A DNA stretch of 63,581 nucleotides, counting the filler, from Stramenopiles sp. TOSAG23-3 (lineage: Eukaryota), in the NCBI GenBank assembly GCA_900128585.1. It is 24 parts of 24 records of this genome, joined end to end, with 100 filler letters (N's around TTAATTAATTAA, not from the genome) between each part and the next. Parts side by side here need not be neighbours in the genome. Positions count along the whole stretch, not along the records: positions 42,541 to 45,087 come from LT644737.1; 23 more parts are not named here. One strand, given 5' to 3'. Made by a program: the position numbers and the translations under genes. Shown here piece by piece: positions 1 to 63,581 of the stretch (its first letter is position 1; every line of letters begins with the position of its first letter). The notes under the pieces are model-generated. The model searched no databases. It saw only the letters and a program-made list of their open reading frames with translations, and was not told the origin of the DNA.

Positions 1-144
1 AAATCAATTCTCTACTTCTTTTTTATAATTAAATGAATAATTAGACTATAAATATTAGTTCTATTAAAATCAAAATCAATTCTATACTTCTTTTTTATAA
101 TTAAATGAATAATTAGACTATAAATATTAGTCCTATTAAAATCA
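1..144. repeat. Tandem duplication, 2 x 72 bp, AT-rich
   Basis: aaatcaattc(t)(c/a)tacttcttttttataattaaatgaataattagactataaatattagt(t/c)ctattaaaatc occurs at 1 and again at 73 with two substitutions. Confidence 0.85.
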
Positions 145-671
145 TTTGATTTGATTTACTAATACAGTACAAAACTGTACTGTACCCTGCACCGTGCGAA
201 ATAAAATATCAGGAGGAGGAGGAGGAGGAAGAAGAAAGAATAATAAAATCAATAAAAAAAAATAATAATTAATAATAAAAAAAATAATACAGTAGTAATA
301 CTGTAAGTAGTAAGTAATATAATTAATTATAATGATCGATACCAGTAGTGTCTAGGTATTGATTTTATTATTATATAATAATAATAATAATAAATATAAA
401 AATTAATAATAATAATAATAATAAAAAAAAAATGTCTTCTTCTTTTATACTTCTCCTCAATTATTGAATAAAAAATACTATTTCAAATACTTTACAAAAA
501 CAATACAACAAAAGTATACCAGGTGGGTCTGATTTGGACCACTCTCTTCTTTCTTCTTTTCTTTAAAAACATTGGTGTCTTTCCTGTTGTTTGTGTGTGT
601 GCGTGTACGACCGACCGTTCAACGGTAACCCTCCCTCAAAGAGCTTTGTTTTGTATCTCCCCCCCACCCCC

Positions 672-2429
672 ATGTCGACCACGAAGAAGGACGACGACGA
701 GAATGACCCGTGGTTGTCGGCGTGGTACGACCCCGTCGCTCAGATAAAGTGCTTCTCCAGTACGATGCGCCTGGCGGATTTGGCCGGGGACGGGGACGGG
801 TGCCTGATTACGGCGGACATGGACTGCCGGCTTCGAATTTTCAAAGGGACGTCGCTTGTGTCCGACCACGCCCTGCTGGACGTCCCCGTGGCCATGTGCG
901 CGTTCTACACGGACACCCACCGGCCGCGGACCCCCGCGGTCGCGGTTGCCAGCGGGTCGTTCGTGTTCATCTACCGAAACCTGAGGCCTTACTTCAAGTT
1001 CACGCTCCCGGCGGTGACGCTGGCGGAGGAGGAGGTAAAGATATGGGACGAGTTGAAGGCCGGAAAGGTGCGGACCGCGGACGCGGTCAAGGCCTTGGCG
1101 GAGGCCCGGGACAAGGGCGTCGGGCTCTCGTCCCGGTCACACAATTTGCTGTTTTTGGAAAAGCCGGAGGAGCGCGAGATGTTCGTCGTGTCGTCGAAGA
1201 ACCAGACGCTGAAGCAGCAGACCGTCGTGACATGCATGGAAACGATGAACAAGGACATGGACGAGGTGGACGCCGTGAGCAGCTTGGTCATCGGGACGGA
1301 GGCCGGGGACGTGCTCCTCTTGGACCCCCCGGGGTCGTCCATCCTCAAGCAGATCCCGCTGCCCAGCGTTCCCACCCACCTCGCCGTGACCGGCCTCCAT
1401 GACGTGTCCTACCGGATCGTCGTGGCGTGCCGGGACGGGAACGTTTACCAGATCAAGGACGGGGACCTCCTCGGGAAGAAGATCGAGTTAGAAGCCCAGC
1501 TAGTGGACGTCCTCTGCATGTCCAAGCAAATCGTCGTCGCCTGCATGGACAAGGCCCTCCGGGTGTACCACTACAAGGGGAAGAAGAACTTTAGCATCTA
1601 CCTACCCCACGCGGTGACCAACTTGGAGCGGGTCAACGTTCGGCGGCAGCGGGTAATGGAGTGCTACGCGCTCGCGATGGAAAATGGTGAAGTTCGGGTG
1701 TACAATGGGAAGAACATGGTGTCCTCCTTCAAAACGGACGGGGTCGTCTGCGCCATGCGGTTTGGCTCCTACGGTCGGGAGAACAACACTTTACTAGTCG
1801 CCACCCAGAGTGGGTCCCTGCATGTAAAAATGCTCCGCAGGGACGCAAAGATGGACGGCGGGGGGAAGCCGGGGCCCCCGCCGGAGCAGGACATGCCCCT
1901 GGACGTTCCGAAAAAGACCAAGCTGTACGTTGAACAAACGCAGCGAGAGCGGGACCAGGCGGTGGAAATGCACCGGGTGTTCCAGCGCGACCTGTGCAAG
2001 CTTCGGCTCACCACGGCGCGCGCGTACGTTAAAATAATAGGGGCGGAGGGGGCGGCGGCGGGGGCACGAAGTAGTCAGCCCTCGACGATCATGTCTGCCT
2101 CGAACGTTAGATTAAATGTAAAGGTGCAGGGGCTGGGCCCAATGTTTCGCTTGATTGTAGATATACAAAACACCGGGAAGGAGACGATCATGGAGTCCCC
2201 CCTCGTCGCGCACTTCAACACGAAGCTGTACCGCACGGGGAAGGCGCTCCAAATCGTCCCGTTGCTGATCCCGGGCCTGCTGTATCACTACATTTTTGAA
2301 GTGGAAAGCATCGACGAAAACGGGGCTGCCGGGGACATTCACATCCTGTTGACGAGCAAGAAAAGCTCCGTGCCGTTGATCACTGCCTTGGTCAAAATGC
2401 CATTGGCCGAACTCCCCATGGATGATTAA
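672..2429 (+). CDS. BBS1: Bardet-Biedl syndrome 1 protein (BBSome subunit)
   Basis: Motifs WLSAWYDP, LADLAGDGD, YRNLRPYFKFTLP, VPKKTKLYVEQTQRERDQ, FQRDLCKLRL and V-QGLGP-F; first ATG at 672; intronless. Confidence 0.95.
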   Translation: MSTTKKDDDENDPWLSAWYDPVAQIKCFSSTMRLADLAGDGDGCLITADMDCRLRIFKGTSLVSDHALLDVPVAMCAFYTDTHRPRTPAVAVASGSFVFIYRNLRPYFKFTLPAVTLAEEEVKIWDELKAGKVRTADAVKALAEARDKGVGLSSRSHNLLFLEKPEEREMFVVSSKNQTLKQQTVVTCMETMNKDMDEVDAVSSLVIGTEAGDVLLLDPPGSSILKQIPLPSVPTHLAVTGLHDVSYRIVVACRDGNVYQIKDGDLLGKKIELEAQLVDVLCMSKQIVVACMDKALRVYHYKGKKNFSIYLPHAVTNLERVNVRRQRVMECYALAMENGEVRVYNGKNMVSSFKTDGVVCAMRFGSYGRENNTLLVATQSGSLHVKMLRRDAKMDGGGKPGPPPEQDMPLDVPKKTKLYVEQTQRERDQAVEMHRVFQRDLCKLRLTTARAYVKIIGAEGAAAGARSSQPSTIMSASNVRLNVKVQGLGPMFRLIVDIQNTGKETIMESPLVAHFNTKLYRTGKALQIVPLLIPGLLYHYIFEVESIDENGAAGDIHILLTSKKSSVPLITALVKMPLAELPMDD

Positions 2430-2570
2430 TTGGAACAACGGTTTTTCTATTTCCATGGTCTACATTTATTTATACACCCTCCTCCTCGTATTATTTATAT
2501 TATTATTTTAAAGAAGAAGAAGAAGTGTTTGATTTTCATTCTCTTCTCCTCTCTTCCTCCTTGTTGTGAA

Positions 2571-2670
2571 NNNNNNNNNNNNNNNNNNNNNNNNNNNNNN
2601 NNNNNNNNNNNNNNTTAATTAATTAANNNNNNNNNNNNNNNNNNNNNNNNNNNNNNNNNNNNNNNNNNNN
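2571..2670. other. Artificial contig linker (44 N + TTAATTAATTAA + 44 N). 23 copies start at 2571, 5238, 7905, 10569, 13232, 15895, 18558, 21220, 23880, 26536, 29191, 31845, 34496, 37146, 39794, 42441, 45088, 47733, 50378, 53020, 55662, 58303, 60943
   Basis: Identical 100-bp unit with stops in all six frames; the contigs between linkers decrease in length from 2570 to 2539 bp. Confidence 0.99.
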
Positions 2671-2891
2671 TAGAGTCTACGAGAATCCATTCCTTCCATC
2701 ATGGACCATGGACGTACCAATCTATGTATGCCTCTTTTATCTTTTCTGCTTTTTCTATTGATTCCTATTCTTTACTTTTCGTTACGTTTTGTTTCGGATT
2801 CAATCGAGGTAATTTAAAGTGTACCTAGATAAAACTAAAGAGTCGGCTACTTTCTACATAGTTTTACCGTTTTAACATTTTAAGAACGTGA

Positions 2892-4991
2892 TTGAGACAA
2901 CGGGGAGAGGGACGGCAGTCGGTACGCATTGACGGCGGTCTCTTGGGCGACGGCGGTGTAAGCACGATGATCAAAACGAAACGCAACACTGCTATAAGAA
3001 AGGAGTTGAGGGATCAAATTGGCAGGAAAAGCAAAGTTCAAGGGATTGCGAAAGCAAATGCCATGATTGTACATGGTGATCCCGACAAGATCGAAATAGG
3101 AAACTTGAAGCGCCTTCTTGGTGTCGAGAAAGCCGCCTATTCGGAATTAAAAGGGGAGCTTGGATTGTTGAAAACAAAGTTGGTCAAAGAGAAACGGATG
3201 GCACGGGCGTCCATGCATAGACTGGAGGAGATGGTGAAGCGGTACCAAAAGGAGAGCCACGACCTTCGGGCCAAGCTGGACGACCACCGAAACCACCACC
3301 ACCACGCCTTAGAAAACTTAGAACGCGAGCACGACAGGAACTTGAAGGACGTAGTGAAACACTCGAACGAATTGCAGGAGCGCGCGGTCAACCACCTCAA
3401 CTACGGACACAAGCACATGCTGATTAGCCGAAAAACAATGGAGGAGGCAGCCGCCAGGGAAGACAAGCTGCGGAGGGAGCTTGAAGAGCAGAGAAAGAGC
3501 CAAGCAGAGCAGATAAAGCGAGCAAGCCAGCGGGAGATCGACCGCGTCAAGGCCCAGTACGAGCACAGCAAAGAGCAGGATAGAAAGGAGTTCGAATTCA
3601 CCCTCCAATCGTTCAAGGACTACCACAAAGAACGCATGGAGGAGTCCGAGCAGTACAAGGAAGAGTTGACAACGCTGTACAAGCACTGCAACGGGCTGAC
3701 AAAAATGGTGAAGAGGATGGAGATGCAGGCGTACCCTGTGAGAGTCAAGGGCGACAACTTGAAAATGTTTGTCATTCCCCAAGAGGAGAAGCCCGCTGCG
3801 TTCCAGAGTTACATGGAACGCCGAAAGGTGCTTAAGGCCTCCGTCGACGTTGTCGAGCAGTACACCAACGCACTATCAGAGTACGAGGACCCGCCCCGGG
3901 AAGAAACGACAGAGCACGACGTTGGGGGGAAGAAGGAGGCGGAGGACATCGAAAAGATTGCAGAAAAATACGTCCCTGGCCTGCGACAGAAGCATTTGGA
4001 GAAAAAACTGTCGGCGGACATGTCGTCCCTTAGCAACCCTTTGATGATAAGCAATGTCAGCACCTTTGTCCGCCACGTGGAAGCTGCCGTCCCAGAGCGA
4101 GAACCGTTCGTTTACAACGCCCCACCCCACCTGTTGACGAAAGACAGCGACTGTGAGAAGAAGGGCAGTGATCCCTTAGAGCACGAAGTAGTCATCGTCG
4201 GCCACGCGGACGCTGCGAAGCACCGGGCCGTAAAGGATGACGACGCGCACCTCGTTGTCCGCCACGTGGAAGCCGCCAAACTCCTCATAGATGCCCACGA
4301 GGACGACCACGACGACCTCGCAGAGGCTGCCGCAGCCCCCACCGTTGGCGAGAAAGACGAGCGCGTGGAAGCCGAAGATGTGACGGACCTCTCCGAGCCA
4401 CACACGGACGAGACCCCGACCGAGACGTTTCTGCGAAGAAAGCGACTTCGGGCCAGGCCCAAAAGTGCCAACCCACCGACCTACAACCGCAGGGCGTTCC
4501 TGAACATTACCGGTCCGAAGAAGATCAGCGTGCACAGCAGCAATCGTCCAGAAACTGCACGAGCAGTGCTGTCGGCCAGGAACACGGGCAACACGTTCGT
4601 ACTGAGTGGATCGCCTCGAAGCGGAGGGTTTGGCAGCCGCACAGCAAGGCAGCCCACGTCGGCGAACCGGAAACGGCAAAGTCCCGTATGGAATGCAAGG
4701 GTTCTTCGGCAATTTCAGGGCAAGGCGAAGACGGGAAGGAGCGCTGCGAACGGTGCAAGGGAGGAGCGGAAGAAGGAGGCGGCGACGAAGGAAAAGGCAG
4801 TGGACGTCCACCATGAAATAAAAAAGATGCACGCCCAGAGAAGGAAGAAAGGGACCGTGCCTCCCCGCCGGCAGCGGAATCGTCCAGCGTCCGCATCGTT
4901 AGCGTCCAGACTCCACGTTAACGGAAGGGTTCGACCAAGCAGCGGGTCCCCGCGAGCAAGGGCGGGCCATCGTCGCAACAATATGTCGTAG
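2892..4991 (+). CDS. Uncharacterised coiled-coil protein with basic, disordered C-terminus (first ATG at 2967; an upstream exon is possible)
   Basis: 699-codon ORF with host-like GC; E/K/R-rich heptad region followed by RPxSA/RPxTA low-complexity tail. Confidence 0.7.
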   Translation: MRQRGEGRQSVRIDGGLLGDGGVSTMIKTKRNTAIRKELRDQIGRKSKVQGIAKANAMIVHGDPDKIEIGNLKRLLGVEKAAYSELKGELGLLKTKLVKEKRMARASMHRLEEMVKRYQKESHDLRAKLDDHRNHHHHALENLEREHDRNLKDVVKHSNELQERAVNHLNYGHKHMLISRKTMEEAAAREDKLRRELEEQRKSQAEQIKRASQREIDRVKAQYEHSKEQDRKEFEFTLQSFKDYHKERMEESEQYKEELTTLYKHCNGLTKMVKRMEMQAYPVRVKGDNLKMFVIPQEEKPAAFQSYMERRKVLKASVDVVEQYTNALSEYEDPPREETTEHDVGGKKEAEDIEKIAEKYVPGLRQKHLEKKLSADMSSLSNPLMISNVSTFVRHVEAAVPEREPFVYNAPPHLLTKDSDCEKKGSDPLEHEVVIVGHADAAKHRAVKDDDAHLVVRHVEAAKLLIDAHEDDHDDLAEAAAAPTVGEKDERVEAEDVTDLSEPHTDETPTETFLRRKRLRARPKSANPPTYNRRAFLNITGPKKISVHSSNRPETARAVLSARNTGNTFVLSGSPRSGGFGSRTARQPTSANRKRQSPVWNARVLRQFQGKAKTGRSAANGAREERKKEAATKEKAVDVHHEIKKMHAQRRKKGTVPPRRQRNRPASASLASRLHVNGRVRPSSGSPRARAGHRRNNMS

Positions 4992-5337
4992 AAAAAAGAA
5001 AAGTTTGTTTACGGATGGAAATACAATATCGTAGGAAGTAGGGAGAGCAGGGGGTACAAATAATGTTTTTTTAGGATACTTCCTTGCACACGTAATTAAG
5101 AGTTTATAATGAATCACTGTTTCTTTAAAGTAAAAAAATGCAAGAAATTTAATAATGTTTCCTCCCCCAATCCTGGGAGGCACGCAGAACCAAAACGTGC
5201 AGACGCGCAGGCGTTGAAAGAGCGCGCCGGAACTCAGNNNNNNNNNNNNNNNNNNNNNNNNNNNNNNNNNNNNNNNNNNNNTTAATTAATTAANNNNNNN
5301 NNNNNNNNNNNNNNNNNNNNNNNNNNNNNNNNNNNNN

Positions 5338-5662
5338 ATCGCTCTTCTATTTCTTGAGAGTTCAAAGCCATACTTCCAATATCGGTTGTCCTACAAAACG
5401 GACATTGCGTCCCTTCACCAAACACGCCAAAATCCATATTGCCTGCCTTACATTTTTCTTCAATAAAGGCGGCCATTTCGTCAATTTCGGTTTTTCGCTT
5501 CTTAGACCGGGTTTCATTATCTAATTCCATTTGCCGTTGGATATGGCTTAGCTTAATACGCTCTTCTTCAACTTTTCTTTTTCGCAGAATAGCCTTTATT
5601 TTTTCAGCCGAGGCCTTTTCTCTTGCCTTACGTGCGTCTTCTTCGGCTTTTCTGGTTGCTGC
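5338..5662 (-). pseudogene. Degraded coiled-coil plus CxxC ORF downstream of the decayed recombinase; runs off the contig edge
   Basis: Open frame AATRKAEEDARKAREK...QCPFCRTT from an in-frame TAA at 5663-5665 to the contig edge, with no start codon at its 5' end. Confidence 0.45.
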
Positions 5663-5921
5663 TTACTGTTATGATTTCTATACAAAAAATACTCCCTCAC
5701 CAGTAGAGTGTCCTTTCTTGGGTGGGCCACAAAGTTGAGGCCATTATCGACCGAGCTGAAGAAGTCGTGTTGAAACGTTGTAGCGGTAGCCGAAAAGGGC
5801 TACCCAACGATTCAGTGCCGTCCAGATGGACGCATGTCCATCCGTCACTGGCACCAACGTGTGACAGACGTGTCTGTTAAACTTACGCTTTAAGTAAACC
5901 AAACTAAAATCTATTTTTTTT

Positions 5922-6867
5922 TTAATGCCGAAAGATGTTGCAATGACGGCACCACACTGTTCACTCACTTCTTGTGTGCAATTGTTCATTTGCATTTCTT
6001 GACAACTACCTTTCCTTACCGAATGTGTACTTGTTCGACCTGGTAGATCAAGCGTATCCTTGCAAATAAAACGAAGACGATGGCTTAATGAGCTTTTTGT
6101 ACAACGGTTTTTCAGAGTGAAGCGAAAAAATCCTGGTAAAGCGGGTTCACGGAAATTAAGGTCATCACCCGACCAATATACTGATCAGGCTTGGCCAGCC
6201 AGTTGGAATAAGTTCCCTGGACTCCTGCCATCCCACTAAATGTTTTTGTAGTTTTAAAACCAGCATGGCACATCCGTATTTCGACAGCATCAGTGTCAGT
6301 ATTTGCCATTGAACCTGTAGCTCTTTGCTAGTTTTCGTATTCCATGCGAAGTAATATCCAATGATACAAAGAAATCCTTCCAAAATCCATTGTGCACATC
6401 AGAACTGGATTCAGAGTCACGACGGAACATTCCAGCATTTTCCTTGTTTTTCTCTAACTTGAACACCTTTCCTCGGAGATACTCCATCAAGGAATTTGTG
6501 TCCTTTCATCACTCCCATCTACATAATCGTCTGATTCTTTTGTAGTGCTATTCGAGAATAAACTGTCAGTTGATAAATCGTGTGTCACGGCCAAAACAAT
6601 CCCCTCCTTCAGGATAGCAGGAGGTTGCACACCGTGCCCCTCAAATTGCATACCTTTAAGAATTGATTTTTCTTCATCCATCATGAACAGCAGGGACCAA
6701 TACTTTTGTTCTCCACTCCCAGCTGCTTTCACCAATTGTTGGCAATGCGTGCTCTAACAAATGCTGCAATTCTCTGGGAATACGCCATCATTTTGCTTCT
6801 CCATTTTTTTCTTTTTTTCCAATGCTAATGAAAAGTCTCTGAGGCCACTTCCAGCACCAGAAGTCAT
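5922..6867 (-). pseudogene. Decayed tyrosine recombinase with an N-terminal CxxC...HC motif (DIRS/Crypton-like element remnant)
   Basis: Stitching minus frames gives, in the correct order, MTSG...ENCSIC*STHC, HGIRK (R, ~6332-6346), GFKTTK (K, ~6250), PGFFRF...SLSHRLRFICKDTLDLPGRTSTHSVRKG (HxxR, 6011-6025) and CRHCNIFRH* (TAA one base from Tyr, 5922-5924); several stops and frameshifts. Confidence 0.7.
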
Positions 6868-7350
6868 GTTTCACCAACTCGTCTCCAAATCTAAACGAGA
6901 AATATTAAACAAAATGTTTATGTTAGGATTAGGGATTTTATAGTACAAATTATGCAGTACATTCTAACAATTAATTTACCAATAATAATAATAGGAGCTA
7001 TTATAATCCAATTAACCCATCACACCACCACCACCATTCCTCGTAGTAGTATTCATATTAGTAGTCTATTTAATCATCATCATACATTATATTATCTCCT
7101 CATTTTTTCATCATCATATTATATTTTTGTATGTACCAACTACTCCTCGTCTTCTATAAAATAATAATAATTGTGGTTCATTAGCTGCCCGACCAATTCA
7201 CATAACCAAACGTATATAGGGTATATAAATTACATTACCCCATCCTCTTCGTACTCAGCAAATACAATTCACAGCCCCAAAGCCCACGCCCGCCCAAGCC
7301 GAAAATCAGCCGGACGCTCGCTCGTCGGCCCCATCTTTTCAACGCATACG

Positions 7351-7904
7351 ATGGCAGACCGCTCGCGCAAGAATGCACGCTCGTTCGCGGACATGGTTGG
7401 AACGACAGACGACGCGGACGCGTTTGCAAACAGGCTGCTTAGTCGAGATAAAAAGGCTCCCCACTCTGCAGAATCGAACGATGACTCTTCGCGTGCAGAG
7501 ATCCACTCGCTGTCCGGCAAAGCTCGCGAACAATCGATGGCCAAATTGCGCGAGAAGTCTCGGCAGTCGTACCTATCGAAACGGGAAGAGTTGGAGCTGA
7601 GAAAGTTGGAGCTGAAGATCCAAGACGAGGAGCGCATGTTTAAGAAAGCGAAATTGACGGATTCCGAGGTGCGCCAGCTGGAGATCGACAAGGAACTCTT
7701 GACGATTGCCAAATCGCGGCGGAATCTGAGAAAGGACGTGTCGGGGTATTTCATCCCGGGGGAAGGGAACGAGGGGAGGGAGACGGAGCAGCAAGAGGGT
7801 GGCTTTCACACCGTGGACGAGTTTTTGCCAAAGCGCGGGACGGTCAGCGCCAAGGCGGCGCCCGAGCCCAGCGAAGTGGACAAGGAATACAATACATTTT
7901 TGCA
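7351..7904 (+). CDS. DHX16: DEAH-box splicing helicase Prp2/DHX16-like, N-terminal fragment
   Basis: LREKSRQSYLSKRE...I.DEE.MF....LT..E matches the DHX16/ESP3 N-terminal region; truncated by the contig end before the helicase core. Confidence 0.7.
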
Positions 7905-8004
7905 NNNNNNNNNNNNNNNNNNNNNNNNNNNNNNNNNNNNNNNNNNNNTTAATTAATTAANNNNNNNNNNNNNNNNNNNNNNNNNNNNNNNNNNNNNNNN
8001 NNNN

Positions 8005-9441
8005 GTTCTTCTCGACCAGTGGCCGGTCCACGTGCGGCCCGAAAGGAGGCTCACCCGCCCATTGAACAGAGATAGCGGTGGAGTCCAGAATACAGTCGCT
8101 GCCAAGCATGATTTCCACCTCCTGAAGCACATAAGGGTCTTCGATCATTTCGAAAAACGAAGGGTCCCACGCTCTGCATCTGTTCGATTTCATCCCGCAG
8201 AGCGGATCGAGGTACCTGGACCGATCTGCCGGAGACATGGACGGGGATTTCTCGCTAAATTCTTCCCGGCCTGTTATGACTGAACGAATCCTGCCAACGG
8301 CTCCTTTTCCCGTCACTGGCCCTACAACCGCAACGCCCTTTTCTCGTACGGCAGCCGCAGCAGCGCCGGCGGGAGGCAACCGGTGCGGACAGCGGACGGT
8401 CTCGAAGCTCGATCGCGGCGCATACACGTGCAGCGGGGTATCCAGTTCCCAGTCGTGCATCGGGACGCCCATATCTGCAGTGTACGGCAATGTGGAGTGC
8501 AGCTTCGCAAAGATTGAAGCAATGCAGATGTCCGAGTCTGTTTCGTAAATCTGCATGCACGCATCCCGAACGTCTAGTAGCACGTCGTTGCCGTTCCCAC
8601 TTTCTCGGGGGGTGAAAGTAAAGGTGGTAGGACTGCCATCACCTTCCGCAGAAAGTTTTATCTGCGACATATCGTACACGACTGCCCTGTCCACACTTTC
8701 TATGAAACGTGCATAGTCCAACGGGACAAGGTTCCACTGGCTATGGTACTCGTACACGGCCTGCCTGTCCAGCCCGCCAGCGTGCAGGAGCTCACTCGGA
8801 GGGGATCGTCCCGCATTACCCAACTTTTGCAAAAAGCCCCATGAGACTGCGCCCAATACCGACTCCTTTGGGTGTTCCAGAATTCTCCATTTAGTTCGCT
8901 GCAAGGGGCTCTTCAGAAAAGTTTGGATGTTTGAGTTTGCCTGTTCAAGAACCATCCACGACCCTTCGATCACCAGAGTTCCATACAATTCCATTGCGCG
9001 AAAACTATCCGAAGAACTAAGTGTACCCCCTATTACTACCATGGAACGATCGTGTTTTGGACTCACCAGTGCCAAGACTCTGTCTAACGCCGTCAACGCG
9101 TTTCCCTCCATTACGGTGACCCGTGGGTGGTCTCGCACCGCGGCGTCGACCAACCCACGCTTGAAGCCAACGGCGACGACCCTTCCGTTGTTAACGACGT
9201 CCATACCGTGCGCAATCCACAAAATGGACGCGTGATGTTCGCCGCCGACCCATACGACAACATCTGGTTTACTGTCAAAAAGAACTTGATGAAGAACATT
9301 CATATCCAAAGGAGGCGAAGAGAGTGGAAGGCCCATGTACTCCGCAGCAACGGGCGCCTTTAACGCCCGGCCCGGCCCATCGCCGAGACAGGTGAGTGTC
9401 GTACACAACAGTATCGTAAGAAGCGTGCACACTTGTACCAT
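8005..9441 (-). CDS. Secretory-pathway multidomain protein: signal peptide + CmcI-like O-methyltransferase + PhyH-like 2OG-Fe(II) dioxygenase (3' truncated)
   Basis: Hydrophobic N-terminus; PLDM..LHQVLFDSKPDVVVWVG, HPRVTVMEGN and MELYGTLVIEGSWMVLE (CmcI-like); DP.VL..V..MLG.DC.L and PHVD (HxD). Confidence 0.6.
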
Positions 9442-9721
9442 TTTGCATTCGAACGGTCCGCTTCATAAAAAATTTAAAGATATCACAAATTTAAACGAGG
9501 ACACATGTTCTAAATCGAACGTGCAACCGAATAGAGGTCCACGTCGCTTTCCTGTTGGAATTGCCGAATGTAATAATATATAATATATAATCCGTGTGGA
9601 TGAGATTCAACGGCCACCGACCACAATACAATGCTGTGTGACTGTTAGTATTAAAAAAAATGTAGTAAAGATTTTGTTTACGTCCATCAAAGAAGGATCG
9701 TTTTTATCGTTTTTGCTAAAA

Positions 9722-10219
9722 AATAAAAAGACGACCGTCGCTGTTTTTTTTTTAGTAAAATGCCTTTGTAGACACCTGTTCTAAAAAGTGGTCAGTGTCC
9801 TTGGCGCGAATAAAAATCCGACTCGATTTTCAAAGTATGAAAGTGTGGCTACAAAAAATGACAAATGAAAAACAAGGGGACGCCTATCTGCATAAGTCTA
9901 GATCAGGCAATCGTTTCTTGTAGGATCTGCGGTCCTCAACGAACGTTTGTAAATTGTTTGCCTTCAATTGACTTGGAATTTCGGTTCCTAGGGACAATTT
10001 TTTGTGAAATGGACGATTTGGACCAAACCCCGCCGAAACAAACTCGTATTCATTCGCCGGCGTTGGAAAAACGAACCGTACTGGCATACTTTTATACATC
10101 AAAAAGCACTTTTGGCTGTTTAAATTTGTTAAAATTATCCTTTTTTCATAAAGATCTCTTCGTTTCAAATAGTTAACACAAAGTCGTATGCACTTTTTCA
10201 ATTCCGCGCCAAAGATACT
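9722..10219. mobile_element. Non-autonomous dispersed repeat with imperfect inverted repeats (9794-9810 / 10202-10219)
   Basis: The reverse complement of 9722-9830 aligns closely with 47833-47940 on another contig; agtgtccttggcgcgaa versus ttccgcgccaaagatact. Confidence 0.6.
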
Positions 10220-10883
10220 TGCATCCGCAATATTTTGTCTTTCTCCGTTATCAATGCTGTACCCCTATGATATTAAATGTTAGATGCTGTGCTACCTTAC
10301 TAAAAAATGCTCTAATAAGAGTAATTATTTGCATGCCAGCATGCCAGCATGCCAGCAGACCACCAGAGCGCGAAGAAGAAGCGCCTCTGATCTGATCTTA
10401 TTATACATTGTAATTGGTATACAGCAGTACTACTATATACCTTGAACTTCTTTTATTTTTCGTATTTTTTGCAGTTGTTTGGTTGGGTAATTGATTCGGA
10501 GCGGCTGCTTCGTAGCTTTAAGCGTTAATTCGCATCAAGCCACATGTACGACGGTAAGAAGAAGCGAANNNNNNNNNNNNNNNNNNNNNNNNNNNNNNNN
10601 NNNNNNNNNNNNTTAATTAATTAANNNNNNNNNNNNNNNNNNNNNNNNNNNNNNNNNNNNNNNNNNNNGTTTGGCCAAACAAGAATTGAATTTGTTTTGC
10701 GCGCATGAAGAATATATAATTTGAAATAAATGTAAAATGCATATATCTATTTATTTTATGATATCAAATAATATTAATTGTATATATATGTTTGTTTGTA
10801 GACTAGCATATTAATACCCTATATATCACCGAAATTTTTCCCAGTGATGTGTGCCGCCTATTAAATTTCCTTAGTACCTAAAA

Positions 10884-12695
10884 TTACTGTCCGGTCTTTG
10901 CCTTCTTTTTTGAGCCAGTAGCCCTCGACTTTGGCCCCCAAAACTTTTCAGGGTTCAGCTGGTATCTGACATACTCTTGCTGAAATGCTTTTCGAGCAGC
11001 CTTAGCTTCTGTGAGACCGGTTTCAAAATCTGGGGTTAAAGTTGGTGCTTTTTGCAAAATCTTGTAGCCTATGGACTCTGTATCGTTTGCCCGTTTGGAG
11101 GCTACAGGGTGCAGTTTAACCCACTGTCTAAATATATCCCAGATGACGTTTGCCGGTGCATCGGTTTTGATAGAATCAGGATTTGTTGCAGATTGCGAAA
11201 ATTTGAAGCCAGCGTTAGTTATTGCAACTTGCATTCTTAGAATACCTGGGGATTTACAACGAAGAGTTCGGCAAATCTGACTGAGGCTCCAAAAGAGGGG
11301 GACTTCGTTAACTTCGCCCAAGGCCTTCGCAACTTCTCCACGAATCCTTGGGACAGTTGTTAGGTACGGGTTCCATGGTTTAGGTTCAGGAACTTGCTCC
11401 TCATCTTGAGACTCATTTTCGCCTTCGATCGGTTCCGGCGCTTTCCTCTTTTTCGAGACCTTCGTAAAGCGACTTAACAGTTCTGTTGCAAAGCCACGAT
11501 TCAACATTGACCTGTTCCAAATGGGGCCACCTACAGAAAATGCACCTTCGCAGTGCTCACAACTTACCCCAACACATGGGCCTCGGGCAGGCATGGAGTG
11601 GCCATTTTTCGGGTTCAGCTTTCCCAGCGGCTGCAAGGCAAAAGCGTCACACTGGGTGCACTGGTACACGTTTGAAATCTTGGAGGATGCCAGGCGGCAT
11701 TCTTTGGCGCTCTCGTACACTCGAACAAACAGGCGAACGTAAAAATCAATACGCGCACAGAAAAGAGGCACAATGTAGCGTTTGTGTCGTGCTGCATGGC
11801 GATTCAAGTCAGCAAGGACAATGCGCAGGGCCATCTCGTGGCAGTATGGCCCTTTCAGAGGCACAGATCCGTACTTTGAATAGCATGCGTCCATGTGGCT
11901 TCCACAGAGCACCGAGAGGTCCGTGCAAGTCACCGCCAGAAGCCCGCCATCAGCCACACACTGGACCGCTCCGTCGAGGAATATAGAGGCACTACCGTAT
12001 GGGTCAAGGTCTACAACGTCGAATTGCTTCTCCCTGGACCTGTGGTTATACATAACTGTAGTTGCATCACCCAAATTTCCTATGCATTCAGACTTTGGTA
12101 TACCGTTAAAAAGTAAGTTCCTATTAATGGCTTCTACTGCAGCTTCATCAATGTCGTTCACCAAAATGCTTTGGATACCTGGAATTTCCTTCTTGTAGCG
12201 AATAGAGCGCAGCCCCGTTGCGCTCAAGGCTTCCAATATTTTAATCCCTTGCTCCTTTCCCTCCTTCTCTAGTTCCTTTCCTAAATCCATGTTGTGCTTT
12301 GAGTCCCAATGGTTGACCGTAGGAATCGGGCGGCGCCAGGAGCGGCCTTCCTCTTTCTTTTTTTCGCTGTCCTTGCGCTCCAGCAAGCGCTGTTCTGCAT
12401 ACATCGAAATGACGGCGGTGGATAGGTCACGGTTAAACACTTGTACTTTGTTGTAGAACACCTCGTTTTTGCTACCAAAATTGATCGAAGCAGCACCTTC
12501 CGTCAAAGTTAACGTCCCATCGTCGTTCTCAACGATGTTGGTCTGAGTCCCCCCTCCCCCCTTTCCGTCCGACGGTTTTCCCCCTGCCTGCATGTCTGAA
12601 GTAGCGAAAGTATTCCTAGGAAGGCAAAACGGTAAACTGTTATGTCTTCTTCTATTTTGCAGACACCTTGTCGTTAAATGTCTGGCAATGAACAT
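10884..12695 (-). CDS. TRM1: tRNA (guanine-26-N2)-dimethyltransferase
   Basis: VFYNKVQVFNRDLS, ILEALSATGLRSIRY, FDVVDLDPYGS, VTCTD, CHEMALR, DFYVR, CxxC/CEHC, GGPIW, KTDAP and NPEKFWGPKSRA. Confidence 0.96.
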   Translation of the reverse strand: MFIARHLTTRCLQNRRRHNSLPFCLPRNTFATSDMQAGGKPSDGKGGGGTQTNIVENDDGTLTLTEGAASINFGSKNEVFYNKVQVFNRDLSTAVISMYAEQRLLERKDSEKKKEEGRSWRRPIPTVNHWDSKHNMDLGKELEKEGKEQGIKILEALSATGLRSIRYKKEIPGIQSILVNDIDEAAVEAINRNLLFNGIPKSECIGNLGDATTVMYNHRSREKQFDVVDLDPYGSASIFLDGAVQCVADGGLLAVTCTDLSVLCGSHMDACYSKYGSVPLKGPYCHEMALRIVLADLNRHAARHKRYIVPLFCARIDFYVRLFVRVYESAKECRLASSKISNVYQCTQCDAFALQPLGKLNPKNGHSMPARGPCVGVSCEHCEGAFSVGGPIWNRSMLNRGFATELLSRFTKVSKKRKAPEPIEGENESQDEEQVPEPKPWNPYLTTVPRIRGEVAKALGEVNEVPLFWSLSQICRTLRCKSPGILRMQVAITNAGFKFSQSATNPDSIKTDAPANVIWDIFRQWVKLHPVASKRANDTESIGYKILQKAPTLTPDFETGLTEAKAARKAFQQEYVRYQLNPEKFWGPKSRATGSKKKAKTGQ

Positions 12696-13423
12696 TTATT
12701 GCTTACTTTACACGCAGCTTCCTCGTATTGTCCGTCACTCTCTGTACTGCCTCATTTATTTCGAATCAAAGTGGTCTGTATGTAATAAATAATGGATGGC
12801 AATATGAATTGTGGACGCAAGAAATAATGATTGGTTCGATCTTCTTCCTCTTCTTCTTCTTCTTCCTCCGTCCTCCGGCCTCCTTTGTTCCAAAAAAAGA
12901 AGTAGTTGTTGTTGTTGATGATGATATTAATATAATAGCAATTTATTATTACCGTACATTACATTATTATTACAGTATTTATTATTATTATTTATATTAA
13001 AATATTATTTTTTGTTGTCTTCTTCTTCTTTTTTTAATAATTTCGCGAGATTCTTCCTACCGCCGGTATTATTAATTATTCTAATAATAATAAACCCCCT
13101 CAAATCAATTGATGAGATGATGAATGGTCCTCTCGAGCCATCATCCTCTTATTACCGAGTACGTAATAATATTACCTGATACCGCTTACTATCAGGCTGT
13201 ATAATAGAAAAATAAAAAAGAAGAATCAAATNNNNNNNNNNNNNNNNNNNNNNNNNNNNNNNNNNNNNNNNNNNNTTAATTAATTAANNNNNNNNNNNNN
13301 NNNNNNNNNNNNNNNNNNNNNNNNNNNNNNNCTGCTTCTGTCTCATCTGTTATGTTATACAATGCTGATCAAGCAATCCCAACAAATCATTGTGTCAATT
13401 TGATAACGTTGTCTAGTTCTTAA

Positions 13424-14605
13424 ATGGCTTGTTCTGGGCCAAACCGGGACCGCCTCTTTACCAAGTCACCATGGGGGCTTCGTGTGCAAACAATTGTTCT
13501 TGCTTTTCTTGTGAAAACCGGCTTAAACCCCAACGAAATTGCGAAAGGGAAAGCAAATTGCCCCGTCAGCGTACCCAAAACAACCATTTATAGATGGTGG
13601 AAACATTACAATGACTATGGTGAAGTCCAGGAGATAACTAGAAGGCACGCCGTTAGGAGCCGCAGAAAACTTATACCACCAGTGCATTTGCAAGTGGTGA
13701 AAGGCCTCCTGACTCGTGATCCAAGGTTATATGTAGATGAAATCCAAGAGGCACTAGATCGAGTAGTAGGCGTGCGATATTCTCTAAAGAGCATTGCAAA
13801 TGCAATCAAACGGCCGCCTGCACGGGGGGGACTTGGTTACACCCAAAGAGTTTTGGAAGAGCGAGCTGCGCAAGCATCAGAAGAAGAACAACACCTGTAC
13901 CGATGCTGCATTTCCTCTGTCCCTCGCCCAGAAATGCTGGTATTCATAGATGAGACCCACAAATCACGTAAAGATGCGCGACGTAGGCGGGGATGGGGAC
14001 CCATTGGGAAAGCAATTATATCAAAGCTTCTTTTTAATTCCTCAGATAGAGAAAACTACACCTTGATAGGGGCGGTAGATATTGGGGGTTTCATCAAAAG
14101 CGCATGCCATGTGGTTTTCAGGAAGCACAACAGTTCAGACATGGAACCTACACGGGGGAGTGTAGATGGAGATAGGTTTGTAGCATACGTGGAAGAAATT
14201 TTGGTTCCTGAATTAGGGCGATATGAACACAATGAGCCGCGAAGCGTGGTTGTTCTGGACAATGCTTCTATCCACAAAGACCCACGGGTAGTGGAGCTTA
14301 TAGAAGAGGCCGGTGCACGCGTAATTTGGACGGCTCCGTACTCGCCGTGGCTCAACCCAATTGAGCACTGCTTTGCTTCATACAAACGCCGACTGCAGCG
14401 GTTAGAAAAGCTTGGAACTATTGAGAGGCACATAATGGCGCTTGATTGTGTTGATTTCAACAACATGATAAAATTATACGGAGGCATTGGGTGTGTAAGA
14501 GGTTTGGAAGAACTTGAACGTAAAATTGTTGAACAACAAAAAAAGAGGTCATTTATCAAGATTGCTCTTTGCCTTTTTGCATTTGCTCAAGTGAGCTCGC
14601 AGTAA
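13424..14605 (+). mobile_element. IS630/Tc1-mariner superfamily transposase, DD34E, intact ORF
   Basis: N-terminal HTH (TTIYRWW; P.LYVDEIQ); catalytic FIDET, VLDNASIH and APYSPWLNPIE with exactly 34 residues between D2 and E; TIRs not visible on the contig. Confidence 0.9.
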
Positions 14606-14746
14606 ATTTATATCAAGAGACTTAAAACTTAACTATATATAGAGAGTGATGCCTTTAAACAAAAAGATCTTTACCTTTTTCTTCAAAAATTGTACTCTCT
14701 GAATTTACTCGCAGCATCAACTGTAATTGAAACCCGCGACATTCGT

Positions 14747-15894
14747 TCACACCAAGGCTTTATACTTGGTTCTCAAATCTTTAATTTGCTTTCTGATGTC
14801 TCTGATCTCATCTTCATCGCGATCAATTTTTGCTACACCTAGCTCACTTTTAAGTTCACCTCTCCAAAAGTCTATGTCGTTCTTCAGTGTTAATTTTTCT
14901 GCACTTAAATTCCGCAATGAAGGTGCGCTTTCGTTAGCAGAAGAACGGCTTTCACTGAACGAACTGCCTGGGCCATGGACCGAAACAGAGCTAGAACCAC
15001 CGCGGAATACTGAAGCAAGTTCGGAAACAAACCCACGCAAATCGCTATTATTTTCTTTTTTTTCAGGATCCAGTTTTGGGTTATAAAAAACAACCCTTGG
15101 TGGGGATTCTAAAGCTGCTGCAGAATACTTACCTCTGCGTGGTTCTGTTGAGTGAAGATGATGACTGCCTCGTTCGCGTTTAAAATTTCTGTATGGAATA
15201 AGTGGCAGCCTCTCCAAATTTGACACCTGGACACTGTCAAAGTCCAGCAGTTGATTTTGAATCCACGCTGTTTGAAAATACATTGGTGCAAAGATTCTGA
15301 TATCGTTTGTGTTCATCGACGCCCAAAACCCGTTTTTAGGATGCGGGTTGGAGACTAGCGCTGTCAAAAAAACTATTGCGTCTTTGACATTACTGACTGC
15401 AGCTTTCTTTAATTGTTTTTTGTTGTGGTCTGTTCTATGTAACGGTCCAGCAATGGCCGGCGGCTTTGGATTGTAATGTCCACTCAGCGTACAAGGTCCT
15501 TCATGAGAGCATGCACCAATTCCTATTTCTACCAAGTATGAAATTTCCAAAACTTGATCTTTTGTAACCTTGTTCTTGATACATTTCTCAAACATCTTTA
15601 GCGTATTCTCGCTGTTCAGATTTTTATAAGTTCCATGTTTGCCTCTACTGCTCGCCTTGACAAGTAACTGTGCCTGATCGCACAAGTGTTCTGTGGTCAG
15701 CAATTGACTCCCTTCTTCTACACACAACATTGTCAAGAAATGAAATACTTCTTTCTCAGTCCAGTTAGTAACAAAAAAACCGTCTATTGTCAGTGGGAAG
15801 TTTTCTGTGACAGAAATATTGAACGGCGTTGATATGATGCTCAAAGAATCCGCTTTCTTTGCGTCTTGACTAATACGCCCGCGTAATAAAAGAT
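14747..15894 (-). CDS. Accessory ORF convergent with the transposase; weak Myb/SANT-like N-terminal motif and C-terminal coiled coil; 5' truncated
   Basis: Frame stays open from the contig edge for about 380 codons; NWTEKEVFHFLTML; helical tail EDEIRDIRKQIKDLRTKYK; low GC like the transposase. Confidence 0.6.
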
Positions 15895-15994
15895 NNNNNN
15901 NNNNNNNNNNNNNNNNNNNNNNNNNNNNNNNNNNNNNNTTAATTAATTAANNNNNNNNNNNNNNNNNNNNNNNNNNNNNNNNNNNNNNNNNNNN

Positions 15995-17074
15995 GGGAAG
16001 AGCAGTTCAATAGCTTCCCCCAAGCGCGGTGCGCAGCCCAAACGAAAAAATACAACCGTTGACGACGTTGCCAGCGCAATACAGAAAACCTCAGCCCAAA
16101 GAACAAAGCAAGTTTTATCAGATGAGGTAGACCAGAAATTTTCTTTGCAAAAACGAAAAAATACAACCGTTGACGACGTTGCCCTGGAATACGAAGGAAT
16201 GGAAAGGAGAATGGGGTCAAACCATAAAAGCATGGTTTCGGAGAAAAGCATTCTTGATTTAAAAGGAACAACCGCAATACAGAAAAGCGCAACCCAAAGA
16301 ACAAAACAAGTTTTATCAGATGAGGTAGACCAGAAAGTTTCTTTGCAAATAAAAACAGAACAAGGCGTTGTCGTTGATGGTCGGGAGAAAATGATGTTAC
16401 CAAAAGAGGAGGTGCAAATGGAAAATAAACCAGCCGAACAGAGTTTATTACCTGACAGTCAAATGTACACAAAACAAAATTCGGTTCAACCGGGAGAAGT
16501 TCCTATAGAAACAAGCTTGGAGGGACTAACAGAAACGTGTGCAAAGGGTCCAGAGCGTTCAGGCGTCAAGCGATGCGTTTTCGAGGGCAAAAGTACCGTT
16601 AAAGCCCCGAAGGACACTGTTGAAGCCTCAGATATATCACAAGCAAATGCAGAGATATTCAAGGATATTACAAATCAATTAGATGAAATGCAGGAGAGGC
16701 TACTTTACACAAAGCGCAATGTTGAGTTGAATATTGCTCGCACGGATCCAAACTGGCGACTGGGAAATGAAACCAAGTCAATTCGAAGCAAAGCAACAAG
16801 TCGTTTAAGGGATGCCGCAGGGAGTATCAGGAGAAACGCTCTAAAAGCGCGGGCAGCATCACTGCGGGGGAATTCTCACCCCATAGTTGCTTCCTACGAC
16901 CCATTGGGTGCGTCAATATTGCAAGGAGAAGGGGTGACAGGTACGGTTTGCTCAATTTCATTAACTCCAAAACAGAAAAAAAAAAACGTTTTGAATCTTG
17001 CTGATTTTGCTTCGGCCATTTCACGCTTTGCCATATGGGTTTGCGCTGCTGATTGTGCTACCCGCACCAATTGA
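15995..17074 (+). CDS. Unknown protein C-terminal part with internal repeats (KRKNTTVDDVA x2; AIQK...QRTKQVLSDEVDQK.SLQ x2)
   Basis: Frame open from the contig edge; DNA-level duplications at ~16039/16150 and ~16073/16272. Confidence 0.55.
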   Translation, partial: GKSSSIASPKRGAQPKRKNTTVDDVASAIQKTSAQRTKQVLSDEVDQKFSLQKRKNTTVDDVALEYEGMERRMGSNHKSMVSEKSILDLKGTTAIQKSATQRTKQVLSDEVDQKVSLQIKTEQGVVVDGREKMMLPKEEVQMENKPAEQSLLPDSQMYTKQNSVQPGEVPIETSLEGLTETCAKGPERSGVKRCVFEGKSTVKAPKDTVEASDISQANAEIFKDITNQLDEMQERLLYTKRNVELNIARTDPNWRLGNETKSIRSKATSRLRDAAGSIRRNALKARAASLRGNSHPIVASYDPLGASILQGEGVTGTVCSISLTPKQKKKNVLNLADFASAISRFAIWVCAADCATRTN

Positions 17075-18557
17075 GTCTGTCCCCCGTGGGTAGATGTAAG
17101 ATGCATGATTTTATTTGCAGTGCTGCTGTCTATCACTGGATCATCTTTCAAATAGTTCACTCCTTGAATATGCTTTTCTAACACATCAGCACTGTATGTT
17201 AGCTCCCCTCCCCCAGCGCCTCCGATGCCATATCCGCCGCCGAGTCCACCACTTATAGACATGTTCTGTATGCTTGTGGGAACACCGGCTTTCAGTTCTT
17301 GGACCAACTTTGAGACTCCAATACGGTGATACGCTAAGTGGCTGGAAGACAATTCTTTTTCCAATTGCGACATGGTTATACTCCCGCCGTAGTGCCCAAC
17401 AATTCCTTCAACCTTGGAAGTCATCTCAGGGCTGACAGGTTGGGGTACCCCACTTTCCGCCGCTCCTTTGTTAATGGTGTTAATGGCGTTCATAACGGTT
17501 GGGTAATATATCGTCACTTCACAGTTTGCTTGCCCAGAAGCCCCTTGTCCACCACCGGACCCCGCAGATATTCCGTATCCACCTCCAGCTAAAGCGGATT
17601 CTCCTCCTATAGAATGCAACAGGTTTCCAATGGTATCCTGCTCACTCCGCTGCAACTCACTCGAAATGTAATTGCAAACAGCCGTTTCCAGCATGTTTCC
17701 TTCCATTGCTAAACTCTTAACATCGACAGCGGTTAAATAAGAGTTCTTTTCGCACATTTCTAAAATCCTTCTACGCAAGGGCAACGGTACGTACGTACGA
17801 TCCCCAACTTCCCCAATTGCTTTCATTAGATCGTTGGCATTATATCTCGTTTCCCCCGGGGGACCACCAGACCTCGTAGTACCTCCACCTGTGGAGCCTG
17901 GCATTCCCGCGTCTGTTTGAGAGCTATTTTTGATGCCAGCGTAGGATCCTATCCTTGAGCAAACTTCATCTAAGAGTTCCCTGGCCTCGTTGGTTTGTTC
18001 ATGATCTTCGCCTAAAATATCGAGTCTAATTTTGAATGAGTCCTTGTACAACTTTTCTGCCAAAAGCACGTGGTTCATGGTATGGTGGGTAAATCCAATG
18101 CACAAGCTAACAGTGGCAACTTCTAGGCTGTGACGACCGTACATCACCTCGTACGCTTTTCTTGCGCTGTAAAATTCCTCTAAACATCGTTCGTACTGCT
18201 TTAATAGTCTGTACAGAACAGCTACGTTCACCTGGGTCTGGCATGTCATATCGTGATAAATTCCGTAGTGGGCGGTATTAATTAAAAGGGATTTGCCCTC
18301 AAAGTTAAGTGCCATTTCTGGATCTCCAAGCTTTACGAAACACCCGGAAATGTCGTGGTAAGTATCGGCCGTTTTAGGGTCCCACTTTCCAAACCGTGTG
18401 TCTGCAATGTGCGCACTTTGAATGAAGCATTTTTGGGCTTCGGCTATGTAACCATTTGATAAGTACAAGTTTCCCATTCGTATGCACAATTTTATGCCTA
18501 CAATCGCGTGAGGGTGGGCTAATCTAGAGCCTTGTATATTAAAGCAAACATTCAGCA
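16894..18557 (-). CDS. TPR-repeat protein (kinesin light chain/Clueless-type TPRs) with Gly-rich linkers; 5' truncated
   Basis: Repeats of the form G..HP/D.TA.TY..I, YG.HSLEVA and LGEDHEQT; frame open to the contig edge. Confidence 0.75.
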
Positions 18558-18962
18558 NNNNNNNNNNNNNNNNNNNNNNNNNNNNNNNNNNNNNNNNNNN
18601 NTTAATTAATTAANNNNNNNNNNNNNNNNNNNNNNNNNNNNNNNNNNNNNNNNNNNNAAAATATAGTAATCGATCGCGTACAACAAAACTTCAAATTGAA
18701 AACAACCATCATTACTTCGATATTTGTGGTTTATGCATACTATGTACATTAGTTAACTTCAATTGGCTTTGTTTTGTATACATGTGTGAATGATTTTTGT
18801 TTTTAAAGATCTTAAGAAAAGAAACGGATTCCGTACTGCAGTAGTTCAGATATAAAATTGTATTTATGTACTTTTCAATTGAACTCGATTACTGGTTAAA
18901 CGATATTTAGATTGAAAGGATTACGTACGTACGTATATACCTACGATAACTTACGTGCTCAG

Positions 18963-19157
18963 ATGAAAGGACTTTCGTTTGTGTTGGTGCTTTTTGGAAT
19001 GTTATCGGTGGTGGTGTTGGGCGGGGCGCACCACGAGAAACCACGGGATCCGCGCCATTTACAAGAACGTCATCCTCCCGCCGAGCAACAATACTGGAAA
19101 GAACGGCAGAGGCGCCACCACCAAATGATGCATGATGCGAGAAGAGAGGGGCTGTAA
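18963..19157 (+). CDS. Small putative secreted His/Arg-rich peptide (64 aa)
   Basis: MKGLSFVLVLFGMLSVVVLG signal peptide followed by HHEKPRDPRH...RREGL; GC-rich island in AT-rich flanks. Confidence 0.5.
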   Translation: MKGLSFVLVLFGMLSVVVLGGAHHEKPRDPRHLQERHPPAEQQYWKERQRRHHQMMHDARREGL

Positions 19158-19497
19158 ACCCAATGCGCATTATACAAGTGTGGGGCATTTGCAATTTGGC
19201 TAACATGCATAAATGGACTCGTCGCGAGCGACAAGAGGGAGTACGGTAATAGATTTGTCGAAATTATTTAAAAATATATTTTTTTACTTTTTATATTAAG
19301 TCTTAAACTTTAAAAAAAAATCGTACTCTCTGTGACGATAATTTTTACAGTGTACGATCTTAAATGATAAAAGAAGAATTCAGAGAGTGAATGGATTTTG
19401 TATGATACTTTAAAACTTTAAGAATTTTATTTTACTGATTTAAAATGTTTTCCACCGGGAGGAGTAAATTTTAATAAATCGTTCAATTTATAAAATG

Positions 19498-20583
19498 CTA
19501 ATCACTCTCAGAGCTGTCCTCGTCGTCGCTATCGTCGGCGCCAAACATTAGAGGAGCAATGTTCATTTCCAGATTGTCTTCTTCGGCCTCGACGTCCTCG
19601 CCTGCTTTTTTCTGCACTTGCGCTTTTGCAGCGACCGGAGCGGCAACGGAGGCATGAGGGGGAAGCGGCGCCGCGGCTGTTTCCTTCTTCTCGACGACTT
19701 TCTTTTTCAAAAAGCGTTCTTCCCACGGCACGGTGCCCAGACCATGGGCCACCTTCATTTTCTCAACACTAAATTCGTCGAGCATCTCTTGCTCCAACTC
19801 GTGCGTCTCCCCAACGATTACCAGGGAATGCAGCGGTCCCCCAAAATCGAGGGTGGCCAACTCCTCCATGGTCCCCGCCACCACCAACTGGTCTGCCCTG
19901 CCCACGCGTGCAAGGCCGACGCATTGGGTTTCCCGGCTGTAAACTCCCCCTTTCCTAATGTTTTCTTCCACGTAAAGCAGCTGCTGAAGGGCATTTGATA
20001 TTTGCATGTACCTGGGTGGTAAAAACACCGTTCGCCCCCGGCACATCTCGTCGAGATCAGGTTCTTTGACTTTGATGTCTAGCAGGCACAAGGTGTGCAA
20101 CCCGTGCTGCCGATTGATCTTTATCTTTTCGTAGTAGCTCGTAGGCTGCGTTTCATCGGAGCTGCCGTCGCGGAAAAAACATATCGAAATTGTTTGGCCG
20201 TAGTTATACAGCTGCAACCCGCAGCAGCCTATCGCGCTCATGATACATGCGTTGTGAAAAACTTGCACTTTGATCCCCAACGCCCGCGCCCTCAGCGCCA
20301 GGTCTGTATGGGTCGTCGCACAGTACGGGTCCCCTACGACCAGGAAGGACACATTTTTTGTTTTCGCGGCGTTCAGAATGAGGTCAGCCTCGGATTCTAC
20401 ACGTGTCCGATCAGCCAATTCCACTTTCTTACCATAATACTCCTCCAGCTTATCCGTTTCCACGCCAAGAATTGACGTATAGGCCTCCAAAAACACCCTA
20501 TCGCTCTTTCTGATGGCCGCCAGGCCGTTCACTGAAACGTCTTTCTCGTCACCCAAACCCAGGCCTACAAGAAAAAGTGGCAT
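19498..20583 (-). CDS. DPH5: Diphthine methyl ester synthase
   Basis: LVGLGLGDEKD, LEAYTS, LVVGDP.CATTHTDL, GLQLYNYGQTIS, GLHTLCLLDIKVKE and DFGGPLHSL. Confidence 0.97.
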   Translation of the reverse strand: MPLFLVGLGLGDEKDVSVNGLAAIRKSDRVFLEAYTSILGVETDKLEEYYGKKVELADRTRVESEADLILNAAKTKNVSFLVVGDPYCATTHTDLALRARALGIKVQVFHNACIMSAIGCCGLQLYNYGQTISICFFRDGSSDETQPTSYYEKIKINRQHGLHTLCLLDIKVKEPDLDEMCRGRTVFLPPRYMQISNALQQLLYVEENIRKGGVYSRETQCVGLARVGRADQLVVAGTMEELATLDFGGPLHSLVIVGETHELEQEMLDEFSVEKMKVAHGLGTVPWEERFLKKKVVEKKETAAAPLPPHASVAAPVAAKAQVQKKAGEDVEAEEDNLEMNIAPLMFGADDSDDEDSSESD

Positions 20584-20807
20584 TGTCGTTCAACTTTATT
20601 TGCAGTCGTCAAACAGATATTCTGGAAATAAAAAATTCTAAATTTATTCGTCCTCTAATATCAGCTCGTCAAAGTATTTCGACTGCGCCAAATACCTTTG
20701 CTTCAAGGAGATTCATGATGGCTAAACTGGTTTCCATATCGCACTTATTGTATTACCGACACGTACAAAAATGCAAATCATTTTAAAATGTGTATAGTTT
20801 TTTTTCG

Positions 20808-21002
20808 CGAAGAAGAAGAAGAAGATAGAAGAAGAAGAAGAGAAGAAGAAGAGAAAGAAAAGAAAAGAAAAGAAAAGAAGAAAAGAAGAAGAAAGAAGGA
20901 AGAAGAAGAAGAAGAGAAAGAAGAAAAAAAGAAGAAGTATAAGAAGAAAAGAGAATAGAAGAAGAAGAAGAGAAAAAAAGAAAGAGAAAGAAGAAGAAGA
21001 AG
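20808..21002. repeat. GAA/GAAA-rich microsatellite (similar tracts at 21171-21219, 37246-37349, 53120-53200, 63482-63581)
   Basis: Direct inspection; several tracts sit at contig ends. Confidence 0.9.
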
Positions 21003-21766
21003 GACGAAAGCCAACCAAAAGCTAAATATAGTCCGTCCTATCCTCTTGTGTGTATCTCACGCAACCAAAGGACGTGGTCCAACGGTGGTGCCCCACTAAT
21101 TTGTATTTTTATATGTTTTATATAGACATAGCATACAAACTGAAATCCTTCTTCTATATAGATAGACCTTGAAAAAAAGAAGAAGAAGAAGAAAGAAGAA
21201 GAAGAACAAAGAAGAAGAANNNNNNNNNNNNNNNNNNNNNNNNNNNNNNNNNNNNNNNNNNNNTTAATTAATTAANNNNNNNNNNNNNNNNNNNNNNNNN
21301 NNNNNNNNNNNNNNNNNNNTACAAGTACAAAACATGGAATTTTTCACAAAAACTTTAAATATCGTACTTGTAATATTAGCCTATATAACTCGGTATAGTA
21401 AAAATAAACTAAACCATTTTTTCTGAAATAAAAAAACACTTCTACCATGCTATTTCTATGTATTAGTTAAAAATCATCCTAATGGTGTGTTCGTGTACTG
21501 AAAATTCCTATTTTTTACATTTAATTTACTATAAATAATATATAAAACCAACATTTCACCGGAAGAGAATGATGATGTGTTTGGTGGTATCGTTGTATAC
21601 GAGTCCTAGTTATAGAATCGACGAGGGAAAAAAGAAGAATAGTTTGCATTGACCCCAGAGCAAATATATATCGACGAAAAATTTATATATACGGCACTGC
21701 GTTTGACTTGTGGTCGGTGCCGTGACTAATTTCCAAGAACTTTATTACCTGTAGTGCGGGAGTGAA

Positions 21767-23626
21767 ATGTCGAAGCAACCGAAAGAAGAAAGTGGGGCGT
21801 CCGAAGCCCCAAGAAATACTGGGGAGCCGGCACCCCCTGGCTCTTTTAGACAACTGTGGTCCCTTGTATACTCGGAGGCCAACGTATCCGAAAAGAGCAC
21901 CCTTCTTGTGGCACTTGGGGCCCTCGTCGCATCCAGCGCAACAAATCTGACCGTTCCGTGGATCTTGCAGCAGGTAGTGGACCGCGCATCAGTGTTCCGT
22001 CCGTCCAACCTGGAGTCTCGCCACGTAGGTGCTGGGATGCTGGCCGGTGTGTCGTTCGAAAACTTTCTGATGGGCTGCACTGGCTTCTTTTTGTGCGGGG
22101 CAGCGGCATCCTTTCTCCGCGTTTACAGCCTGGCCATGGTCAAGATGAGCCTTGCCAGACGGCTGCGAACAAGGCTGGTCCACAACGTGCTGAAGCAGGA
22201 CATGGCGTTCTTCGACGAACGAAAGAACGTGGGGGCAGACACCCTCGTGCACCTGGCAAAAGACGTGGAGACTGTTGCGGACATCGTGACAGAAAAGACC
22301 GCACGGCTCCTTAGGGGCATGAACTCTACCATCGGAGGGGCATGCTCGCTGTTTTACATATCCCCAAAACTGACTTTGGCCACACTTGCTGTCATCCCGT
22401 TCGTTAGTGCGACTGCAATGCTGTTTTCCCGACGAGCCAAGCGGATGGCCAAGGCGTTAAAGGCTGAAATCGACGAAGCGAATTCGAAAGTGAACGAGCG
22501 CATTTCAAACATGAAAACTGTTCGCCTGGCTGGCAACGAAGACCAAGAAATCGAATCCTACAAGAATGCCATGGTTAACATCATGAAAAACTCCAGCCAG
22601 AACGCACGGGCCGACGGCACGTTTATGGGCGGGCTTGGCCTCGCCATCAACATGTCCTCCATGGCCGTTCTGTACATGGGCGGCAGCTTGGTGCAGACTG
22701 GGGACATGTCGGTGGGCAGCATGACGTCATTTGCCTTTTATAGCGCAATGGTCGGTGCCGGCAGCGCAAGCCTGGCCTCTGTGTACGCTTCTATGAAGCA
22801 GTCCATGGGTATGACCGGGAGCCTGTTCAATTTGCTGTACCTCCCAGTCCCAGCAAAGGAAGAGCGGGAGGGAGCGGTGCCGGAGAAGGCCGTCACCACG
22901 GGGCCGATCGTTTTCGATAATGTCTCCTTCTCGTACCCATCACGCCCGGACATTCTTGTTCTGGACAAAGTGTCGCTGACCATTGAACAGGGCAGCGCTG
23001 TGGCAGTCGTCGGCCCCAGCGGCAGCGGGAAAAGCACGCTTTCCATGATATTGTGTCGCATGTACGAGGTCAAATCTGGGAGCGTATACGTGGGCCTCAA
23101 CAACGACCAAAACAACGTTGACGGGAAGCAACAAAATAGCATTACCAACATCGATCCTGTTATGCTTCGCTCTTCCATCGGCGTGGTCGACCAGGAGCCC
23201 ACTCTGTTTGCCATGTCTATACGAGAGAACATCCGCTACGGGTACGAGAGCGCGACCGACGAAGAGGTAGAGAAGGCGGCAAGGGAAGCGAATGCTCACG
23301 AATTCATCAAATCCCTTCCGGACGGCTACGACACGCAAGTGGGCGACTCCGGCGACTTGCTCAGCGGTGGGCAAAAGCAGCGCGTAGCAATTGCGCGAGC
23401 TATTGTCAACAACCCGTCGATTCTAGTCCTAGATGAGGCCACTTCAGCCCTCGATCCCAAGAGCGAGAAGGCGGTGGTAGAAGCATTGGGAAGGGTTAGA
23501 AAGCACCGCACCGTACTAGTCATTGCCCATAGAAGCTCTTCCTACGAATGGACAGATCGGATTGTACACATGGTGCCAAGCAAGGGAGACAACGGTGGAT
23601 ACACTATCTCAGAAAACCCTTTGTAG
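21767..23626 (+). CDS. ABCB-type half transporter (ABCB10/MDL1-like)
   Basis: TMD with QDMAFFD and ERISNMKTVR; NBD with FSYPSRP, GPSGSGKST, LSGGQKQRVAIARA, LVLDEATSALD and IAHR. Confidence 0.92.
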   Translation: MSKQPKEESGASEAPRNTGEPAPPGSFRQLWSLVYSEANVSEKSTLLVALGALVASSATNLTVPWILQQVVDRASVFRPSNLESRHVGAGMLAGVSFENFLMGCTGFFLCGAAASFLRVYSLAMVKMSLARRLRTRLVHNVLKQDMAFFDERKNVGADTLVHLAKDVETVADIVTEKTARLLRGMNSTIGGACSLFYISPKLTLATLAVIPFVSATAMLFSRRAKRMAKALKAEIDEANSKVNERISNMKTVRLAGNEDQEIESYKNAMVNIMKNSSQNARADGTFMGGLGLAINMSSMAVLYMGGSLVQTGDMSVGSMTSFAFYSAMVGAGSASLASVYASMKQSMGMTGSLFNLLYLPVPAKEEREGAVPEKAVTTGPIVFDNVSFSYPSRPDILVLDKVSLTIEQGSAVAVVGPSGSGKSTLSMILCRMYEVKSGSVYVGLNNDQNNVDGKQQNSITNIDPVMLRSSIGVVDQEPTLFAMSIRENIRYGYESATDEEVEKAAREANAHEFIKSLPDGYDTQVGDSGDLLSGGQKQRVAIARAIVNNPSILVLDEATSALDPKSEKAVVEALGRVRKHRTVLVIAHRSSSYEWTDRIVHMVPSKGDNGGYTISENPL

Positions 23627-24709
23627 TAATCATGCGCTACCATGGCTTACGCTCAAAGGAAAAAAAGAGAATGTGGAAAGGAGGAGTTCTTAAGAATTTA
23701 AACTGAATCTCCGCACTGCACTGTGCAGAGATTTCGAATGTTAAATACGACTGGACTCCGTAAAATTAAGTACCCTAGTTACGACTTTATATCTCAGGAC
23801 CTCTTTTGTGTTTCTCTTTACAGGCGGCTGCTTGACCGCACCTGATACACTTCTTACACGAAGCGCTTTCTCGGCTTCGNNNNNNNNNNNNNNNNNNNNN
23901 NNNNNNNNNNNNNNNNNNNNNNNTTAATTAATTAANNNNNNNNNNNNNNNNNNNNNNNNNNNNNNNNNNNNNNNNNNNNGCCTATACTAAATGAAGAATT
24001 ATCTTTTTTATCATTCATTTTTTTGTTGCTTTCTTTCGTTTTACTATTCGCTCACTCATACTCACTCACTTACTCACATAATACTCCCCGTAGATAATAC
24101 CACCCGTACCGTAGTACCTATTGTTCGTACCGGTACCGGTACGTGTTACCGTACCCACTTTTATTTTTATTTATTATTATTTTAAAATATCTTTTTTTTA
24201 TTTCTATAAAAATTTATATATTTTATAATAAAATAATAATAATAATAATCGAATCTCCTCTATTATTACATATTATACTACTGTCTTCTTATTATTATTA
24301 TTTACTACGGCGGCGGTACGGCGGTGGAACCAGGTAAAGGAAAAGGTACCTGTACTAAATATTAATATTATCTGTACGTATTAATACTACCGCCGTGGAG
24401 GACATACACCTCCTTGGTAAATCCATTTTTTTTATTAATAATAATATAATAAATAACATCATCATAGAGGAGGAGACTAATAATAATAAATAAATAATAA
24501 TATAATTTTTTTAGTTAGAGGCACACTCCCGATAATCATAAAACCCCTACTTATTACTAAAATACGTTGGTACGATGTATTTAACAAGGAAGTTTGTTGT
24601 GTTTGTTAAGATATGCACAAGAATGATTCGGTAGAAAATAATTTTTAACATCGATCAGTGTGAATTCCAAGGGGTGGAAGAGTATTGTTGTGTTTGTTTT
24701 GTATCTACG

Positions 24710-26401
24710 ATGGAGCCGTTGAAATTTGCGTTAGGGGCAACCTGCACCACCGTGGGGATGATGGTAAGACGAAACCAGCGGATCATGGTGAACTCCGCGG
24801 GTGTGCATAGGCCTACACGGTCATCCCGTGCGTCGAGCGGTGTGGCCGCGCCGTTTCTTGCGGTATCGTACAACATGTTTGCAGAGTCGTTGGGGTCAAA
24901 CTCAATCCCGTGGGTGATTCGCATCTCCGAGGAGTGGAAGAAGCGCATTGTGGCGACGCCAGGAATCCAACACTCTTGGGACGGCATGAAGCAAATTTTG
25001 GGATCGGAGTACAAGACCCATTTTCACAAGAACACGATGAGCCAGTCTGACCCTTTGGCGTACAAACACATGCGAAAGCTGTGGTCGGTTAAGAAGCTAG
25101 AATCACCAGAGGACATACCACCAGAACTAGATTTGGTCCGTTTCGTCAAGCCCTGGACGGTTGAGTACACGGACAGGCGGACGGGAAAGACGCATACGGC
25201 CACGCCGCTCGGCGGGTTGCTTCAGAAAATTATTGACCCTCCAAACGTTGGGGACGGCCTGTTCCAGCATATCATGGACGAAGAGCAGAAAATTTACACG
25301 TGGGGCGTGCGCGGGCCGCGCATTTTTCGCCGGGTGACGTCCCCATGGGAAGATTCGTTCGTTTCGAGCGCTGGGAAAGTGATCTGGGGTGCGGACACCA
25401 GCCCTGCCTTAATTTGCCTGCAAGAGTACGACGTGCACAACGCCAAAGCGGTCTACAACCCAGCCGTCGGGGTGGAAACGTTTTACCAGGCCATGAGGAC
25501 GAGGGGGTACGATGGCATATTCTTTCAATCATCTAGCAAGACAAGCGGCGTGGCCATCTACTGGAAGGAGGGCGTGTTTAGCCTCGACACTGCATCGCCG
25601 TCGCACCCAATGCCCGACAGCGTTGCGTTAGAGGGGCACTATGGCAACATGGTATACAACTACGACATGAAGGAGCACTGGCATTGCTATTACGGGGGGT
25701 CAAACGGGTCGGAGGCAACCTCGACTTTGATGCCCACGCTGGATAGAAAGAACGTTGGAATGGTGCGACTGCGGCACGGGGCGACCAAAGGGCGCCTGTG
25801 GGTGGTAGGTACGCATTTAATGACAGAGAGCCGAGACAATAAAAAACTTACAAAGTACCCGGGGGAAGTCCGCGCGCAGGAAATAGAGACCCTGAAACAT
25901 TTTATCCAGCGCCATGCGCGCGGTGGTGGCAGCTCGTCCTCCGCCCAGGACGTCCTTCTCCTTGGAGACTTCAACACGGACGTCGGGATGAGCGATATCT
26001 TTCAAGGCCGAGTGAAGAATGCAGCAGATCCAAAAAAACCCCCACTCATGATTTCGACGGGGTACAAAATCATCGAAGAAGGGGAAAGCACGTATTCGGG
26101 CCCAGCCTCTCGTAGGGCCTGCTTGGCGTGGCTCGCTGGGGACAAGGGCGCAGACTTGTACGACGCATTCGAATCCGTGCACCGCCGCCGGCCTCACGAA
26201 ATTTCAAAATCGAGCGAGCACTGCACGAGCCAGAATGCAAAACGTCGGGAATGGATCGATTATATTTGGCACAGTTGCAACAGCCTGATCCCTGTCGGGG
26301 TATGCACCAACACCAAGAGGCCCAATGAGCCGCTACCCACGGTCACGGAACCCAGCGACCACGTACCCCTTGGATGCCTTTTCTCGTTTTCGAGATTGTA
26401 G
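24710..26401 (+). CDS. EEP-superfamily phosphoesterase, CCR4/nocturnin/Angel-like
   Basis: VSYNMFAESL, ICLQEYD, GVAIYWK, VGTHL, LLGDFN, IDYIW and PSDH.PL; start uncertain (24710 or 24758). Confidence 0.85.
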   Translation: MEPLKFALGATCTTVGMMVRRNQRIMVNSAGVHRPTRSSRASSGVAAPFLAVSYNMFAESLGSNSIPWVIRISEEWKKRIVATPGIQHSWDGMKQILGSEYKTHFHKNTMSQSDPLAYKHMRKLWSVKKLESPEDIPPELDLVRFVKPWTVEYTDRRTGKTHTATPLGGLLQKIIDPPNVGDGLFQHIMDEEQKIYTWGVRGPRIFRRVTSPWEDSFVSSAGKVIWGADTSPALICLQEYDVHNAKAVYNPAVGVETFYQAMRTRGYDGIFFQSSSKTSGVAIYWKEGVFSLDTASPSHPMPDSVALEGHYGNMVYNYDMKEHWHCYYGGSNGSEATSTLMPTLDRKNVGMVRLRHGATKGRLWVVGTHLMTESRDNKKLTKYPGEVRAQEIETLKHFIQRHARGGGSSSSAQDVLLLGDFNTDVGMSDIFQGRVKNAADPKKPPLMISTGYKIIEEGESTYSGPASRRACLAWLAGDKGADLYDAFESVHRRRPHEISKSSEHCTSQNAKRREWIDYIWHSCNSLIPVGVCTNTKRPNEPLPTVTEPSDHVPLGCLFSFSRL

Positions 26402-26635
26402 AGCATATCTTGTACGAATGTTTAAAATTCAGAAAAAAAAAAGCGTCGTTTACGTCTATTTTATTACGCAAGTTAATTCACGGTATGATACGATGTGAAG
26501 AGGGGTAGAGATTTTAAAAAACTTCGTGTGTTTTCNNNNNNNNNNNNNNNNNNNNNNNNNNNNNNNNNNNNNNNNNNNNTTAATTAATTAANNNNNNNNN
26601 NNNNNNNNNNNNNNNNNNNNNNNNNNNNNNNNNNN

Positions 26636-28233
26636 CCGACACAAGCGAACACGCGACGGCCCGACTCTGCCAGCTCCGCCGCGATCTGCGTGCCAGACTG
26701 CCCCATGCCCACCACCATCACAGCCCCCTTCGGCAGCTGCTCTGGGTTCTTGTACTGGCCGGAGTGCACCTGCTTGATTTGCGCCGGCAGGTCTCTGGAG
26801 AAAGGCGGAGAGCTTGGTAGGTGGAAGCCCGAGCACGCCATCACGACGCTCTGCGACCGAATCCAGTTGCCTTGTTCCGTGTACACCACCCAAGCGCCAT
26901 TCCAGCCTTTGGTGACCGCCTTGGCGCCCTCGCCGAGCCGAACCTGTAGATTCTTTCGCTTACAAAATGCCTGAAGGTACGCAGTAATTGTGTCGCGGGG
27001 CATGAAACCGCGCGGATCCTCGCCGATTTCCGTGCAGGGGAAGTCAGGCATCATGCACAACGAGTTCTCCGTGACGAGCCTGAACGAATCCCAACGCTGC
27101 CTGGTCCAGGTTGTCCCGACGGCCTCGGCCTTCTCCAGCATCACGTACCTCGACCCTGCCTGCTGCAAGTAGTGGGCGGCGCACAAACCGGCTTGGCCAG
27201 CGCCCACAATGACCGTGCCTGTGTCTTCAACCTGCATTGCATCGCGGGCCGCGGGCCACCGCCCTTCGTGGATCTCGAGCTTGCAAAACTGGTGCCCCGC
27301 GTCCTTACTGATGACCACGTCGGCGAAGCTTTTGACCGGCTCGATCCACTTATCGTACGTTCGAAGGTAGTGCTGCTTGAAAACGTACTCGTAGCCCCCG
27401 TGTTTCTCGTACATGTTCTTGCCGCTGTCATCAATGCCACGCTGCACGGCCTCCAATTTCATAGCCATGATGGCCTTGAAGTCGACATCGATAAACATGA
27501 GCGTGTCCACCACGCGGTTGAAGGGGTAGAAGTTGGGGTGCGCAACGCCGATGCGCCAGCCCTCGAAGAGCACGATGTCCACCGGGCCACGGACGGTGCG
27601 CACCGTGTCCAAGCGTTCATCGTCCGCTTTGCTGAAGCACGGGACGTCAACCGAACCTTCGGAACCAACCGTTTTCAGCTTTTCCAGCACGGACTCGGCG
27701 AAGTACTCGGCAGTAGAGTTGAGCTCCCAACGGTTGGCGATGCCTAGCTCCGCCCTTTCTTTTTGAGAAGTCAAGAAGTCGTCGATTGAGACCTCCTCGC
27801 AGCGGGGCGGGGCGGCGGCTTTCCCTGTGCAGCACTCGGAGCGGAGCAAAAGCTTGAGCACCTGCACGAGGGTGCTCTTGCCGGATCCGACGCTCCCCAC
27901 AATGCCGACCACGAGCGCCTCGTCCGACCCCGCCTCGCGGGCGGCGCGCAGCTGTTCCGTAATTCGGTCGGCGAGGCGAAGCATCACCCAGACCGTGGCA
28001 TCGTTGGGGTCGAGCTCGGCCAGCGACTTGACATTGTCACCCTGGCCCGTGGTCTCGCGCTTCATCAGCGCACGGGCCTCCTTGATCCCCCGAAGCCGCC
28101 GCATGATCGCGGCACTGGTCGCGGCTGGGGTTGCCGAGGCCCCGAGTTCTTCGGACATGGCGCGCTCCAGCACTCCCCGACCGCGGTCGTCTCCCGAGTG
28201 GGCAGAGCGCACGGCACCGTTCAGCTCGTCCAT
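26636..28233 (-). CDS. Fusion of a P-loop kinase (GLYK/PanK/uridine kinase-like) and a flavin-dependent monooxygenase; 3' truncated
   Basis: GSVGSGKST, SIDDF, VPCFSKADD and DIVLFEGW, then in the same frame IVGAGQAGL, WDSFRLVT, QVHSGQYKNP and VMVVGMGQSG.QIA.EL. Confidence 0.85.
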
Positions 28234-29290
28234 GGCCGGCTCCGCACGGTTTCAGAAAAATATTCTTTTTGCAAACTTTCAAAGCACACTGGTGTATTAA
28301 CTATAGACCTCTTTAACAAATTTGTTGTTGTTCTCTGTTTCTTATACATTTCTTCTTCTGGAATTCTGGAAGAAATACAATACTTCTAGAGTACGTACCG
28401 TAGAGGAAATTATTGTGCGATAATGATAATCACTGTAGTAGTAGTTAGTAGTCTATTCATTTTGTTTCTTCGTCTTCTTGGTCTTTCTTGGTATTGTATT
28501 ATTTTACGGTATTAATTTTTATTATTATATGACGAATATAGCCAGCAAACAGTACAGGATAAAAAGATTTATTTTACTACATGTTGTTGTCATTTAAATT
28601 AAACATTTCATGCTGATGCTGTGTAATGTTTTACCATATTGGAGACGAGTGTGGTTTAAATTAATGGCCACTAAGATAATCCATAATAATTAAGGTCTTT
28701 TTGAATTGAAGTTTAAAAGGATATGTGTTTGTATTTATTATATTATATAATATTAATAGGTTCAGGAATTGTAAATACTTTTTTCTTTTTTTTATTATAC
28801 GACTATATTCGTCCTCTATTATAAACTCTATATAAGACTAATATAAAAAAGTTATAAAATTATTTATTCCTACAAGAAGGCCACCTTAATCGTTTATTAT
28901 TTCGACTTATTCTTTCTACATTCTAGATTCCATTCTATTCTACCTCGTAGATTCCATTCTATCTTCTTATTGCTGATGAAATCAACTGGAATATAATACT
29001 ATAATAGTGCTAGTGGCCAGTCGTTCGTCGTTTTTTATTACATTGTACTTTGCACGATTAGCTGACAGGGGGTGGGGGTACCTCTCGGCGTGCACACACC
29101 TTTTTTTCACATTTTTTACCAACTTGTTTAATGCTGTGTTTATATTCCCTCATCCCTAACATTATATTGTATGCTCTGATTATACTGTAANNNNNNNNNN
29201 NNNNNNNNNNNNNNNNNNNNNNNNNNNNNNNNNNTTAATTAATTAANNNNNNNNNNNNNNNNNNNNNNNNNNNNNNNNNNNNNNNNNNNN

Positions 29291-30433
29291 CTGTACTCCA
29301 TATGCAGAGCTGCGGTCTTGTCCCACAACAGCATCGACGAGCTCTGCGATTTGGTCCATATCCTGCAGAGCGAAATCCTTCAAGGTCATTTTGAGGACGG
29401 AAAACGCGGTTTTCGGTCGATGGAGAAAATGATCCGAAGGTTGCTGGAGGATGTCCAAGAACGGCTGGTGTACAAAGTGCAAACGTACATGGTAGAAAAC
29501 ATCGAGCTGTTCGTCCCAGAAGAATCAGACTTGGATTATCCGAGCACTCTGCAGGCGGGTGGCGCGGGCAACCGCGGCGATGCGTCAGAAGGTTCTGCGC
29601 AGGACCCCGCTGCCCCCAAGTCCAGGGCTTTGTCCACCCGATGGTACCCAACATTGGACACGACGCTGGTGTGCTTGTCGAAGGTGTACCGGTGCGTTGA
29701 CAATCTTGTTTTTGAAAGTTTAGCCCAAGATGCCCTGTCCAAATGCACGGAGACGCTGATCGCAGCGTCTAACGAGATAGGAAAGAAGCAGTCCAAGGTC
29801 GACGCGTCCCTTTTCCTTATAAAGCACCTCCTGGTGCTAAGGGAACAGATAAACCCCTTCGACATTCACTTTAGCATTACTGCCAAGCAGCTCGATTTCA
29901 CAACAACCGCGAATGCCTTCGTGTTGTTTCTTCGGCGCATCAGCGCTTTGTTCAGCCTCAGCGGTGAAAACGCCATCATTCGGCTGCTGCACGATGGGAT
30001 ACCGAACATAGTAGACAGTCAAGTAAACATAAAGAAGGACTTGGAGTCACAGCTGAAGTTTGCGTGCGAGACCTTTATCCTGCAAGCAACAAATTTTGGG
30101 GCCCAGCCACTCTTGGACGTGTTGAGAAAGCATGGCTACAACAGGGACTTGGATTCCTCGACACTGCAAATGTCTTTCTCGGACGCATGCAGGGCGTGGG
30201 AGCAATGCGCCAGCAAGTGTTTGGAAGGGTTTTCAAAACTTTTAGAGAAATTGCATCTGTATTTGGACAACGATTCTACCGAAAACATTCTGATCAAACC
30301 AGCAATCGCCAACATTCAATCGATAATAAAGCGGGCTACAGAAGCCAAGGTCCAGGACGGAAAAGGCGAGGAGCAAACAGCCTTGAACGAAAACATGGAG
30401 AAAGTTACAAATTTCTTTCGTGAACTTGCCTAG
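29291..30433 (+). CDS. COG3: Conserved oligomeric Golgi complex subunit 3, C-terminal part
   Basis: LEDVQERLVY, DLDYP, WYPTLDTTLVCLSKVYRC and LFLIKHLLVLREQI.PF; frame open from the contig edge. Confidence 0.92.
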   Translation: MYSICRAAVLSHNSIDELCDLVHILQSEILQGHFEDGKRGFRSMEKMIRRLLEDVQERLVYKVQTYMVENIELFVPEESDLDYPSTLQAGGAGNRGDASEGSAQDPAAPKSRALSTRWYPTLDTTLVCLSKVYRCVDNLVFESLAQDALSKCTETLIAASNEIGKKQSKVDASLFLIKHLLVLREQINPFDIHFSITAKQLDFTTTANAFVLFLRRISALFSLSGENAIIRLLHDGIPNIVDSQVNIKKDLESQLKFACETFILQATNFGAQPLLDVLRKHGYNRDLDSSTLQMSFSDACRAWEQCASKCLEGFSKLLEKLHLYLDNDSTENILIKPAIANIQSIIKRATEAKVQDGKGEEQTALNENMEKVTNFFRELA

Positions 30434-31468
30434 CAGAGAGAGTTCCTTTCGCAGTAAGATAGTAAGAACGAAGTGTTTGTGTTGTGCTGTGATTTGATTG
30501 GTTGTTGACCCTCACTCTTTTTCTGTTTTTTATTTTAGATTAAAATGTACACAGTGTAAATAAATAACAGCAAAACTTTTATGTTCAACACAACAATTAT
30601 GAATATTTGTAAAAGAAGTACCATCATCGTCGTCGTTTATTACCGTATTCCATTCCTGCAGTGTGAAGTATCAATAAATATTTACACAGGTTAGTTAGGG
30701 TTAGCGGCAAAAGTCCTCGCAGATCTCTTCAAAATTATTACGTAGTAGTAGTACATATAAATAATAGGGAATACGGAGTTGAATTAATTTAATTAATAAA
30801 ACCCATAGTATTACAGTTTAAATTGTACCAAACAACCTTCTTCTGAAATATTTTTTTCATTTTTTTCATTTTTTTCATCTTTCAGCTCTACCGTTAAAGA
30901 TTAAAAAAAAAGAACACCCCCTATGATAATGTGTATACCTCGTAGGTATATAAGTATACAAGTGAATTAGTAATAAAATTACTGAATTCTTTTCCTCTTT
31001 CCTCAACTTCATCAATCAACGGTTTTTCAAGTATTAAGGACATTAATAGAATATGTATAAATAATAATGAATTCGAATTGATTATATTAAATATTAATAC
31101 AATCATAATGTAAAAATAATTTAAATAATTATATTTCATTACTTTAATACATATACCTTAAAATAAAATATTTCTTCTTCTTTTTTTCTATTATATTTTA
31201 TTATTATAATAATAAATTAAAAAAAGTCATCAGAAAAAGAAAGATAAATTAGAGAAAGGGATTTGATTGAGCTTGACAATATAAAAAAAACATGTAAAGA
31301 AAAGAAAGAAAATAGAGGATATGCACAAGAATAATATACATTTATCAATTGATTAAAAGGACAATTTAACCGTTACACCCTCATTAGGTAAGCGAATTTT
31401 GTCTGCCACGCCCCGCACACCGTTTCATTTTTTTGCAGGGCATTAAAAAGCAGGAGTTGGCGTAAGTT

Positions 31469-31844
31469 ATGGCAGGAGGCCCCAAAATGTCGTTCACAAA
31501 AAGTTCGCGCACGAACGGCACTTCGATTCCATCAACCCCTAGTAAGCGCGCTGCAATCGGCGACCTTCGACTCTTATGGGCAGAAGGAGTCCCTGCAAAG
31601 TGCGAGGCCAAAGTGCTCGATACTGTTCTGTTTAAAGATGCAAAACCATATCGGTGGTTGTTTACGAACAAAAACGTTCAGGTTTCGAAGAAGAAGGACT
31701 CCAACCTTATGCTGCGAAGCGTTCGCGACAGGTTTATTCGATTAGCGGATGTACTAGGAAAGGAGCGAACCTCAGACTCAAAAAATGGCGGAGAAAACAA
31801 GGTAGCAGTGGTGTATACGACGGATGGGTCCAGAATGGAGCTGG
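31469..31844 (+). CDS. Unknown protein, N-terminal fragment
   Basis: ATG-initiated frame open to the contig end, host-like GC; KPYRWLFTNKN..VSKK motif. Confidence 0.55.
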
Positions 31845-32567
31845 NNNNNNNNNNNNNNNNNNNNNNNNNNNNNNNNNNNNNNNNNNNNTTAATTAATTAA
31901 NNNNNNNNNNNNNNNNNNNNNNNNNNNNNNNNNNNNNNNNNNNNTCAAAATCATTTTATGATGTGTTTGGGGAAAAATTCAAATCAATTGTTATACTATA
32001 TATATTTATTATCACCACGCAATATATACCCAACATATTACTTGGATAATTATATGGGTTTTACTTGCTATGCAATGTAATTTTTTCCAATACTCCATTT
32101 TAAAATATTTTAAAAAATCCCGTTTAGGATTTTGGTAAAACCAAAACCAAAACCGATTCTCTCTATTAACCCTAATTCTAAATCTATAAAGAAAGAATTC
32201 ATTCGGATCGATCGATCGAAAGTTCTTTTTCTTGTTCTTTTTTTCTTCTTCTTCTTCTTCTTCTTCTTTTCTCATAATTTTTAATAATAAAATACAAAAG
32301 AAGGCGACGACACACTTCGTGTATTTTATTATGCAGCAGCGAGCAGGTCGCAGGTCACAGATCACAGAAAAAGGAAGGGCGTAGGTAGTCAGTCGACTTT
32401 AATTCAGTCGGATCATTTTATTTCTATTCGTAGGTAGTTTCGATACGAGACAGTAAGGCAAAGTATGATTTCTTTGGAGAAAACAGTGTGAGCTAATTTC
32501 CTTTCCTTTCGATATATATACAGAAAGTAAAAGCCAACGTTGCAGTTGTTTGTTACCACGGTGCACC

Positions 32568-32966
32568 ATGTCTTCCTCTATTTTCATGATAGTCGGCCCG
32601 AAAGGACCCATGTACGAGGCTGCGCCGGAAAACGTTGCCAACGTAGACGGCCCTAACTCTTACCAATTTGTAATGCATGCCTCTCTGGACCTTGTGAATG
32701 AAGTTGAATGGTCCACCCCTGCTCTCTTTTTAAAAACTGTCGACCGGTTCAACGATCGACCAATATCGGCGTACGTAACCCCGGGCCGTGCAATATTTTT
32801 ACTGCTCCACGACAATAAGAGTGATGACAACGTTTCGCACTTCTTCAAGGAAGTGCACCAATTGTACATAAAAGAAATTATGAATCCATTTCAGAAACGT
32901 GGAGACCCGATCGAAAGCCAGGAATTTGACGACCGAGTACGGAAAACTATGAAAAATTTCGTGTGA
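32568..32966 (+). CDS. TRAPPC2: TRAPP complex subunit 2 (sedlin/Trs20)
   Basis: FMIVG...P.YE, QFVMHASLDLV, FLKTVDRFN, ISAYVT.G, LLLHD, FF.EV..LYIK..MNPF and FDDRV. Confidence 0.93.
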   Translation: MSSSIFMIVGPKGPMYEAAPENVANVDGPNSYQFVMHASLDLVNEVEWSTPALFLKTVDRFNDRPISAYVTPGRAIFLLLHDNKSDDNVSHFFKEVHQLYIKEIMNPFQKRGDPIESQEFDDRVRKTMKNFV

Positions 32967-33474
32967 CCAGAGGCGAAGGCTGTATATTTACTTTTTTCAC
33001 TTGTAAGTATGATACGCTTTACGACCTGCGTTTGAGAAGATTTTGCAAGCTGGTGCGATGCGGTTTGTCTTTCTAGAAAGAGGCGCGGCGAATCTGTTGC
33101 GTTGTATTTAATAAATATAAGAATTAAATTCTACACAATACACACACTTTGTTTGATCGTGCGCTAAAACTGCGTACGAAACCTCTTTCAGGGGAGATTT
33201 TTAGAGAAAAGTCAATTCCTACTTCGTACGTACATACGTACGAATAAAATATGATACGAAGTATAATTCTTCCTCCAACATTTTACTTCATAAACTTTTA
33301 GAATTTAGGGTTTTAAAAAAAATTTCTATACTCTCTCTACATGTTCGTAATACTTTTCTATATAATTTAAATTAAAACGCGCTCTCGAGAGAACATTTTT
33401 CGATCACCACAGCAGTCTTCTCAAGCAAAGGACAAAATGCTCAAATCGCGTTTCTAAAAAAACCTTTCTGCCGT

Positions 33475-34323
33475 CTATTTTGAGGTCCACCATATATGCG
33501 TTGTGTGTTTTACGTCGTACCGGTACGGTGCCCCATCAAACCCCCCAGCATTGCTATAAAATCCCTGCACGGCGGGGTCTGGGCTGCTGGTTGCCCTGAA
33601 ACCCTTTGGCAACCGCTTCATGGCCTTTGTCTTGCTGTGTATTTTTGGGATAGAGCTCTTAATTTTTGAATCAGAGGAATCGGAGCGCAAGATACCAGGC
33701 TGTAATTTAAAGGGTGGGCTTACACCGATCTTAGCAGCGGAAGCGTTTGTCCCCATCCACCATGTGACTACTTCATTTGTCGCGGTTACCAAAATGCCTT
33801 TAACACTACACTTTTTTGCAACCTTTTGCGATATAGAAAATAAGCACGCGCCAAACCCCTTGTTTTGTTTACGTTGCCTGGTCGCAAACCATATGACCTC
33901 CCACACCTTCCCCCCCCTGGTGTCGTGTTCTACGCAAAGAATGGCACTAGTAACCTTGCTCGAATTCCGAGAAATCAAAGCCAAAACAATGGTTCGAGAA
34001 TAATCGTACCTTAACGCGTGCTCGACATATTCCCCACCCTTAAACGCCACGTTGATTTCACCACGACGCTTCTTAAAGAAATCGAATACGTCCATGACGT
34101 AGGTGTCCCCTTTCATTTTCCATGGCTCCTCGACGATGCTGCAGTAAACGTCATTTTTTAGCTTCCCGCAATCTAGCATTGATTTATTTACCAAGTCACG
34201 TTTAATATTTCGCCTCCATTTAACAACTTTCTCCTTTCGCGCATTCACCTCATCTGGGGATAACGTGGTATTCACAGCTGCAGAGGCATATTTCGAAGAT
34301 GCACAAAGTCCCATGACCCTCAC
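33475..34323 (-). CDS. GNAT-fold acetyltransferase-like protein (5' end uncertain)
   Basis: WEVIWFATRQRKQNKGFG (motif A Q.KG.G) and ILVTATNEV..WW. Confidence 0.65.
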   Translation of the reverse strand: MRVMGLCASSKYASAAVNTTLSPDEVNARKEKVVKWRRNIKRDLVNKSMLDCGKLKNDVYCSIVEEPWKMKGDTYVMDVFDFFKKRRGEINVAFKGGEYVEHALRYDYSRTIVLALISRNSSKVTSAILCVEHDTRGGKVWEVIWFATRQRKQNKGFGACLFSISQKVAKKCSVKGILVTATNEVVTWWMGTNASAAKIGVSPPFKLQPGILRSDSSDSKIKSSIPKIHSKTKAMKRLPKGFRATSSPDPAVQGFYSNAGGFDGAPYRYDVKHTTHIWWTSK

Positions 34324-35173
34324 TTTCTCGCAAGCGAACGCGGCAACGTGTAAAACAGTAGAAAAAGTGTAGAACTCAAGACAACCTGTATGTTATTGTG
34401 CCCCAACCGAACGTTCCATGCAGACTGCAGAGTTGAAAAGTTGAAGCCTAGAAACCCCCAACAGGGTGACCGGTAACAACAGAGTGTAAACGTATNNNNN
34501 NNNNNNNNNNNNNNNNNNNNNNNNNNNNNNNNNNNNNNNTTAATTAATTAANNNNNNNNNNNNNNNNNNNNNNNNNNNNNNNNNNNNNNNNNNNNCACCT
34601 TTTGAAGCAGGTGTAAGAGCATTTCATTGTGCAGGCTCCTGGTTGTAATGGTGAAAAGTTACATGTTCGGCTAGTGAAGAATAATGGCTGGCCTTGTTGA
34701 ATCCTTTTTTTTATTATTACGTGTACAACAGTATGATCAGAGCATACAGTATAATATGTTAGGGAGGAGGAGGGAATATAATAAACACAGCATTAAACAA
34801 GTTGGTAAAAAAATGAAATTTTATCATAATTTAATTGTGTATTTATTCTAAATTAAATAAAAGAAGAAAGAGGAGATGATGGTTTTGTTTTGTTTTGTTT
34901 TGTTTTGGTCGGACTGGCGACGACTGGCGGGCGGGGATGGGCACAGCACTCTTTCTTATTAATTATACAAATATAAAATATCTTTTTAAAAAGGTTTTGA
35001 ACCGATCTTTATCTATTTTTCTAAATGAAAACAGTGTAACAAGCGTCCCAACAAAAAAAATGAAATTATGCAGAGGTTCAGGGTTCATTAATCAATCATT
35101 GCATTGCTATTTTTCCAATAGTGAAGTATTAATTTCACCCAAAAGTGACTTGTACATACATATACATGCAGAT

Positions 35174-36532
35174 ATGCCTTCATTCTTTTCAGTCGCGGGG
35201 GGCACCGACGTCGTGATTTCTTCGGACGGCTCGAAATCCCTGCAAAGGCGACGGGCCCAGTCGTCCTCCCAAACGCTGCTTCTTTACCAGTATGACCCAG
35301 CAAGTAGTGAATTCCGCAAAAGAGAAATGAATAGGGCCGAGCTTTTAAAAGAAGTTAAGGGCGTTGCGGACAAGTCGACCCCGTTGTTTGCGGAGCCCGA
35401 GGACACGCTGCATCCGCCTACCCCGACAGCAAGAAGACGGCTGCGCTCGTCGGAGTCGTTTTCTGGCCATTATTTATCGGGTCAAGACATGGGAATTAAA
35501 GCGCGCGATATACGTAAATTGGACCCTGTGTTTGAGTCTGTGACCGACGCGAGTATTTTAGTGCGGTATGGGGCAATCATTATGTGTTTAGGCAGCGGGG
35601 AAGAGACGCTGCGAGCTTTAGTTCTACGAGACCGAATTTATTTTGTAATCAGCGATGGCTTCGATTCCATCATAACCAGTGTGAGAGAGAACCTCGTTGC
35701 CGCGGCGATTGGGAACGCACCCGTCAAGGTGGAGGCCAACGCTGGTAAGTCACCGAACACTACTCCGGTAAAAGAAGACGGCCCTATGGGTTTGCCGTTC
35801 GAGTTCCGGGCCATCGAAGCGTTTTTGCTTACTTGCACCGACAAGCTGCGGCTGCAAACGGAAAGGCTTACGAAGAGCATTCAGAAACTGTTGGGCCAGA
35901 TAAAGTCGAAATCCATGAAACATCGCATCAACGACGAAGCGATGCAGCGGCGTATGTTTCAGCACAACGAGGACGCCCAGACCCTGATCAACCACGCGGG
36001 GGCTACGGCTAGCGCGCTTCAAGACGTGCTAGATTCGGACGAAGACATGGCGTACATGTACTTGAGCAAGCTGTTCAACAACCCAGCCTTGTTCGAGCAC
36101 GAGGACATCAATGCACAACACGAAGAGGTTGAAATATTGTTGGAATATTACCTGTACGAAGTTCGTGGGATACTTCGGCAAGCACAGCTGCTCAAGCAGC
36201 GCATGCGTAATGCAAGCGCGTTCATGTCGTTTCAACTCAACGTCACACGAAACCGTCTTCAAAAATTAGAAATTACCATCACGTCGTTCAGTGCAATAGT
36301 CGCACTATGTGCTGTCGTCGTAGGTGTCTTTGGCATGAATCTTCCGCCTTTGACGGACATTCCCCAGTACATTTCAGGGAGGTCGAACCCGACGAACAGC
36401 AGCAGCACAAGGGTTGATATAAATACGGCAAACACGAACGCGTTTGCGGCGGTTGTCACCTCGTGTGCGGTACTAATTTTTGCCATAGGTCCATTGTTCG
36501 CCCGATTGCTGTGGAGATCGGTTGTTATTTAA
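35174..36532 (+). CDS. MRS2: MRS2/CorA-family magnesium transporter
   Basis: RDIRKLDP, ILVR, LPFEFRAIE, LDSDEDMA.MYLS, EEVEILLE.Y, RN.L and FGMNL (GMN); two C-terminal TM helices. Confidence 0.93.
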   Translation: MPSFFSVAGGTDVVISSDGSKSLQRRRAQSSSQTLLLYQYDPASSEFRKREMNRAELLKEVKGVADKSTPLFAEPEDTLHPPTPTARRRLRSSESFSGHYLSGQDMGIKARDIRKLDPVFESVTDASILVRYGAIIMCLGSGEETLRALVLRDRIYFVISDGFDSIITSVRENLVAAAIGNAPVKVEANAGKSPNTTPVKEDGPMGLPFEFRAIEAFLLTCTDKLRLQTERLTKSIQKLLGQIKSKSMKHRINDEAMQRRMFQHNEDAQTLINHAGATASALQDVLDSDEDMAYMYLSKLFNNPALFEHEDINAQHEEVEILLEYYLYEVRGILRQAQLLKQRMRNASAFMSFQLNVTRNRLQKLEITITSFSAIVALCAVVVGVFGMNLPPLTDIPQYISGRSNPTNSSSTRVDINTANTNAFAAVVTSCAVLIFAIGPLFARLLWRSVVI

Positions 36533-36573
36533 GGAAGGGTAAGTCTCTTAATCGTAAATCATAGCACTGACTA

Positions 36574-36828
36574 TTGGCCCACGACAATGTGGATGTGAAC
36601 AGACAAAACAAGAACGGTGAAACAGCCATCCATGCGGCTGCCAAAGGGGAACCCTCCGACGTCTTGAAGTTATTAATGGATCATCCATCGTTGGATGTTA
36701 ACCTGGAGACAACCAGTGGCCAGTCGGTGAGGGAAGCAGCTGGAAGTGTGTTAGGCTTAACGTTTCAAACAAAGAAACAACAGCCCGTCCATTCAAGGCC
36801 GGGAAAGGGTGCAGGTTGTAGAATCTAA
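36574..36828 (+). pseudogene. Ankyrin-repeat remnant or orphan exon
   Basis: DVNRQNKNGETAIHAAAKG..DVLKLLM...LDVN; no ATG; upstream continuation broken by a frameshift and stops. Confidence 0.55.
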
Positions 36829-37613
36829 TTTATCACAACCCAATTGACTTCGTATATTTTTTGAAGTTGAAAATAATAAATTAAAATTTATAAAAATATA
36901 TATATATTCCTATACTTTTAACCACAAAGGTACTAATTAATATGATATTTTGGTTTTTTCATATCATATGATATCATAGTAATTTTAAAGAAAACACACT
37001 GCACTTGATTATTTCCTTTTAAGCATTATCATATTAATTTTAATTACTTAAAATTAAAATAGCCAATTTTCTTGTTTTTAACGTGAGAAAAGTATATTGA
37101 AGTACCCGCCGGCGGTAGCATTTTTTAGTCTTTGAATACCTCTTCNNNNNNNNNNNNNNNNNNNNNNNNNNNNNNNNNNNNNNNNNNNNTTAATTAATTA
37201 ANNNNNNNNNNNNNNNNNNNNNNNNNNNNNNNNNNNNNNNNNNNNGAAGAAGAAGAAGAAGAAGAAGAAGAAGAAGAAGAAGAAGAAGAAGAATGAAGAA
37301 GAAGAAGAAGAAGAAGACGAAAGAAGAAGAAGAAGAAGAAGAAGAAGAAAGCTAAAAAAAAATATAAAATAATATTAATAATAATATACTCTATAGGCTT
37401 CTTCCCCCCAATTTCCAAAAAACAATAAGACACATGCGATTACAATAAATCGAACGAACGAATATATATATGTGTACATATAATAAATCAATGCCGACAA
37501 GAATTTCAAGTGTAACTTTGTACGCTTAAATGTTTGTACCTGATTCATTGGTTTGATTTTTCTCTCTCGCACACAAAGCGGGACAGTGGTGACACTGCCT
37601 CTTCCGTCCGACC

Positions 37614-38663
37614 ATGGCTAGTGGGCGCGCAGAAAATGCCCTTGGTGAAGGTGGGGGAGGGGGGGGTGGCAAGGGAGCGACTCCGTACATGTCGCGTGTT
37701 TTTGGTGAACTATTGCCGGAGAAGTGTAAAACATTGATTGTGGGCGACGGGGACTTTTCTTACTCGGCCTCCCTGTGCAAACTGTACGATTTCAGCCTGA
37801 TGGTGTCCACGTCGTTTGACACGGAAGTCCAGCTCAAGGGAAAGTATGGGGACGAGTACACGGTGGAGGTTGTCTCCTTTTTGACGTCGAACGGTGTACA
37901 GGTGTTCCATGGGGTCGATGCGACGGATCTTGGCACGACCCTGCCCCTTCTGCAGAGCAGCACGAAAGGTGACCCCCTGAGCTTTGACGTAATTATTTTT
38001 AACTTTCCGCACCAGGGCGGGAAGAGCAACATAAAGAAAAGTCGGCTGTTGCTCCAAAACTTCTTCTCGTCCTCGGACGCGTTCCTTGCTGCCGGTGGAA
38101 AGGTCGTTGTGACGCTTGCGAAAGGCCAGGGCGGCACTGCGTTCGACATTGTTAAGCGGGAGAAGCAGAACACGTGGAAGATCGTAGAAGCAGGCGCGGC
38201 TTCGGGATTTATCCTCGCAGAGTGCTTTCCCTGGATCCCCATGGAAGGATACAAATCGAGCGGCTACCGGTCCACGAAGCGGTCCTTCATCACCCGCGAT
38301 GGCATGACCCACATTTTTGTTAAAGACAACCTGGGGTACGAATCTCTCGACCCTCCCACGTGGAGGCATGACCTGTCCCTATGGGTTGTGGACGAAGAGA
38401 AGTACGACGAGAACACGCTTTTGAACGGCGTTTATTCGATCGCCGGGGAGGAGAATATCCTCTCCTTTGAACTGATCGATTCTTTCCGAATCACTCCCCG
38501 CGACCCAGCCGTCGGGGACTCGAAAAAATTGACCCACTGCTACAAGCTCTTGTACAGGAACAAAGTGAACCGTGCCCTGCCAAAGTGCGGTGCCTTGGCT
38601 TTACAAACAAAAGTTCGCGAAGGGTTGAATGAAGCAACTGCGGGAATGGTCATCGTGCGATAA
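37614..38663 (+). CDS. BMT5/DUF2431-type rRNA methyltransferase domain + ferredoxin-fold anticodon-binding domain (FDXACB1-like)
   Basis: LIVGDGDFSYSASL, GVDAT, FNFPH, VTLAKGQGG, HDLSLWV and CYKLLYR. Confidence 0.85.
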   Translation: MASGRAENALGEGGGGGGGKGATPYMSRVFGELLPEKCKTLIVGDGDFSYSASLCKLYDFSLMVSTSFDTEVQLKGKYGDEYTVEVVSFLTSNGVQVFHGVDATDLGTTLPLLQSSTKGDPLSFDVIIFNFPHQGGKSNIKKSRLLLQNFFSSSDAFLAAGGKVVVTLAKGQGGTAFDIVKREKQNTWKIVEAGAASGFILAECFPWIPMEGYKSSGYRSTKRSFITRDGMTHIFVKDNLGYESLDPPTWRHDLSLWVVDEEKYDENTLLNGVYSIAGEENILSFELIDSFRITPRDPAVGDSKKLTHCYKLLYRNKVNRALPKCGALALQTKVREGLNEATAGMVIVR

Positions 38664-39419
38664 ACGAAGACTCGTGAGATGAATCGAAAATACTAAGTAC
38701 TTAGTAACAATTTTTTAAATGGTAAAATTTTACTAGATAAATTAAAATTAGAACAGTCCCCTTTCTTGATTGTTTCTTCGTTTGTTCGCATGAACACCTT
38801 TTGTATCCGGTTAGTTCATTCTTCATTCCATTTTTCCATGTGACCTTATATTATTTTGTGAGGTCAAATAAATGGTAGGTATATCTCTGATCAGAGATAT
38901 ATAATTATTGTATTTATTTACTTTTTATTTATATCTATTCCGTAAAAAAACCAAAAGAGGAAAGATAAAGTTCGCAGTATTATACATGAAGGAATGTAAA
39001 CCAAGAATGTCTAAATCTAGAGTTCAGTTCGCAGTTCGCAGCCAATATTTTCTTGTTTTTTTTTTATATCTAATAATAAAATATTCACATATAATAAATA
39101 ATAATAATAATAGGCTAAAATGTATATTTATTTTTTTTTTTAAAATTAAAATACCATTTATTTTTAAGCCGCCGCCCTTCCGCCTTACTTACGTCGGAAT
39201 ACCAAGAGAGAAAAATAAAGAGATGATTATATAGTTATTATATTTAAATTAAAGAAGGGGGGGGGGGTGAAGAGTTTAAGTACCAAAATATAAGAATAAT
39301 AATATGGGAATACAATACAACAGGATCGATGGATATATTTTATTATTATTATTTTCAGTTTTCTTTATATTTATTATTATATATTTATTATATGAAAGAA
39401 AGGATCATTTATTTCATAT

Positions 39420-39451
<32 letters not shown>

Positions 39452-39561
39452 CAAGCAAACAATTCATGTAAATTAAATGAAAACGGAACAAAGTTTCGAA
39501 GTTGTACAACGTGACTTTGTATTAGCAGACTGACTACGCGTGAATTGGTTTACATAATAGG

Positions 39562-39793
39562 ATGCGTTTGATTAGATGCGTGTTCCTTTGTGTTCTTTTC
39601 CATTTGGCATTAAGCAACGGCGCCAGGGGTGCGGGGCAAGAGCCCAATCCAATTCCAGATCTCACTGCTGGAGGGGAAGAGAGCGGTGCAGATGCGGGTG
39701 GTGGTGAGGCAGAACAGAGTGAAAAGTCAGATGAGAGCGCGATCACAACTACGAGCGCGAGCAAGTCTGCGGGGCAAGAGCCCAATGCGGGCG
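39562..39793 (+). CDS. Secreted or surface protein, N-terminal fragment (AGQEPN repeated)
   Basis: Signal peptide MRLIRCVFLCVLFHLALSNG; gcggggcaagagcccaat occurs twice; truncated. Confidence 0.55.
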
Positions 39794-40337
39794 NNNNNNN
39801 NNNNNNNNNNNNNNNNNNNNNNNNNNNNNNNNNNNNNTTAATTAATTAANNNNNNNNNNNNNNNNNNNNNNNNNNNNNNNNNNNNNNNNNNNNTTATTCG
39901 TCGCTCAGACAACGTCCATGAAGTTGTGCACAGGTTTTCGAGCAAGTATGGAATTAGCGACAACCAGGTTCAAACAATCATAGACTACGTAGTCTCAAGA
40001 TTTCATTGAAACGGAGGATTGCACTCGGTTGCTAATATGCAACGCACACACGTACAACTTAGCTGTATATTTTACGAATACAAGGTATTAAAAACAAATT
40101 GAAAAAAAATGAGAGTCTTAAAGCATACAATATAATTTGTTTTTTTATTAAAACATATTTTTTTTACGTTTACACAGTTTTTCATTTTTACCATACTACC
40201 AGACGAAAAAATCGACAAAAAGCACGAACTTTCAGAGACTTGGTTGGGTGCGACAAATGGTCGCGCTCCTTGAAAAACTTCGCATTACATTGCATATGAT
40301 GCCCGCGAATGCCTCAGGCGACTAAATCTTCTCCGCC

Positions 40338-40661
40338 TTAATTCGCCGTAAACCTCCACCACGATGGATACACCACCGATAGTGCCTCCAAAGGTGTTTT
40401 GGTAACAATTACCGAGTTTTCAGCTGAAACAACAGGGGAAAAGCTATTCGTCAAATTAATGGTCGGGGTTCGCACAAACTCTGGCAGACTGTGAAACTGT
40501 TCGGGCATTTCATTTGAGCACGTCATCTGTTCGCAACAGGAATGATAGCCCTGTCGCTGTTTATGGCGTGGATTTTTTTTACATATAACATACAAGTTTC
40601 CCCTGCGCCTCACTAGTTTGCAGCTTTTACAAAGACGCCTCACTGCGGACTTCACCTTCAT
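40338..40661 (-). CDS. RPL36: Nuclear-encoded organellar (probably mitochondrial) ribosomal protein bL36 with C-terminal extension
   Basis: [38 protein letters not shown] is the canonical bL36 zinc ribbon. Confidence 0.88.
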
Positions 40662-41629
40662 AGTATCACGATTCGGTTAAACTTCACGGTTACTACACAA
40701 CTCTACAGACAAATCGATAACAGTGTTTCTACACCCACTCTGTACCCGTTAATTTTCTACAAACAATTTAACAAATGTTTCAAAACGAGTCTCTGGCATA
40801 TCCTTTTCTTCAGTGGAAATAATGATTCCTTTTTTCTTCTTCTTTTGTTTACATTCAAAAGTAGAGATATAGAGAAGTATATTCTCTCTTTGAGACGATG
40901 AATAATAATTGAATAATTTTTTTTTTTTATCGCCGATGTGATGATCATCGCCGACTTTTTAAAAAAACAACAACAAATATATATACTTTAAGGTATTTAA
41001 CATTATATGTAGTTCCCTTCGACACCCCATATTTATAACACTTTTATACTAATTATATATATTATAAATACAATACTCGAGAAAAGACAAAATATTATTA
41101 TTATATGTCCTTAATTTGAATATCGAAGAGCAATGGCTGTCAGTTGTCAGTTGTTTAATAATCAGATGTTTATTTATTATAGAATGGTAAATGAGTATAA
41201 GAATACAAACTAATGTACTTTAAAGTGTAACAAATAATAATATACTTAATTAAATATGAAGAGAAACCCTATCCTGTCCTATCTGTCCTCGTATTATACC
41301 AAGTATAATTACGTTATTTAGCAGTTTTTTTTTTATTTTATTTTTTTCAAAAGCAATGATAATGGAGGAGAGGATGATGGAAAGATGTTGATGATGGTAG
41401 ATGGTAGATTGATAATGATGATGGTCGATGAATGAAGAATGATGAGGAGATAGTCTATAATAATAATATATAGATGGGTTTGAAGTTTGAAATTGATTTT
41501 AAATTTTTAGTAGTAACAACCAGAATTCAGATTTCTAGGTACGTTATTAAACAAAGCTAGGAAAGGTTAGTTTTAACGAAAACGTAATTTTGGGGACCGT
41601 GAGTACAAACTAGTGACGCGTCGTTGGAA

Positions 41630-42440
41630 ATGGAAAAGACGGTCAAGCGTGAAAGGGAACAGCCCCCACCGGCCGCTCCTTCCGGGGAAGCTTTGAAGCC
41701 TTCGCCTCTGTCAACTCGACTGCTTCTGCCCAACTTAGCAGTGAAACAGAAACCCCGTCGGGTGCACAGGCGCAGTGGAAAACGGACAAAGGTTAGTGAA
41801 AATTTGGAACGACAGCAAGAATTTAAGCCGTTCAAGCCACAAAAGCAAAATATAGGTAGGAGTAAACAAGGGTTAAGGGCAAGACAATATGTATATACAA
41901 AGAGGCAAAACAAAACGAAGGAGGGCGAGATACGGGTGGGGCAGGGGACCAGGGCTACAAACGATTCGAAACTGCCGCAGGGAGCACTCGGCCTCGATTA
42001 TTTTACGTTTGAATATGGGATATGTTCGCACTATCCTTATTACGATCCATACAACTGTTTTCAGGTAAAAAAAGAGACCGCAATGGCAGCTGGAGAAAGC
42101 GTCCACTTTACTGCCACTCTTGATGGTGTCACGTTATACAACCGTGGGGTTGCTGAATTCATTGACAAAAGTCAGTGGTTAACGGAAAAGGAAAACTTTA
42201 GAGTCCTTAAGAGAAAGCGATTTTTTCGATATTTTCGCGAACTTGTAGTATTTGCGGCTTGGAAGGCATATTTTCGCCACAGCAAACAACAGATCGCCCA
42301 GAAGCAAATACAAGGGAGGCATTTTATATTTGACAATATATTAGGGCAAAGCATAATCCGACTGCACAATTTAATTTATAAATTAGAAATTGCTTTGTCT
42401 CGTTGCGAAAGTAACGTTGGGGCCAGGGGTCCAAACAGCG
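41630..42440 (+). CDS. Axonemal (inner-arm type) dynein heavy chain-like, N-terminal fragment
   Basis: YDPYN..V, FTATLDGVT, EF.....WL.EKE.F..L....FF..F....VF.AWK pattern; motor domain not on the contig. Confidence 0.6.
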
Positions 42441-42542
42441 NNNNNNNNNNNNNNNNNNNNNNNNNNNNNNNNNNNNNNNNNNNNTTAATTAATTAANNNN
42501 NNNNNNNNNNNNNNNNNNNNNNNNNNNNNNNNNNNNNNNNTC

Positions 42543-42704
42543 GAAATAAAAAGCAAACTCCCAGTCTTTGACGTGGTCTTGGTCTTAAAGCCGAACGGTT
42601 TGTACAAACGACGAGTGCTGAAGCCGCTAGAGACGCTTGAAGTGGAACACTACTTAAGACACTCAACCATTCTCTTAGATTTTCAAGAATATGAATTATG
42701 GTAA
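42543..42704 (+). CDS. 3' end of an upstream ORF overlapping the recombinase start by 14 nt
   Basis: 53 codons open from the contig edge (EIKSKLPVFDVV...DFQEYELW*); not in the ORF track. Confidence 0.4.
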   Translation, partial: EIKSKLPVFDVVLVLKPNGLYKRRVLKPLETLEVEHYLRHSTILLDFQEYELW

Positions 42705-44613
42705 GAACAGTGGAAAAAAAAGACCACCAAATTGGTCATCATATCACTCAAATAAAAAACAGGCATTTGCCAAGCAAGTAAGGGGCATGTCAAAAAATCT
42801 GGTTTTGACTCCTGAAAGACCACCGTTGGCCAGTGATAGTGGTAGCTCTAGTTGTACATCTTCTACTTCCAGCTCTAGTTGTAGTAGTTCTAGTTCAGAT
42901 ACTGATTGTGATTTGGAAAATGGTGAAGATGTTGATTGCAATGATGTTGATGGCAATGCCAGTGTCAAGAAAGTTGAAGACCTAAATAAGTATTTTGATT
43001 TTGGTGTTTCTGTTAGCTTAAATGATGCATATTTAAGCAAGTTTAAGGTGGAGCACAAACTGTCTGTTTACGAAACATATATGGAGTGGGTATCATCTGA
43101 AAGTGCTGGTGTAGGCCTTGAGTCAAAAAGGAAACAAATTGAAATGGGTTATTCTCGAGGTGCCTGTTTTGGTCTTGGTAAACAATTGAATCGCTACGTC
43201 ACTGATTTGGATCTTGTGTGCCAATATGTTGACACACACATTACTGTTGGGGATGTTATGTCATCATTTGATCCAACAGAGGATAAAACATCAAAGTTCT
43301 GGTATGAACACTTGAAAGCAGAGCAGAGTGAGCAGCCTGTGTATATCCAAAAAAAGCGTCGAGATAATATTGTGGGGGGAATCAGCAAGTTTCTTGCTTT
43401 CTGTTTTGTAATTGAATCAGAAGACTTTGCAACATACATACCACCATTTGGAAGTATTAGGAATGTAGCAAATGACTTTAAGCTTATTGATTCCTATTTG
43501 CATCACAGAACAAATTTGAAGCACCGTGCTATATCCGTTGTTCAAGATCTGTCGAAACTGAATTTTTTCATAAAGCGAATTGTTGCTGCCTTTTATTGTG
43601 TTGATAAAAAGAGTAGATCAATGTTAATGGAGAGGTATAAGTACATACCTGAGGTTGTCAATGCAACACCAGCATTATCTGAGTATATTTCAATGAGAAT
43701 GAAAGATGTTCGTTCCCAAAGTGTACTTCAGCACAATGAAAAATACTCAATTGCCGGTATGAAGGAGGCTAAACTGTGGGTTCCTAGAGAAAAAATCAAA
43801 CTGGATAGAAAAACTATTGTTGAAAAACTAATACTGTTCAGAAATGTTGTTGGAAACAAAAGTTACCCGTTGGAAGCTATTGATGATCAAAGTAAAAAAG
43901 ATCAGAGAACATTTGCAGCATCACAGTGTCTGATCATTGCATTAGTTTGCAACACATGTTATGGTAATCGGACACAGGTTATGCAAAAGTTAAAACTTAA
44001 TGAAAGGAGACTTACATGCAGCTACCATAGAAATTGTCAAGAGTACATGGAACAATTACATGAACATCAACATGTTGAATGGGATCTAGATAAAGTTGGG
44101 CGTGAAAAAAGAGCAAGGGATCGAAAAGGCATAGGGCTTGTAGAGCCAGATTGTATTACAAGTTTTTTAGATTGGTTCATAACTGCAACACAAGATTTTC
44201 GTCTGGAGTGTAAGGATCCAAGTTTTGTGTTTTTTCCTCTTGTCTTTCATTATGGAGCAGCACGGTCAATTACTTTCAGAAAATCATCTAACTTTCAGAA
44301 CACAGATGTGAACAAAGCTATTCGTTACACCAATGCTGTCTTTGATGTTACCATACCAAAGCCCTCTGTGATGCGTCATCTTTATTGTACACATGAATAT
44401 TTAGATTGGTATGAGTCAAGTCCAGGGGTAGACAATCGGGATTTTGATAAACTTTTGGAAGACCTTAGCTATGACATGAACACAACAGTACATGAGATTC
44501 TAAACACATATTTAGTCTGCAACTACTCCCGATATCAATTACATGATCATGAAGCTAGGGTTAGAGCTGCATCTAAAGTAAACAAAACACTGGCTGGTAT
44601 GAGATATACATGA
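42691..44613 (+). mobile_element. Divergent tyrosine recombinase/integrase (640 aa) of a mobile element (Polinton-like-virus or Crypton type)
   Basis: Catalytic-domain order CYGNR (R 43969-43971), KVGREK, FVFF, KPSVMRHLYCT (R 44374-44376) and LSYDMNTT......Y (Y 44509-44511); clearly lower GC than host genes. Confidence 0.78.
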
Positions 44614-44682
44614 TTATAAAATGTCCAATTGCCATGAAGACATTAAAAGCTTTGACCATCATTGCAAAGATCATGTGAAAGA

Positions 44683-44817
44683 TAAGGGAGTAAGGTGTCG
44701 CTGGGATGTTGACTCATTGTGACGGTCAACTAACTGTACCTGCCACAAACCTCCCTTACAGTTCCAAATGTGAAGTAAGGTGTCGCTGGGAGATTTATCC
44801 TGCCACAAACCTTCACA
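44683..44817. other. Two tandem structured units (44683-44758 and 44769-44817) with identical cores and covarying outer stems; ncRNA or ssDNA recombination-site candidate
   Basis: Shared AGTAAGGTGTCGCTGGGA and CCTGCCACAAACCT; outer stems TAAGGGAG/CTCCCTTA versus TGTGAAG/CTTCACA. Confidence 0.75.
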
Positions 44818-44859
44818 AAAATTTTGGGGCCTTGACTTTTAGGAATGCATATTTTAAGG

Positions 44860-45087
44860 CTACTGGAGATAGAGTACTGGGGCAGAGAGCATACCGTGAA
44901 GAGGTGCCCTCAGGAAAAAAACAAAAAAATAACAAATCAGGGTCATGCAAGACCACGTATCTTTCTCGCAGTAGGGAGAGTCTTTAAAGTAGAACCCCGA
45001 CCATGCCGTCACGTAGACCAGCAGCATCGAGTACGCCCCCATGTTATGCAGCGATTGTCGTTGTTTCTTATTGGACGCTTCTTCGTC
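44860..45087 (-). CDS. C-terminal fragment of a probable host membrane protein converging on the recombinase element
   Basis: Frame open from the contig edge (DEEASNKKQRQ...) with hydrophobic segments; higher GC than the recombinase. Confidence 0.4.
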   Translation of the reverse strand, partial: DEEASNKKQRQSLHNMGAYSMLLVYVTAWSGFYFKDSPYCEKDTWSCMTLICYFFVFFLRAPLHGMLSAPVLYLQ

Positions 45088-45187
45088 NNNNNNNNNNNNN
45101 NNNNNNNNNNNNNNNNNNNNNNNNNNNNNNNTTAATTAATTAANNNNNNNNNNNNNNNNNNNNNNNNNNNNNNNNNNNNNNNNNNNN

Positions 45188-45264
45188 CCGGTTGCTTTGA
45201 CATCTTCCGCAGCCAGCGGCGTTGCCAGAATGAGGCAGAGGGCAGCGATTCGTGCAGTTTTCAT
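45188..45264 (-). CDS. Signal-peptide start of a secreted protein (truncated)
   Basis: MKTARIAALCLILATPLAAEDVKAT runs to the contig edge. Confidence 0.5.
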
Positions 45265-45545
45265 TGTTGAATTTAAGTTCAGATGGATAATGGCTTGTTA
45301 TTAGAATATGATAAGTCTTTTTGATGGGTTTCAGAAGGAGAACGGCGGGAAAAACGTGCACCGTGAATTTGGCAAAGTAGTAGAAACGGTATCCCAGTAG
45401 GAAGAAGAAGAGGAGAACGAGAAGGCCATATAAAATATGCTGCGTTGGAAAAATAAAGGATTATATGGTACGCTGTGCGTTGGAAAAAATAATGGATTAT
45501 TTGCTCCCTCTTTCTAAGTTATATATATTATACTACAGGGTATAA

Positions 45546-45701
45546 TAATCCGCAGTCCTTAACCAACCTGAAATTGTTAGACGATAATAGCATTAGTAAC
45601 CGAGATTTGAATAAATTAACAGGGAATTATGCTTTGATTAACGGTGAATCGTTGCCTTAATTATTTCTATATTGGGAAGGTTGGTTAAGGACTGCGGATT
45701 A
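45546..45701. mobile_element. 156-bp MITE-like element with perfect 24-bp inverted ends (outer TA is a likely TSD)
   Basis: TAATCCGCAGTCCTTAACCAACCT (45546-45569) and AGGTTGGTTAAGGACTGCGGATTA (45678-45701) are exact reverse complements; AT-rich noncoding interior. Confidence 0.8.
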
Positions 45702-46512
45702 GTTGGGAAAGTTTTAACATTATATGTCCCCTTTCTGCCTTTCTTCTGTCACTTTTGTTATTTAATCTTTTATAAATGGCAATAACCCCCCCCCTTTTCT
45801 TTCTTTATAAAATACATTTCTGACTTTTCACTTCTTCTTTTTTAGTGCGCCGTACGATAATTAAAAATTAAAATATGTACTGCGAACTGACAAAAATATT
45901 GTCTCATTTTAAATTAAACTAAAAAAATTGGCTGTGAGTTTATTTTTGTGGGTTCTTGAACGGTTTTACCTTCTTTTTTCTTTTCTTTTTTGACTTAAAA
46001 AACATACCTATATCTAATTCATTTTCTCAAGTAAAAATTAGAAACAAAAAATTGGCCTCGTATACCGCGAAAATGATCTACTCCTTTTCTCCACTAAAAA
46101 AGTTTACGTTCCTTTGTGTACTGCAAACCTATCTCTGTCAGGGAATTGTCATTTGTGATTTGAGGTGTCGGGGGAGGGTCGTTTAAGTCGGTGTGGGAAA
46201 TTGGCGTTTGTTGGTGCTGTTCCGATGGTGAAGATTCTGTAGGCAGTGCAATGGTTGGGGGTCCTTGGCGTGCCAGTTGGAGTCTCTTCCTGCTGGCAAT
46301 GCTCTGGTCCCGGTTTTAAATTAAAACCATTATCTTTTTAGTGCGAAGAGAGCTAAGTGTATTATTAAAAACAAAAAATTGGCTGTGTTTATTTGAGTTT
46401 ACTTTTAAATAGCCAATTCCATTCTTAGTTGTACTCCTTCTTCTGCTTTTTCGGCAAACGCTCCGGCCCCCGGAAGTGCACCCACATCGAATAACTATAA
46501 CAGGAGCGGCCT

Positions 46513-46980
46513 TTAACACCCTCCGCCGCCCCGAAAACGTAACAAACGGCGCCGACCATGATTATCGTGAACAGAATAACTAGAAAACTTACCATCCCCT
46601 TTCAGCGTTAATTTCCACCCTTTGTGCGAGAACTCCAAAGGTTCCTGGTTGTTGAGTGCTCGATTGGAAATTTCGTCGCACAACTTCTTGCTTGTAGAAC
46701 ACTGGAACGAGAACGTTATACCGTCGTACTGAACGCCTTCTAACACGTCTTTCGCGAACTTGGAGAATTTGCCTCCTGTGTCTGCAATTGCATTCTTACG
46801 AAAATCATCGAATACATCTTTTGGGATATCACTCCCCACTTCTTCCAATAACGACGCATCTTCCAAGTTTTCGCTTACTTCAGCGCTCCACGTTTCACAC
46901 AAAACGCATGGGGCGCAGGAAAGAACCGCAACAACCAACAGATATCTGCGTATTAAAAGTTTTGTTTTCGAGACGAACAT
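46513..46980 (-). CDS. Small secreted protein of unknown function ending RRRLLRFRGGGGC
   Basis: Hydrophobic signal YLLVVAVLSCAPCVLC; complete ORF from the ATG at 46980. Confidence 0.6.
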   Translation of the reverse strand: MFVSKTKLLIRRYLLVVAVLSCAPCVLCETWSAEVSENLEDASLLEEVGSDIPKDVFDDFRKNAIADTGGKFSKFAKDVLEGVQYDGITFSFQCSTSKKLCDEISNRALNNQEPLEFSHKGWKLTLKGDGKFSSYSVHDNHGRRRLLRFRGGGGC

Positions 46981-47832
46981 TTTTTGATTTAACAATGCTG
47001 ATAGAAGGGACTTTTTTTATTTCATCAATTTGTTTTGGGGAAACTTTCATCTGAAAAACTTGGCCCGGAAAATCAGAACGCACCAAGCAGTTCCTTGCGG
47101 TTAAAACTAGTGGATTTGAAGTGTTGCTCGTCGGTTCGTCGGTTTTTATTATTTAAAAATAAAAGAAGAATTAATGCTGTCCTGTTGCACGAACAATGAA
47201 CGGTTGTACCGGACGGACTTTTCAGGTGTTTCGATGCTGTGTTGCCGTATAAACTTCTTCCAACCCTGTCAAAGTCCCCCCTTTTTTTAAACGAGAAGAT
47301 GATTGATTCCATTTTTTTAAACGAGGATATATGTGAGTAGATGATTGATAGGTAAATGTACTGATAAGAATAATAAAAAATAAAATAATCAAATAATTCT
47401 TTTTTGTTTCGACAACAAGCAATTGTCTAATTTTGGATGATAGTCACTATTTATTCCGTAAAAAACCTTTTTATAGTCTGGCACCTTTTCTGTGTTCCAA
47501 TGTTTAGGATCGCCTGTTGCCAACGCATGTGCTGCTTCTTCACAATTAATAACAATCGTTTTTCGGTACTTTTACTTCACAATTGTGGTTTCCATACTAT
47601 TGTACTTGTCCGATTTTGGGTCCAGAGGTATGTATGTGTAACTTTTTTTTAATTAAAAAACTAGCAGGGAGTTAGTGTTACACAAAATAACATTGAATAA
47701 CATATAAAATGACGAAAAAACTTATTATTTTANNNNNNNNNNNNNNNNNNNNNNNNNNNNNNNNNNNNNNNNNNNNTTAATTAATTAANNNNNNNNNNNN
47801 NNNNNNNNNNNNNNNNNNNNNNNNNNNNNNNN

Positions 47833-47940
47833 AAATTCGAGTGGGATTTTTTTTCGCGCCAAGGACACTGAACACTTTGTAAAACAGGCGTCTATCATCG
47901 CATTTTACTTAAAGAAAAACAAGGACAGTCGTCTTTCTTT
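47833..47940. repeat. Second copy (inverted) of the dispersed repeat at 9722-9830
   Basis: ttcgcgccaaggacactga.cacttt.ta.aacagg.gtcta...gcattttact.aaa.aaaaaca..gac.gtcgtcttt is shared. Confidence 0.8.
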
Positions 47941-48367
47941 TTTTTTACATCGGAGACGAAATAAATGACGAAAGAGGGAAAGAGGCAACAACAAAATAAT
48001 AATAAATTGCCAAGAAGTAGCAAACATTGGGATAGCATTGTTTACATCTCATGTTTTTTAGTAGTCCTAAGTATGTAGTACTTTATGACAGACGCACAAC
48101 ATGAAGAAATAAAAAATATCCGGTATATTCCATTTATACATATAATAATAAATAATAATAATTCGCAGCAAAAAATATATGATTAGTTTGTTGCACACGA
48201 GAACGATGCTTTATCATGTTGCTGTTGTCTGCATTCAATCAATCGACGGATTCATAGCATTTTTTGACGAACACGTCCGCGCTCGAGACAGCAACAAAAT
48301 AGCTACATCTACGTTCAAGGCAAATTGAAGGTTGTATATATTAACACTCATTATCGAATATAGAAAG

Positions 48368-50377
48368 ATGAATGTGGGCGCCGCAAGGCCTTCCACTGCA
48401 CCTGCGGGAACTTGGGTCTCAGGGAGCGGTCTCGATAATCTGCCGCTCGATTCTTCCATCGAAAGTTGGCCAGAATTGAATATCAGTTCTGTTCGGAAAC
48501 GGAGTCGTTCCTTTGCTAAATCACTGTCCCAGACGAAAGCCCTGTACTTGAGAACCACCAAGCCCGAGCTCACATTGCAGTCTCTTGCAGACGAGCAAGA
48601 CCAAATTCAGGCAAACCCAAAGCCCTCAAGAAGGTTTTTGACCGCGCATGATAGATTTTTGGTAACGCGCAATGTCCAGACGCGGTTGGGCACCACTGGC
48701 GAGGGGCCAAAGAGCCCCTTCAAATCATTACAAGCTTTCTCTGCCATGCCGAGTCATCAAAAAAATGGCGCCTTCTTCCCGACAGAGTCCAAAGGGATCG
48801 TCATCAAAAAGTACAAAAAGTTGTCGAAGACATGGGAGCGTCATCATACGGATCATATAAAACGTTTCAATCGTAAATGGGAAGAAAAAATAAAGCCGAA
48901 CCAAGAAAGTGGAGTGTTCGATGACGATAGTGTGATGGAAAGCATGGACGACTCTCACGAAGGCTCGGATGTCATGGAGGGTGACGACATGGAGATGGAC
49001 AGTGCCATGATGGCTTCACTAGCGAGGCGAAAAGTAAGAGAAATACGAAGAGGCCACAGAGACTATGTTACGGGAGGGTACACCCAGAACGGCTACATAG
49101 CCAACAGAATACGGAACGCGCGAGAGCAGGTGGCTCGGCAAATAGAACACCCTAGCAGCGGGGGTCGGGCGTCAGGCAACAGAATCGAAAACCGGCTCGA
49201 CGATCCAAAAGAGCAGGCCAACACAATGGCATTGTTGTGCGTCCGCAGCATCTGCCGCCTCTCCTGTGGAATAGGCGCGCCTACCATTGACCTGGTCGAG
49301 TTTGGTGCGGTGAATATTCTTCGTGCAATGTCAGAAATCTACTACAGAAACATGTCCGACGACAATCGAGCTACGGCGACGATCCAAACCTTAAGGCACG
49401 ATATAGCGGCAGCAATAGGCTCTCTATCCTACTCAGGGGACTTGAGACGAATTGTTCGCGAAGGTGCCGTTGCTTGTATGGTAGAATGCGCCAAATCAAA
49501 CAACCATGAAACGCAAGAGCTTGTTGCCATCTCGTTTCATAATTTAGCTTCAAACGCTAGCAACCACTCCATGATGGTGTCAGAGGGCGCGGTGGAGGCC
49601 TTGATTGGGTTGGGCAGACGTTCCCGTACGACAACTACCATGCACTTCGTAGCCACCGCACTTTGTTCCATCACCATGGACAATGCTGTCAGGGAGCAAA
49701 TGGCCAAGAGAAAATGCGCAAAACCCTTATCAACGTTGTACACGTTGCTAAACACGATGAGCACAGATGAAGTTACGCCACGATATGTTGCGTTGACTAT
49801 TTCAAACCTTTCTCGTGTGAAGCGAGCACAGATTGAGATCGTTCAAATTCTTGACATCGTTCCCCTGATCAACCAGGCTTCCAGAGTGAGCGATGAGGAG
49901 AGAATGATGCTCGAAATTCCTGAGCGAGTCGCTCAGGGATCGAAATTCCAGGAGATTAAATTCAATAACTCATCAAAATCATATGTTTCCCCGAATGTAT
50001 CCTCACGAATGCGAGGGTTAGAATGGTCTACACACGATTTTGACCCCCATCGCACTACACCAAAACAGCCCGGCCTACCGGGCGTCGAGTTGACGAAGAG
50101 GCGAAAAATTAAGACGAATAAAAAAAAAGACACGAAAACGAAAATAGCTGAAAAGGGCTCGCCCGAAAAAGGCGGGGGCGCGAAGAAGTTAAGCACGTCC
50201 TCGTTGAAAGAAGAAACTAATAGAAGTGGTAGAGTGAATCGATACAGTAAAGAGGTTTACGCGGACGGTCCATGCATTGTAACCAACGAAACTTTGGAGA
50301 TGCTTGTACGTACTATGTTTAAAAGGTCATACCTAACCCAGGAAGAACTGTCCATAGAGATTGAGGACAGCGAGCGG
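48368..50377 (+). CDS. Armadillo-repeat protein (3' truncated)
   Basis: ARM-like units IVREGAVACMV, MVSEGAVEALIGL, VATALCSIT and VALTISNLS. Confidence 0.75.
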
Positions 50378-50477
50378 NNNNNNNNNNNNNNNNNNNNNNN
50401 NNNNNNNNNNNNNNNNNNNNNTTAATTAATTAANNNNNNNNNNNNNNNNNNNNNNNNNNNNNNNNNNNNNNNNNNNN

Positions 50478-51850
50478 AGAACTTTACTGTTGTCTGGGGT
50501 AGCGCAGGTCAAGTGTTCAACCACAATCTCGTTCGGGTTGGATAAAATTCTTCCTGTGCGTTCGAAGCGGAGGACGGCGTCCGTTGCGACGTCCAGCTTT
50601 TCCAGCATTTCTCCAACACGGTGGACCAATCCAGCGATCGATGGTAAGTCGGGGAAGAGCTGCAACAAGCCCAGGACCCCGGCGAAAAACAACCCCATGA
50701 CCCCATTTACATATTGAAATCGCCCTATATCCAGGAGATTGCCATTTAAAGTAGGAGGCACGGACGACGTCGCGTTTAAACCTGAGGGGGGTACTGTTTC
50801 AGCACCAACGTCCATTAGAACTAATACAAGTCCAATGATTAATACATTAGATGAAATAGAACTGAACACTGGCCCCAGTTGGCACAGCACAGTCTGTAAA
50901 ATAAGACTTTTCTGGTTCTCGTAAACGTCGTTAAGCGCCGCGTGTGCACTTTCGTGTTCTACGTGTACCCCGTTGTAAAACACGATGGATTCTGAAAACT
51001 CTTTGACGCGGGTGTGAACGTACCGGAGAGCGCCTTCGTACATTTGTTGGCGAAATGTCAGCTTGACCGCTTTTTTCATGAAAATAATAGACAGACAAGC
51101 AATAACCGCGGTGTACACCGAGAACATCCCCAACCCCTCGAGCCCTACGCTCTCAATAAAGATCCCGATAGAAGCGACGGTAAAATATAAACTAGTGACC
51201 AGCCCATCAACAAATGACTGGTCGGCCCGAAAACCACCCACAAGAAATACCAGCAACTGCTGCGTTGCGTCTTCCACGTCCGCAGCAATACGTTGGTCAA
51301 TATTATCGACCGTAGAATCGATGTTGGATAAAAAATGGGACACTTTGCGAGTACCAAAAAGGCCAGTTTGCATACTTCGGGTGAGCGTACTTCGGACTTC
51401 CAAACGCGCGAGGCCCCCTAAGTAACGGGCTAGGCCAACGGCAGCCGCTGCTGCTGGGATCAGCAAGGCGTATTTTAAAATTACGTCCCATAATTTGTTT
51501 ATGTCGCATGCAGCTAGGGGTGGCATTGCTTCCTCGTTGGCTTTGGTGTTGATAATGACCGTCAAGTAAATGGATAGGGTCAGCAACGCTACGCTGGCTA
51601 CTGTTAAGATGCACAGCCGAGCCGGCCTTGGCGAGGAGGAAAAGCCAACGCGAGTTATTCTTCCTAATCGTTGGCAGCACAAACGATTGATCCCGTCTGC
51701 TCCCGCTTTTTCTGCCGCAGCAGCGTCCGTGCGAAACAAAATTTCCGACGCTCGGCGGTTTTGTCCGGGTGTTCGCCCCTTTCCCCCTTCGTCGGCGAAG
51801 GAGCCTCCCATTTCCACATAGTTAACGAGTGGTTTCTTCAAGTCGTTCAT
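50478..51850 (-). CDS. ABCD-family (peroxisomal/lysosomal) transporter; TMD and start of NBD
   Basis: DNIDQRI..DV, EAA-like EGALRYVHTRVKEFSESIVFYNG, AGLVHRVGEM and LTCATP. Confidence 0.9.
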
Positions 51851-52748
51851 CGTCGGATAAACAGTATGCCTTCAAATGTTGTATAGTTACTTTCGTTCTT
51901 CGAAGTGTCGTGTGTCACTGTATGTATTTGTTAATACGCAAGTTTTATTTGCAATTACCAGGGGGGATAATGAATGGGTGTTTGGCGTCAATTATTATAG
52001 AAAAAGGCCTACGCCGTACGCCCTAAGGTATAATATTAATATTTAATACCTACGCCAAGGCATCCCGAAGGATCATAATATTATTAATATTTATTATTGA
52101 TCTCAACATCCGAAGAAGGGAAGAAAAAAAAGAAAGAAATGATACAAATAATTAATACCAAGTTCTTGGTTCTTCGAGTTGGTTCTTTTGGTTCTATAAA
52201 ATAGTAGTCTATAATATTAGGTTCTATTTAAATTATATAGGTTCTAGATAGAAGATACTCCTTCCTTGTCTTCTTTTTTATTAGCTAGTCAGTTCTAGGG
52301 TTGTTGGGTTTCGTACGATAATGACAGTACCTGGTACCTGGTACCGTAATAGTATTATAGTATGAATAAAAAAAAATACGAAGAAGAGAAAAAAAGAAGT
52401 ATTATTATTTTTTTATTATTATTAAAAATACTTCTTGGTATATTATTTATACCCTCCTCCTTCCTTCTTGGTGGTTATTTTTAAAAAAATTCAATCATCA
52501 CACATCCATCATCATCCAGCATTCTTCCTCTTCTCATTCAATAACCTACAATCGTTTCAATTCAAACGAAAACAACAGTAATCTGTCCAATAATAAATAA
52601 TAAAAGAACAGAAAATTAAACGAAATATACAATTCAATCAAGTAACCAAATAAGCGTTTGCTAACATTGAATTTCAGGAACTAAGCCTACAGAAAAATTG
52701 GTTGCGGAAAAGTGTGCTCGGTTGTGAACACACGCCCAGGGGTTTACC

Positions 52749-53019
52749 ATGAGCAACGTGGGTGCGAACGCCAGCGACGTCGGGTTGATTGTGCAAGGGA
52801 CGCTGATATTTTTAAGTGCGGTGGTGGCTGTCATTGGGTACTTGGTCCAAGCAAAGCTTGCTCGATCGGCAGCGGCGCACGATATACAAACGGCCCGGGC
52901 GGAGCGGCACAAAGACGCGCGTCTTCAAAGCCTTCAAAACCAACTCTCAAACCTGATTGGACCCGTGCAGTCGCTCATCCAAACGGGGCACAACATGGTC
53001 TTTACGACGGCCGCAAGGA
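52749..53019 (+). CDS. Membrane protein, N-terminal fragment
   Basis: ATG, TM segment LIFLSAVVAVIGYLV, frame open to the contig end. Confidence 0.55.
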
Positions 53020-53121
53020 NNNNNNNNNNNNNNNNNNNNNNNNNNNNNNNNNNNNNNNNNNNNTTAATTAATTAANNNNNNNNNNNNNNNNNNNNNNNNN
53101 NNNNNNNNNNNNNNNNNNNGA

Positions 53122-53185
<64 letters not shown>

Positions 53186-53699
53186 AAAGAAAGAAAGAGA
53201 ATGCATCCCTTTCCTTTGCTAGTCTAATATATTTCTCCTCCTATTTAATATAAAAAAGAAGAAGAAATAGTCGTCTTCTATCTAATTATTCTATAATCTA
53301 AATAATATAATTTAGATTTAGACTTTCCATCTGTCCTCCTGCCTGCATCCTGCAAGTGCAACTACTACTACTACTAAACCAAGTATTTGATAGTGATATA
53401 TTATAGTCAATTATCATCGCATCATAGAAGAAGAAGAAGAAGAAGAAGAGGAGGAGAAGAAAGACCATTATTTCATTTTTTTTATTAAACAATCTGTGTT
53501 CAGATTCGTTTTGGTATTTAAGAGAGGGAAAGGGAAGTAAGCAAGGAAGGAAGAGACGTTTGATACGAAGGGAGGGAGAAATAAATTTATATGCACATGC
53601 ACATATGTAATAGCTATATATACGAATACTTTCTTTCGAGATACACGCATACAACAAAACAACACGGTAACATATTCACTTTTTCACAACGGACACATC

Positions 53700-54962
53700 A
53701 TGGCTCTCTCGCGTCGTACGTTTGTCCTTGGGGGGCACGTCTCCAAGTTTATAGGTTCTCGCCACCCAGACTTCATCTGGAAGAAACACCCCGACTTTGG
53801 GGAGAAAGAAAACCCGATCCTTGAGGACTACATCGATGAAGCGGTGAACGGCGCCCTGGAAGCAACGGGGACGCCCGCGGACGCCGTCGACAAGGCATGG
53901 ATCGGAAACTTCTGCGGGGAGCTCTTCTCGAACCAAGGGCACCTTGGCGCTGCTGTCGTCGGCGCCAACCAGGGCTTGATGAACAAGCCAGTGATGCGCG
54001 TCGAGGGCGCGTGCGCGTCCGGCGGTCTGGCCTTTGCCAGCGCAGTAGATGCCATCCAGGCCGGGAACGACGTCACCCTCGTTGTGGGCGCCGAAGTCCA
54101 AACGACGGCCAGCGCCCGCGTGGGCGGGGACTACCTGGCCCGCGCCTCGCACTACACGCGGCAGCGGGGAATCGACGACTTTACGTTCCCCGCCCTGTTT
54201 GCTCGGCGCATCAAGGAGTGCCAGGAGGGGCTGGGCGTGACCGCAGAAGACCTGGGGGCGCTGAGCGCAAAGGCGTACGCGAACGCGAACCGCAACCCGA
54301 AAGCCCACATGACCGCCGTGAAGATGGACAAAGAGACGGCGTCGACTGCGAGCGATAAGAACCCGTGCTTCCTTGGAAACGAGGAGTTGAGCCCGTACTT
54401 GCGGCTCAGCGATTGTAGCCAAGTGAGCGACGGCGGCGCGGGCCTCGTGCTGGTCTCCGAAGAAGGCTTGAAAAAGCTCGGAAAGAGCGAGTCCGATGCG
54501 ATAGAAGTGGTAGGCATTGGTCATGCCACAGGAAACTTGTACGAGGACGCCGACATGCTCAAGTTGGACACCACCGCCAGCGCAGCGGAGAAGGCGTACG
54601 CGATGAGTGGGGCCACCGCCAGCCAGATGGAGGTCGCGGAGGTGCACGATTGCTTCACCATCACGGAACTGTTGATGCTCGAAGCGCTAGGAATAGCAGA
54701 GTATGGAAAGGGGAAAGAGCTCGTCCGCGACGGATCGTTAGAAATTGACGGAAAGATCCCATGCAACACTGGTGGGGGCCTTGTCGGTTTCGGCCACCCC
54801 GTCGGAGCCACCGGGGTCAAGCAAATTTTGGAAATTTACAGGCAAATGAAAGGGGAGTGCGGAGACTACCAAATGCCGAACAAACCCAACATGGGAATCA
54901 CTGCGAACATGGGCGGCGACGACAAGACCGCGGTCGTGGGTATATTCAAGAACTGCGCTTAG
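53700..54962 (+). CDS. SCP2-type (HDCF) thiolase / 3-ketoacyl-CoA thiolase
   Basis: RVEGACASGG, CSQVSDG, EVHDCF, GHPVGATG and NMGG. Confidence 0.93.
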   Translation: MALSRRTFVLGGHVSKFIGSRHPDFIWKKHPDFGEKENPILEDYIDEAVNGALEATGTPADAVDKAWIGNFCGELFSNQGHLGAAVVGANQGLMNKPVMRVEGACASGGLAFASAVDAIQAGNDVTLVVGAEVQTTASARVGGDYLARASHYTRQRGIDDFTFPALFARRIKECQEGLGVTAEDLGALSAKAYANANRNPKAHMTAVKMDKETASTASDKNPCFLGNEELSPYLRLSDCSQVSDGGAGLVLVSEEGLKKLGKSESDAIEVVGIGHATGNLYEDADMLKLDTTASAAEKAYAMSGATASQMEVAEVHDCFTITELLMLEALGIAEYGKGKELVRDGSLEIDGKIPCNTGGGLVGFGHPVGATGVKQILEIYRQMKGECGDYQMPNKPNMGITANMGGDDKTAVVGIFKNCA

Positions 54963-55340
54963 GCACGCGGGCCAGTGGCCAAAACGTATCGCGGACTGAA
55001 TCTTCACGTTTGTTGCTGAGATACGAGAAGTTCAACTTTAGATATGTTATGGTGCCGAAGAAGGAAAAAAACAAAATTGTATACGACGAAGTAACTTCAG
55101 TACATTAATGCAACTTGTTAACGTGCTAAAAAAGTGTAAAAAAAGTGTAAATATTACATGAATTGTATTAATTTCGAGGCAAACAAAATTATTACCACAC
55201 CAGCAGCGCTATGCATATGTACATTAAAGCATACTAAATATATAATATATAATATTCTTTTGGTCCCCAGGAAAATTAGCCGTACCAGATTTTGAGTGCT
55301 CATCGCTAAAATAGTACTGTTGGCTCAAATAAGTACAATT

Positions 55341-55581
55341 TCAGACCAATGTGTCCGCTGCCGCCTGCTTCCTCCTCCTGCTTCCTCCTCCTGCTTCCTC
55401 CTCCTCCTTCCTCATCCACTCATTAATAGTCGTCACCACAATAATAATAAATATAATATATATAATAATAATAAACTTTTATTAATATTATTACTACTAC
55501 TACCTACTAACTATAATAATATATTATTTTATTATTATTTTCATCAATCACACGAATCAGACCAATGTGTCCGCTGCCGCC
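55341..55581. repeat. 25-bp perfect direct repeats flanking a low-complexity insert
   Basis: TCAGACCAATGTGTCCGCTGCCGCC at 55341-55365 and 55557-55581. Confidence 0.85.
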
Positions 55582-56104
55582 GGATAGCCAGGGAGGTGCT
55601 TTCCCCCAACTTGCCCCAACTTCCAGCCACTTAGGGTAGTGGTTATAGACCTAAATCAGTGNNNNNNNNNNNNNNNNNNNNNNNNNNNNNNNNNNNNNNN
55701 NNNNNTTAATTAATTAANNNNNNNNNNNNNNNNNNNNNNNNNNNNNNNNNNNNNNNNNNNNGATTAACTAAGAAGTCGATCAATCATGAATCCAATCAAT
55801 CAATCCATTTGGAATATAAATTGACACCTAAGCTAACGATTGTCAAAATATTGTAAGAAGGAGCAAGGGCGAGAAAATGTGCTTTCTTTCTTATGCTTTA
55901 CATGAAAAGGGAAACAAGATTCGTGTGAACTAGAAGCAAAGTGTTTGATTGCTGTGTTCGGTCTGTCGCTTCTTCGCTTGTCCGCGCCACGTCGGTGGCT
56001 CTCCGAACGTTGCTGCGTCCGCTAGTGGGTTCGTTCTGCAGTGTTTTGAAACGGTGCCACAACCTTCCGTTTTTGTACATAGAAAGTTTAATCAGAGAGC
56101 AACC

Positions 56105-58015
56105 ATGACGTCCTTTGCAAACACTGTCGGTCAGGCCTTGGGGATTAAAGAGACCGTATCCTCGAATAGAAACCGTCTTCAGATTAACATAGGTGCGAAG
56201 GAGTACGACTTAGACTTCACGTACATAACCCCTCGGGTAATTGCTATGGGGTGGCCCGGCCAAGGCATGCAGCGAATTTATAGAAACGATATCACGGAGG
56301 TCCGGGAATACCTGGACCACGTCCACAAAAACCATTACAAAGTCTTAAACCTGGCGGAAAAGTTCTACGACCCCCAGTTTTTTGACTACCGAGTCTGCCA
56401 CTACCCGTTTCCCGACCACAACCCCCCAACCCTGAGCCTGCTTCGCACTATTGTCTTCTCCGTGTATGACTTTCTTGCCAGCGACAACAAGAACGTTGTT
56501 GCCGTTCACTGCAAGGCTGGGAAGGGGAGGACGGGCGTGGTTGTATCTTGCATTCTGATGCTGCTGGACCGGGTGCACCTGAAGGTAGACTCCGAATTGC
56601 TGCTGAAGATGGACGCAACGACCATTGCGCAGAAGAGCCTGGAGTACTTTGCGGGGGAACGGTCGAAGGCCAACATCGGCGTCCAGTGTCCGTCTCAAAT
56701 ACGTTACGTGCATTACTTTGCCCGGCTGCTCGTCGCGCAAGGCCTTCCCAAGCGTTTGAACCCCTCTCCGGACGGGGGAGGAAAGGTCGTGCTGGAGCAA
56801 CCGGAGCTCCCATCGGGCCGTTCGTACAAATTGAAGGAGATCATCCTGGAGGATGTGCCAAATTACAACAAGGAGGACGGTTTTTTGCCGTCCGTGATGG
56901 TGTTCCAGGCGGCCGGGGGGGGGCAGGGCGGGAACGTCCTGTACAATTCTGCGTGGGACTCGACGATCGGCGGGAACGAGCGCTCCGGCATTCTCTGCGT
57001 GCCTGGGCGGAAGAAGAAGGTTCGAATTCCGTTGGGGGGGGAAGATGGCGTGAGAGTGGTCGACGATATCCACGTGCGCGTCCTGCACAATTCTGAACAG
57101 GCGTTCCGGTTCAATTTTCACACTGGATTTTTGGAGTTCCCTGAAGGCATCGACCAGCTCTTATTTCCTTTGCGGAAGCCAGAAGTAGACAAGGCTTGCA
57201 AATCCAGCCGATACCATGACGATTGGTACGTCACGCTGCGCTTTGAACGTTTCGAGGAGCGCCAAAAAGGTGCCGACGATGGCGGCGACGATCCAAACGC
57301 TCAGCCGAGCGAACCCGGAAAGCCGCGGCGGTTCAGCGATGAAGGGAAGCTAGTGTTCAAAACTGGAATGCAAAAGGGCGGGGAAGCGCTGGGGAAGGAT
57401 CCGGGTGTGCAGATAGCCTTTCCGTCACGGGAATCTAGCCTATCGTTAGATGCCGATACGCGCAAGACCGAGCAGAAGTTTATATTTAAGGAAACGAAGA
57501 AGGGGTACATGAGAAAACTGGGAAACTGGGTGAAGAACTGGAAGAAACGATGGTTTGTATTGGAGCACGGGTACCTTTCCTACTACAAGGACATGTCCTC
57601 GCCGGCGCCAATAGCCCGTATCTGCCTGATGGACTACTCTGTAAATATCGAGAATAAGCTTGACCATGCGTTTAAACTGGAGCCGATGAAGCTGAAGGAC
57701 GGGAAACCAGTCGGCCGAACGTTTGTGCTCTGCTGCGAGTCCGAGGAGGACTTGCTGGATTGGATGAACATGACAATGAAGCATTCAATTATATCCCAGC
57801 GGATGGTGCAAGATAGGTATGGCAACAACTTCTTCCCAGGGACCATCTTTGAAACGAGCCATAAGACGAGAGCAAGCAGCATAGCTGCTAGCGTAAGGTC
57901 GGGCAGCGCACGGTCCGTGCACGGGTCGTCCTTGGCAAAGTCGCCGTGGTGGAAGAGAAAGAAAGCAGCACTTAGTTCAAGGAAAAGTCAAAGTTTCGAC
58001 CATCGTTTGTTCTGA
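56105..58015 (+). CDS. PTEN-family lipid phosphatase with C2 domain and C-terminal PH domain
   Basis: YDLDFTYIT.R.IAMG, YRN, FPDHNPP, HCKAGKGRTG, PSQ.RYV.YF and F.FHTGF; PH domain KKGYM.KLG..VKNWKKRWFVL...L.DW. Confidence 0.92.
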   Translation: MTSFANTVGQALGIKETVSSNRNRLQINIGAKEYDLDFTYITPRVIAMGWPGQGMQRIYRNDITEVREYLDHVHKNHYKVLNLAEKFYDPQFFDYRVCHYPFPDHNPPTLSLLRTIVFSVYDFLASDNKNVVAVHCKAGKGRTGVVVSCILMLLDRVHLKVDSELLLKMDATTIAQKSLEYFAGERSKANIGVQCPSQIRYVHYFARLLVAQGLPKRLNPSPDGGGKVVLEQPELPSGRSYKLKEIILEDVPNYNKEDGFLPSVMVFQAAGGGQGGNVLYNSAWDSTIGGNERSGILCVPGRKKKVRIPLGGEDGVRVVDDIHVRVLHNSEQAFRFNFHTGFLEFPEGIDQLLFPLRKPEVDKACKSSRYHDDWYVTLRFERFEERQKGADDGGDDPNAQPSEPGKPRRFSDEGKLVFKTGMQKGGEALGKDPGVQIAFPSRESSLSLDADTRKTEQKFIFKETKKGYMRKLGNWVKNWKKRWFVLEHGYLSYYKDMSSPAPIARICLMDYSVNIENKLDHAFKLEPMKLKDGKPVGRTFVLCCESEEDLLDWMNMTMKHSIISQRMVQDRYGNNFFPGTIFETSHKTRASSIAASVRSGSARSVHGSSLAKSPWWKRKKAALSSRKSQSFDHRLF

Positions 58016-58403
58016 AAGAGGAAGAAAGAGAGTGGTGTGTGACGGCCAACTATAGAATTTAACTTTTCCTAAAAAGGAATTCTTCTTTCTTTGTTTAACA
58101 ACGCCAACTTTACTTTTTTTGGAAATTATTTTTCAGTGTAAAACTCTTAGGATTTTAACTTGTATGTATAGAATACTTTGGCTGAAACACTTCTTTTGGT
58201 GCTTCTGCGGCTTTCGTATTGAAGAGATCAATCGTCTGCTGGTTAGAAAATGCACTGGAACTGGCAAGATCGAACGGGGTATTTCCGGCTGGTGTTCTCT
58301 TCNNNNNNNNNNNNNNNNNNNNNNNNNNNNNNNNNNNNNNNNNNNNTTAATTAATTAANNNNNNNNNNNNNNNNNNNNNNNNNNNNNNNNNNNNNNNNNN
58401 NNC

Positions 58404-59003
58404 AGGAGGCTCGATGAATTTTCGTACGTAAAGCTGACTTGTTCGAAAAATGTGACCGGTGTTCTTGCTGGACGCGGTTGCGCATCAGATTCACTGAAGA
58501 AAGCCAGTATCATTTTCCCAAAAGATTCCTGTGTAACCAGCGGTGATCTGTCACAAAAGTTTTCTATCAATGGAAACCAAATCACACACTCAGTATGGGA
58601 ACAAAACAGTTGTGATGACGAACCCACTACGTCTTACACAACAGCTTCTGAAGCATGTTACGACGATAGAATTATTTTTAAAGTATATCAAGGTGAAGGG
58701 ATTGAAGTGGATAGTCACGGAAAGAAAAGTGATTGCAGCGATGCAAAGCCCTTTGCTGGAGGTGTTAAACTGGTGTCGGGAAGTTGCGTAAAAGATGATG
58801 ATACGTCAGAGAAATACACGTGTTCTTCAGACCACAAATCCATAACTTTTAAACGTTATTCAGACACAGCTTGTTCAATGGAGGATAATTCGAAGGAGGT
58901 GAAAAATGGCGAATGCTTCGACTTTTCGCCGGCTGCGAAAACAGTACCATTCTGGTTCAGAACAGTATTTGTGATTTTGGCAGCAGTAGTTTCGCTGCAC
59001 TAA
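58404..59003 (+). CDS. Cys-rich surface protein, C-terminal part, with probable GPI/TM tail
   Basis: Frame open from the contig edge; repeated C..GSC/YSD..C units; hydrophobic C-terminus VFVILAAVVSLH. Confidence 0.65.
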   Translation, partial: RRLDEFSYVKLTCSKNVTGVLAGRGCASDSLKKASIIFPKDSCVTSGDLSQKFSINGNQITHSVWEQNSCDDEPTTSYTTASEACYDDRIIFKVYQGEGIEVDSHGKKSDCSDAKPFAGGVKLVSGSCVKDDDTSEKYTCSSDHKSITFKRYSDTACSMEDNSKEVKNGECFDFSPAAKTVPFWFRTVFVILAAVVSLH

Positions 59004-59505
59004 GCGATTCAAGCAAATGATTTGGGGGTTGCGACCAGTCCTGAAGAGATACCCAGAAAGACTGCGAGGAAACTGGTGACAGCTACATGCCAATAACCGG
59101 GCCCTCGATTGATAAACCCGATGATGCACGACTCAAGGGATTCTTGTCCAACACTTGGGCATACCAATTGGATAGAGCTAGACTTAACTAAGTCTTAGTT
59201 TCCTAATTTTAACCTTGGTATGTAAGCTAAATGATCACTGCACATTCGATTTAGTAAATGTGCCTTTTACTTTTTTGAATTTGCTGAAAATTTGATTAAT
59301 AAGAATTACGTTTAAGTCTTTTATTTGTAAATTTAAAAAAAAATACAAATATAAAATTATTTCTATATATGATACTACTGGGTACGACGAAGCTAAATTT
59401 AATTACTTAAATAACAGCCAATTTTCTTGTTTTTATGATACTCTACTATATTTTATTTGATAGGATTATTTGTAGCAAAAATGTCATTGAAGGCGTACTT
59501 AATCA

Positions 59506-59703
59506 ATGGCCCCAGCTGCGGAGGAAAAACCAGCTGAGGAAGCTGCCCCAGCCGCGGAGGAAAAACCGGCCAAGGAAGCCACCACAACCGCCGTGGAAAA
59601 AACAACTGACGAAGCCGTCCCAGCTGCCAAGGAAGTCACTCCAGCCACTGATGTTAAACCAACTGAGAGATCCGCCCCAGGCGGTGACATTCTGCAAAAC
59701 TGA
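59506..59703 (+). CDS. Small Ala/Glu/Pro-rich ORF (APAAEEKPA x2); may be an exon or remnant
   Basis: ATG-initiated, GC-rich island with a 39-nt internal repeat. Confidence 0.35.
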   Translation: MAPAAEEKPAEEAAPAAEEKPAKEATTTAVEKTTDEAVPAAKEVTPATDVKPTERSAPGGDILQN

Positions 59704-59869
59704 AAGTAAAACATGCGTAAGTGTTCAAAACAAATTTCAGGTGGGCCGAGTAATCTGAATTTAAAATTTCACATATTTAAGAGACATATGCTATTGTATG
59801 TAATTTTTATTCATATTCAAACTGTATACCGAAATCCAGACTCCTCCCGATTTACACGACTCTCTCTCT

Positions 59870-60430
59870 CTACTTAATCTTCGACGCAGAAGAATGTACA
59901 TACGCATCCAGCGCCTCTTGCGCGGCTTTCTCCGCACGTTCTTCTTGCTCTTGGTGTGCTTTTATCGCATGCAAACGTTCGTCTTCGAGCAATTTTAGCT
60001 TTCCGATGTAGGATTCTATGCAGTCTTCAAAGTATGTTTTATGCATTCGCGCTAAATTAGAACTAAAGTCTAACCACTCGTCTTTGCCAACTTCATCATC
60101 ATCGTCCAAATCAGCGCGCCGTAATTGTGCCAATGCACTCGCTTTCGACGGCCGGGTTCCAGTCATGACCTCGCCTAAGTTTCTAAAATCTTTCACCGTA
60201 AGCTTTCCATCTTTATCTTTGTCCAGTGCTTCAAAAAGTTTCAACAATAAGTTGACTCTATCCATGGTAAGCTCTGTCGAAACTACCCCCAACGTGTCAT
60301 CATCATCCTCGTCTTCTTCGTCATCAATGCCATCGTCTTCATGGACTCCTTCATTAGGTTCTTCTGCAACAGTTGCCCCATGGTTTGTGTTCCCTCCTTC
60401 ATCTTCGATAGTTGTTTCCGTTGACGACAT
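59870..60430 (-). CDS. EF-hand calcium-binding protein
   Basis: LFEALDKDKDGKLTVKDF and ADLDDDDEVGKDEW loops; acidic N-terminus. Confidence 0.85.
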   Translation of the reverse strand: MSSTETTIEDEGGNTNHGATVAEEPNEGVHEDDGIDDEEDEDDDDTLGVVSTELTMDRVNLLLKLFEALDKDKDGKLTVKDFRNLGEVMTGTRPSKASALAQLRRADLDDDDEVGKDEWLDFSSNLARMHKTYFEDCIESYIGKLKLLEDERLHAIKAHQEQEERAEKAAQEALDAYVHSSASKIK

Positions 60431-61466
60431 TGAAAGCTTAAATGAATGTACGAATGAAAGGTGCAAAAAAAGAGAAAGACATTGAACTATAAAAATATAA
60501 TCGACATCTTCTGTTTCGATTTTTTCTTTCTTAATTTAAAACGAGACATTCGTTACTCTTTCCAACCAAGTTAAAATCAAGCAGCAAATTCATTCATGCT
60601 TGTGGGGGGGGGGGGGGGTTGTTGTTGGGGTTGGTTAGAGCCGGAAAGAAGAGAAAATAAGTCACCTAAATTAAGGATTTGTATATATAATTATTATATA
60701 TGCTGTGTGTATGTAAAGATGTATACTTTTTATCACTTTTTAATTCTATTTAGTCATAATTAATATTGAGAAATGATTTAATCTAAACCCCTATATCTAA
60801 ATAGACTTATCATTATAAAGGATATCCTACCATTATCCCTATTTACATACATCCTTAATTATGGCTTATCTGGTCCATCCCCTAGTTTTGGGGTTGGATT
60901 CACAAAAAATAATAAATAAAATAAATAATAAAATTTGGAAAANNNNNNNNNNNNNNNNNNNNNNNNNNNNNNNNNNNNNNNNNNNNTTAATTAATTAANN
61001 NNNNNNNNNNNNNNNNNNNNNNNNNNNNNNNNNNNNNNNNNNCTGTTGTTGAAAATAAAAAAACAAAAAAGAAGAAGTTCTCCTTTAAGGTGTGAATATT
61101 CATTAATTATTAGATAAGATACATTTTAATCACCGCTTACTATTAAATTCCTTAAGACAACACGATGGCGCATATTTTTCTTACCAATATTATAAATATA
61201 ATAATAATAATATACATTTTTTTAATTTTTATATATTATTTTACTACTACTATATATAAATCATCATATCTCATTCACTGGAAGACAGGTCAAACCATGA
61301 TTAATTATGTAAGGGTCTGAGGAAACTGAAAGGGTCGAGGTATGTTTAATTTACGTACACATAATTTTAATGATTTGCACTGTATATAAATGAAACAAAC
61401 AGAGGAGAGGAGTGGTGGTGCATTGTTGTAGCTGCTTTCGCCAATTGTAGAGGGCGTGGGGTCCAT

Positions 61467-63170
61467 ATGGAGGAGGAATCTTACGCCATTTTTGAAAAAA
61501 GATATCGCAGGAAGGAGGAAGGTCTCCCCCCCGATGCGAAACCAAACACACGAAAACATAGACGCAACAAACCCAAGAAAAAAGAGGCCTCCGTAACGTA
61601 TTTACGGGTACTCCTTTTGATAGTGATTGCCGCAGGGCTGGGGGTAATTTCTGCAAAGTACTACGTAGTGCAACACCACCCGACACCCCACAAAAAACGT
61701 CGCCGTGGAAGAAAGAAACGGCACAGCAAGCGGGATAAACGTAAGTTAAAACATCGCTCGTTTAAAGATGGGCGCGAGGACCCACCCACTGTTCATGATA
61801 CAAAATCGATGGACGAGGACGGTGCAAGCGTCGCAGGAAAGGGCAAAGTTTTGCGCTTCAGCGACTTTGAAAGCGTTCCCCCGAGTGGCATCCTCGAGGA
61901 TGAAGCGACAAATGAAGATTCATCAGCGTGTGTTGACCCTTACACCTTTATCATAAAGCATAATGTAAACATCGACGGAAATGATATGCACGCTTCAAAC
62001 CACCGCCGGGCGAAGAGCTACACAAAATGTTGTAAATTGTGTGGGCGCAATATTGGGTGCGCAGGGTTCACGTTTCAACCATCGAAAAAATCTGGAGAGG
62101 GCACGTGTTGGCTGAAGTCTAATAGTGACCAAGCCAGCAAATCCCCGGAGAAACTTCACGTCGTGTCCGGCGTATTAGATAGCGAAGAGAAGAAAACTCG
62201 CGATAGGCACATAAAGGATACTGACCGAACAAGGGATTTGCTTGTTCCACACGAGAATTTTATTCGTGGAACCCCTCCGTCCAGCACTATCACAATGTTG
62301 GACACTAAAGTTACGTATGGATTCGCAAAACAGGGGTTTGTGTCTTTGCTGCGAGAGCATATTAAGCGGGAACGGTACGCTTACAAAATCATGCGGTCCG
62401 CCGTCCGTACAGGAGCTCCCAACGCCATCGTTGTCGATGTCGGAGCCAACCATGGGCTGTATACCCTGTTTGCTGCAAAATGGGGCGCCCAAACAATTAC
62501 AATCGAGCCGCAAGAGTCCTTGTGCCGACTTATCAATTGGTCCTTGAGGATGAACAAGCTCGAAAAAAGGGTAACGGTGTACGATATTGCAGCGTTGGAC
62601 TCGAATGATAACGTGCGCATGGAGGGTACGAACGTTGCAGAAGGAGCAGTAGCGACAGTACGTAAAGTTGATAGTGGGAAGACATCCTCCAGACGGCTCT
62701 TTGAAATTGTGCCAAAGGGACACCCGGTCTCATTCTTAAAGGTTGACGTGGAGGGCACTGAATTGTCCGTCTTGAACTCCGCAATCCCACTTTTTGACCT
62801 GGATCTCATCGATAACATGGTGGTTGAGTTTGGCCCACCTAGCCGGTGGATGCAAGTGCTGCAAATGGGCTCTAACGAAGGGTTCACGACCTTGAAACGC
62901 CTTGGTGCATACGAATTCGAAATAAGGCTGCTAGAGTTTAGCCAAGTCTATAAACACATAAACGTGCAAAAGGGGAATGGTTTTGCTGTGCTGAAAGATG
63001 AAAAAAGTTGGAGAGAGCTTATTAATGCGATGAATACGTGCAACTGTGAGTGCTATTTGTGGGTAACTCGGGCACCGTCTAGACTGGATCAAGACATGAA
63101 GGGGGGGAAGAAACTGTTGGTTTCCAAGGCTTCCAAACCGGCGGCGAAATACCACTTTGCACGACTGTAA
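61467..63170 (+). CDS. Type II membrane protein with PAN/Apple domain and FkbM-family methyltransferase
   Basis: TM segment LLLIVIAAGLGV; CC.LC.....CAGFTF...CWLK (PAN_4); VDVGANHG.YT, IEPQ and LKVDVEG.E. Confidence 0.88.
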   Translation: MEEESYAIFEKRYRRKEEGLPPDAKPNTRKHRRNKPKKKEASVTYLRVLLLIVIAAGLGVISAKYYVVQHHPTPHKKRRRGRKKRHSKRDKRKLKHRSFKDGREDPPTVHDTKSMDEDGASVAGKGKVLRFSDFESVPPSGILEDEATNEDSSACVDPYTFIIKHNVNIDGNDMHASNHRRAKSYTKCCKLCGRNIGCAGFTFQPSKKSGEGTCWLKSNSDQASKSPEKLHVVSGVLDSEEKKTRDRHIKDTDRTRDLLVPHENFIRGTPPSSTITMLDTKVTYGFAKQGFVSLLREHIKRERYAYKIMRSAVRTGAPNAIVVDVGANHGLYTLFAAKWGAQTITIEPQESLCRLINWSLRMNKLEKRVTVYDIAALDSNDNVRMEGTNVAEGAVATVRKVDSGKTSSRRLFEIVPKGHPVSFLKVDVEGTELSVLNSAIPLFDLDLIDNMVVEFGPPSRWMQVLQMGSNEGFTTLKRLGAYEFEIRLLEFSQVYKHINVQKGNGFAVLKDEKSWRELINAMNTCNCECYLWVTRAPSRLDQDMKGGKKLLVSKASKPAAKYHFARL

Positions 63171-63539
63171 AATGTAGTAGTAATTAGTTTAATGACATAC
63201 AAGGGATGCGGCCAATTTAAACGTGTATAGTATATAAGCACATATCAATACAATTTCTTTTTCTTTGGTTTCTATCTTCCTTCAGTACAATAGCGTTAGT
63301 AACCGTGTTAAGGTCTTAGAGGCTTCCTATATAGTTTTTCTTCTAGAGTTATATTCTACCGATCTGGCTATGATATTGTAATACTGGCTGCTAAACCTTA
63401 ATAACACGGCGCTTTTTAAATATAGTTTTTAAAAACAAAAATAAAAAGACACATCGATGATCATCGATCATCGGCACAGCTGAAAGAAAGAAAGAAACAA
63501 ACAAAGAAAGAAAGAAACAAACAAACAAACAAACAAACA

Positions 63540-63579
<40 letters not shown>

Positions 63580-63581
63580 AA

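Follow-up and report, generated by a model that had tools for sequence, protein, structure and literature searches.

Bacterial integrase genes abut att sites, and the att sites of bacterial integrative elements often lie in tRNA genes. To our knowledge, recombination sites that work as folded DNA are known from bacteria only. In the nuclear genomes of eukaryotes, the great majority of covarying hairpins are RNA elements; protein-binding stem-loops of 3′ UTRs include iron-responsive elements and histone 3′ stem-loops. Stramenopiles carry their own group of Cryptons, CryptonS, and the excerpts available of the study describing them (PMC3212892) give Cryptons terminal direct repeats of 4–6 bp, often TATGG in CryptonS. 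According to the same excerpts, a double-stranded site requires inverted repeats of 11–13 bp that are set 6–8 bp apart (PMC3212892). Among papers on Cryptons and tyrosine recombinases retrieved by full-text search, titles and opening lines of abstracts describe no hairpin site beside a eukaryotic recombinase gene.

The locus reported here holds an unexplained pair of hairpins that stands beside an unannotated family of recombinase-like genes and matches no known RNA family (Table 1). It was found in a window, the whole stretch of DNA analyzed (1–63581; 63,581 nucleotides, filler included), that consists of 24 separate contigs of ~2.54–2.57 kb each. The contigs stand in order of decreasing length and are linked by N44-TTAATTAATTAA-N44; adjacency in the window does not imply adjacency in the genome. 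Given that contigs of the window encode eukaryotic genes (BBS1, TRM1, an ABC transporter, and a PTEN-like phosphatase) and that some carry convergent gene pairs, we take the window to be compact genomic DNA of a flagellated protist. The contig bearing the hairpins spans 42541–45087, and portions of it recur in many marine metagenomes. Its left end, just upstream of the ORF, is a repeat of unspecified kind that reaches ~10 times the depth of the ORF in two metagenomes and one metatranscriptome. The same repeat is found in tandem in public contigs of 252 nt, going back 96 and 126 letters between copies.

Table 1. Features of the hairpin-bearing contig, in positions of the whole window
Feature	Position	Strand	Description
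Left contig end, high-depth repeat	42541..42636		Depth ~25–50 vs 2–3 for the ORF
ORF P0001, 640 aa, orphan family	42691..44613	+	Tyrosine-recombinase-like C-terminal motifs
Non-coding module, 307 bp	44604..44910		From the last two codons and stop; 99.3% identical in L001 and L002
Long-range stem, ACAUGAUU with GAUCAUGU, predicted only	44607..44677	+	Closes the first domain just ahead of unit 1
Hairpin unit 1 (76 nt)	44683..44758	+	8-bp closing stem, TAAG/AAAC loop, bulged inner stem, 32-nt tip
Linker CAGTTCCAAA (10 nt)	44759..44768	+	Without H box
Hairpin unit 2 (49 nt)	44769..44817	+	7-bp closing stem, loop and bulged inner stem as in unit 1, 7-nt tip
TTTT run	44822..44825	+	4 nt past unit 2
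Right flank of contig	44911..45087		Unrelated to the post-module flank of L001, L002, and X4

The two units stand as a sequence-only reading of the window had described them, 10 bp apart within 44683–44817. Unit 1 begins 70 nt downstream of the stop codon of the ORF (44611–44613), and the pair covers the interval 70–205 nt past that stop on the coding strand. Core copies sit 85 nt apart and proved slightly longer than claimed: a 5′ core of 18 nt (44689–44706 and 44774–44791) and a 3′ core of 14 nt (44739–44752 and 44799–44812) are identical in both units. The closing stems around these cores differ yet pair perfectly, again as claimed, but their innermost two pairs (AG/CT) are common to both units, which confines the difference to the outer 6 bp of unit 1 (TAAGGG/CCCTTA) and the outer 5 bp of unit 2 (TGTGA/TCACA). 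All pairs of these outer stems are Watson-Crick. Comparison of the units thus yields 0/32 core differences, changes at four of seven stem positions on both sides, and tips of 32 vs 7 nt. Folding with ViennaRNA recovered the proposed layout in both units, as RNA and as DNA and on either strand, with a closing stem, a 4×4 internal loop (TAAG/AAAC), an inner stem bulged at UC and at U, and a variable tip. The separate GTTGAC/GTCAAC stem proposed for the tip of unit 1 was also recovered, at 6–7 bp. Within the inner stem, the GGGA/UCCU pairing includes a G-U pair on the sense strand only; the opposite strand has A-C at that place. A TATAAA sequence at 44615, which might serve a small RNA as promoter, stands in AT-rich surroundings.

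The predicted stability of each unit is modest (z about −2; −6.6 and −11.9 kcal/mol for the hairpins as DNA), so the case for the hairpins is built on their pairing pattern and not on energy. At the base composition of the contig, flanks would be perfectly complementary by chance with a probability of 1.3e-3 over 5 nt and 3.1e-4 over 6 nt, or jointly ~4e-7. The pattern of the hairpin pair is real and not a product of chance, and its covariation comes from two units only. Fixed cores, stem change on both sides, and a free tip are the usual mark of a protein-binding or catalytic single-stranded fold. They support the view that selection acts on the units as a single-stranded or cruciform fold, whose invariant asymmetric core is present twice. 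The selection on single-stranded structure that had been proposed is upheld in this form, within the limits of a two-unit comparison.

A different origin would make the units a local by-product without any dedicated function, left by a small palindromic or foldback repeat, by templated repair, or by duplication. The modest thermodynamic signal would suit such a remnant. Two perfectly complementary flanks around identical asymmetric cores would not, given the joint chance of ~4e-7, and a duplicate under neutral decay would not keep all 32 core positions intact and at the same time change at four of seven stem positions on both sides. The motif also does not behave as a dispersed repeat. A search for the cores, which the sequence-only reading had recommended, found two sites only in the 63.6-kb window, even with three mismatches allowed in the 5′ core, and the depth of the motif equals that of the gene. 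We hold an origin of this kind to be quite unlikely.

Membership in known RNA families was assessed with Rfam 15, as had likewise been recommended. At E values up to 10, the only matches in the region 44400–45090 were four at chance level, and no ribozyme, snRNA, or snoRNA was among them; across the window, no match attained the gathering score of its family, and contigs L001–L003, which encode relatives of the ORF, gave no match at E ≤ 0.1. The earlier failure to recognize a known ribozyme agrees with this result, and known ribozymes are effectively excluded for want of an Rfam match. ARAGORN reported no tRNA or tmRNA. The sequence AAUUUUGG at 44820 fits the Sm-site pattern R-A-U(3-6)-G-R and was rejected as such a site, the pattern having a frequency of 0.67 per kb per strand in the window and an expectation of ~0.2 in the module. 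The core pattern was matched at no locus in viral contigs. Its 20 loci in GC-rich bacterial genomes are chance matches: all lack the TAAG/AAAC loop, and their closing stems do not exceed 2 bp.

Two of the identities first suggested for the units fell to these comparisons. One was an H/ACA-like guide RNA for pseudouridylation, brought to mind by a pair of hairpins that each have an internal loop and, at or beside the 3′ end of the stem, an ACA. The interval 44745–44780 contains no ANANNA H box, the ACA of unit 2 is paired within the closing stem, and the internal loops, at 4+4 nt and the same in both units, are too small and too uniform for guide pockets. With no snoRNA matched in Rfam even at E values up to 10, we reject the guide RNA as very improbable. 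The other was membership among attC sites, although the absence of the attC GTTRRRY consensus and of cassette ORFs had been noted from the start. Indeed, RYYYAAC and GTTRRRY boxes are absent from both strands of 44670–44830, and no cassette ORF lies between units that are 10 bp apart. Membership is rejected because the consensus boxes and the cassette context are missing; the 4×4 loop, the UC and U bulges, and the tips of 7 and 32 nt in the predicted DNA and RNA folds retain a likeness of layout only.

The protein encoded upstream, P0001, bears motifs that resemble the catalytic residues of tyrosine recombinases: YGNRTQVM (R427), REKR (K473), SVMRH (R562, H563), and NTYL (Y607). Across its family, the conserved forms are YG[NS]RTQVM, REKR, RH[LI]YCT, and NYL. 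Residues R427, K473, R562–H563, and Y607, whose catalytic roles were assigned by eye, are kept in all family members that cover them. The first histidine of HxxR is serine in most members (histidine in P0006 and P0014), and H601 is replaced by glutamate or threonine in distant ones. Profile databases were silent on the family. Pfam gave no match for P0001 at E values up to 1 and none for 11 family members at E values up to 10, with DUF3504 and PF00589 unmatched; PHROGs and NCBIfam likewise gave none, and a PDB profile search matched low-complexity serine runs only. Lambda Int alone produced no match. Two AlphaFold models were poor (pLDDT 38.4 and 48.8), and Foldseek returned no match at E ≤ 0.001; both were uninformative on the fold. 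In the ESM Atlas, however, 19 of 30 named look-alike clusters were PF00589 sets and three were ResT/TelK telomere resolvases, with a top score of 0.96. Alignment of the family to 20 bacterial catalytic domains with hhalign was weak (probability 4.5%, P 0.0089, 95 columns) and in the expected register, pairing K-x-R-x-VPL with RKGIGLVEP and PHxLRH with PSVMRH. Taken together, the ESM Atlas lead, the in-register alignment, and the motifs suggest that P0001 probably adopts a tyrosine-recombinase fold. The enzyme named outright in the sequence-only reading thus becomes a probable one, backed by these leads and unmatched in Pfam, PHROGs, NCBIfam, and the PDB.

The family is small. A word-indexed search found three relatives of P0001 among 8000 candidates scored (99%, 63%, and 59% identical), and an exhaustive profile search at E ≤ 0.001 found 11 proteins among 1.84 billion representatives, most of them fragments. 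Viral contigs yielded no protein relatives. When metagenome contigs were scanned with a four-sequence alignment of the C-terminal part, 34 stretches matched, three of which encode relatives (L001, L002, and L003). The relative on L003 has 758 aa and is 47% identical in the C-terminal part; the contig stops ~45 nt past its stop codon. Between P0001 and P0003, dN/dS is ~0.1, which indicates purifying selection and a real coding gene.

Several further features of the family were recorded. Residues 442–457 of P0001 (window about 44014–44061) contain an invariant T-C-x2-H-x-N-C ... H pattern that resembles a small metal-binding knuckle and falls between the putative catalytic arginine and lysine. 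At the N-terminus are a basic stretch and a long run rich in serine. P0014 (365 aa) has the conserved ...PKPHVYRHLYCTH motif followed by unrelated sequence and may be a fusion, an intron read-through, or a broken copy. The heptamer TACATGA occurs four times in the final 560 nt of the ORF (44055–44613), at 44057, 44489, 44540, and 44607. Two of the copies lie in similar peptides, QLHEHQH and QLHDHE, and the last overlaps the stop codon, at the identity boundary described below. Upstream of the 758-aa relative, L003 carries a 94-nt direct repeat (145–237 and 317–410; 89% identical) within 145–518, and a 33-nt inverted repeat (257–289 and 486–518) flanks the second copy of it together with an AT-rich microsatellite; these repeats show no likeness to the hairpin units.

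The hairpins recur behind a second, strongly diverged gene. L001 and L002 encode a homologue that is 63% identical to P0001 and carry the 307-bp module behind it with two mismatches, at 44843 and 44889, and with both hairpins letter-identical to those of the window. The coding sequences upstream are 55–85% identical, with dS of ~1.5–1.8 and synonymous sites saturated. Identity sets in no more than a few bases from the last two codons, 79 nt ahead of unit 1, and past 44910 the flanks of the window and of L001/L002 are unrelated. A near-identical flank next to saturated coding divergence is not ordinary co-divergence. The comparison shows a module flank that was shared recently, whether by recombination, by gene conversion, or by gene forms that are alternative neighbors of one locus. 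The sequence-only reading had asked for the motif to be sought beside homologous recombinase genes, and it is indeed found behind the 63% homologue, but the whole 307-nt flank is 99.3% identical there and the occurrence is therefore not independent. All copies seen have hairpins identical to the letter, and so copies beside homologues add neither covariation nor independent conservation. A second sharp switch of sequence occurs near the locus: L001 and L002 are identical over 1650 nt and split at L001 2916, inside a convergent minus-strand ORF (L001 2767–3576, L002 1501–2169) whose L002 form has a weak Rtt106-like middle-domain match (E 1.5e-5).

The shared module also bears on the possibility that the units lack a dedicated function, in which case the near-identity of the flank would come from alleles or recently converted paralogues in one species. 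To explain near-identity over 307 nt next to coding sequences of saturated divergence, recombination or a shared locus is required and selection is not, and both gene forms are present in one sample at similar depths (2.5 vs 3.6). Moreover, 20 contigs combine the same module haplotype as in the window with a right flank of the L001 type. An origin of this kind would account for the flank being identical but would leave the pattern inside the units unexplained.

Other public copies extend the comparison. In run X4, one Logan contig leads from a coding end of the P0003 type through the module, with 0 differences, into the L001-type right flank. One low-depth contig of run X3 has the coding end of the window over 382 nt and other sequence after the first base of the stop codon; by eye, the latter is like a diverged, indel-bearing start of the module. 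In that run, 44666–44835 was uncovered, which makes it uninformative on the hairpins. A mosaic X4 contig, P0001-like until about 44376 and P0003-like thereafter, was not counted as biological recombination, since the assembly may have switched between the two forms at words that they share where the coding sequence is most conserved. An ATG-initiated ORF runs through both hairpins (93 aa, window 44706–44987; 72 aa, L001 2058–2276) and is labeled "hypothetical protein" on at least 47 public contigs. We consider it probably a spurious gene call, produced by the conserved non-coding module, and not evidence of coding, since both L001 differences alter an amino acid and the ORF enters unrelated flanks, and we used the 72-aa form only as a probe to count public copies of the module. 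So counted, the module has four protein-level variants, on 12, 20, 12, and 3 public contigs, and each variant is followed by a right flank of the L001 type; the variant on 20 contigs equals the module haplotype of the window. This count sees only amino-acid-changing differences in one frame, and it places the three variable sites at 44843, 44848, and 44889, all 3′ of the TTTT run and none within 44706–44840.

The right flank of the window differs in standing from the module. No X3 or X4 contig bridges the module to it, and loose ends of such contigs cluster in the A-rich stretch 44906–44936 (at 44906, 44910, and 44936). The segment 44936–45087 also occurs in a metagenome contig of 3200 nt, where other sequence adjoins it on the left. 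Past 44910, the contig of the window probably represents a different locus or was joined during assembly at the A-rich stretch, and it may be chimeric or rearranged; of the module boundaries, the left one alone is secure. Contigs from two metatranscriptome runs cover only 42541–42903, 43219–43590, and 43651–43689 and are uninformative on transcription of the module.

Given the recombinase-like neighbor, the units could be a folded-DNA or cruciform site at which that protein acts much as integrases do on attC, the main alternative and one that we regard as on the unlikely side. At the edge of a Crypton-like integrating element, the protein would bind each unit as a hairpin on one strand or as an extruded cruciform; otherwise, the module would be a fixed target beside which such elements insert. 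Two hairpins could seat four protomers. The recombinase-like motifs of the ORF and the weak leads argue for it, though tyrosine-recombinase identity is unproven. So does the layout of the units, with its paired box, unpaired spacer, extrahelical bases, and variable tip, but attC boxes are absent from both strands, cassettes are lacking, and hairpins of −6.6 and −11.9 kcal/mol are weak as DNA. Tips of 7 and 32 nt would be tolerable only in a folded site: by the spacing rule given in the excerpts of PMC3212892, a double-stranded core site could not accommodate 32 nt. Cryptons are reported in the same excerpts to lack both conserved non-coding sequence and terminal inverted repeats (PMC3212892), which counts against a site of this kind. 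The module boundary can be argued either way. Identity between very different coding sequences that starts within a few bases of the stop fits alternative occupants of one junction, as does the identical coding end in X3 that runs into another flank. However, alleles or paralogues with a common flank would explain the sharp boundary equally well, the boundary lies 79 nt before unit 1 and not within a hairpin, and no second copy of the junction octamer occurs in the flanks available upstream of the ORFs (150 and 117 nt).

The reading that we prefer, with a probability of about 0.38, is that the units form a structured RNA that is transcribed and offers the same protein-binding core in two copies, where transcription, strand, and protein binding are what we infer. 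The two copies of the RNA motif would be transcribed from the sense strand, either within the 3′ UTR that follows the recombinase-like ORF or, from a start past the stop, as a small RNA. The invariant asymmetric core, comprising the TAAG/AAAC internal loop, the UC and U bulges, and the inner stem, would form the recognition surface for the protein; the closing stem would need pairing only, and the tip would be free to vary. Two copies 85 nt apart could bind a dimer or two copies of a protein, possibly the encoded protein itself, and binding may control mRNA stability, 3′-end formation, or translation.

A structured RNA is suggested by the contrast between cores without a single difference in 32 positions, stems changed on both sides, and tips that differ in length and sequence. 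It is also suggested by location: the units follow the stop on the coding strand, and in L001 the hairpins fall within an 800-nt gap between convergent genes, the place expected of a 3′ UTR. The inner-stem G-U pair that exists on the sense strand only, the TTTT run after unit 2, and the lesser variation in the hairpin part of the module all point in the same direction, and covarying hairpins in eukaryotes are, as a matter of general knowledge, usually RNA. Some results count against an RNA. By predicted folding energy, the sense strand is not favored over the other (−46.7 vs −45.9 kcal/mol), and the whole module is predicted to fold no better than shuffled sequence (z 0.02). The covariation comes from two units, and the recombinase-like neighbor is a coincidence unless the protein binds its own RNA.

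A wider reading joins the hairpins to the protein whatever their chemistry: a new recombinase-like gene family of marine protists would work with tandem folded hairpins, be they a DNA attachment site or a structured RNA partner. We judge this rather unlikely. In its DNA form, the locus would be a eukaryotic counterpart of attC or of CTX-type folded substrates, with elements alternating beside the junction at the stop. If the hairpins are the substrate or RNA partner of the protein, they would be the first folded-nucleic-acid recombination site of a eukaryotic tyrosine-recombinase-like enzyme and would open a way into a wholly unannotated protein family, with only 11 representatives among 1.84 billion. 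If they are a 3′-UTR element, they would be a compact new protein-binding RNA motif of an uncultured marine protist, useful and not surprising. Either way, the switch from saturated divergence to near-identity is unusually sharp, falls exactly at the stop codon, and marks a recombination junction or a long-lived polymorphism.

Set against the known systems, the locus shares some features with each. From Cryptons it differs in that TATGG occurs inside the ORF only and that DUF3504 and PF00589 are unmatched; it resembles them in that one large ORF has a recombinase-like domain at its C-terminus, copy number is low, terminal inverted repeats are absent, and the host is a protist. The units resemble attC in that their outer box is paired, their spacer unpaired, some bases extrahelical, and their tip variable in length, and they adjoin a gene that may encode a tyrosine recombinase. 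Unlike in attC, the inner part is here conserved and the outer stem variable, attC showing the reverse; there is no RYYYAAC/GTTRRRY box, the 10-bp spacing holds no cassette ORF, the host is eukaryotic, and the neighboring protein has no detectable IntI or PF00589 match. Bacterial att sites provide the closest parallel for the module boundary, in that a recombinase gene ends at a junction and is followed by hairpin-bearing sequence common to very different recombinase genes, whereas here the host is a eukaryote, no tRNA or known RNA gene is present, and neither a second junction nor an empty site was seen. Protein-binding 3′-UTR stem-loops differ from the units in sequence and loop geometry, which match no such Rfam family, but share with them a short hairpin, an invariant bulge or loop core, a closing stem free in sequence, and a tandem position after the stop codon.
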